Shown here piece by piece: positions 1 through 64,000 of a DNA stretch of 64,000 nt. The stretch lies in NCBI GenBank assembly GCA_976226885.1, contig OZ320313.1, positions 66,154,001 to 66,218,000 of the forward strand, in the 5' to 3' direction. A program made the position numbers and the translations under genes. Below the pieces are notes generated by a model, which saw nothing but the letters and a program-made list of their open reading frames with translations, was not told the origin of the DNA and did no database searches. Source of the stretch: Iphione sp. A-MEVVRFRX5 (Eukaryota). Each line of letters opens with the position of its first letter. Position 1 is the first letter of the stretch.

Positions 1-3000
1 AGAAGTAATGGAGCCATAGCACACCTTCAGTCTTGTGGCTTCCTAGATGGCCTCCTATGGGTCCAGCATGCACCTGCTGCCAGAGCTGCTTCCTCAACTG
101 CTGGGGGATGTAGGCCTGTGTGAACTTGCTGCCGTTGTCTCTCTCCCTTCTTCTGCATAGAATGCCCCCTTTCAGCTCCAGTATAGGCCAATCACTGAGA
201 ATCTGTCGCTCCTCCCAGCTGCCCAGTCCTGGTGCTACTGAGCCCCTCTTCCTGCTTGGCCTGCCCGAGTGGAATTTCTGGCCGCATGGACGTTCCTTGC
301 AAAGCTGCTGCCTGATGCTCATCTTCTTCCTCTTCCCACCAGCCGCACCGAGGGCAGTCAATCCAAGACAGCCCCTCTGCATTGCCGTGTTTCTGGCCAA
401 TGCACAATGTCTAGGTCGTAGGTGTAAATCTCCTTCAACCAGCACGCAAGCTCTCCTTCAGGTTCCTTAAAGTTGCAGAGCCACCTGAGGGAGCCCAAGA
501 TGGGGGCCGAGGTCAGTTGTCTCTTCAGCTCCTGGTATGTGATTTCGCATGCATGGGTCCACTGATATTCCACCTCCTTCTGCAAAAGGTCACCACCGCA
601 AACCCAGCAATGAAGCCTCTGTAGTACGAGCAGATCCCAATGAAACTGCAAAGCTCAGTCAGGCACTTTGGTTGAGGCCATCCTTGTATTGCCACCACCT
701 TCTCTGGATCTGGGCCAACCCCATCTGCAGAGACTCAGTGTCCCAGGGAAGCCACTTCCTGCTGGAACAGCTGCCATTTGCTGGGCTTGACCTTGGGGTC
801 TGCATCTGCCAGATGGTTGAAAACCTCCTCCAGCCGTGCAGCCATCTCTTCGACATCTTTTCTGATGACAATCACGTCGTCAAGATAGATGAGGCAAATT
901 TGCCCCACCAATACCCGTAGCACTGCTTTCATCAGCTGTTTGAACATTGAAGGTGCATTGCAGAGACCGAAAGGCATTACGGTGAACTGGGGCTCCTGCC
1001 AAGGCATCCAGCATGTCGTCAATCTGCGGGAGGGGGTACGCATTCTTCTTGGTCACCCGGTTACGTCCTCGGTAATCAATGCAGAACCTTGACGTCCTGT
1101 CCTTTTTCTTCACCAGCACCACCAGAAAGGCCCAAGGACTAGTGGAAGGCTTGAGTACCCTCTTCCACAGCATCACGTTGATCTCCTTCTGGATGATCTC
1201 CCTCTTCTGCGGGGGCAGCCAACAAACCCACTGCCTGATGGGGGGCTGTACTTGAGTGTCGATAGCATGGGTAACCACTTCTGTGCATCCGAATGGCTCC
1301 CCCTCTAGCTGAAACACTCTGGCGTTCCTCTTCAGCATCTATGCTACAGTCCCCCGCTCTTCCTCCATGAGCTCACTTGGGAGCTCTGCCACTAGCTGCT
1401 CCACTGCCTCAGGAGCCGGACTGGACTGGTTGCCAGGGGGCTGCTCATTGACTTCTCGTACTGTGGAGGCTAGTCCCACCATGGTCCTCTGGAACATAGC
1501 TTGTGACTTCGTCCCCAGGTTGAACAACCTCACAATGCCTCAGCCTGAACCTGCAGCCCACAACACCCTGGCAACATGAATCCCGACCCTCAAACTCCTC
1601 CACGCCCTCCACCAGGATCTCACTGGCGGCCTCCGCACCCTGAGGCAACTCTGCCTATACATCTGTTGTGCTACCGCCTTCAATGTAGTATCCACTGCTA
1701 TCTGCACCCTGCAAGAATATGGTTGACCATCCTGTGGCAGCCGAATTCTAAGTGTGGGGCCCTGCATGTCCAGGAGTGCCTCCCACTCTGTGAGCATGTG
1801 CATGCCAAGAATTCCATCACAGTCGATGTTGGTGACCAAGGCGTTGACCTTCAAGGTAGGTACCGAGAAGTCCACATTGAGCTTAGTTCTTCCATTCACC
1901 TGTAGGGGGTTGCCATCCATACAGAGCACCCAACTGTGAACTTCCTGAGGATCTCCCATCTCGATGTCCTTGGCAACCTCATGACTCATCAGGGTGAGCA
2001 ATGCTCCGGTATCTACCAACCACCGCACTGATCTTCCATGTACCTGGCTAGACAGGATGATGTCCCGGTATGTGCTTGACAGATCCCCTTCCAACCGTAG
2101 TGCCTCGGTCTCTCTTATGCCGACTTGGATTTTCCGTAAATGTTCCTCAAGATGGAAACAGTTGTCTTCTTCCTGCAACATGGCTGCCTGCCCTATTGCT
2201 GAGGGATGGCCACCTCTGCATTTCCCAACAATGCTGCTGTGGCATCGCCCTTCCACTTCGGTCTTTCTTGAAGTGGCCAGGATCATCACACACAAAGCAG
2301 CCTTTCTTCTTCGGTGCCTGGCAGGGCTGGGCTGACTCATCCTGTTTCTTCAGCAACTGAGCCAGCAGCTCCTCAATCTTCTTCCAGGGCCCGTCTGCAG
2401 AGGGCCCTTTGGCTGGGGCCACCTCCGGCTGGTGTTCAGCCTTGTGCAGCTTCTGAGGGGCCTCCCTCCTACATCTGCTCCTGTAGTACAACTCAGCCAG
2501 CTGAGCTTCTGAGACAGTCTTCCAGAAAGTGGTGACCCGGGCCTGCATCACCCACTTACGCTCCTTCTCGTTGGCAAGAAGTACTCCTGGCACATGTGCT
2601 CCTTCCACTGGCCCATTGCCTTTGGGTAGGCTAAACTGACCAAACTCTTGATGTCATCAGCCAGGTCTGTGAGGCACTCCCCCTTCTTCTGGGGACGATG
2701 CTCCGCTGGCTGAAAGGGATCCTGGAGGACCTTCACTATCTTCTCATAAGATCCCTCCTTAGTCATGTCAACCTGCGCATTCCTGAGAGCTGTATGCGCT
2801 GACTTCTACAGGGCAACTCCAAGCTGCACAGCCTTCTCTTGCCCATCCCATCCATTAGCTGTAGCCACCAGCTGGTAGTGATGTAGGAAGTCCGGCAGGG
2901 AAGTGGTCCCATCAGAGGTGTCCGCCTTGATGGCCGTCCTCCTTGATGGCCGTTCTCCTTGGGCATTCACATGGGAGCATAACCCAACACAACTCCTCCA

Positions 3001-3543
3001 TTAATCCATGCATTGCTGGGTCCTCAGCCCCTGGGCTGGGATGGACTGACTCCTCTTCCTCTCCCACTGAGTCCTCCTCGCTCTTGGATGATTCCGGGGA
3101 CTCTTCAGTCAGTTGAGGTCTTGACCCTGGTTGTGGCGTTGACGTCCTGACCATTTGAAGCACCCGCATGGGCCCTCCCTTGCCAGTGCCGATCGCCATG
3201 TGGGAATCTATTCGCTGCTCCGCCACTGCAACTTTCCCAAAGGATGACTCTTGTCCTCCCAGGGAACTGTGCTGCTCCACACCGTGTGGTCCCCAAGGAC
3301 CCTGCTCCACCCTATGCAGTCCTGTCTCCTCTCCCTGGCCTGGGAGAGCTCTGCTTCATGTGGTTCTGCCTGGTGTTGGTCAATGCTGTGTGGTTCTACT
3401 TGGTGTGGTCTCAGCTTGTGCAGTTCCAACAGAACCACATGATGTGGTTCCAGGTCAAATGATCTCAACTTGGTGAGGTTCTGACTCATGCAGTTCTTGG
3501 GGTTCCGCACTAGTGGAGCAGTGAATCCCACCGCTGCCACCAA
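1..3543 (-). mobile_element. Decayed Ty3/Gypsy LTR retrotransposon (Gypsy-1), internal region gag-PR-RT-RH-IN; continues past the window start
   Basis: Frameshifted minus-strand ORF fragments in Gypsy order: gag with a degenerate zinc knuckle (CFVCDDPGHFKKDR, ~2257-2298); aspartic protease (RWLVDTGA, ORF 1540-2340); RT ([37 protein letters not shown]; ORFs 880-1338 and 735-1043); RNase H remnant (ORF 358-651); integrase Zn-binding start (QVHAGPIGGHLG..KT, my translation of ~1-120). Confidence 0.95.
3523..3542 (-). promoter_or_regulatory. Primer-binding site of Gypsy-1, complementary to the tRNA-Leu 3' end
   Basis: The + strand reads GAATCCCACCGCTGCCACCA, which I recognise as the 3' end of metazoan tRNA-Leu(AAG/TAG) plus CCA. 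It lies 1 nt from TG at 3544, the CA end of the 5' LTR on the minus strand. Confidence 0.85.
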
Positions 3544-3770
3544 TGTTATGACTAGATCTCAACATACTGATGTCCACTCCAGAAGGTTAAGTTTAAGATG
3601 TTTAGTCAATGAAGTGTAAACCTCAACTGACATTGAGCTCCACATGGCGACTCTATTTATACACAAATGTTATGTGCAGAGCCAACTAACTAGAACCACT
3701 CACGAGGAGCAACTAAAAACAGCTCGTGTGGAGCAATAATGGTAAGGTTCCAAATTATGTACAACACATG
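3544..3770 (-). repeat. 5' LTR of Gypsy-1 (outer boundary uncertain)
   Basis: Ends in ..TAACA next to the PBS. TATA-like TATAAATAG on the minus strand at ~3653-3661. The second LTR is not in the window, so the outer end cannot be fixed. Confidence 0.55.
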
Positions 3771-3858
3771 CAGAGTGAGTCAGCACTGCTCCGCTACAAT
3801 AGGAAATGCTGCACAGGATGGCTCAAGCTGCTCAAGCTTCCCATGCCTACCATGATAT

Positions 3859-4279
3859 TGTAACATGTGAGTGTCTAAGTGAGCTCTGATTTGTGAAGAG
3901 TTGAACAGAAAACAGTAATAAAGAATCTGGTTCACTCCAAATACACCAAAATAGCTGTGCATGAGGTGATCTTTCTCATGTGTGCAAGGAGAAAGGGTTT
4001 GTTTATATAGAAAGAACATGGAAACCTATATACTACAGTGTTACATAACAATTACTCAAAATAGAATATTGTTTAGACATATGTCTAGTCTGGAGGAATC
4101 TGCGTAATACCTACTCCTGCTGCATCATAGATTACATCTATGCAGTTCCCCTACTACACAATAACTATCTGCACAATACAATCTGTGCCGAGACCATCCG
4201 AAACGCATCAACTGACAGGGATCACCTGAAATGGATTACCCCAAGCCAGATTGTATGCTACATACATGCACACACTACA
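3859..4279 (-). mobile_element. Solo LTR, family A copy 1
   Basis: TGT...ACA termini; ATAT duplicated at 3855-3858 and 4280-4283; homologous in reverse complement to 41282-41679. Confidence 0.85.
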
Positions 4280-6833
4280 ATATTAAAGTGAAATACCATC
4301 TTCTTTTCCATGATGATGTCCGCTTCACTATGGATGCTTTGCATTTTCTGTATAAACATTTGACTCCTGCCATGGTAAGTTCAATTTCCGTCAAAGACAG
4401 CATTTTCTCAGGCTTTAGTTCCCGTGAAAATGCTTCTTACTTTGTGGTGAATGGCAGTACTTATTCCCCAGAGTGACATGCTTTACCCTTTTAGAAAGTG
4501 TGCAGCCTGTGGTCTTAGTGACAGCAAATCGGTGTATAGAGAGGACAAAGTCTCTCTTGGACAAACATTGTGCATGTGACAGAGATAAGAGACTTGAAGA
4601 AATAGGGTGTGCTTTCTCAGGCCATTGTCAAAAAACTATAACAGTTAAAACAAACTGGTTTGACATATGTGTAGCTAAGATATTTTGAAATGTGTTGTGC
4701 GAACAATTTCTCTCAAGAATTGATGAAACTAGCACTATGGAAAGAGAGGGGTTTTAAGGTGGGACTCATTGCTGACACTTGAATGTTTGGGTGCACCTAA
4801 CTACTCATGCCTGCCATCTAGCATGAATCGATGAGTTCATTGAATGACTGGATCTTCCAATAAAAGGTGAAGACGTGTTTTTCAGTGAAATCACTTTTGC
4901 TTGTTTGGCAGTTTAGCCCTGTTGTCGTGGTTGTTTCTTTGTGAAATACTGGATGTATACGTATGACTGCACAATCAACAGCACTATCTCAGTTACCGAT
5001 GGGGTTTTTGTTATTTCTTTACAAATTTATATTGTCAATGTAGCCGTTTGTACTCTTTGTCAACCAGTCATGCTATTTGTTATTCTATCATTCCAGAATT
5101 AACCATCTACTCTACCCCCTAACCCTCACTGAGTAACTGAAGATGACAGAAGCTTTCTATCGTTCCAGTTTGTTCAAACTACACATGCATGTATACCATA
5201 CACATCCTACCCTGCTCGATGACGGTGGTCAGACACTCCATGTAGCACTTTCTGTTATAAGGATATAGATAAAACGATGAACTTCATGTTATAGAAAACA
5301 ATACACACAGTATTATCACTCCCGTACCATAGCATCATGTACTTCCCAAAGCAGCTATTCTCATATAACTGATAAACCGTCAGGAATAGAAAATCTTATG
5401 GAGGGGAACGACTACACTGTAAACCCTATCAACTAGGTTCTATTTGAACAATAATCGATGTGTTTTATTGATTTGGAAGTCCACATCTATTCCTTACTCT
5501 TCTCACAACTATTGATAGTACTGCTATCTATCGTTCTTCAGAGTAAGCAATCTGAATCAGGGAGAATTAAGTTAATTGGAACAAGTTGATACCACCATAA
5601 TTGATTTGCTTCATCCGCTACTTGCAGTAGCCGACCTACAGACGTATAAAGTTTGAAATCTAATGCCAATGGTTTTCATGAGGTGCATGTGAATATTGTA
5701 GTTTGTAACTGAGTTCAGTAAAGTACTAAGTCTCTCAGTCCTGGTTTCAAGTCTGTGTATTAGCATCACAGGATCCATAGTCACATGACTAACCACAGGT
5801 GTGACCTATCAGAATCAAGTATACCACATATTTGCTACATTGTACCCACTTAACTTCAGTATGGCATGTTTTAGATACATTGTATCAAATTGATAACACT
5901 CTTACCCAACCAGAATCCTTTACATTGCTACAAATTAACCTTCTCCACATTTGTACTACTGGTACCAAACAACTGACTAATCAGGACTTAGGAGCTAATG
6001 TACATGGGAACATTATTCAAACCAGGGGCCCTGGTGCCACCACTCGAGGGATCCCCTCCTTTTATGGAAATAGCTGAACGTTGTATAGAAGGGCCCTTAG
6101 CAGTGGTGCCATAGTTTCACAATCAGTTGACTCCAAACTATATACTTTTTATCCAAATGTAGGTGGTGCCAATATCTGAGTATCCGGTAACCCGACTGAC
6201 CATATATTAGAGACTATTGTGACTTTTTATTTTTTTTGTTTTTTGAATAACTTTAGAAAGAATAATGATACAGACATGTTCTGTACATCAAATTGTTCCT
6301 TTGTTACTGTCTTGGAATAAGGCTTATTAAAATCTAATTAGCAAAAGCAACATTACCATACACATCTGTTACTTGATGCATCCTTTTACATTGAAAATTA
6401 AAGAAAAAGAAAAAATGTGACCTACTGACTTAAGGTAGTAACTCTTCTACAATATTAAACATACAAACTGATGCTTGTCCTGTGTGAACAAACACTTTGG
6501 TCATTACATGGATGTTAGAATGGTTTCAGGTTGGCAATGGCCAATCAGTGAGGGCGGGAATCAATAATGGTGCAGATTCATTATGGACTAAATCGCTAAG
6601 TCAGGAGATCATAAAGGTGCGAATCATGCAGTATCCAAGTCAAAGCATTCATCATATTTAGTAGGATTCTGGGTAGAATTTTCTGTATCTTTAGAAATAT
6701 CTTGCTCTCTTTCTAGTGAGGTAGAAACAAAACAAGGGCAATATCTTAGAAAATTGTGAAAAAAGGTTTTGCATTATATACAATCGAACCTTGTTAACTG
6801 GACATCATCTGTTTGGATTTTTGTGTTCAGATA

Positions 6834-7018
6834 CAGGGCTGGGCAATTGTCGCTATGTCGCAAATAATATGCGACAGAGACATTAAAAAATGCGACAAAC
6901 TTCTTTTGCTTTACACTAATGTTCCAGAATAAGAACTTTAAACTTTTGAAAAATTAAAGTGTTTTTGCCACACAGATGTTAAAAAATGTGACAACTTTTC
7001 TTTGGGTGCCCAGCCCTG
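6834..7018. mobile_element. MITE with CAGGGCTGGGCA TIRs and a 5-bp TSD
   Basis: 12-bp perfect TIRs; AGATA at 6829-6833 and 7019-7023. Confidence 0.8.
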
Positions 7019-7115
7019 AGATAACACATTTTAAGATACATTAGTTCTTCAAGCTGTGCATGGTTAATGCATATTGTGGTTAATGAGTCTCCAGATGCTA
7101 CGGTTCGGCTTTATA

Positions 7116-7588
7116 CAGAGGATATTCCAAAACCGAACATTCAAAAACTGAATTTTCCAAAATCTGAACACTTTGCCCTGCAACAAATCATTTTACTCTA
7201 TGTTGCTAGATCATATAGCTGAAATGTTCAATTTCCGAATGTGCGTGCTTTCATTTGGTACAAATGTATTGAAATTTGGAAAACCAAATATAAATCAAAT
7301 GGATAGCTATTCATTAAAGAGCTCACACCCCCTCAAGGTGTCGGCCACCCGTCGCCGCTCTCCACCAAGTTTGTTATCTACTCATTGACGAGTTTGTTCT
7401 GAATTTAGGATGGATTTAACTGGGTTTCACTGGTTTTGAGATGCATTTGGCTAATTTTTGCTGAAGTTTGGATGAATTTGCCTGAGTTTTGCTGATTTTC
7501 GGATGACTTTGGCCACTATTCGAAATCCGAAATATCAGAAATGCAGATTTTCTGAAACGGCCCTTGTTCGGGTTTTGAATATCCTCTG
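7116..7588. mobile_element. Tc1/mariner-type MITE (TA TSD)
   Basis: TIR CAGAGGATATTCCAAAACCGAACA versus TGTTCGGGTTTTGAATATCCTCTG, flanked by TA on both sides. Confidence 0.8.
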
Positions 7589-8030
7589 TACATTATTTGG
7601 TAAAAAGATATACACTCACATTGTAAACAGATGGACCCTTGAGTCAAGGAGAGAATCTCACTTGACGATGTTCAGTATACCTAGATTTACAATAACGTAC
7701 CCATCACTTTTGGGAAGGATGTTGTCTGTTCCATTACTAACAGCCAATCAGTACATGCGGCACAAAAATGCACCCCTGACAAACATCCGGCATCTGGCCA
7801 GTATTAAAAAAACTGCAAAAGGTAGGATGAAATGGTTTGGGCCATGTTTAGATGATATATTACAGATAAGACTTTCAAAGCTTTAGAAATTTCTGTATAG
7901 AATTGACAAAACAGCAACTTTGAAAAGTTAACACTTTAAGGTGGCTCACACCTAGACTTATCAGAGGAGTCAATTCTTCCTTTGGATCAGAAAATAATAA
8001 AAGCTATGTCAGAGGAAATACCTTTAATAT

Positions 8031-8491
8031 TGTAATGTGAACTTGGTCTCTGATAAGGAAAGCAACATGAAATAATGACAATGATCATAAAATATCTGGT
8101 TTACTCCAAATGCAGAAAGTAACCTGCTGAAGTGTGACTCTCTTAGAGTGCAATTGAGACAATAACTCTTTATTTAGTGGAAAAGTACATCCTTATATAC
8201 TCTTAGAACAAGTCATATGATATGAAAATTACATAAGAGCATTTTAAAATAGTATCTAGACATACATCTGGACTTCCTGCTAAAAATGACTCTTGCAACC
8301 ATCATGATTGGTTACTCAGTTAAAGTTACCAGAGTGGTTACCTTAGTGATCATGTGACCACTGCAGGTGCACTCTTACACAATACCAAATGACCCTATTA
8401 CATAATAGAAATCAACTACTATGCCTATTCTTGACACATACTCTAACCACGTGGTGGGGAACTAGCAGATGGCAAACATGTCTCCACTACA
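8031..8491 (-). mobile_element. Solo LTR, family B copy 1
   Basis: TGT...ACA termini; flanks ATAT/ATAC (4-bp TSD with one mismatch); reverse-complement homologue of 20799-21303; TATATAA and AATAAA on the minus strand. Confidence 0.8.
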
Positions 8492-8520
8492 ATACAGTGG
8501 AGACCCTGATAACGGATGCC

Positions 8521-9005
8521 CGGGCACAGCGGACGACCCCTACAGCGGACGCCCTGGCACCAGTCCCATACAAAAACCCTCTATATTTTGTTTAATGGTG
8601 CCCAGGCACAGCGGACACTCAGGACAGCAGACACCCCACCTGTGGACAGTCCCAGGACAGTCCCTAACCCTCATTTTACTGTGTCTACAGTGGACAGACA
8701 CCCTGGAGAAGGCCTGTCATCCACTCCTTTGATGAGTCCCCACACCTGGGAGAGGTGGGACCCTGTCCTGACACTCTGGAGGAGGCCTGCCGCCCACCCC
8801 TTTGATGAGTCCCCACACCTGGGAGAGGCCTGAGCTTGCCTTGACACCCTGGAGGCGGCCTGTCATCCACTCCTTTGATGAATCCCCACACCGAGGAGAG
8901 GTGTAATTTTACTGTGTCTACAGCGAACAGATACCCTGGAGAAGGACTTGGTAGCTCGGACACAGCGGACACCCCCAACAGCGGACGTCCTGGCGCCAGT
9001 CCCAT
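8521..9005. repeat. Mosaic direct-repeat (minisatellite-like) block
   Basis: Three interleaved units: ACAGCGGAC..GGC(A/G)CCAGTCCCAT at both ends; TTTACTGTGTCTACAG..ACCCTGGAGAAGG x2; CCTTTGATGA(G/A)TCCCCACACC x3. Confidence 0.8.
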
Positions 9006-11529
9006 CAATGTCTGTTGTGAAGGGGTTCCACTGTATCTTTTTTATCCATTTATTCCTAGTTGTGATAACCTCGAGCTTGTCTATGTTTGAAGTGCATGTC
9101 TGTAATGTTTCAGAGTAGGTGGCAGCTATCCCTGCAAATGTGCTTGTTAAATTGGATCATCCATGAAAATTTCAGGTGAGTTTACAGTTGTTTCAGATTT
9201 ATGGAGAGTTCCTGAGAAAGATTTTGTCTTAATTCTTCTACAAAGTATGCTAGCCAAGGTGTTCTATCCCACTGGGTGAGTTGGGTGGAACTACCGGGCT
9301 CACTTGCACAGGAGAAAACTGCTATATGAGGGACTGTGCATGGGAGCTCTTTGTCATTCGCATTCTGACTTTCAAGCAATAAACTTCTCAAAGTTAAGCT
9401 GGCTGAGTCATGCCTCTTCGTTTGGGATGTAACAATATAATGGATATCGTTTGTGAGATTGAAAGGTTTGTCTTGAATATTATGACACACTGATGACTCT
9501 TCTGTTTAGCTTGTGTATCAATGATGCAGTTGTTGAGGTCTAAAAAACTAAAGTAGCGTAATAATGCACAGGTGGAAGTGCATTACATGATTAATTCCGA
9601 AATATGGTGGTAGCGTTGGAGAGATGAATAATGTAATCAGCATCCCATTTAGGCACCGAACTAATCCATGCAGTAAAAATCCCCAGGGAAGCCTTGCTCA
9701 ATTCTATTCTTGGTACTGATACGTTATCAGGCCTCCGCCTAGCCCGTTGAGTTGGTGGGTAGAGAATGCATACCTGTATATGACATTTGAAAATTCTTGA
9801 GTGCCGGTCCCGTGACCTAAATCATTTTGTCCGTTCAGTCCATGGAGGTTATACGATATGCGTTTGGTCTTACGGACATGTTCAGATTAATTTGTCTCGA
9901 GTAAGTTCGCCGGAGTGTTCACAATACCAATGCATCTTCAACGTCTATGGCTATTGATGTAATGTCTGATCCTGGAAATCGTTCTTTGTTGAAAGACGGT
10001 TGTGAACAATTAAATTGCTATAATTCAAATCTATCTTGGAGTCTATAAGATATCTATATCTATATCTATAAGATATGTGGGATATGAACCAGTGATTTTT
10101 ATACAGTAGACACACAGGTCCACAATAAATACTAGTAGAAGTGGAGGTATGCTTTAGTGCGAAATTCATGCTTTGCTGCCACAATGGTGTATTCGTTGCC
10201 TAAGGCTGGCATTCTATGCATACGGAAATTTTTCTGTACAGCATAGTTCATCTGGAAATTCGGCCAATTTTCTAGACCCTCCAGACAGGTGCTTTCCATG
10301 TATATGTGTGCATGCATGCATACGTGCATGTGTGCATCAGAGAGAGAGAAATTGTGCAGTTTTTTGTGGAGGTTGAGGCATATCGGTGGAAATTGTGTAG
10401 TTTTTAGGAAAAATGATATGCAAATTATAAAATATTTCACAACATCTAACACATGTTACAGTGTTTCTCCTTGAAACACCTATTTCAGTATGCTACTTGT
10501 CCCTATGGGTCTCCAGAGTCAGGGAAATAGGTAAATTTACAGCGCAGGTCCATTTTCCACCTCCAAACATGGAGCATGGAGCATGGAGCACTGACACATG
10601 GTAACCCTCTGAGCTTGTTTTTTCTGGAGCACGGAGTCCATGCTCTGGAGACAATTTCCATATGCATGGAAAGCCAGCCTAAATCACAGAATCACTGTGG
10701 GATGAAAGCTTTGTGGCAGCTGGAAATAGGTGTACCTCAGTCGGATACAAAGACACAGACGTCATGGACGCACTTTTAAGATAAGCCCTTCACACCAGTA
10801 GTCGGTCGCCCGTTTGACAAGGGAGAGCAGTATGTCACATTCCTACAGATCCAATCTCAGTCCCATTGCATACAGATAATATCGCTTCTTTAATCTTTTA
10901 ACCTATCTGACTCTTTTATTTTGTGATATGTATTGCAACAGTTGATCGAGTACACCACACCAATTAGGTACCGTGAAGCTTCTTTTATCTTAGGAAAGAT
11001 CATCTGACAAGGTTTTAAGTAAAACAGCAGACGTCTGGCGGAATACAATAAACAGTTGAAAGACTAAGTCTTACAGTTATATCAATCAACAAATATACGT
11101 ATATTATCCTCAGGGCATTAGCTAACAACTATATGTGAGTGGCTGCATCACACACTGCATGCAGAGGTCACAGTGGCTGCAAAATCTGAACTTGCCTAAC
11201 ATACATACAAACACACACAGATACTGTATCTGATTTTCTCTGTCTCTGACAACTACACCCACTTACACACATTAACATACATGCCAACACATGTGTAGAG
11301 TTTGACATGTATGTGGATATACCATACTTACATGTTTGCTCTGAGAAATGTAAATCTGGTATGCTGCAAGCATGGAGCTGCACTGTCTGGAGTTTTAAGA
11401 AACAATTCCTTCAGAATGTAAACATACATGAAGTTGATTAAGGTACAACTGGTTGGTATATATGAATACAAGGCACTCAGAAGCACAATGTAATGTTATC
11501 GTCTCTCTTTTTTTCTTTTCGACCACTAC

Positions 11530-12960
11530 TTCTCAACTCGGAGTCACCAGTGTGGGCGTGTGGTCGTTATGAGAGGTGAGGGTTTCGCTTTCCTCGGGGA
11601 TCGTATGGGTGTGAATGAAGCACCTCTTATCTCGGGGCGTCCTCGAGTCGTGAAGATCTTCTTCGTCTGCTGCCCGTACTGATTCCAGTCTCGGGCTTTC
11701 AACCCGATGATTCCCTTCTTCGATAGGGACCAATAAAGCTTTGCAACAGGTTACACGTCCCGTGTTGCTTTATTCTAAGCGTTCAGAGAGCACTTAGTCG
11801 GTTTCTTCGAATGGTATGGTATGCTGGCGGAAACGAGGAACACTAAAACCGAGGATAAGTTTTACAGAGGGCTTTATTCCGAGCACATCAGAGGGATGAT
11901 ACTCTCCTCCCTTGACAGCGGCTTATGGATGACAGATCAGTGGCAGAGCTGAGCTTACATATCGGGGAGAATTGCGAGCTTGCGAGCCAGACCAGAGCCT
12001 GTGGGTTCGAACATCTGGACGGTGAGCTAGAGTCCTTCTGGATGCGGAGTCCTTCCTAGTGAGCAGGTGCTTGCTGAAGATTGCGAGGCGGACGACTCCT
12101 CCAGCAGGATTCTGGTCTGAGCTCAGCCGCTTCTTAGACCTCAGATGGTAACTGGTCACTCGTCACTCTTCTGTCTCTGGCTCCCTTGGGGATGTGGAGC
12201 TCTTTCTTATATACAAACTCTGTCCCAAGCCCTTACTTCCCATTGGCTGAAAAGGGACTATTCCGATTGGAGGATTGGGAGAGGGGACTCTTCCCATTGG
12301 CTCACATAAGTAAGCACTGCACGGGAGGTCCCAAAAGATCAAAGGGATTCCAGGAAAAGACAAATGAGGGCCCTAAGAATTGCACAATCTTCTGACGAAG
12401 ATTGATGAGAGTCATAAACGTCAGCTTAAGCTAAAAGGGGACCCAAAACTGTCATGTTGGTCATAACACTTGGTTTATGGGCAGGGAAACTAACTAGATG
12501 GATAATGAGAAAGGGCCCAGCCTCTTTGAAGGGGCCGGGGTCCGAGCTCAGCTCATTCGGGGAGGAATTCGGACCGGAGTTACACAGGCGGGAATTTGGC
12601 AGGTATGCCTTGAGACCTATAAACAGGGCCATAAAAAGGGGAGAAGTATTCCTCACCTGTCGGATCCCTCTCAGATTGAGTCATGGCAGGGTGTAAGTTC
12701 TCTTTGATCTAGTAACTGCTCTTCAGGTGGGCTTGCGAAAGAGGGGTATTGCTCATTCCTGCCTGGATTGCTTCGAGTTGCGTCATGAAATGTTGGAAAC
12801 TTGCTGGCTATGCATTTGAAAAGGGACGTTAGTGTTCCCGAGATAAGGAAAGGCCGGATGGGTATACTGGGTATGCCGAGTTAGCCTGGAGGGTTTGGGC
12901 ATGGTCGGTCCAGTTTTTGCGATGGAGTCGATCTTTAAGGGAGTCGTTGATCTAACAACA
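11530..12960 (-). mobile_element. LTR-like element of about 1.4 kb with a strong Pol II promoter; internal genes absent
   Basis: TGTTG (11763) and CAACA (12956-12960) termini. On the minus strand: several CCAAT boxes (~12240-12300), TATATAA (~12206-12212), AATAAA signals (~11770, ~11875) and a TGGTCC PBS-like motif (~11722-11732). CpG-rich. No TSD found. Confidence 0.5.
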
Positions 12961-13009
12961 AAAAAGTACAGTTACAAGCAACAAAGCAAAATAACAAACT
13001 AAAAAATAA

Positions 13010-13184
13010 TCTTTGTAATAAACTCTACGACCACATTGATTTCCGACTTTTTTGCCTATTACGACTGCCTGAAGAGGGAACCAAAATATTGATTCCTATA
13101 TTAATAACTGATTTACGACCAAACTTGTTATTACGACTATTTTAGGCCGGACCCAGCCACTGGTCGGAAATCAAGACTCGACTG
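13010..13184. mobile_element. Right end of a TA-flanked MITE related to 50255-50711
   Basis: Terminal TGGTCGGAAATCAAGACTCGACTG-TA matches the TIR family of 50255-50711; the left TIR was not found. Confidence 0.55.
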
Positions 13185-13679
13185 TATATGAAAAGTGATT
13201 CTGGTTCTGAAACTACTCACAAATATAAATCCTTGAGTCTATTGTACTTATTTGAGAAGAAGAATAACTTTACATAACTGAATCACCTATGGGGGAGGTG
13301 TTCAATGGAAGTAAAGCGGTTCGTGATACTGTTGTTGCTTCGTGTGGGAGGAGGAAGAGCTTTACAACACTGAATCACCTATGGTTCAGATGATCAATGC
13401 AAGTAGTGCAACCCTCAATTCCATTGTTTTTAACTAGAGTAGATGGACAACTCTACATTGCTGAATAAACAATGGTTGAGGTGATCAACACAAGTGAAGC
13501 AGTCCTGCAACTTAACAGCTTATGAACTCATCAAATAATAAACATTTTGTTGCACTAATGCATCATCGATCCTTCACACTTCAATACATTGTATTTCCTT
13601 GCAGGCAAAGTGAGCATTGACAGATGGTAACCAATTACATTCACAAACAAGTCATGTCTATAGATAAGTGTTTAGTACA

Positions 13680-13960
13680 AGGATATGTAAAGGTGTATAT
13701 GTGTCTTGGTGTGTGTATGAGTGTTAGTGAGTAGCTGTATGTATACATACAAGTGCCAGTATGTAGTATGTCACTGTGTATTTATATATGGAAGTGTGCT
13801 GGTGTCTGTATGAATGTGAGTGTATATGTGTGAATAGGCATACATGTAAGTATAAATGTGAAGGTGTAACAGTGTAGATATGTGTATGTTTATAGGTGTA
13901 TGTGATTTGGAGTTTACACACGTGTATCTGTATAAGTGTTTGTGTACACAAGTGTATGAA
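13680..13960. repeat. Degenerate (TG/TA)n microsatellite-rich tract
   Basis: Alternating purine-pyrimidine low-complexity sequence. Confidence 0.8.
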
Positions 13961-14369
13961 AGAAAAAAAAAGTTTTTGAGGGATGTCTGTAAGGCCTTAT
14001 TCAAAACTTCAAAGGTAAAGTGAAGTATCAGAGAATATAGGATATGGTAAAAAATGTTTTTCTGTATTCTGGCCCTGTGTTAGATGGCTTTCTCTGGTCT
14101 CCACCCGTGGGCTTTTAGCACCACAGTCCAGTGCAAGCAAACCTCTTGACAGATAGCTCCCCCCCCCCACCCCACCCCACCAATACCGCAAGGTACCCTA
14201 GTATACCCCACTGCTCACAGGGGCCTTTCCATAAGGAACGGGTGAGTACTCTGCTTATACACCCTATAATGGGTGATCATGCCACTCTCACAGTGCCTGA
14301 TGAAACCATTAAGGTTAAAACCATGCCTCCCCCAGGTGCCCACCTGAGCACGTTTCCCTTCTCTCACCT

Positions 14370-14371
<2 letters not shown>

Positions 14372-14429
<58 letters not shown>
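14372..14429. repeat. (CT)n microsatellite
   Basis: Near-pure CT dinucleotide run. Confidence 0.95.
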
Positions 14430-14432
<3 letters not shown>

Positions 14433-15546
14433 ACATCACAACTCGCATAATTTTCGCCGACGGCCAATTAAAACGCTAGTATCTCAGCAACCACCACACA
14501 GAGACTAATGCTTGCATTACTGCAATCCTCAGACGTTTAGCTTTCTTTTGGCAGTTGATGCATCAAAATCGGCCTATTATTTCTGGATTAGGATTCACTT
14601 CAAGTACCACCTACATCATATGCCTTGGGAGTGATAATAGGGCGTTTTAGTAGCTAATATACGAAAATATAAAAGAGAGGTTAACAATGATTACAGAATG
14701 CGAATACTACCTTTTTTCTCTCTCTCTCTCATAATCACCTCTACCTACACAAAACAGGAATTTGTCTGTGTTGCAACTTGTTGCACCATCTAGAAAGTGT
14801 AGAAAAAAAGCACCAGCTAGGAATGGCGAAAAAGAGGGCTAACCCCACATATTTTGAGAGTTAATATAATCCGGATAAACCAGGTTTAACCCCCTGCTTA
14901 TCCAGATAAAGGTTAATCCACCTTAAAAAAACGTCCTAGAAACCGGGCAATAGAGGGTAGGTAGTAAGGGACTTCCATGGGGGTAGGCTTTTTTCCCTAT
15001 CAAATATGTCAGTGTGGCTTATGGCAAAGAGCACGAAACAGGTCAAATGCAGATGAAGGTGCACCAAGATCAAGAAAAGCATGACAGATGCACACGTTCT
15101 ATCCAATCCAAGACCACGCTACCCTCAGGCTTAAACATATTAAGGTGAATTTTAACTGTTCATTTTTCCCTTTATTCAAGTCCTGTAGGGGTATCTGTAA
15201 CGCATTGTAGCGGAAACAGTCCTCATAACTTTCTCTCGATGTGTTTGTCGGAATCAGGCTGTGGATTGCAAATCCAAAAGGGAGTAATTCTGACGTACAT
15301 GTCCGGCAGCGATGAACAATGACTTTAAGCACTCGCAGGGAGATACCAAACGATGTCTCAAAACACTTTCAAATTTATTCTACTACAGTTGAAGCCTACT
15401 AATATGACTACCCTCTATTACGAGCTAAACTGTTTGCAATGGAAGATGGCCTTAATAGATAATGGTAGAGAGTACATCAGGTGTTAGGGACATGACTGGA
15501 CATGTTCTTCCATTAAGGAAGCACTGACAGAGATATGTGGGGTATG

Positions 15547-15706
15547 CATGCCTGTAGCCAAGGAGGGTATCGGGGGTATCGTCTGATAATCTCCAGAGCA
15601 AGTAATAACTATTGGGCTTTATAGGGATAGAAAAAAATAGTTCCATCCCTGCGGTATCAGTGGTATCGTCCGATACCCCCCAGAAAACATCCTGGCTACG
15701 GGCCTG
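15547..15706. mobile_element. MITE of the CAGGCCCGTAGCCAGG family with a 5-bp TSD
   Basis: Termini CATGCCTGTAGCCAAGG / CCTGGCTACGGGCCTG; GTATG at 15542-15546 and 15707-15711; shares subterminal GGTATCGGGGGTATCGTC with 25459-25823. Confidence 0.75.
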
Positions 15707-16049
15707 GTATGGGAAAGTTATGTTTTACTGTCAAAGTAGCACTCACAATGGTCTGAGGGACAGGCAAGCCCGTGGGCGACCATCAAAGAAGGGCGTACAC
15801 AGATGTGAGGGACGGGCAGCTCTGACCATCAAAGAGGCGATCATGGGGTAACCTTTCAAGAGGTCAAAATGGTCAGTTTGGAGAGGGTATTTAACATATT
15901 GAAATTGGTTACGTTCTGTAGTCAAACGGTCATATTGTGGAGGTGGTCTCATTAGAGAGGTGGTTACACACTGAGGTGACACTGTACTATGTTTTCACCT
16001 TTGAAGAAAATACTGGTGGAGAGCCAAGGTGAATATGGTGGGCAGGATC

Positions 16050-19000
16050 AGTCATATCCACGCACTGCCTGTGGAACCGCCAACAGAACGGCAGTGGAGG
16101 CTGATGGCTTTACAGTATATGAAGGTGCAACAACACTCTATGGCCAAGGTTTAGGTGGAAATCGAGGGACCTCATGATGATTGGGAGCAGCTCTTGGTTG
16201 AAGGATGGCCAGAATTTGAGTCAAGGATTGGGGGTGCAGGTGGCCCACACCCTGGTACGGATGGACGACCTCCAGTGGGCACTGGAAGTGTCGAATGCCA
16301 GATGGACTGAGTTGGTCAACTTGAAGGACTCACTGATGGATGTGGGAGAGAAGGTGGCCCATGGCGGGCCACCTGGCGCCGATACACTCTCCAGGACTGG
16401 CCGACAGCGGCACCCCAGCGGGGGCAGTAGAGGAGCTATTGGATAAACTCCCAGAGGGGTTGGCCCTAGTAGAGCAGGAAGAGGTGGCAGAGATATTGGA
16501 GCAACACGGACGCATATTCCAAGTTAATGAGTCTGATCTGGGAAGGACGGATGATGTGCAGCATCAGATTGACACTCAGAACTGCACCCCCATTAAGCAG
16601 AGGTTGAGGAGGTTCCCCTTGCTCAAGAGACAGCTGGTGCAGCAAGAGGTGGAAAAGATGGTGAAACAGGGAGTGCTGGAGGTTTCCCACAGCCTCTGGG
16701 CATCCCCAGTTGTACTGGTCAAGAAGAAGGATAGGTGTTTGCGCTTCTGCATGGATTACCAGATGCTTAACCATTGCACTAAGATAGACACTTACCCCCT
16801 GCCACAGATGGACGACACCCTGGAATCACTGCATGGTACTTCTCAATGTTGGATTTGGCCGCAGGGTACTGGCAGGTGCTGCTGGGGACTGGGAGAAGAC
16901 CATGGTGTGTACATGGGGCATGCTGTTCCAGTTCACATTGATGCCCTTTGGGCTCTGCAATGCCACTTCCATGTTCAAACATTTGATGGAAGTAGTCCTG
17001 AAAGGTTTGTTGGGAGTTTCCTGCCTAGTGTACTTGTGCCTGGTGATGATGTGATAGTGATGGGAAGTGCAGTATTCAAGATGTGTCAGTGCCTGAACAA
17101 GGTGTTCTGCTGGCTCAGAGTGGCTGGACTGCAGGTCGAGATGTCCAAATGCCACCTGTTCCAGAGGGGGGTGCAGTACTTGCGACACATCATATCAGAG
17201 AGAGGAGTGAGGAGTGGAGGCAGACCGAGAGAAGGTGCCAGCCATCCAAGAGTGACAGCCCCTGAGGTGTGTCCGGGAGGTGAGAAGTTTCCTAGGCATG
17301 GCATCGTACCATGGAAGTTTCATCAGGGATTTCATGTCTAATGCAGAAGCACTGCATTGACTGCTAGAGAAGGGGGTAGCATTCGAGTGGACAGAGGCAT
17401 GCCAAGTCACATTCCAGACTCTGCAGGATGCTTTGGTCACAGCCCCAGTGCTGGCATTTCTCAACCCCACCAGGAAGATGATAATCAACGCAGATGCTTC
17501 AAACACTGGACTGGGGGCAGGACTCTTGGACCATGGATCATTGCAGTGGCTTATGAATTTCATGGAGCTGGAAGGGCAGCTGGCCCACTGGCTGGAGGAG
17601 GTGTTTTGCTACAACCTTCAGATCCAGCACCAGCCCAGAAGACAGTATGGGCCTTCTCAGCAGGAATGCTCCCAGTGCAGATGGGAAGAGTTTTGAGTGG
17701 CCGTGGCGCAGTTACTCCCTGTGGCCGACTCTGAGATGAGGCAAGCTCAGTCAGAGGACACGGTCCTTTTGCATGTGAAGGAACAGATGGAGGCAGGTGC
17801 CTCCCCTGCTGTCTTTGAGATAGTGATGCCAGATTCACACAAACTGTTGGAGGACTGGGAGAGGCTGGAGATGGCAGAGGTGTTGTTGTGCTGGTGCTGG
17901 ACCACGGCATGCCGATCCAGCCTCCAGCAAGTGTTCATCCCCATACCCCTCTGGAAGGCAGTCTGGAGCTGTACACATGGCAGTGTCCTAGGAGGGTATC
18001 TGGGCCTGGCCAAGACCATGAAAGCATTGCATCAGTGCTACTTCTGGATGTGGGATGTGACACTGTGGTCGCAGGCCTGCAAGGAGTGCCAGGAGAGGAA
18101 GTCGCCTGCCTGGACATGGCCTGCAAGTTTGCAGCACAGGGTCGCTTCTCTTCCATGGTGGCCATGGACATCCCAGGCCTGCTCCCAGAGACTGACTGGG
18201 GAACAAGTATGTCATCGTTTTAACAGACCACTTCTCTAAGTGGGTGGAGGCATTTACCCTACAGAATGATGTGACAACAGCCACAATAGGGACCCGGTTT
18301 GGGCTGCCCCATTGCATTCATTTGGACCGGGGGAGGAACTTTGAGGCTGCTTTGTTGAGGGAGGTGCTGGAGCATTGTGGCATGAAAAAGACGAGGACCA
18401 CCCCTTACTCTCCCCTGATGGACGGAGTGGTGGAACAGTTTAACTACACTCTGCTGGAAATGCTTGCCATGACAAGGAAGATCAATCAGACTGGGACCAG
18501 CAGTTGCCCTTTGTGATAGCCGCATATCAGGCGACTGTGCACACTAGCACAGGGCTTACCCCGAACTTGGTAATGCTCAATTGGGAGGTGGCTCTCCCCA
18601 TGGAGATGATGTATGGCAGTCTGCCAACAGAGGCAATGGCAGCATCTGCTGTGGAATACATGGTGGAAATGCAAGAACAGGTGGAGGAGGCATACTGTCT
18701 GGCCTGGCAGAAGTTGAGGGCCAGTGCTGAACAGATAAAAAGGAACTATGGCAGCCTAGTGAAGGAGCAGAGCTATGCCCCCAATGATAGGGTGTGGATG
18801 TTCCACCCCATCACTGAAGCTCAGAGGTTCTGGACCATCCCATGGACGGTCCAACTTAAGCTCTCAAAGGTGCTTTATGAGATTACACAAGGATGGCACA
18901 TAAGAGTGGTGCATGCTGATTTATTGAAGCCAGCTATCCTGCTCGAATCAGGGACATCAGTGGAAGTGGCTGTGCAGATCTCCTGCAGAGTGTGCCACCT

Positions 19001-19085
19001 CCATGCATACCACACGTTGGGCGGTGGCAGTAAGTCCGCAGTACACCAACAGTTACGACTGTGGAGGCTGGTGTTTGAAATTTGA
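16050..19085 (+). mobile_element. Decayed Ty3/Gypsy element (Gypsy-2), pol region PR?-RT-RH-IN, 5' truncated
   Basis: RT ([36 protein letters not shown]); RNase H (TAPVLAF..IINADASNTGLGA; EGQLAHWL); integrase Zn finger (H..GGYLG..CKECQ); catalytic core (AMDI, HLDRGRNFE, TTPYSP..DGVVEQFN); C-terminal GPY/F-like region. Many frameshifts and stops. Confidence 0.95.
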
Positions 19086-20553
19086 AGGAAGCAGATCATC
19101 CAATCAGTGGTCATGATAGCATCCACCATGACCATTAACTCCACAGTCACGATGGAACCAATCCAATGCCTTGAGGATGCGCATTCCCAGGCAATGGATA
19201 GACAGGTCCTGGGTGGCGTGGATCTACAAAAACCAGGCATTGACCAGGGTCTCTTCACTAAGGCCCCCTCCCGCTCACTGTCTTGTTCATGCCCTGAATC
19301 CAGGAGCGCCATCTCCCTGTGCTCCCCCCAGAACCATTCCAAGAAGAGGGGCAGAAACGACAAGCTGGAGGTGATGGGTTGCCTGGAAGGGCCTGTAGAA
19401 GGAGTGGCATCAGATGTCTGGGGAAGAGGCCGCAGAGGATAAGTTCTGCTGGAACTTATCAGTAATAAAGGTGGGGTCAACGTCTACCTTCATGACTCCC
19501 CAGGGGCCCAAGGTATAGATCCTAGTAGATACTTCTCTGATGCTGGTGGTACCTAGGGGAACGAGGGCATCAGAAGAGCAGGCTCATCAGATTCTAGGGG
19601 AGGTGGAGGTGGAGTGCAGGGCCACCTGCACACAGATGGGGCAATGGCTGCCCCATACTTCCTCCATTGACTCTAATGAGGCATGCAAACTTCAGGCACT
19701 GCTCTCTGCAGCGGAGGAAGCTGCAGCAGAGGAGCGAACCAGTGGGCTGCAGAAGAGGGGGCTATCCACACAGCTGAGGTCCCCAGCAGGGGTGCCACAG
19801 AGGTGGTGGCGCCTGCGGAGACGACACCAGTGGGGGACAAGCTCAGCACAGGAGACGCCTGCCCCAGGGTGGGGGTAGAGGTGATGGAGGAAGGGAAAGG
19901 GCCAATGCCCTAGCCCCACCCATGGAGATAACGGGGGAGATAGGGGAGACAGGAGAGGCGGTTCCTCCTGTGCCCCAGTCGGGGGAAGTGTCAACAGAGA
20001 CCGGGGGACTGGCCAACACCCTGTCCCCAATGGGAGAGACATCAAAGAATCAGGGAGAGGGTACGAAGCCGGTCCCTCCGCCGACTGAGACAGAGGCCAC
20101 CCCCATGGAGTGGGCTAAAGAGAGGATGGCCAAGGTGGCGGGGGCATCCATGTCCACGTTGGAAGAGCTAGCATTGGCAGGGACTGGGGATGGGGGGAGT
20201 GTCTCCACCAGGGGGCCACGCTACAGGCCCATGATTTGGATGCCCCAGCCCCTGCCACAGCTGAGCCCTCCAAGTAGGGTACCCTACCATCCACCTCAGC
20301 AAGTGAGGCAAAGCCCTTTGCCTTGGATGTACCAGTGGACATGATGACTGAGGAGGTGCAGATGTCGGCGGCCATCACCCAATCACTGAGAATGGTGGAG
20401 AAAGAGCAGCAGGGCCTTGCTTCCCAGGGAGGCCCAAGCAAGGTTGACCTCATGGTGAAATTCATGAGGAAATCAGGAATAGCGGGGTGCAGACTCCCTC
20501 ACCTGGATGATCTGGATGGGGGTGGAGAAAGATGTTCCCACCCTCCGTTGTGA
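19086..20553 (+). pseudogene. Decayed accessory-ORF region downstream of the Gypsy-2 integrase
   Basis: GC-rich coding-like sequence of the same composition continues ~1.5 kb past IN, as broken ORFs 19107-19442, 19540-19878, 19922-20344 and 20323-20553. No env-like TM segment was seen. Confidence 0.5.
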
Positions 20554-20798
20554 CAGGGACCCCCGGGACCCCATCACTGGGCTTCTGTGTGAAGGGCAGC
20601 AAGGCGGCAACCACTGGGAGGACAGAGACCAATGGACTTCTGTTTTATTTTTATTTTAGGTAAAATGTTTTGGAAATGAAATAATTAAAGATAATTATAA
20701 TATGGGCATTATTTATACTAGTACATAATATACAGTTAGAGCAGTATCCATGGATAAGTGAGTCCACAGCAAGACATCTCTATGAATTTTCAATGCAT

Positions 20799-21303
20799 TG
20801 TAGCAGAGACATGTTCGTCATCCTCAAGTTCCTCACCATGTGGTGTGAGTAGGAGCTAATAATAGACATTGGGGTTGATTGTCATTGCATAATCTGATGT
20901 CCAGGTATTGTGTAAGAGTGATTATGTGGCCACTCCTGTAACCACTCTGGTAACTTTACAGGAGCCACTACAGGAGCAACCAATCAGAAGGTTGCAGGAG
21001 TTATTTTTGGCAACAGTCTAGACAGAATGTCTAGACAGGGTCTATTTTTAGTACAGAAGCCAAACATATGTCTGGAGCATTACTATTCTGAGACATTATT
21101 GCATAATCACAGTATCATGTGACCTTTCTACAGGAGTATATAAGACTGTACTTTTCCTGTAATAAACAGTTATTCTCTCAATTGCATTCTGAGAGAGCAC
21201 CATTCCAGCAGGCTAAATTTCTGCATTTGGAGTGAACCATATTTTATGATCATTGTTATCATTTCTTGTTGCCGTCCTTGTCAGAGACAAAGCTCACATT
21301 ACA
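20799..21303 (+). mobile_element. Solo LTR, family B copy 2
   Basis: TGT...ACA termini; perfect GCAT TSD (20795-20798 and 21304-21307); TATATAA at 21137 and AATAAA at 21161. Confidence 0.88.
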
Positions 21304-23416
21304 GCATTTAACATTTTCAAAGTAATAATTTGGAAAATTCTATGTAAAAAATATTGACAATAACAATCTCAAGGATTATTCTAGAAAATTACATTAATCA
21401 TGAAGGAACATATAACATGCGTGTTACAGAGAATTACTTATAGTCAGAAGAGGTGATAACTTGAAAAAATCGTAAGCGTGTAATTCATGACAAATTCATC
21501 CGACCATCATGATAATTCCCTATATTACAAAACAATAATTTTATATAGCTTATACTCTCTAGTATATATCATCCGTTTATTTTGGAATAAATGCCCAGAT
21601 TTAATGTAATCCTCTTATCTAGCCATAGGCTTATCAGTCAAATTTGGCTGATAAGCATATAGGTGGTCAGGAAGGGAGCAAAATATAAAATTAATAAAAA
21701 AGAATTCTGCTTCTGTTTAATGTAAACACATGCGAATACTATGTCCTGCTAGTGTGGTCAATGGAACTTATTTTATGGTGTCAATCTCACAATTCAAAAT
21801 GTGCAATACAACGCCTTTGGCACAAAGACTAGGCCAATAAAATGGCCTGCAAACTGTTTTGTCACATGCTTGAATTATTGAAGATAAATGGTAGTCTAAT
21901 GAACAATTCTATGAGACAGAAATGTCTGTCTGAGCGGTTCATACAAGCACCTGATCCCAAATCAATAAAATGACTTTGGGGTTGAGAAATCAATTCATGT
22001 CATAGGAATTAGGCAGAAAACGTTATTGGGGGTTTGATACAAAATGTGTGATGCGTGGACTCCAAATGACGAAGCGTCAAATTAAATCTGGCTGCAGAAC
22101 ATGTAACATGCATCTGTGTCTTCCAGAGTATTTTCCTGGCCAGCTGATAGACGGTAAAACACCTTCAAAACTCCATGCCGCACCAACTAGAATGTGCTTA
22201 TATATGACATACACACCATCTGACCGCTGGATCATGACGTAAGGTTCCTGTCGCCGCCGTTGCTATAGGCCTATTGATAGGGTCCTCCTACTTCTCGAAA
22301 TGAGGAAAATATCTCCTGAAGATTCCTCGGATAATTGCCTTAATAAGAATTACATGTATTACCAAGTCCCACTGATATTCTCTGCACTTATTACATGTTA
22401 ATTATGGTCTTAGGAGCTCAACTTTTCATGCAGTTTTCATTGATTTACAGCATATTAGCAGCTAGCTCAACGACCAATTTTCTCTTGGAAGACGGACACA
22501 GAGAAGAGGTCAGATTTGGAAGGAACATTAACTACCCGCTTGCCATATGATACTTAAATTCAGTTTACGGAGACGTTCAGCCTTTCCAATGAAAGGAATC
22601 CTCCTTGAGGCCTGCGTTTTAGTCACAAACAGATGTTTTCTTTCACAACGTACGACGTCAAGTTTTCGTACAGATATTAACAAAAACTCACAATCCGACC
22701 ATATGGTCAAATTCATCTTAAAATGACGGTCCGCTGGTGCATTGACTTGCTTTAAAAATGTTTCAAGGCACATTTTTAACATTGAATATGCTTAAAGTGA
22801 TACCTTTTCCGATTCACGGTAGATGTTTATTGGGTATCCATGCAACCTGATTTCGAATAATGGAATTTTCATGTAACTTGAAAATAATAAGATATATAGG
22901 AGTTAGACCGGTGTCAAAGCATTTCGAGACAGGTTAAAAGCAATCTATTTTTGGTCCAAAATATCTTCATGCATGACCAGGTTGACCCCTAGCCGACATC
23001 AAACCGTGTTTACATATTTTTCACACCTGCTGGACATATCTAATATACTGAGACATAGTGTTTTAAATTCTAAATCAAGAATCACTGTTAAGAATAGCAT
23101 TAACATGAATGCTGCGTTTAAGATGTGCAATTTGCCATTTTAACTCAACATCAGTTGTCGCGAGAGCCGATCTACGATCCATTTGGCGCTTGTGAAATTT
23201 AAGTCAAATATTCTTTTAGAATCTTGTCCGAAAAAAAATGCATACTTCTTTTGCTCCCACTACCTTGGTTCACCAGAAATGCAGGACGATGTAACCTGGT
23301 AAGTTGTCCAGAGACGACAGGGGATGGGGGGGGGGGGGGGGCGGAGGGATAGAGGGAGGGAGCTGAGCGTCTGCTATTTATGTAGGGGTGGGGGTGGAAG
23401 GTTGCACTAAATGCAC

Positions 23417-23500
23417 TATATATTTTCGCTCTGACGCTTCGTCTCTTCATTCACCTGCACGTCGCCGTTTGAAGTAGAGTGAAAAGCAGTCACTACCAAG
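23417..23500 (+). promoter_or_regulatory. TATA box, Inr and non-coding exon 1 of the secreted-protein gene
   Basis: TATATA at 23417; Inr-like TCATTC at 23447-23452 (A+1 32 nt downstream of the TATA start); strong donor CAAG|GTAAGT at 23500/23501. The link to the 24727 acceptor is inferred. Confidence 0.6.
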
Positions 23501-24727
23501 GTAAGTGGAAACACCGGCACACGTACCCCTCGGGTGCTGTACTTTAGTCCAGACTACACTTCAGTTTAGAGAAAGAATATTCCTTTACATAAAAATATTA
23601 AAAAAGAACAACGATTTTTAAACTAAATCAAAGGAACGAATTTTAAAAGTACAAGAGGCTGAAACAATGTGCGTCTACGTCCAGAAAAGTCAACTTTGTT
23701 AAAGGGATATTTTTAAATCGACATATTATTGAGTCTCTCCTCATGTCATTATCTCCTCTTTCTTCTTCTTCTTCTTCTTCTTCTTCTTCTCGCATGTCTT
23801 TCTATTCATCTCTCTTTTTTCCTAGTCCTGTTCAGCTTTGCACCATCTCCTGTAGTATTCTTCTCTGCGCTTCTTTTTCCTTCTTTCCTAGTTTCCTTCT
23901 CTTGCTTCCACAGTTTCCTGCCCCTACAGTACCCCTATTTGTAATCGATTCCCGAAATTGGAATATACACGGAATATTGCCAGTGGCGGTAATTCATCTA
24001 CCGACATATCCCTGGTGTATATACATGTATCTCTTAACACGTATATACAAGTGTGTGAATTTATATCATGTCGAGGTTTAGAATACAACAGATTCTAGAA
24101 ATAGTAATACGAAATTGGGATAGTGTTTATTTTTGTGCTCTATTGTTATTTGCAATGAATGGAGGCAAGTAGTAGAACCACTTCTGTCTATATATTAACT
24201 GTATTAGTTTAACTCTTATTCGGGTTTCTTTTGGTTGTCATGCGCGTTACTATCCAAACGTGACTTTGAATTAAGGAATACCCGTGTGAATAGGTACTGA
24301 AATATTTGTCTGAACATAAAAAGTACTGAGCCTCTGTGCCGGAGTCACCGTGTGTGTCTCAAGTGACATCTCGTCAGTAAGTAAAAGCCGCAGTGCTTAG
24401 AAGCTTGCAATTTCAAGTATTTAATCACAGGGTGTAGGCGGTGGCTGATTACATATAGACAACCAATATTAATCTTGTTTCACCACATTTACAGTAGTTT
24501 GTACAACAAACACAATGTACGTGAACACTCAGCCCTAATACCATAACTAAATATGAGGGGACTCGCCGGATAGAGAATCGTGGATTGGGTTAGTGTCTGT
24601 TTGCTGTGCTGTACGACCACTCACATTATAACTACACAAAGGTTTACTTTCATCTTCTTCTCACATTATAGAACCCGACATTACGATATATAAATCTTGT
24701 TAAGAGTATCTTTTCTGGCATTTTAGC

Positions 24728-25558
24728 ATGATCTCTCGTCTCACCGTGGTTCTTCTTATCGGAGTTGTTGCCCTTGGCTGGGCAGCACCTGCCGCCGACA
24801 CCAAGCTGGAAGACAGGGAGCTTCTTAAACGTATCCTTTCTGCACTTTCGGAACAGGGTAGGTCTGTTTCCCTTTGTCCGTCATTCAAATCTTGATAACG
24901 TTGAATGCTGCCGCCCGTGTTTACATTGTGTGTGTATGCCATGAACTATACTCATTTGCACTACCTCTGTTATAGTTAAACAATGTTGCATTACAAGTAC
25001 AATGCACATGTACACGTTTTGTCACAAAATTTATAGCGAAAATGAAATATCAATGTAAACATGTTTCATTTTATTAATAGGAAACGTTCATTCAACACTG
25101 AATATAGATGCTAGAAATATGTTTGTGTGTCTAAATTATGAAGATACAATACAAGTCAATATTTAAACATTTATATGAGTTGTAGTATATATTGGTTAGG
25201 TTTTTCTATACGAGCAAAGATTACCATATGCTTGATTTTGGACTTACACAAAGTAACTGGCAAAGAAATATAACGTCCCAACCAGTCTTGTTTTGGACAC
25301 ACTCGGTAGCACACAGAGGGGATAACAGTCATAGAGACAGTCCTGTTTTTGTGGTCACTGGTGGAAATCATCCTTCATGCATCATATGCATACATCATTG
25401 TCACCTAAGTTGACATGACAGGGTCAGTACCCTTAAATTGGCATACATACACACACTTCAGGCCCGTAGCCAGGAAGTCTTGTGGGGGGTATCTCAAATT
25501 AGAGAGGTGGAACTCCTACCTAGAGAGGTGGAACTTCTGGTTAAAGGGATCTTCCTTC

Positions 25559-25603
<45 letters not shown>

Positions 25604-38599: not shown

Positions 38600-40860
38600 C
38601 CAGAATTGTTTTACTAACATGAATAACATGACACAGTTCATAGTCGAAGATAGGGTCGATGAATGACCTGAATAACCACGGACTGTCCCTGCAGAGGAGT
38701 AGGGAAGTTGCATGTGAGACCAAAACCTCTTTGTCTTGCCCTTGCGCAAATATCTTCACTAGGGGCTTCCAGGTGAGGCTGCCATCTAACTAGAAGCCAA
38801 GAAAGACTGCTTCCTCCTTTTTAGACAGCATTTTACCTCCAAGGCATAGATCTAGCTCAAGACAAGGCCCATGTCCAAATGTCATGTAAAATGTCTTGCC
38901 AGGCTTAATAACAAGAACCCTTGCTTCATACAATGTCTTTACATATGATAGGCCCTTCTGGAGTTTAAGTCTTTGGCTAAGCAGGTTTTCGGCAGTGCAG
39001 AACAACCTGATGTTGTCAGCATTAGTTGTTTTTACAATGACTAAGCTACTTAGCAGGAAATTCTTTTCAAGAGAGAAGAGCAGGGGGCTCATATGGCTAC
39101 CTTGTGGGACCCCCTGCCTTAAGGTTCCTAGAGCTGATTGGACACTATTATAGCTGACATAATGCCTGCATACTTCAAGATATGAAACCATGCAACTAGT
39201 ATTTCTTAATCCAATACTGCAATTACATAGACAATTTAGAATATGTCAGTGATTGACTACATCGAAGGCTGAGCTTAACTCAAGGAAAATAGCATCAAAG
39301 TGATTTCCCCTATTAATTGCCTTATAGCATTCTTTCATAAAGACACCCACTACAGTGGTTGTCCCCCTCCCCCTCCCTCTCCTGAACCCATGCTGTATGC
39401 TCTGAGCTTTCAAGGAATTGAGAAACTCAACAATCTTGTCCATACATGGGACAACCAAAATTGGTCTATAATTTTCTTTTCGGTTGACAGCCCTTTTTTC
39501 AGGACCTGAGTAATGTGAGAGATCTTCCAGGCTGGGAGAAAATGAGAATGATGAATGGAGATATTTAGATAGAAATAAACCTAAGAATAGGTAGACCTTG
39601 TCTTTAAGTACAATCATTGGAACACATAGGATACCTGTCAACTTTCTCTTATCTAATCCTTTTTTTCCTCAGTTCTGATTCCTTTAAAAGGGGTAGATCC
39701 TACCCATTCCTATCTGCTGGGACTTTAATCTAAGTGATTTTTTTCTGAGACTTCTTGTGAAAGTACATGTGCTTTGGTAAAAAAACATTCATTTAGTAAT
39801 GTGGAGACCTCCATTGGGTTTGTCAGTGTGTCGTCAACCTTATATCTAATGGGTAGGTGGTGTAGCTGTTTTCCCTAGCACATTCCTATTGATGACCTTC
39901 CAGTAGTCTCTAGGACACTGGCAGCTGTTTAGCCTACTCTTGATATGATTTCTCTTAGCTTTTCTTACTAGGTTGACCACTAGTGTTTTGTAGAAAACTC
40001 CAAACTTATATGAATCAATATTACCATTAACATGATGATCCAAAAGAAAGTAGCCCCTATTTTTTATTGCTTCAAGTATCACAGGGGTTACCCTATCACG
40101 TTGTTTTTTTACCCTATGTTTCCTAACCTGGCACAGTGTTTCAGTACCAAACCTCATAACTTCCTCAAGTTGTCCCCATATATGATCTACATTATCAATA
40201 GTTGGAGAAGGGAATGCCTCTGCAATTGGATTTAATAGATCTAAAGGGAAGACCTGCTATAATTTCTGTATGATCATGATTCACATACATGTACCTCAGT
40301 TGGTCTGGGTTCCCAGGGATTTTTGTTTCTTAGGAAAACTGGACTATGATCACTAACAGAAGTGTCTAATGCTCCCAAGTCAGATACATAGAACATGTTT
40401 GTAAACATGAGGTCAAAACATGATCTCGCAGTTTTATGGTGCAGTGTAGGTACAAATATGCACTGTCATAGACACGCAAAGCTCATACACTGATTGTGTT
40501 TACCTTTTGGTTGTGAATCATTCATGTCACCACAGACCAGGATGTCACATCCTGTAGGCAATTCTTTAGAGCAATTCTGAAAATAGGCACATACAACATC
40601 AATTACAGTTGGGGGTGTGCAATAACGTACACACAAGTAAAGAGGATTATGGTAAGGACTAAGTATTTTCAACCATAGTATTTTAATATAGTCCGTCGTT
40701 GAGTCAAGTTCAGTCTTCACCTTACAGGAATTATCAACATAGGCCCAGATGCCACCTCCTTTAGACTTAGTGGCTGAGAACCTGTCTTTCCTATATAGTT
40801 GATAAAATGTGAACATCAATTGACACATCGCCATACTGTCATGTAGCCACATCCACTCAT
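38600..40860 (-). mobile_element. Decayed LINE (CR1/L2-like clade) ORF2 relic: APE endonuclease plus RT
   Basis: Endonuclease motifs (YRKDR..KGGG, ILVCGDMN; ORF 40466-40852); RT motifs (NYRPI, QHGFR, AIFLELSSAFDVVNH; ORF 39246-39641); QGVPQGS..SPLLF (ORF 38790-39191). Heavily frameshifted. Confidence 0.85.
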
Positions 40861-41281
40861 CACAATGTGAGAGTCATACTTTCAGTACAGTCACATACAA
40901 TATTCAAAATTTAAAAAAAAAAGTTTCTAGTCATAGTATTAGTGTACTGCACTTTCTCAGATACTTTGAAAATAAATATAGATGCTTCAGCATGTTCTGA
41001 ATAGATATGATGTCTATACATTAACATAACCACATAATAACATGTGACAGTCATAATTATAATACTGTCACACGTGAGCGACAGTGTCGCTCAAATGTCG
41101 TCTGCATTGATTGGTTACACTAGTCATGTGACAAAATAGCATAATGTCATTGGCTATGGAACACTTTGATTGACAGATATCATGACCGTAAAACATGTCA
41201 TCCTGTCACACAGTGATGTGTCAATTGATCCATGATTTATGAAATGATTTAACAGACTCCCTGCCCCCCCCAAAAGCATAT

Positions 41282-41679
41282 TGTAGTGTGTGCATGTATT
41301 TTGTGAGTGATCTGGCTTGGGGTAATCCGTTTCAGGTGATCCGCCTAAGGTGATCTGTTTCAAGTTTGTATTGTGCAGACAGGTATTGTGTTATCTATGG
41401 CACAACAGGAGTTGGTATTAAGCAATCTCCTCCAGACCAGACATATGTCTAGACAATACATATATTTTTAGCTACTGTTATGTAATCTGTGTGGTATTGT
41501 GCAACACTGGAGTATATAAGTAAACATGTTTTCCTGAATAAATAGACCGTTTCTCCTTGCAGACACAAGAAAAATCACCCCATGCACAACTACTTTTAGT
41601 GTATTTGGAATGAACCAGATTCTTTATTTTTGTTACCTGTTTGCCTGTTCACTTGTCAGCACTCTCTTAGACACACACA
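41282..41679 (+). mobile_element. Solo LTR, family A copy 2
   Basis: TG...CA termini; ATAT TSD at 41278-41281 and 41680-41683; TATATAA at ~41513 and AATAAA at 41537. Confidence 0.85.
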
Positions 41680-44307
41680 ATATGCACTCAGTAAAGTATA
41701 AGATACTGTCCACATGCACATCCTCACACTTATGGATCTGCTAACTTGACCGCCATAGGATAAGATCAGATAAGAATTTATTCATCCTAATTTTGCCTCA
41801 AAAAGGTGTTTTTTCAAGTTGGTATGTACATCACAGCATACAGTATAACAATGAAAGCATGCAAATGAGAAAGTATTTTTATATTACATTTCATTGTGGC
41901 AGTTATCTTCTTATTGAATGTCATATGGTATTCAATTATCTTACATTTCTAGATAGCATTTTAAAACTGCTTCATTGAGTGAATTCCTCTAAAAATGGGA
42001 AAGCTTGCTTGATAGTGCACATACTTTTTGATCATTTCAGTTTTAGGTTTTGGTAGATATTCCAAGTCAGCGTCAAAATCAGGACAACGTAATTAGCGCA
42101 AATACTTCATATACATCCTAATATAATGGTTGTCTCCTGCACCGTGGTTTCAGTTGGTACATTTACCATTTTTTTACAGTTACGGGTGTGCATTCTTGAT
42201 GGCTTGGATGTTGATTCAACGAATATCAGCTCTCAACATGGCTAACAGGGCACACTTTGTCTATTCTTTTGAAAACGTGTACCTGGGGGGCTCTTCACAA
42301 ATCCCAGGGCAGAAAACTCTGACTTTTTAATGGCAACAGAACTATCATCATGGACAGGTACATGTGAATCCAGCCAAACTCTGCACCTTCCACGCATGAA
42401 TATCACTGAGCCATATGTACTGACTTCAGTCTAGATACCTACTGCATTCTTATTCCTAACTGCTTTTGATATTAAGTATTAATATCTTGTCAATCTATGT
42501 CCTCCTTACCAATAAACACCCTGCGCTCTTTCTACTCTCAACTATATACTCTTGAATAATGCACTACAATCCATCTTATATTTCAGTTTTCACTTTGCAT
42601 GGTAGCATAGCTGTCCATAAATAGTCATATATATGCTCCCTTCTATATTGTGCAAACCGTCCGCTAGGACGACGTTATTGTAAATAATTGATTAATTGTG
42701 TCTTTTTCCAGACGACAAGGCGGGGAAACATTTCTAAGTTTCATCAGAGGCTTAAAGAGCCTCCCTATCGTGTAATCAGAATAGCCATCTTTCGGCATCA
42801 CCTCCTGAGATTCAGTCGTCTGTTATAACCTCGCTGCTAGACTAAGTGCACGTAATGGATGTATCAATATAGCCACACTCTAGTAACGGTGACTGCCTAA
42901 ATACAAAAGGCAGCACAACAGTTAGCTGAGAAAGAAAAGCTGGAAACATCAGATCCTCCTCACGTTCCATCCGTCTCTCAGTTTCACCCAGTTTCTATGG
43001 TTCAGACAGTTCCTTGAATGCGGACCCAGTGAATTCCAACAGACAGATTTCGTAAGTTCAGTGCAAATAGTTTGTGCTACCGGCGGTGGCAAGTGGTGTC
43101 TCGATCAGCCGCTAGGGATTGCCGGTTAACTGTATGCCTGAGGTCGATAGGCAAATAGAGATGGGTACATACTTTCAGTAGTGAATGTAGAGACAGGTAG
43201 CTACACACCCCCACCCTCCAATCTCGACCACAACCCTCCCCCACCTAGCTTTTCACTAAGGTTGAAGTGTTCCCCCTGGGCCCACGGTGGCCCCGATTTT
43301 GTGCCGCCTGAGCTCCCAAACTTGGCCCACGCCGACGCGCTTCAGCAAGTACGTCTGTAGATGTATGTGTGTATGAGTGAAGTAAGGTCGATGTGGACAT
43401 TCGCTAAGTATATCTGTGGTACTAGAGAGGTTGCTTAGAAGACGTACGTATAATTAAAAGTAGAAAATTAATGTGTTTCTACAAACATTTTACTACGCCT
43501 ACGCATCTCAAAATTGGAATGTACGCTTTTGATGTGTCGTTAACTAATAAATTACATTAACGTAATAAGTCCACGTGGACAAAAAATTTGTCATGAATAA
43601 TAAGTGATCCTCGTTGGTATCAATACTTTGGTAAGTTTTTTTTATTCAGCTAGTGGATAGCACTTCAAATGATGACGCCACACAGAATACATGTATATGT
43701 ATATGTATACACGTCAAGTCGATTCTTTTTCATACTCAATTACTGAACGGTAAATGCCACGAAATGGAGAGTTCCGTTTAATCCCGCTCAGGCCGTCTTA
43801 TATTGGCAATCTTAAAACATGAAATCATAACAAAGGGGCGATGAGAATCGTCCTCATTTCGGGTCTGTATCTCATAGGCATTTGGCAATTAAACCACAGT
43901 CAATTCCGAATGTGGAATTATTATATTACGAGGGAATTCTCAGACGGACCTGATAAGGTATACATGTAGTTGCAGTATGGTAAATGCTCCTTTCCCTCTT
44001 CTGATGATCCATGTAAACGTGCCTTTCCCCGTGAACCGCCCAAAAAGGCCTCGTCGTGTCGCCGTACCTATGTGTGGGCATGCAGCATGTTTGTAAGGTA
44101 TCATTCCCATCGATAACCATAGTTCTCACTAAAAACATGCATTCATGGATGTGAAAACAAAGCACAATGGGATACAGTAAAATAGGGCCATTTCAACACT
44201 GCTTGGTTCCAAATGATTATGCCTGCCATTGCGACGGTGGTGGAAGGGTGATGGATCTGTCACCAAGGGATACTAACCAATATCTCTGGTGAAAGAGTTG
44301 GACAGCT

Positions 44308-44463
44308 GAGGACGGGTAACATTTGACGAGGTGTGGAGACACCTAAGGGTGGCAGGAGGATGGCTGAGGACAGGGGTAGCATCTGAAGCGGTATGGAGAC
44401 ATCTAAGGTTGGCGGGATGGTGGAGGACAGGGTAGCACCTGAGGAGGTGTGGAAAGGTCTGAA
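44308..44463. repeat. About 57-bp tandem repeat, roughly 2.7 copies
   Basis: Unit GAGGAC(A)GGGTA(A/G)CA..TGA..GGT(G/A)TGGAGACA(C/T)CTAAGG. Confidence 0.75.
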
Positions 44464-44538
44464 GATGTGCAGTCAATGGATGTTGCAATGTGAGGGTATC
44501 CCTTTTGCTACCTTGATTTATGCCTGCAATACTGTACT

Positions 44539-44911
44539 AATTGACCGTTCGCCTTTTTACGTCATCATGACGTAAAAGTACGTTATTTGCACTTGCGGTA
44601 AAATTTACGTCATTTACATCGCGAGATCGCGGGAAGACTTTACAAGGCTGTAACGTCGTTGTGAGTAAAGATAGAAAGACAATCTTTATACCAATGGCTT
44701 CCTTAGATCATTGGCTTTAATTTGATATAAATTTAATTAAGATCTGACTACTAGAAGTTGGTGTTTGGTGATTGGAAAGACATCCCCTACCTAGATTTTT
44801 TAGGAGCGGGCATGTGGGTAGTCGTAGTTCAACCTCTGATCTGTCGTAGTCTCTTTACCAGTTACACCCATTGTAATTTACCTAACGACGTAAAAAGGCG
44901 AACGGTCAATT
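44539..44911. mobile_element. MITE with 25-bp perfect TIRs
   Basis: AATTGACCGTTCGCCTTTTTACGTC (44539-44563) is the exact reverse complement of 44887-44911. Confidence 0.8.
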
Positions 44912-45554
44912 GTGTTGCATGGTATTGTGTCTGGAAGAGTGAGGATGGTGGAATAACGAGGTGATGGACTAGAGAGGTTTTACTGTACTTCCCCATTTTA
45001 AAACATGCTACATGCACACATGTAGAGACACTCCTGTTCTGTTCCTATGTACCCAAAAACCAGCATAAAAACACATTGTCATAGCTATGAAATCACGCAC
45101 ACATGGAGATGTGCCTTATATTGTTTTTAGGTGCTCTTAACTGCTTGAGATTATGTTGGTCATATAGCTAGATGGCCTATGCTAATTTCGGTGCTGACAG
45201 AATAACGTACAGAGCACTGCCGTAAATGCATTAAAAACAGTTCATACCCAAATTACAAAACACCTTGTTTTGCATTTGTCCTATTTGAATAGCAATGTAA
45301 TTGTGTACTTTCAAATCATTCGTGGTTGAAGACAATACAATGCAATAAATTAGGCTAATAACATGAACAGTAAATTATCATAGTGAACGTTTCATACACT
45401 GTGACCGAACACAACACAAACAACTTATTTTTTCGGCCCAGTAAAAGCAATGTCAAATAGTAGTTCAGTGGAAGAACTTGAATTAATCTCAGTATATACA
45501 ATTAGAGCAATTACAGGTAAGGACAACAGACTGAGAAAGAAAGAGGGGGTGGTG

Positions 45555-45556
<2 letters not shown>

Positions 45557-45587
<31 letters not shown>

Positions 45588-45620
45588 CACACAAACACAC
45601 ACACACAGACCCACACACAG
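45557..45620. repeat. (CA)n microsatellite downstream of the zinc-finger gene stop
   Basis: CA dinucleotide run. Confidence 0.9.
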
Positions 45621-45689
45621 AGGAAAAGACCAAACCAGACCAGGAGACAGAATGAGATGGAGTCTGCTTATAGTGTGGACATTTCACTC

Positions 45690-48600
45690 TCATGAAGCAT
45701 GAGTGACTTCAACGTCTTTCGCAGGTTCCTCAACGAATCCTTCAACCATAATCTGCACCTCAGTCGTGTCGTCGTCTTGTGTCAGAACCGCTGCCTGCGC
45801 CAAGCCCTCAATGTTATCTGGCAGAGCGGCCTCCCCTGAAACCACTACAGTCCTCTCTTCTATCACATGCATGTCAGCACCCTGGAGAACTGAAATGGTT
45901 TCCTCCACCAAGTCCTCTGACTGATGGGTGATTTGTTGCACCACTCGACCGTCATCAAGCCTGACCAAGCCCTCAGCGAGGGCCTCGACAACAGTACCAT
46001 GGTGAATTGTGGAGAGATTCTCATCACCATTGCTTTCGTTCTGGGGTTCTGCTGGGCCCTGCACTTCCTGGAAGTGAGTGATACCCTCTTGTAAGACTTG
46101 CACGGTGTTCTCGGAGTCAATATGCACACCTGCCTCTTCCTCTATCGGCTCTGTGCTGTCAATGTGCTCGACCTGGCCTTCTGTTCCATCGATTTGAACC
46201 TGCACCAGCTGCCCTTCCATGAGCTGCTCACTGACGAGCTCCTCAGGACTGATCCCCTCACCACCACCAAGCTGCTGTTGCTCAGCCGTGTCTAATTGCT
46301 CAGCTGTCTCGACCACCAATGTCACCGACTCGCCATGTTCTACCATGACATGCTCGTTGATCTCCTGTGCTGTCACAAACAACTTCTGACACATGCCGCA
46401 CATGAAAGTGACGGTGTTGCCCTCACTGTCCTGAGGGGTACTGTTGGCTGCCTCCACATCAGCTCCAAGACGTGCCAGGTCCTCACTGCTGATCACAGTG
46501 CCCTGCGCATCCTCAACCTGCAAGCACAATGAGGAAAATGCGCTAAGTTACGGTTGACATATAAAAAAAATATCAGACACTACGTGCCATAAGGCCAAGC
46601 AACGAGGATTGCATCTGATTATTAAATTTAATTTTGGAGCAAACTTTCGTTCGTGTGCTTTATAAAAGAAATGGTGGTCGCCGATTCACAGTGACTGGGG
46701 CAGCAACAAATCCGACCAGAATAGGGACGGACTGACCTGCAGCTCCCACTGCCAACACCATTTCGAGAAATCAACCAGAGTGGTAAAATACCAAGTATAG
46801 TAATTACCTGGATGTAGATCTCTTCCGTTTGTCCATTGAGTTTGACGTAACTAGTCCCTTGTGGCCCTCCCGTCTCCGGGACGGGGTCTCCGCCATTTCC
46901 ACGCTCCGCCGCCGCCGCCGCCGCTGCTGCCGCCGCCGAGAAGAGCGCCATGCGGCAGCGGTGCTTCTTGAGCGTGGCGCGCTGCGTGAAGGCCTTGCCG
47001 CAAGTCTCACAGGCATGGCGGCTCTGGCGCGTGTGAGTGATCATGTGCGTGGTCAGCTTATAGCGGAATTTGAACGCTTTGTGGCAGACAGTGCAGCGGA
47101 ACGGTCGTTCGTCTGTGTGTTTATTCACGGTGTGGTTCGTAACTGAAACATGAAGAGTACACAACGATAATTTTCTCTAGTCCAAACACTAAGATAATTA
47201 TCGTGACCTGCCGGAAATTCAGATAAGATTGGCGCTCTTTCCACTCCTCCCTGTATTTCTTCCCCTCTATCCCTCCTTCCTTTTATTACTCACTGTCCAT
47301 CTCTTTCATCTACACTGTGTTATATGTTGCATACAGATTAGCAGGCATACTACATGTGTGTACATTTCCTCTTCTCTGCCTTTCACTGTTTATTTGTTCA
47401 GCAAATCTCTGTTTCCCTCTCCTGTGCTGTTTCCTCTAAATTTAGTGGGAAAATACGTCTACTTCGAGAGGATGAAAACGTTTAGTTTACCACAGGCCTT
47501 GCTTCAAAGTTTTTTTTATACATGTGATTGATAAAACACACAGCATAGACGTGACGGTAAGAGCCTAGTTACAAGGAATATTGGGGAGATACTGTCCAGG
47601 GTGTACCTAGAAGTACCATTATGTCCTACTAAACAAAGCAACCTGCATGTCGCTCCTGCTACATCGCATCTCTAGTCGCATCTCTGGTTACCTCTTTAAG
47701 TATGTCAACACCACTACTATGTCCTAATTTTATGGTCACCTTTTCGTAATAGGTACTGAATAAACTCTGTCCTCGTCGTGGACTGTTCTGATTCTAAACA
47801 TGAGATAAAGTTCCGCGTTGGACAAAACCGTACTGATGGCTATTCTGCCCTGAAGGGGATTTACTACACAATGCAATGTAACAAATACTTTTACCAAACC
47901 AAAAGTGTTCTAAAATGATCGAGGCAGTCACTATAACATTGACCATTTTAAAAATAATGTATTAAAGGCTTCTGACACATGGGGCACAGCCATTGTGCTA
48001 CAGGACTAAATGGCATGAAGTTAAAAATAGCACATGGGGCACAGCCGCTCTGCTACAGGACTTGATGTCATTAAAAGGCACATGGGGCACAGCCACTGTT
48101 TGTAATAAGGACATGTTTTTCTTATAAACCCATATGTTGTGCTATTACTCTTTTTTCATTTTTACATTTTTCATTTCGTTAATGTTTCACTATATCTACA
48201 CATACATAACATCAACCAATCCCCAATTGCCAATAAGGTAAAGAGAATTGTTAGCTGGACGTACATACGATTTTGTATAATCTGTCCAGAATAAATGACG
48301 TATTTAAAAAAAGAATACCTGGGCAAAATTCAAGATCTTCCTGGCCTATATTTTTACCTAAAGTAAGAACAGAAAAGTCTCATTTGGTTACTGTGGTATG
48401 ATAGAGCGTACTTATGGCCAGTGCGTCTCTATCTAAACGACATGATGGCCATCTCAATGAGAAGGATCCTTGTAGTTACACGTCAATTTACTCACCGTAT
48501 ATAGGCATATGAAATGTATAGATAACAAAAAAAGATTTCCCTTTTTCTTATGCAGTCTGTCGTGGCTATCAACACAAAGTCTAGTACTGTGCTTACGTTC

Positions 48601-51600
48601 AGAGCTCCAAGCGAAACCTTTCTGGCAGATTTTGCACTTGTAAGGCCGGTTGCCAGTGTGTGTGTTTTCATGCTGCTGCAACTTGGTCTGGTCCTTGAAG
48701 CGGCTTTGACAGTAGCTGCACTGGAATTGCTTGGCTGCTTCTCGCTGCTCCTGAGGTTGGTGGACTTCCCTGCAATGGACGATACTTTATGTCCATGAAT
48801 AAATTCATACAGGAGAGGGAATATGTTATGTCTTCAAAAACACGTTCCACAGCTATGTGAGAAAAGTACGCAAAATTGTGTGCCGTTATCAGATGTAATC
48901 ATGTCTCATATGTACATAAAGACATTACAACGAAGATCGATACGAAATGTAGTATATATAATGTAAGATAACTCAAGGAAAGGAAAGTTTCTCAAAACGC
49001 CACAGCTGACTCGTAGCAGCACTCACATATGTTGCTTCATCCTAATCTTTTCAAAGAAACCTCGGTTGCAAATGGAGCAGAAGAACTTCTTCTCCTTGAG
49101 GTGCATCCTCTTGACGTGGGTCAGCATGAAGCGGCGCACAGAGAAGGTCTTTTCACAATGGGGACATTTGAAACTTTGGGGGGTCTCTGCGTGCTTGTTC
49201 TTCATGTGATTCTGTATATATGCAAAAAAAACATAAAAAAACAACAAAAGAATTCAGAGAGTGATAAAAAGGAACGTGAAGAAAACCCTCACTGACAACA
49301 AATAGCAAGTGCCTCAGTATGTACATGTTAAGCATGAATGCGAAATAATGATAAAAAATAAAAGTGATGAAGGCAAAGCCTCTCTGAAGTGACGTGATTG
49401 TGGATAAGTTGCAATTAATTCATTTGATAATGAAGGACACGAATACCGCAGTACATCAATATTTTAATCCACTTTTGAGTAAGTCCCTTAGGAAAATATT
49501 ACGCAATTTCTCTAACTTCTTCATATACGTGTATAACCAAACATTCAACAGTTTATTCCACATCCGCACCAACCCACTGCTCATTCACCTACCCATTACT
49601 TGAATATTACCTGCTTGGCCGACTTGTAGGAGAACGTCTGGCCGCACAGTTCACAGGAGAACCTCTTGGGTCCATGTTTGATGAGCAGGTGGTTCTTCAT
49701 CTCGAACCGCTTCCAAGTCTCAAAGCCGCACAGGTGGCACTTGAGAGTGACCCGGTTGTGAGTCTTCATGTGCTGGTGATACCAGGAGAGGCGCACGCTC
49801 TGCCCACACACCTCGCACTCACAGCGTGTCACGTCGGGCGGCAGCTGAAGATCAGACTTCTTTCTCCGCCGACCCTACAAGTAGCACAACGAACAGGCAT
49901 CTGTGGTCAGTTCATATGTACATACATGTACTGGGACTGCAGGATTCTGGACTTTCCTCGTAGTTTAACTTTACCTTGTGATTTGGTGGATGAAACACAC
50001 AACAAATATGATGAAGAGGTGGTCACACCTCGAATGCATTGAAAGATGTAGGTTACATAGACAATCTCCCAGCCATTTTGATACCGTTTTCCTGAGTTGC
50101 CATTACCATCTTTATTCAATATTATATCTGTGTATGCTGCATAGTAACCCTTATCAAAAAGGAATTATCCTTATTTGTACTTTCTTTTCACTCCTATTTG
50201 GTACATCTACGATACATGTTGAAAAAAATGTACATGGTCTTTGTATTCAATGTACAGTGGAGTCTTGATTACCTCTGCAATTTCCGACCAAATGGGCTAT
50301 TACGACCATTTGAGCTGGGAACAGAAATTTTGTCTATACATAACCTACATGACTGATTATGGATAACCGACCATATCGATTTTCGAATTTTCACCCTACA
50401 ACCTATCAATAAGAGATCAATTCTAGTTTATTTTTACTATTGATTTGCGACTGTCAACAGCTATTTTCGGACGAATTTGACTGAGTTTTGCCGATTATCG
50501 GACGAATTTGGCTGAGTTTTGCCAATTTTCAGATGAATTTGCTGGAGTTTTCATTGGTTTTTGGTTTAATTTGTACATTTATTTGCTTTGTAGAGAGAGA
50601 GAGGGAGAAAGGGATATTGTTTTCAGCTCTGACCCCCTACTCAAGCAATTTCCGACCAAACTTGCATTTTGTGTCAGATCCTACCACTGGTCGGAAATAG
50701 AGACGCCACTGTATTTAGATTAGAACCATATCAAGGCACCTGAGTTGACAACATAAACCAACCTTAGGGGGGCATACATATAGATTCCTATGGACGGATC
50801 GGAAGTGGTGCTGTAGAGTCCTCTGGTTATCAAATGTGATATCGCAGTGGCGGCATGATAAAATAGTTGGGTGTTTGAGAGCAACGTGAGCTTTCAGCTC
50901 AGTTGCCGAACCCTTATAGTCGCATGAGCCACACACACAGTTCTGTGATAACTCTGCAACAAAAGTTTCCATACATCTGTCATAAAGAACGCTGAAGACA
51001 AAATACTGGTACAAAAGCCAAAGGCATCTAGTGTATGAAGACGGAATTGATTGATCGCCAAAATTCCTTTACAAATCACCAGATGATGTAACAACAATTA
51101 GACTGACTGTGTTTGCTTTTTGGTGACATCCAGGGATCACTTTTCACTTGATTATGTCAACGTGACATTTTCAGTGCTACTGCTCACAGGTATCAAGCTA
51201 ATCACCAAAATTTTACAATATATACGTAACAAAATATGTAAGTACGCTAAATTGGAATAGAATCCATCAAAACAATACCGACAAGCTGGTGTTCAAACTT
51301 TTGAATGTGTGGACATTTCAGCCATTTTCTTTTTGACTTTTGTTGTGCTGCTCTATTATGATGTCATAAATGGTAAACAAAATTATTCTACAATACCAGT
51401 TTTAACAATACCTCGGCGATAGGTCCATTGTTTCTAAAATTCAAAATTAAACATCTACTACAGATACAGAATGGTATAATTATATCAAACCTACCATCTG
51501 TGTTCACATCTTTGATGCCTTCCCAGGAGGCATCGTGTTTTACATAGTGTCGGGCTAGGTCCATGAGGTCACCCAGTTCAAAGGGACACTGAGGACACTG

Positions 51601-54600
51601 GTACAAGAACTTTGGGTGACTCCGTAACTTGTGCTACAAGTACGACAGAGAACAGTGTGATAAAAACATTGGACAGTTACATTAACAAATCAACAACCCT
51701 CGCAAATGAAAGAAAATAATATCCTGGATGAATTTTACTTTTGATTATGTGGACTTAATTACTGGCTGCTCGAAGGTAGGTCTGTTATAAAATTTTTGCA
51801 GGTAGAAAAATCATTAAAAAGAAGCCAACAGAAGATTTCAATTCTTTACTATCAAATTGCATTTGGGAATTAAGTGATTTGTGACAGGAGAAATATACAG
51901 TAACACCTCACTGTTGAAGTACAGTACAGACTCTTATTTACGACCACCCATTGGTTCCCAGCTGAAGTGGTTGCATTGATGGATTTGGTCGCAAATTGAT
52001 AATTGTTAATTATAGAAATAAAAACTTTTGTGCCAAGCTGTACTGGTCGTATTAGTGAGAATTGTCGCAAAATGAGGAGGTTGGAAATAGAAGTTTGACT
52101 GTAAATGTACCTCAGTAATCATTCACTTTGCTATTCCAACCAAATTTCCTGGATACAGAACGACACTTTACATACTATAAACCCCTTAGTATTTCAACAC
52201 CTCGCAACTGCAGGTATAAACCAATGGAACCAAGCAGTGTCACAATATCAAATATTTACTGTATATCGAAAACTGTAGGTAAGAGTACAGTAATTTATCA
52301 ATAACTTTATTTGACACACGATCAAAACTATCGATGCTCTGGTTTATTTACAGGCAAATGGAACAAACTGTGGAGTATGTCCACTAGATACCTACCTTGT
52401 GAAGGCTGACAGTGTTCCCCTGAAAGTCACATATATGACACATGTGGATCTTCTTGACGGTTTGGAGAGATGGTTGCCTCGCTTTACAAAGATATAGATA
52501 ATGATAAAAATACACATACGTAGTTTCAAATGTCTGTGGGATAAAGAACACATATAGATATTACCCTCGTGTTGTCTTAGCAATAGCAATAAACTTAAGG
52601 CATGTGAACATCCTCTGATACATCCCATGGCTGTTACAATTGGAGAAACTACTCTACGTTCGTCCTGTACAAATGTGTTGTAAGGTGAAGCCTAGTTTGA
52701 AAGGAAGGACTATATAACAATTGGAGCCTCCTTTGCACTAAGAAGAAAGAACATAACACTGTTATGTTCTTTCTTATGCAGTTATATAGTTTCTTTCTTT
52801 CTTATCAATAGTTCGGTATGTAAACTTGTCCTCACCTTTGGCTGGGGCACGGACTGCCACATTACTAGCGGTGTTGACCTTGTCAGCCTCTTCTGATCTC
52901 ACAGTCTCTTCCGCTGTCGCGGATTCCTTACTTGTCGCCTCAGCCTTCGGTGGCTGAACTTCGCCATTCAGACCATCTGTGGCGTCCTCCTTGTGGGTGG
53001 CCTGGTCGGCGATGGCTCCTTCTTCTGGAGTGTACTGCTCCTCCAGCACCCCCAGTGTGATGGGGCCGACGATGTCTGGAAAGCGCTTGCGGAAGGAGTG
53101 CTCCAGTTCAGGCTTTAGGTGGCCGCTAGCGTCAAAGTGCTTCAGACGATGGCGCCGCATGTCATAGCGCACGCCGAAACGCTCCAGGCACACCTCACAC
53201 TGGAAGACGAGCTGTGGGTGTTTGCGAAGTTTGTGCTTCAGTAAGCCCTTCTCTGTGGTCACAAAATCACAAACCTCGCATGTAACGGTGGCCATCTCTG
53301 GGTTGGTGTAGACTGCACACACACGCCGGTAGCGTTCACCCGTCGTCGGGTTGATCATGACGAGGCTCTGGTCAGCTGCCAGCTTCTCCCGGGTTTCTGA
53401 AGGAGGAACTTGGCGAGATAAGCTATCTTTTCATTAGGTGAATATCATCGATGAGCATGCCAAGCTCTACGCAATTTCTCGATTGTTGTAATTACGTACA
53501 TTTATGACTGCTAGCAAACCTAGGTCTACATGCCATTTCCTACTAATGCGTAAATCAACCCATGCTTACCAAGATATTAGAATTAGTTCATCTTGACATT
53601 GACCTCTTTATCAAGTACACTTATGCGTTATTGATAAAGCTCAGTTGACCAAATATTTCGAGATATAAAATTCATGATTTTTGGAAATCACTCTGAATAG
53701 ACAACCGCTGTATTCACATTATAGTTCCTAAAAACAATACAAAATGTACCTCTCAAGTTTTACACTGACCACATGCCACACCTCTGTGTATAATACAGAC
53801 CGTCGACTTCAAAGTCTTCGTCCTCTGCATCTTCCACTTCCTCCGTTTCTTTCCTGGGCTCCTCAGCTGGGCCATCATGGTGACCATCCTCCTCTTGCTC
53901 CTCCTCCTCCTGCTCCTCCTCAGGAAGACCATTCGGCTCTTCGTTGACTGCTATCACTGTCTTGAGTGGTGTGATGTTAGTCAACTCAAACGATTCTTCA
54001 AGTGTGTGTCCCGAGCAAACCTTCATAGAAGAAGAACCCATAAGAGATTATATATTGTCTTGGGTGAGATGAATGTCATGATCCATACAAATTATTTTAG
54101 GAAAAAAATGTCCTCTGTGCGTATACGAAGAACCACAATGACGGCACACTGAATAAGGCATACATACTAAAGTACTGACAGGGGGGCTACACACACAAAG
54201 ATGAAATCTGTGGATTTACGGACGACTTCAGTGACCCAGTTGAAAAGTTCTGTTAGACAATATAATTGATAGGGTAGCATTCAGTCCTGCGCATTTGGAT
54301 GGACTTACATGCTCCAAAAGTTGCTGGGCTTGGTGCAAACCGGCCAAGTCTCCATGGAGATAGTAAGTGTAGTTGGCCTCAGCTTCACCGACCAATGACC
54401 AGGACACACCAACAGCTTGCGTCAGTTTCTCCAGAAAGAGCGACAGATCCTCCTGAACCACGAGTTTCTCCATCACCTCTTTACTGATACATGCAGCTGC
54501 AAGGTTGAACACCTGTAAGGTAAGGGCAAGGGGGAACATATTGCAATGCACACTATGATTCAGCACTGACAAGGTAATTCAGGTTAATCCGTATATATCT

Positions 54601-56688
54601 GCTGTGAGTTAAAGCTAAGTTTAAATATGTCTGAGTACGGCCGACGAACACTGCTACATGAGTCATCAAGAAATTAGATAAGGAGGAAAAGGAATTTTCT
54701 GAAGTTGATAAAACTAAACGTTTCTCCATCATTCAATATTGCGGTCTATGTTAACAGCACTTCTGCGCTTGACAGGACCAGACGAATGACATGCCAAGAG
54801 TGGTCGAAAATATATTTAACAACTGACCTGGGACAGTCATATAAGCTGATTTATTCTTTTATCGTTCACTTCAGAACCCTTCAAGAGATCATTATATTTA
54901 CGTATTGTTCATGTTGACAATGTTTTGTACAGCAAAGTGTGACGTAATAAACAAAATTTCACATTCAAATGTTGCATATAATCAAAATTCAAAACACAAA
55001 AAAGTAATCTTGGAGAGTATAATACCTGAATCTATCTTTATCAAATGTGGAGCACATGTACAAAATGGAGCAAGTATTACAATAGTAATAGAAATATCTT
55101 TTAATGACATAAAACAACACTAAGTATTTTCCATGGAGCAGTGAATGAGGCTAGCGTTATGGGCTTAATGTAATCACCTGTATATTGGGACCATTTGCGC
55201 TGGCTGCCACTGTCCCACTGGTAGCCACGATCACGTCTTGAAGGGTTAGAGCCTCATCTGGTACTGCCCCTAATCGACCTGTAGGCCAGTCTGGCCGGCT
55301 GACTCTTGTCAGTGGCCGCCCTGGGGGCCTTCCCCGGGGTCGTCCGCCGACTCTCCGAGTTAACCAGTCGGCACCTGCCCGCTTCCTACCCCTCCTACTG
55401 CCTATGGTCATGACAGCAGATGCATCGCTGCTGTCCTCCTCATCAGCCTCCTCCGAGTCTTCTTCCTCTTCCTTTGGGCTCTTCATAAGGGCTCGCCAAG
55501 GTACAACATAGCCCGACTCTCTCTGGTCATGAGATTGGTTTGAAAATAGAAAGTAATTATAGAAAGAAAAAAAACGCAATAAATGGTAAGTACGTATATT
55601 GTGACAAACAAGCTACACACATTTCATTTTGCTTATTTGGACACAGCTGTGTCATAAGCAAAATCGTCTTCGGTTGCACAAAAATAAAGAAATATTTAGG
55701 GTAACTAACGCATGACAGATTCACTTATTAACAGTCAAATTATATAAAAGATTCTTTTCACGTTTATGAATGTTTATCACATCAGGAATAGTCAAACTCG
55801 CTGCTTGTACCTAATACCAGGTGGTGGTGTGGCATTTTGATATATAATAATATTTCCGGGAAATCGAATGATTAGAAAAGTACAACTACACTTTCACACC
55901 GATGTCAATGTGCTGTTCGTTCTATACCTTGCTAGCAAGTCGACGTGATGTTCGTGGTTCTGTCAATGACTGCTCATCTATGGTGGAATAATGAAAAAAA
56001 TACTGCTAACTATATACATATAGACATAGAAATATAAATAACGCATTAATTTGATTAAAAGACTCTCTTCAGGTACAAGACAATTATGCAAACGTTCTGC
56101 TCTTTGAACCTATTTGACGCTTGATGTATTCCTCATTTTCTTACGTGTGAAGCTGGTAAAGCTTGAAACAAAAATCTTACTTGCGCTATTACTGGTAGGA
56201 GTCACCGTGTAGTCTCCTGATACAGGAGATTTGACGCCTTCTTCCCGGAAGCATTCTGTTGGGATCACCTGGTCGTCTGGATCCCCTGGTAGGACTACCT
56301 GTCTATCTGTCGCACAATCCTGCGCTAATGATGCTCCATTAACAGTGTCATCTCTACTAGGGTCATTCTCATGGAAAGCTGCAGGGTCGGACAGTGACAC
56401 TACTTTGCGTTTTGGTGGACGCCCTCGCTTTCTCTTGACTGAGCCCACTTCTGATGTGGGTTGCAAAGAGACTGTTGGACTGTCTGTGACTTGTGTGGAA
56501 TCTGTTGGTAATTTTCGCTTTGGAGGCCTACCCCTCTTCCGCTTTATTTGTATTTCACCAGCACCATGCTGTGGAGCTTCAGGGGTGGTGCCCTGTATGG
56601 AATCAGCTGCTGCTATTTCTGTGGTTGTGGCTATACTACTCGCGACAGCCTCTCCCTGTGGTGCTGGCGGATCTTCATTGTTGTCCAT
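45690..56688 (-). CDS. AT-hook and C2H2 zinc-finger protein, ~1347 aa, 14 coding exons
   Basis: Hand-assembled exons with consistent phases: 56688-56181, 55977-55928, 55522-55178, 54512-54309, 54020-53801, 53396-52836, 52481-52396, 51633-51495, 50953-50778 (alternative end 50763), 49844-49611, 49211-49027, 48769-48597, 47142-46808, 46517-45690; total 4044 nt. AT-hooks KRKRGRPPKRK x2 and RPRGRPP; 16 C2H2/C2HC fingers; poly-Ala; acidic C-terminus. An acceptor at 56692-56693 implies an upstream exon. The 50778/49844 junction is the least certain. Confidence 0.85.
50255..50711. mobile_element. Tc1/mariner-type MITE in a zinc-finger gene intron
   Basis: TA-flanked; CAGTGGAGTCT..TTTCCGACCA versus TGGTCGGAAATAGAGACGCCACTG. 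Confidence 0.75.
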
Positions 56689-57912
56689 TACCTAAAAAAT
56701 ACACATGATTTATAGGTGCTCATTATGCGATTCCTAACTTTACAGTTTTCATACCGCTTGTTCCTTTAAGACATGGACCAAAATAAATAGATTTATAGCA
56801 ACAAAATTTCAATCACAAAAATTATGGAGTATCAAATGCAAATTGTATGTAGGAGAACGTTTATCTTGGCGCTGGGTGACCAAGGATCAGCTCTGAAGAA
56901 CATCGGGTAAATTTCAAGATACTAATCGAATGGCTTCACCCTGTCCTATAGGCCACAAATTTTATTTCGTTCATGTTAGGTTTAAAGCACCCACGGCTTT
57001 GCAGTTTAATAGAATCATTAACATGTTTTATGTAACACATAAATCTAAGGGATTCCTGTGTCACTGTGTGTAGAACTAACCTTTGCCAACAGAGGGCTGT
57101 ACATGTGCTCTCATACTCCTCGCTAGAGGGCGTGCCCTTCGCAGTTAGTACCACTCTTGAGTCAGCCAGACTTTCTACAGTGGTTGTCGGAATCTAGGTG
57201 GTCTGGCTTATTAATTTTCCACTGAGTACGGTTTTGTATCGATAAAATAGATCGCCTTTCTAGGGTTTTTATTTTTTCCTTCATGACATCACCAGTAACA
57301 TCTTTCAGTACTTCTTGTTTCAGTTCGAACTTAATTTATATATTAACAATTAAAAGCGCCCATGTCTTTCTTCATTGATTGATGCTGAACTTATTTGACT
57401 AATGGTTATTTCAAAGGAGCAGTTTTCGCTATTTTTGTTTATCCACACTATTAGAAATAAAACGTCTACTAGTTTTAGTGGAAACTATTAATTTTCCAAT
57501 GGTAACACTTAACCAAACTGTAGCAATTTTTAGATGATTTTAAATAGTTATATAAAATTAGTAGAGAATATGAACTTACCTTAAGTGAAATATGATCAGA
57601 ATTTTGATTCTGATATATGCCCACTAGGGGCACGCATGAGAAGAGGCAGTCACGTGAATCAGCTGGACATGTCAGTTGTTGATAACCAGTTCCTGAAATG
57701 AATGGAAAAAGGGTTACCAACTTGACCAGGGTGGGTGCCCCCTAGGGTGGGCATGCGTGCCCCTAGTGGGCATATATCAGAATCAAAATTCTGATCATAT
57801 TTCACTTAAGGTAAGTTCATATTCTCTACTAATTTTAATTCAGTATATGCCCACTAGAGGGCTCACATGAGACTTTAAAACACCTTTTGAACATGAATGG
57901 AAGGAACTAACC

Positions 57913-59034
57913 TCAAACAATGTCTTTAAGGTAAAAGGTCTTAAAAGTGCTGGCATTTGTCCACATTCTATTCATTATGTCATTGATAGGAATGCCCATT
58001 TGTGACAACTTTGACACTGAAGCAGACCATGTTGAATGAGCAGAGAATTTAGAAATATCAACTCCAGCCAAAGAAAGTACCTCCTTAGTCCATCTTGAAA
58101 GGGTAGCAGTAGTAACAGGTCGGTGAGGAGGCTTAAAACTAATAAAGAGTTGTTGGGCATTGCCCCTTAAAGCAGCTGTTGCCTGAATATAACACTTAAG
58201 GCATCTTAATACACAAATTGAAGGATGTTTAGAAAAGGGATGAAGGAACATTTTAGAGGCAGGACGACCTTTCCTGGAATGCTTAAGGGTAGTAGAAAAA
58301 TTTATCTGCACTGACCCATCATCTAGAAAATGAATGTTAGGTATGTTAATAGACAAAATAGTTTGCAACCTGCCTCAAGATGCTAAAAGCAAAAGCATGA
58401 GGCATTTCATAGATAATTTCTTTAAAGGCAAAGAAGCATTAGGGCGCCACCCCCTAAGGAACTCCAAAACCAGTTGAACATCCCAAACATAATTAATACG
58501 TGCAACGGGCGGCCGAAGATTGAAGAACCCTGTAAGAAGTCTAATTGTATCAGGATGTTTCCCAAAAGAAACACCATCATAGGAAGGAAGAACTGCAGAA
58601 AGGGCACTCCTAGCTGTATTAAGGGCACTGTACCTTATACCCTTGTTGTAAAGATTCCGTAAAAATTGTAATGGTTGAGAAAGGAGAGGGTGAAGGGGAT
58701 CCCAGCCTTTAATAAAACACAATGTATTCCACCTGTTCAAGTAAGAATCATAGAGCAAACGAGTCTTCATATGCCAAGACTGGAAAATAATGTCTTTAAC
58801 TGACTTGGACAACCGCTTGAGATCAACAGCGGCCTTTAAAAGAGAAGGGCCATAATTCCTATATGCCCCATGGCCGGTTGACCCCTGTGATTGAGAAGGT
58901 TTAGGGAGTGTTTTGGGAAGGCCAATTGCTGAAGACTGGACCTCATGGCCTTGCTGAACCACGGACGACTTGGCCATCTTGGGACAACAAGGACAGCATG
59001 AGGAGGAGGATGGTAGGCCAACTTCTGTAGGCAC
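57913..59034 (-). pseudogene. DIRS-A tyrosine recombinase (frameshift near 58370)
   Basis: SAM-like N-terminal part (YSALNTARSALS, GKHP, RPP..YVWDV), catalytic part HSTW (canonical HSTR) and FKTFY; overlaps pol as is typical of DIRS. Confidence 0.9.
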
Positions 59035-60600
59035 CTAGAAATTAAAGAAAAAGGAGGACATAAGTAAGGCATTGAAAAATTGGACCAGTCAAGAGAGAAC
59101 GCATCTACAAACTCAGCTGATGGATCCGGAAGCCAGCTAACATACCTAGGCAATTGAAAATTTAGTCTGGAAGCGAACAAATCAATATCTGGCATGCCCC
59201 ACTCTGTAACAATGTGCTGGAACAATGTAGGGTTTAACTTCCATTCCAAATTGTCTTTGAACTTGCGCGAAGCATAGTCAGCAGAACGGTTGTAAACACC
59301 TGGTATGTAAAAAGCCTTTAAGAAAGAAGACCTCTCTTCTAGGAAAAGCCAGATCTTCTTAGCAATTACTCTGCAAGGTGGAGACTTAGAGCCCCCCATA
59401 TGGTTAATATAGGCGATAGCAGTTGTGTTGCCCGAAAAGACAAACACATTAACATTATGAACAGATCTGAAAAAACTCTTAAGTGCTAAATAAACAGCCT
59501 TAATCTCCAAAATATTTATGTGTAATCCACACTCATGAGGGAGCCAGCGGACCCCTATCGACATGCCATTGTAAGAAGCACCCCACCCATACTCTGAAGC
59601 ATCCGAGGAGAAGACATGGTGAGGCACTATAGGACTGAATTGTTTAGATAACAATGGCAAATTCGTCACCCACCAATCAAGCTCAGAATGAGCTAAAGGT
59701 GAAAGACACATACAAGCATCATACAAACTCCTTCGTACAGCCAAATTCTTTTCCGATTCCAAACCCCTGAGGTGGTTCCTACCATAAGTAGAAGCTCTAC
59801 TGACATCAACAAGTAATCCAATAACCCTAGCCACCTTCCTTACATACACTAGGTCAAACTGGCCTAGAGACAAAATGGCTTCTGTAATTTTCTCCACCCG
59901 AGACTGTGTGGGCCTAATGGTCATTGAACCTGAGTCTACTAGATAACCCAAAAACACCACCTCCTGTTTAGGGTGCAGCATCGATTTTTTGTAATTAATA
60001 AAAAAGCCCAGCTGCAATAGAAGATCAACAGTCTGTTCTATATGCTGGAGGCACTGGTCGTAAGTATCAGCTATGATGAGAATATCATTGATATAAGAGA
60101 CTATCAAAATCCCTTTTTCCCTCAAAAAAGCTAAGGGTGGGGCCATTACCTTAGTAAAGAGCCTGGGAGCAGAGGACAACCCAAAGGGTAAAGCATTATA
60201 CACATAGGTAGACCCATTCCAGGAAAAAGAAAGAAATTTACGATGGAAAGACCAGATAGGAATAGAGTGGTAAGCGTTCTTAAGATCAATGGAAGCCATA
60301 TAGGAAAAAGGAGCAATAAGTGGTAACACAGATTCTAAAGTCTCCATCTTAAAATGTCTATAGAAAATGAACTTGTTAAGCCTGGATAAGTCCAAGATCA
60401 TTCTAAAAGAACCATTGGGTTTAGGGCAGAGAAAGATATTAGAAAAGAAAGAATCAGGAGGTGGGTCTTCTACTAAGGAAATGGCCCCAGAAGCCAGTAA
60501 ATTACCAAGCTCCTCTGCAATAAACCCATTCTTTTTCTGAAAACTTGATGGGTTTGGGTTTGTTCAATTGAAAGGGAGAAAGGGCAAAATCTAAATGGTA
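58836..60600 (-). pseudogene. DIRS-A RT / RNase H / Dam-like methyltransferase ORF
   Basis: ORF 58836-60401: ILDL..HFKME, SIDLKNAY, LPFGLSSAP, YIND (canonical Y(L/I)DD); RNase H SDASEYGWGA and HINILE; MT domain DIDLFAS..DAF..W..CPPF. The N-terminus is frameshifted near 60400. Confidence 0.92.
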
Positions 60601-60686
60601 ACCCGAAATTGCCTGAAGGACCTCAAAATCTGCTGATAGCTGTTGCCAACGTCTCTTACATGAAGACAAGCAACCTGCAACGAAAT

Positions 60687-62110
60687 TTATTTCCTCACCT
60701 GTGACCCTTGCACTTGCTTCTGAGGAACTGCCGGAAGAGCCATCAAGGGAGGGACAGAACCCTGCTGCTGGTTAGATTGAGGTTGAGGCTGGTACTGAGT
60801 CTGCTGCTGGGGGAAAGCACTGTTGTAGGAAAACCTCCTGTTGTTCCTGTATGGACCTCTGTAAAACTTCGATCCACGACCCCTGTAGCGGGGAGACCCT
60901 CTGGACTGATAAGCCTGCCCCTTCTGAAACCCCTGCTTTTTTGACTTATCCACTCTATTAACCAACCTGGATATGTTTTCAGAGGTTTTGAGGGAAGACT
61001 CTAAAGTATCCCCAAAAAGGAGGGTTGCTGAAGGGGGACAGTCTGAAGAAACCAAACGTTTATGTTCTGGTAACAAATGGGGCCGGATATCCTCCCTCCT
61101 GGCTTTAGTGAGCTGGGTGTCAATTAACCCCAAAAGAAACGCCAAATCAGTCAATGTTTTGCCCAGATAGGACACCCAAGCCTGGGGCGGTGTGGCATAC
61201 TGATGGACAATTTCTAGAGCCTTAACCAACATAGACATAGCCGAAACTGTATGGTTCTGAATCCGCTGGGTAGACCTGTCCTTAATTTTGGCCTCCTTTG
61301 ATAAGGATAACCAAACCGGCTCATTGACTCTGACATTTTTAAGCCATTCACTGTTTGATGGAACTGGATAGGCTTTCTTCAGATTTGTGACAGCATCAAA
61401 CACAATGGGTGTGTGAATGCACTTGTCCACAAAAGAAACAACCTTCTCTTTGGCAGGAGGGCCAACATTAGGGTCAGTAGAAAGTTCTGAAGAAGCAGAA
61501 TCCAAAAAATCATGTGGTTCATCTTGATCACGAGAACTCCTGCTATGACCACCGTCACTGTCATTATCAGAACCCGACCCCGAATCTGACTAAGAAACAG
61601 CATGATCCTTCCTAGACCGGGATTTAGGGACTGCTTCACTCCCAAGAGCTGCAACAGTATCTGCAATAACGTTTATACCATCAGCTAAATTCTTACCCAA
61701 ACTGTTGTCTAAGGACTGAATGCCCTTATCCAAGGATTGAATGCCCGAAACAAAAGTCTGCTGAAGACCCAAAATCGCTTGCAACAGAGGGTCACTAGTA
61801 GACGTGGACTGCTGGCCCTGTTGGCTGGACGCAATCAAGGTCTGAGGGGTAAGGGTGGGTGGGGGTGAAGAGGGAGGGGTATTGTCCGAAGGGGTTGAAG
61901 TGGATTGACCCTTGGACTGGCCACCGTCAGGTGTACCGGCAGCCTTGGACTTTTTCACCGGCGGTTCTACTGAACCTTCCTTGTCCAAAACACGTTTTTT
62001 AGATACAGGAGTTCTTTTCAACCCTTTAGTACCTTTCTTGCCCTTCTTCTTGGCAAACTCTGCTTCCTCATCCAAGAAATTATCTAAGGAAAAATGGGGC
62101 GACGCCATAA
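60687..62110 (-). pseudogene. DIRS-A gag-like ORF, frameshifted
   Basis: ORFs 61590-62171, 61379-61666 and 60687-61505; YPVPSN..RVNEPVW..KIKDRSTQRIQ motif typical of DIRS gag; Q/R-rich tail. Confidence 0.8.
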
Positions 62111-62413
62111 TTTCACCGGCTTCAACCGTGTGACACACCAATGGGCAGCCTTGTGGCAGGTGCAAGGGCAAATTAATAATGGAAAGGTTTAGTAAAAAAG
62201 GTCCCCCAAAATAGAAAAAGGCTGGAGAAGATAATAAACAAAATACTTATCCAACACAGTCCACAACAGGCCAGGCCAACTCCACAGAAAAGACCTGCGA
62301 GGCGAAACGAAGTGCGTCCGAGCTGATTCACAACTACCAAGCAACTGACGTGTCCGGCTGATTCACGTGACTGCCTCTTCTCATGTGAGCCCTCTAGTGG
62401 GCATATACTGAAT

Positions 62414-64000
62414 TAAAATTATTAGATTACATGAACTTACAAGTGAAATGTAGTCATGACTTTGTCCTAGGGTGTGGACACAGGTGTCTATCTGAGAAAA
62501 AGTACAGATGGTGCCACTGCAATGAGACCTGATACAACTTACTTTTGAACATCAGGAATCCTGCAATTGGATGTAAGAGAAACCTATGAGGATGAAGGAA
62601 AACTACATACCCTAAGGAAGAGAGAGGTGGCAGATAGATACTTGTGTCTATACCCTTGTACAAAATCATGACTAGATTTCACTGGTAAATTCATTTAATC
62701 TACTAATCTTAGTACCAGGGGTGGACACCAGATGCCTACCTAAGACTTCAAAGCCCGAAGCCTCATAGCTTGAGCGAACAGCCTTTTGATATCCATCAAC
62801 CTGAATATATCCTTCAAGTAGAAAAGCTTAAAAGTTTTCTCATGACTCCACATACTCTCTTCAAAATCTCTGAAAGTGGCATACCTGTCTTAGCCAGCTT
62901 AGATGAAGAGGCAGGCCTAGTGAAATGAGTGGAGAAAACCTGCGGGTCAATACCAGAAAACACCACATCCTCCTTTGTCCACCTAGCCAAGATGGAAGTT
63001 GAAACAGACTTATGACAGTCAGTAAAAGAGAGGAACAAAGAATTAGTCCCTGGATTGGCTCTGAAAGATAGCAATGTAATCCTTGAGACATCTGACAACA
63101 CAAACACTTGGTTGGGCTGCAAAAGGCAACAGCTTGAAGACACACCCACCCTTCTTATAGAGTACTTAAGGGTCTTGGTGAAGACAACCTTTCCCCAACC
63201 TCATGAATGTTGGACAATTGTATGTGGCAGATAATCTGCATTCTACTACCAGTAGCCAAAAGCAGAAGCATGTTACACTTGAGAGGAAGCTTCTCATGAG
63301 ACAAGTATAAAAAAGATTCCAAAAGCTTCAGAAAGTGGAGAACCTTGGACACATCCCGGGTATAGTCCACTGGAGCAATAGGAGGTGTAACATAAAAGAA
63401 GCCATTAAGTAGCCTGATTATGTCCAGATGCTTACCAAAAGCAAAAGCAAAACCTCCAAACAAAGGAAGGGCTGCTGACAAGGCTCTCTTTGGGATGTTT
63501 AAGGTACTATAGTTGATGCCTCTGTTGAACAAAATCATAAGATAATATACCTGTTTGAGATCCCAATCCTTCTCAAAACACAAGGTATTCCACCTCTTCA
63601 AGTACACGTCATAGACCAACCTGCTCATAGGCCTCCAACAGCACATCATAGCTCTTTCTAAAGCAGACAAGTCTTTCCTGTTAAGGACAGTATTTAACAA
63701 AGAAGGGCTACAATTTTTATAGCCACCAACTTTGACAGGTTTCCTAGATAATCTAGGGTGCTGAACTTGGACTTTCTGAACAATAGGGGAGGTTGCCAGG
63801 CAATTTAGAGCACCATGCTGTACCAGGCCCTGTGAGGTCAAGCAGGCACCAGAAACAGGGCTCACCATGGATAGTCCTGCACCAGCTTGGCAATGCACCT
63901 AGGGATCCAAAGAAAGGATGACAGAGGTAAGGCATATGAAAACTTGATCAATCCCATGAAAAAGCATTGATAAATGCAGCTCCTGGATCAGGGTGCCAAC
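62414..64000 (-). mobile_element. Second, older DIRS element (DIRS-B): right terminus, YR and end of MT; continues beyond the window
   Basis: YR fragments (ORFs 63155-63898 and 62814-63149) homologous to the DIRS-A YR; degenerate terminal IR 62414-62463 versus ~62661-62711 with the same architecture as DIRS-A. Confidence 0.88.

What the first reader, a model, noticed from the sequence alone, without database searches (positions are those of the whole stretch)
57553..62711. Self-targeting DIRS: a new element integrated precisely into the terminal att-like core of an older DIRS
The 8-bp core TAATTTTA occurs at the DIRS-A right end (57553-57560), in its ICR circle-junction copy (57830-57837) and at its left end (62414-62421). 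Immediately beyond the left core the sequence is the homologous right terminus of DIRS-B (TTAGATTACATGAACTTAC-AAGTGAAATG versus GTAGAGAATATGAACTTACCTTAAGTGAAATA). The ICR of DIRS-B has the core TAATCTTA (62704-62711). Removing DIRS-A restores DIRS-B end + core + host flank. This is what phage-like site-specific recombination would give if the tyrosine recombinase joined the circular junction to the attR-like end of a resident, diverged element, producing head-to-tail arrays as a safe-haven strategy. DIRS-into-DIRS insertion is known in Dictyostelium; exact end-targeting between diverged animal families is, to my knowledge, poorly described.
Basis: partly seen in the sequence, partly recalled or inferred. 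Interest (0 to 1): 0.75.

Follow-up and report, generated by a model that had tools for sequence, protein, structure and literature searches.

The report
Young DIRS element abutting old one
A young DIRS1-like retrotransposon sits exactly at the end of an old, unrelated DIRS1-like element, joined as if the two formed one circle junction; this fits the known DIRS integration model and its known habit of landing in other DIRS copies, so it is a tidy natural footprint and not a new mechanism.

Summary
DIRS-A lies at 57561-62413 on the minus strand and has RT/Dam-like pol, a YR gene, ITRs and an ICR. It is bounded by TAATTTTA at both ends. Its 5' end abuts the last base of the 3' extension of a second element, DIRS-B (from 62422), whose YR is about 35-41% identical. 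The "8-bp att core" does not hold across the genome. In 22 A-type 5' ends and 17 A-type 3' ends only AATT/ATT is common to both flanks. That is the published 3-bp DIRS "circular junction". A is young: its termini match its own ICR at 113 of 113 bases. B belongs to a uniformly old family (74-90% in 20 copies; 83% here). So A arrived next to a resident B, and the exchange was inside the 8-mer. End-to-end joining is a minority outcome. None of 21 other A 5' ends abuts a DIRS end; 1 of 29 other B 3' ends does. At least 8 B-to-B junctions exist in the genome, far above my estimated chance expectation. No second B-to-A junction was found. No reads or empty site could be obtained. DIRS homing is already published. 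Verdict: interpretation partly supported, a new member of a known kind, moderate interest. The scan held no earlier DIRS note for this genome.

The parts
57553..57560 (-). TAATTTTA at the 3' boundary of DIRS-A. TAA belongs to the element end; TT onward is the former flank of B and the host.
   Evidence: family flank tables
57561..57678 (-). DIRS-A 3' terminus: right extension 57561-57613 and 3' ITR 57614-57678
   Evidence: I1, I4, I10; 78/78 to ICR
57752..57872 (-). DIRS-A ICR: 57752-57829 complements the 3' terminus, 57830-57837 is the junction 8-mer, 57838-57872 complements the 5' terminus
57913..59034 (-). DIRS-A tyrosine recombinase gene. It has an in-frame stop at 58375-58377 and reads HSTW where other family copies read HSTR. 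The C-terminal FKTFYLKD is kept.
58836..60401 (-). DIRS-A pol ORF (RT, with a weak Dam-like methyltransferase match). The RT N-terminus is not in this frame.
   Evidence: RVT_1 E=4.5e-18; Dam E=9.5e-4, below cutoff
60687..62171 (-). DIRS-A 5' ORFs (gag-like 61590-62171 and 60687-61505), not contiguous in one frame
   Evidence: homologous ORFs in other A copies
62342..62413 (-). DIRS-A 5' ITR and 5' terminus (element orientation starts ATTCAGTATATGCCC)
62414..62421 (-). Hybrid junction TAATTTTA between the last base of B's extension and the first base of A. It has the same layout as a circle junction or ICR.
62422..62560 (-). DIRS-B 3' terminus (right extension plus 3' ITR). It ends ...GTAATCTAA where other family copies end ...GTAATCTAC.
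62631..62745 (-). DIRS-B ICR, with TAATCTTA at 62704-62711 (other family copies read TAACTTTA). It is 83-85% complementary to B's own terminus.
62814..64000 (-). DIRS-B recombinase remnant. It is split into separate aligned segments (suggesting a frameshift), no HSTR motif was found, and the element runs off the window.

Best explanation
DIRS-B is an old resident DIRS1-like retrotransposon. Much later, a circular copy of DIRS-A, from a different and recently active family, recombined with the DNA at B's 3' boundary. A's circle junction reads ...CTAC-TAATTTTA-ATTCAG.... B's boundary read ...CTAA-TAA|TTTTA-TATAAC.... The strand exchange fell inside the shared 8-mer, most likely at TAA|TT within AATT. 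That is the point at which every copy of both families switches from element to flank. The result is B-TAATTTTA-A...A-TAATTTTA-host, a hybrid joint laid out like a circle junction. Inferred, not shown: the family's tyrosine recombinase did the exchange. Also inferred: the boundary was favoured because it offers AATT next to the last ~30 nt of the 3' extension, which are conserved between the two families and could act as a half-site (a pseudo-att site). The window's own A copy carries a stop and HSTW in its recombinase. So either it was moved by another copy's enzyme or it mutated after insertion.
For: B's terminus ends at the same base as 30 other copies, and A's terminus begins at the same base as 21 other copies. 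On order of events: A's termini match its ICR at 113/113 and A-family copies are mostly 98.7-100% (a few 90-95%), while all 20 B-family copies are 74-90% and this one is 82.9%. On exchange point: the extension at the B-to-A joint is B-type to its last base, and A's 3' extension is A-type and identical to A's ICR. That excludes a crossover in the homologous extensions. In B, the ICR reads TAACTTTA, 3' flanks read TAATT (29/30 T at position 4) and 5' flanks read nnACTTTA. This places the switch after TAA. On recurrence: 1 of 29 other B 3' ends is followed by a full B 5' ITR (L065), and at least 7 more junction-spanning hits exist. With about 0.043 oriented ATT sites per base and a few thousand DIRS ends, I estimate under 1e-4 such events per insertion by chance. 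The flank and the junction are each unique in the genome. The 3-bp ATT model is published (PMC3266345, PMC7192593).
Against: No empty site, no spanning reads and no circles could be examined (one search listed no run; sequence fetching stopped). Only one B-to-A junction exists among the scored hits, and 0 of 21 other A 5' ends abut a DIRS end. For family A, the case for targeting therefore rests on one event plus the B-to-B analogy. B-to-B tandems could instead arise by homologous recombination of a circle with a resident copy. Recombinase binding to the conserved extension is untested. The genome searches score only 40 candidates each, so counts are lower bounds and the ranking favours spanning hits.
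Confidence: 0.62

Rival explanations
1. Plain coincidence. A inserts at AATT/ATT sites in AT-rich DNA without regard to neighbours, and one insertion happened to use the AATT that borders B.
For: Most A copies (21/21 others) sit in unrelated DNA. Every DIRS 3' boundary in this genome carries TAATT, so it is a legitimate ordinary target. The case was found by a reader scanning many windows.
Against: I estimate roughly 0.006-0.02 such events for about 100 A copies. This uses about 5e7 oriented ATT sites and at most about 3000 DIRS 3' ends (candidate counts). Independent B-to-B joints recur at about 1-3% of ends.
Confidence: 0.17
2. Reverse order: B integrated at the 5' boundary of a resident A.
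For: The final structure would be identical, because both boundaries carry AATT.
Against: A is at 113/113 terminus-ICR complementarity and its family is mostly 98.7-100%. B is at 82.9% and all 20 B-family copies examined are 74-90%, so no young B copies were seen. B's recombinase gene is more decayed.
Confidence: 0.04
3. B and A entered together, as a heterodimeric circle or a chimeric cDNA bridged by an ICR.
For: The joint has exactly the layout of a circle junction. The two 3' extensions are similar enough that an A-type ICR might bridge a B end.
Against: The two elements differ sharply in age: 0/113 mismatches in A against 11-12 of about 70 in B. No second B-to-A joint exists among the scored hits.
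Confidence: 0.03
4. Homologous or microhomology recombination between an A circle and B within the similar terminal extensions, without a site-specific enzyme.
For: The extensions share runs of 9-12 identical bases. Campbell-type recombination of a circle with a resident copy gives a tandem with a circle-type joint, which is a good alternative for the B-to-B tandems.
Against: At the B-to-A joint the extension is B-type to its final base. A's 3' extension is A-type to its final base and 78/78 with A's ICR. So no exchange occurred in the extensions; only the 8-mer itself could have served.
Confidence: 0.06
5. Assembly artefact or later rearrangement that happens to join the two elements.
For: Repeats are error-prone to assemble, and no read evidence could be obtained.
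Against: The window has no N. The assembly has 89 contigs for 1.18 Gb. A's nearest relative is only 93% identical over the 5' terminus and B's is 83% over its 3' terminus, so collapse is unlikely. The joint is exact to the base at both family-defined termini, and the host flank is unique.
Confidence: 0.05

Closest known systems
DIRS1-like retrotransposons with a 3-bp circular junction (Goodwin and Poulter model; survey in Piednoel et al. 2011, PMC3266345)
   Same: ITRs, a right extension, and an ICR complementary to both termini that overlaps on a short junction. Elements begin and end with ATT, the commonest trinucleotide in that survey. No true target-site duplication. RT/RH/MT pol plus a YR with an HSTR motif.
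   Different: In family A the shared flank is more often AATT (4 bp) than ATT. In family B the ICR junction (ACT) differs from the 3' boundary (ATT), which pins the switch point to TAA|TT. The present case adds a joint between two different families.
DIRS-1 of Dictyostelium inserting into DIRS-1 sequences (Cappello et al. 1984, as cited in PMC5633606 and PMC7192593), and 'homing' of DIRS1 reported for zebrafish (PMC5941688)
   Same: A DIRS element lands in or next to a pre-existing DIRS element more often than chance would give.
   Different: The Dictyostelium preference is described as 'without apparent sequence preference' (PMC5633606). Here the joint is exact to the base at the element boundary, involves two families about 35-41% identical in YR, and is a minority outcome (about 1-3% of ends).
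Secondary (pseudo-att) site use by phage and integrative-element tyrosine integrases, and Campbell-type tandem integration
   Same: A circular junction recombines with a chromosomal site that shares a short core and part of the arm sequence, giving head-to-tail arrays.
   Different: No arm-binding or accessory factors are known for DIRS. The natural target is only 3-4 bp. The analogy is from general knowledge and was not tested here.
Tandem TE dimers from double insertion at one site (McGurk and Barbash, bioRxiv 10.1101/158386; listed, abstract start only)
   Same: Two insertions into the same target produce head-to-tail TE dimers that can seed arrays.
   Different: That abstract concerns TEs and satellite arrays in general and does not mention DIRS. 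Here the second insertion reuses the recombination joint of a YR retrotransposon.

Membership tests
DIRS1-like retrotransposon (DIRS order, ITR/ICR type) | Reverse transcriptase of the Ty3/Gypsy-related type | tested here: met
   PF00078 RVT_1 E=4.5e-18, 66 bits against a 29.6 cutoff. The nearest Atlas clusters carry RVT_1 + RT_RNaseH + Dam.
DIRS1-like retrotransposon (DIRS order, ITR/ICR type) | Methyltransferase (Dam-like) domain downstream of RT/RH | tested here: inconclusive
   PF05869 Dam E=9.5e-4, 19.3 bits, below the 28.1 cutoff. It lies in the expected position (residues 386-488 of the pol ORF). Atlas neighbours carry Dam in 10-17% of members.
DIRS1-like retrotransposon (DIRS order, ITR/ICR type) | Tyrosine recombinase gene (R..HxxR..Y; 'HSTR' motif) | tested here: met
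   No Pfam hit. However, about 15 A-family copies read AHSTRSASVSK and end FKTFYLKD with no stops. The window copy has HSTW and an in-frame stop, so the family meets the feature but this copy's gene is defective.
DIRS1-like retrotransposon (DIRS order, ITR/ICR type) | Inverted terminal repeats plus a right extension | tested here: met
   ITR 57614-57678 against 62342-62407 (92-94%, I4 and I10). Extension 57561-57613 is present only at the 3' end.
DIRS1-like retrotransposon (DIRS order, ITR/ICR type) | ICR near the 3' end, complementary to both termini and overlapping on a short junction | tested here: met
   78/78 and 35/35 complementarity around 57830-57837. The same holds in 25 other A loci and, decayed, in 20 B loci.
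DIRS1-like retrotransposon (DIRS order, ITR/ICR type) | Element bounded by the junction trinucleotide (usually ATT) and no target-site duplication | tested here: met
   5' flanks N-A-A-TTTTA (22 copies), 3' flanks TAATT-nnn (17 copies), shared AATT/ATT. A 3-4 bp duplication cannot be told apart from crossover homology by sequence alone.
   Position 1 upstream and positions 6-8 downstream vary between copies. Only 2 of 17 A-type 3' ends read TAATTTTA, and T at position 1 occurs in 8 of 22 A-type 5' flanks.
DIRS homing (preferential insertion at resident DIRS) | Excess of insertions at DIRS sequences over chance expectation | tested here: inconclusive
   Excess is clear for B-to-B joints: 1/29 unbiased, at least 8 genome-wide, against under 1e-4 per insertion estimated. 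These could also come from homologous recombination. For family A there is only this one case.

The most novel reading that the evidence does not exclude
The boundaries of resident DIRS elements are preferred pseudo-att sites. The last ~30 nt of the 3' extension (...ATTTCACT..GGTAAGTTCAT.T..TCTAC-TAA) are conserved between two families whose recombinases are only about 35-41% identical. This stretch would be the recombinase half-site, so one family's enzyme can dock on another family's end and build heterotypic head-to-tail arrays. If so, this joint and the C/T discrepancy in family B are a natural footprint that fixes the DIRS strand-exchange point at TAA|TT. According to the papers read here, DIRS recombinase specificity has not been examined experimentally (PMC7192593).
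Probability: 0.45. Interest if true: 0.5.

Novelty: new member of a known kind. Interest (0 to 1): 0.36.

Why it matters
According to the papers read here, DIRS integration has been inferred from sequence and the recombinase's specificity has not been examined experimentally (PMC7192593). This locus, together with the family-wide flank tables, gives base-level constraints on that step. It shows where element sequence ends and target begins. It shows that exchange can occur at a resident element's own boundary without touching the homologous extensions. It also shows that termini and ICR co-vary within copies, as the templating model predicts. Family A looks recently active, with recombinase reading frames free of stops in several copies, so recombination assays on defined substrates are feasible. 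On a genome scale the effect is small, because most copies insert elsewhere. The 'safe-haven strategy' reading is therefore not warranted.

Tried and rejected
1. Read support and empty-site alleles: the look-up of sequencing runs listed no run.
I did not try another route and used coordinate-only searches afterwards.
3. Paralogous empty site: the host flank 57150-57560 is single-copy.
No pattern within the 35-place limit can separate an ICR from a true tandem joint, so this was dropped.
5. L003 and L029 upstream flanks looked faintly like DIRS extensions by eye, but BLAST with all four terminus queries found nothing there.
6. Hits starting at query 54-64 were considered as insertions into the ICR of a resident copy. 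At least one (C2:52986080) has a normal ICR about 100 nt upstream, so it is a plain tandem with a diverged inner ITR. The idea is left open and not claimed.
7. I looked by eye for 11-13 bp inverted recombinase-binding arms around the junction. Only weak symmetry was seen (AATT-TT-AATT in A, TACTAA-CT-TTAGTA in B), so nothing is claimed.
8. One search compared the wrong ORF pair (pol against YR) and is uninformative.
9. Papers: Cappello 1984 and Eickbush 2008 are not held. No held paper searched mentions precise DIRS tandem joints.
Full report
**What is there**

The window is G000:C1:66154001-66218000 of a 1.18-Gb, 89-contig assembly. On the minus strand, 57561-62413 (4853 bp) is a DIRS1-like retrotransposon, DIRS-A.

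- It has a pol ORF with RVT_1 (E=4.5e-18) and a weak Dam-like match. Its nearest Atlas clusters carry RVT_1, RT_RNaseH and Dam.
- It has gag-like ORFs and a recombinase ORF.
- It has ITRs (57614-57678 against 62342-62407) and a 53-nt right extension (57561-57613).
- It has an ICR at 57752-57872. The ICR is the exact inverted copy of the 3' terminus (78/78), then TAATTTTA, then the 5' terminus (35/35).
- The same 8-mer lies just outside both ends, at 57553-57560 and 62414-62421.

From 62422 a second element, DIRS-B, presents its 3' extension and ITR. Its own ICR is at 62631-62745, with TAATCTTA at 62704-62711, followed by a decayed recombinase gene. B runs off the window.

**The 8-bp core does not generalise**

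I collected other genomic copies of the termini and read their flanks.

- Twenty-two A-type 5' ends read N-A(17/22)-A(20/22)-T-T-T-T-A before ATTCAG.
- Seventeen A-type 3' ends read CTAC then T-A-A-T-T(15/17), then variable bases.

So most of the 8-mer is constant element sequence. Only AATT/ATT is common to both flanks.

This matches the published description. In that description the two ICR halves overlap on a 3-bp circular junction, elements begin and end with NTT (most often ATT), and integration is by recombination with an identical trinucleotide without target duplication (PMC3266345; also PMC7192593).

Family B sharpens the picture. Its ICR junction reads TAACTTTA, its 5' flanks read nnACTTTA, and its 3' flanks read TAATT in 27-29 of 30 copies. 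The switch from element to target is therefore after TAA, in the middle of AATT.

**The joint is exact**

B's extension ends at the same base as in 30 other copies. A's 5' terminus starts at the same base as in 21 other copies. Between them lies TAA+TTTTA, the layout of a circle junction but with arms from two families.

The two families are about 35-41% identical in recombinase protein. At the DNA level they share only a 61-nt patch and the last ~30 nt of the 3' extension.

The extension at the joint is B-type to its last base. A's own 3' extension is A-type and identical to A's ICR. So the exchange happened inside the 8-mer and not by crossover in the homologous extensions.

**Order of events**

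Within-copy complementarity of terminus and ICR is mostly 98.7-100% in A-family copies (a few are 90-95%), even though those copies differ from each other by 7-25%. The differences co-vary between terminus and ICR. This fits templating of the ends at each cycle.

All 20 B-family copies are at 74-90%, and the window's B is at 82.9%. B's nearest relatives are 83% identical against 93% for A. B's recombinase alignment is split into separate segments, which suggests a frameshift, and no HSTR motif was found.

B is therefore an old resident and A a recent arrival. This argues against co-integration and against B inserting beside A.

The window's A copy has an in-frame stop (58375-58377) and HSTW where the family has HSTR. 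It was either mobilised in trans or mutated afterwards.

**Targeted or chance**

- None of the 21 other A 5' ends abuts a DIRS terminus.
- No A-to-A adjacency appears in the coordinates.
- A query spanning the B-to-A joint finds only the window itself.
- Among 29 other B 3' ends, one (L065, C1:59338447-59338717) is followed by TGACTTTA and a full B 5' ITR with downstream ORF2-like and pol homology.
- Junction-spanning queries find at least 7 more such joints, plus several probable ones.

With about 0.043 oriented ATT sites per base and at most a few thousand DIRS ends (candidate counts), I estimate chance gives under 1e-4 such joints per insertion. Observed rates are about 1-3% for family B. 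For family A there is one event, where I would expect about 0.01.

Same-family tandems can also arise by homologous recombination of a circle with a resident copy, so they are only partial support. The cross-family joint cannot arise that way, but it is a single case.

**Limits**

- No sequencing run was listed.
- Genome sequence fetching stopped.
- Each genome search scores only 40 candidates.
- The host flank is single-copy, so there is no paralogous empty site.
- An assembly artefact is unlikely, because there are no N, the joint is exact and the nearest relatives are only 83-93% identical. It is not excluded.

**Comparison with what is known**

The elements meet the DIRS1-like definition. 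The methyltransferase match is inconclusive.

DIRS insertion into DIRS is published for Dictyostelium, where it is described as without apparent sequence preference (PMC5633606, PMC7192593). It is also reported for zebrafish as 'homing' (PMC5941688).

I found no held paper describing base-exact end-to-end joints between different DIRS families. The key primary papers are not in the library, so this absence is weak.

**Verdict**

The event and its order are right, and the mechanism is plausible. The 8-bp att core and the 'strategy' reading are not supported.
- It is a new member of a known kind and of moderate interest.

Noticed in passing
L012:1312-1614 (same locus as L040); L064:1501-2055; L066:1501-2425; L079:1445-1705; L083:1501-2112; L088:1212-1680: Short internally deleted DIRS derivatives of about 260-925 bp. 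They consist of a 5' ITR plus a 3' ITR, and L064 also keeps an ICR (5' ITR-ICR-3' ITR, about 555 bp). They occur in both families. Five of 30 sampled B-type 3' ends belong to such minis. One locus (C17:35333260-35333550, coordinates only) looks like a mini joined in tandem to another element.
   Followed up: partly
L031-L060 (A-family 3' regions): Terminus and ICR co-vary. Copies that differ from each other (for example GTTCACATT, GTTCATCTT, GTTCATTTTATC) carry the same variant in both the 3' extension and the ICR. Within-copy complementarity is mostly 98.7-100% despite 7-25% divergence between copies. This is comparative support for templating of DIRS ends on the ICR.
   Followed up: partly
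L061-L090 and window 62704-62711: In family B the ICR junction reads TAACTTTA, but genomic 3' boundaries read TAATT (T at position 4 in 29 of 30) and 5' boundaries keep the C. The start and end trinucleotides therefore differ (ACT against ATT), as in some elements of Table 3 of PMC3266345. This locates the element-target switch after TAA.
   Followed up: yes
window 58375-58377 and the HSTW codons in 57913-58368 (minus strand): DIRS-A's recombinase has one in-frame stop and a Trp where about 15 family copies have the Arg of HSTR, although its termini are perfect. L053 shows the same HSTW.
   Followed up: partly
L065:1439-1900 (G000:C1:59338296-59338757): A B-to-B head-to-tail tandem with joint CTAC-TGACTTTA-GTACC. 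The upstream copy has an ICR and a full 3' ITR. The downstream copy has a full 5' ITR, with pol homology starting only about 1 kb in, so its gag region is short or deleted.
   Followed up: partly
window 57544-57552 against 62405-62413: The host bases just beyond A's 3' boundary (element orientation TATAACTAT) match A's 5' terminus (ATTCAGTAT) at 5 of 9 positions. This made the inverted repeat I1 extend past the 8-mer. It is probably chance in AT-rich DNA, but it would make the pre-insertion site a slightly better pseudo-junction.
   Followed up: no
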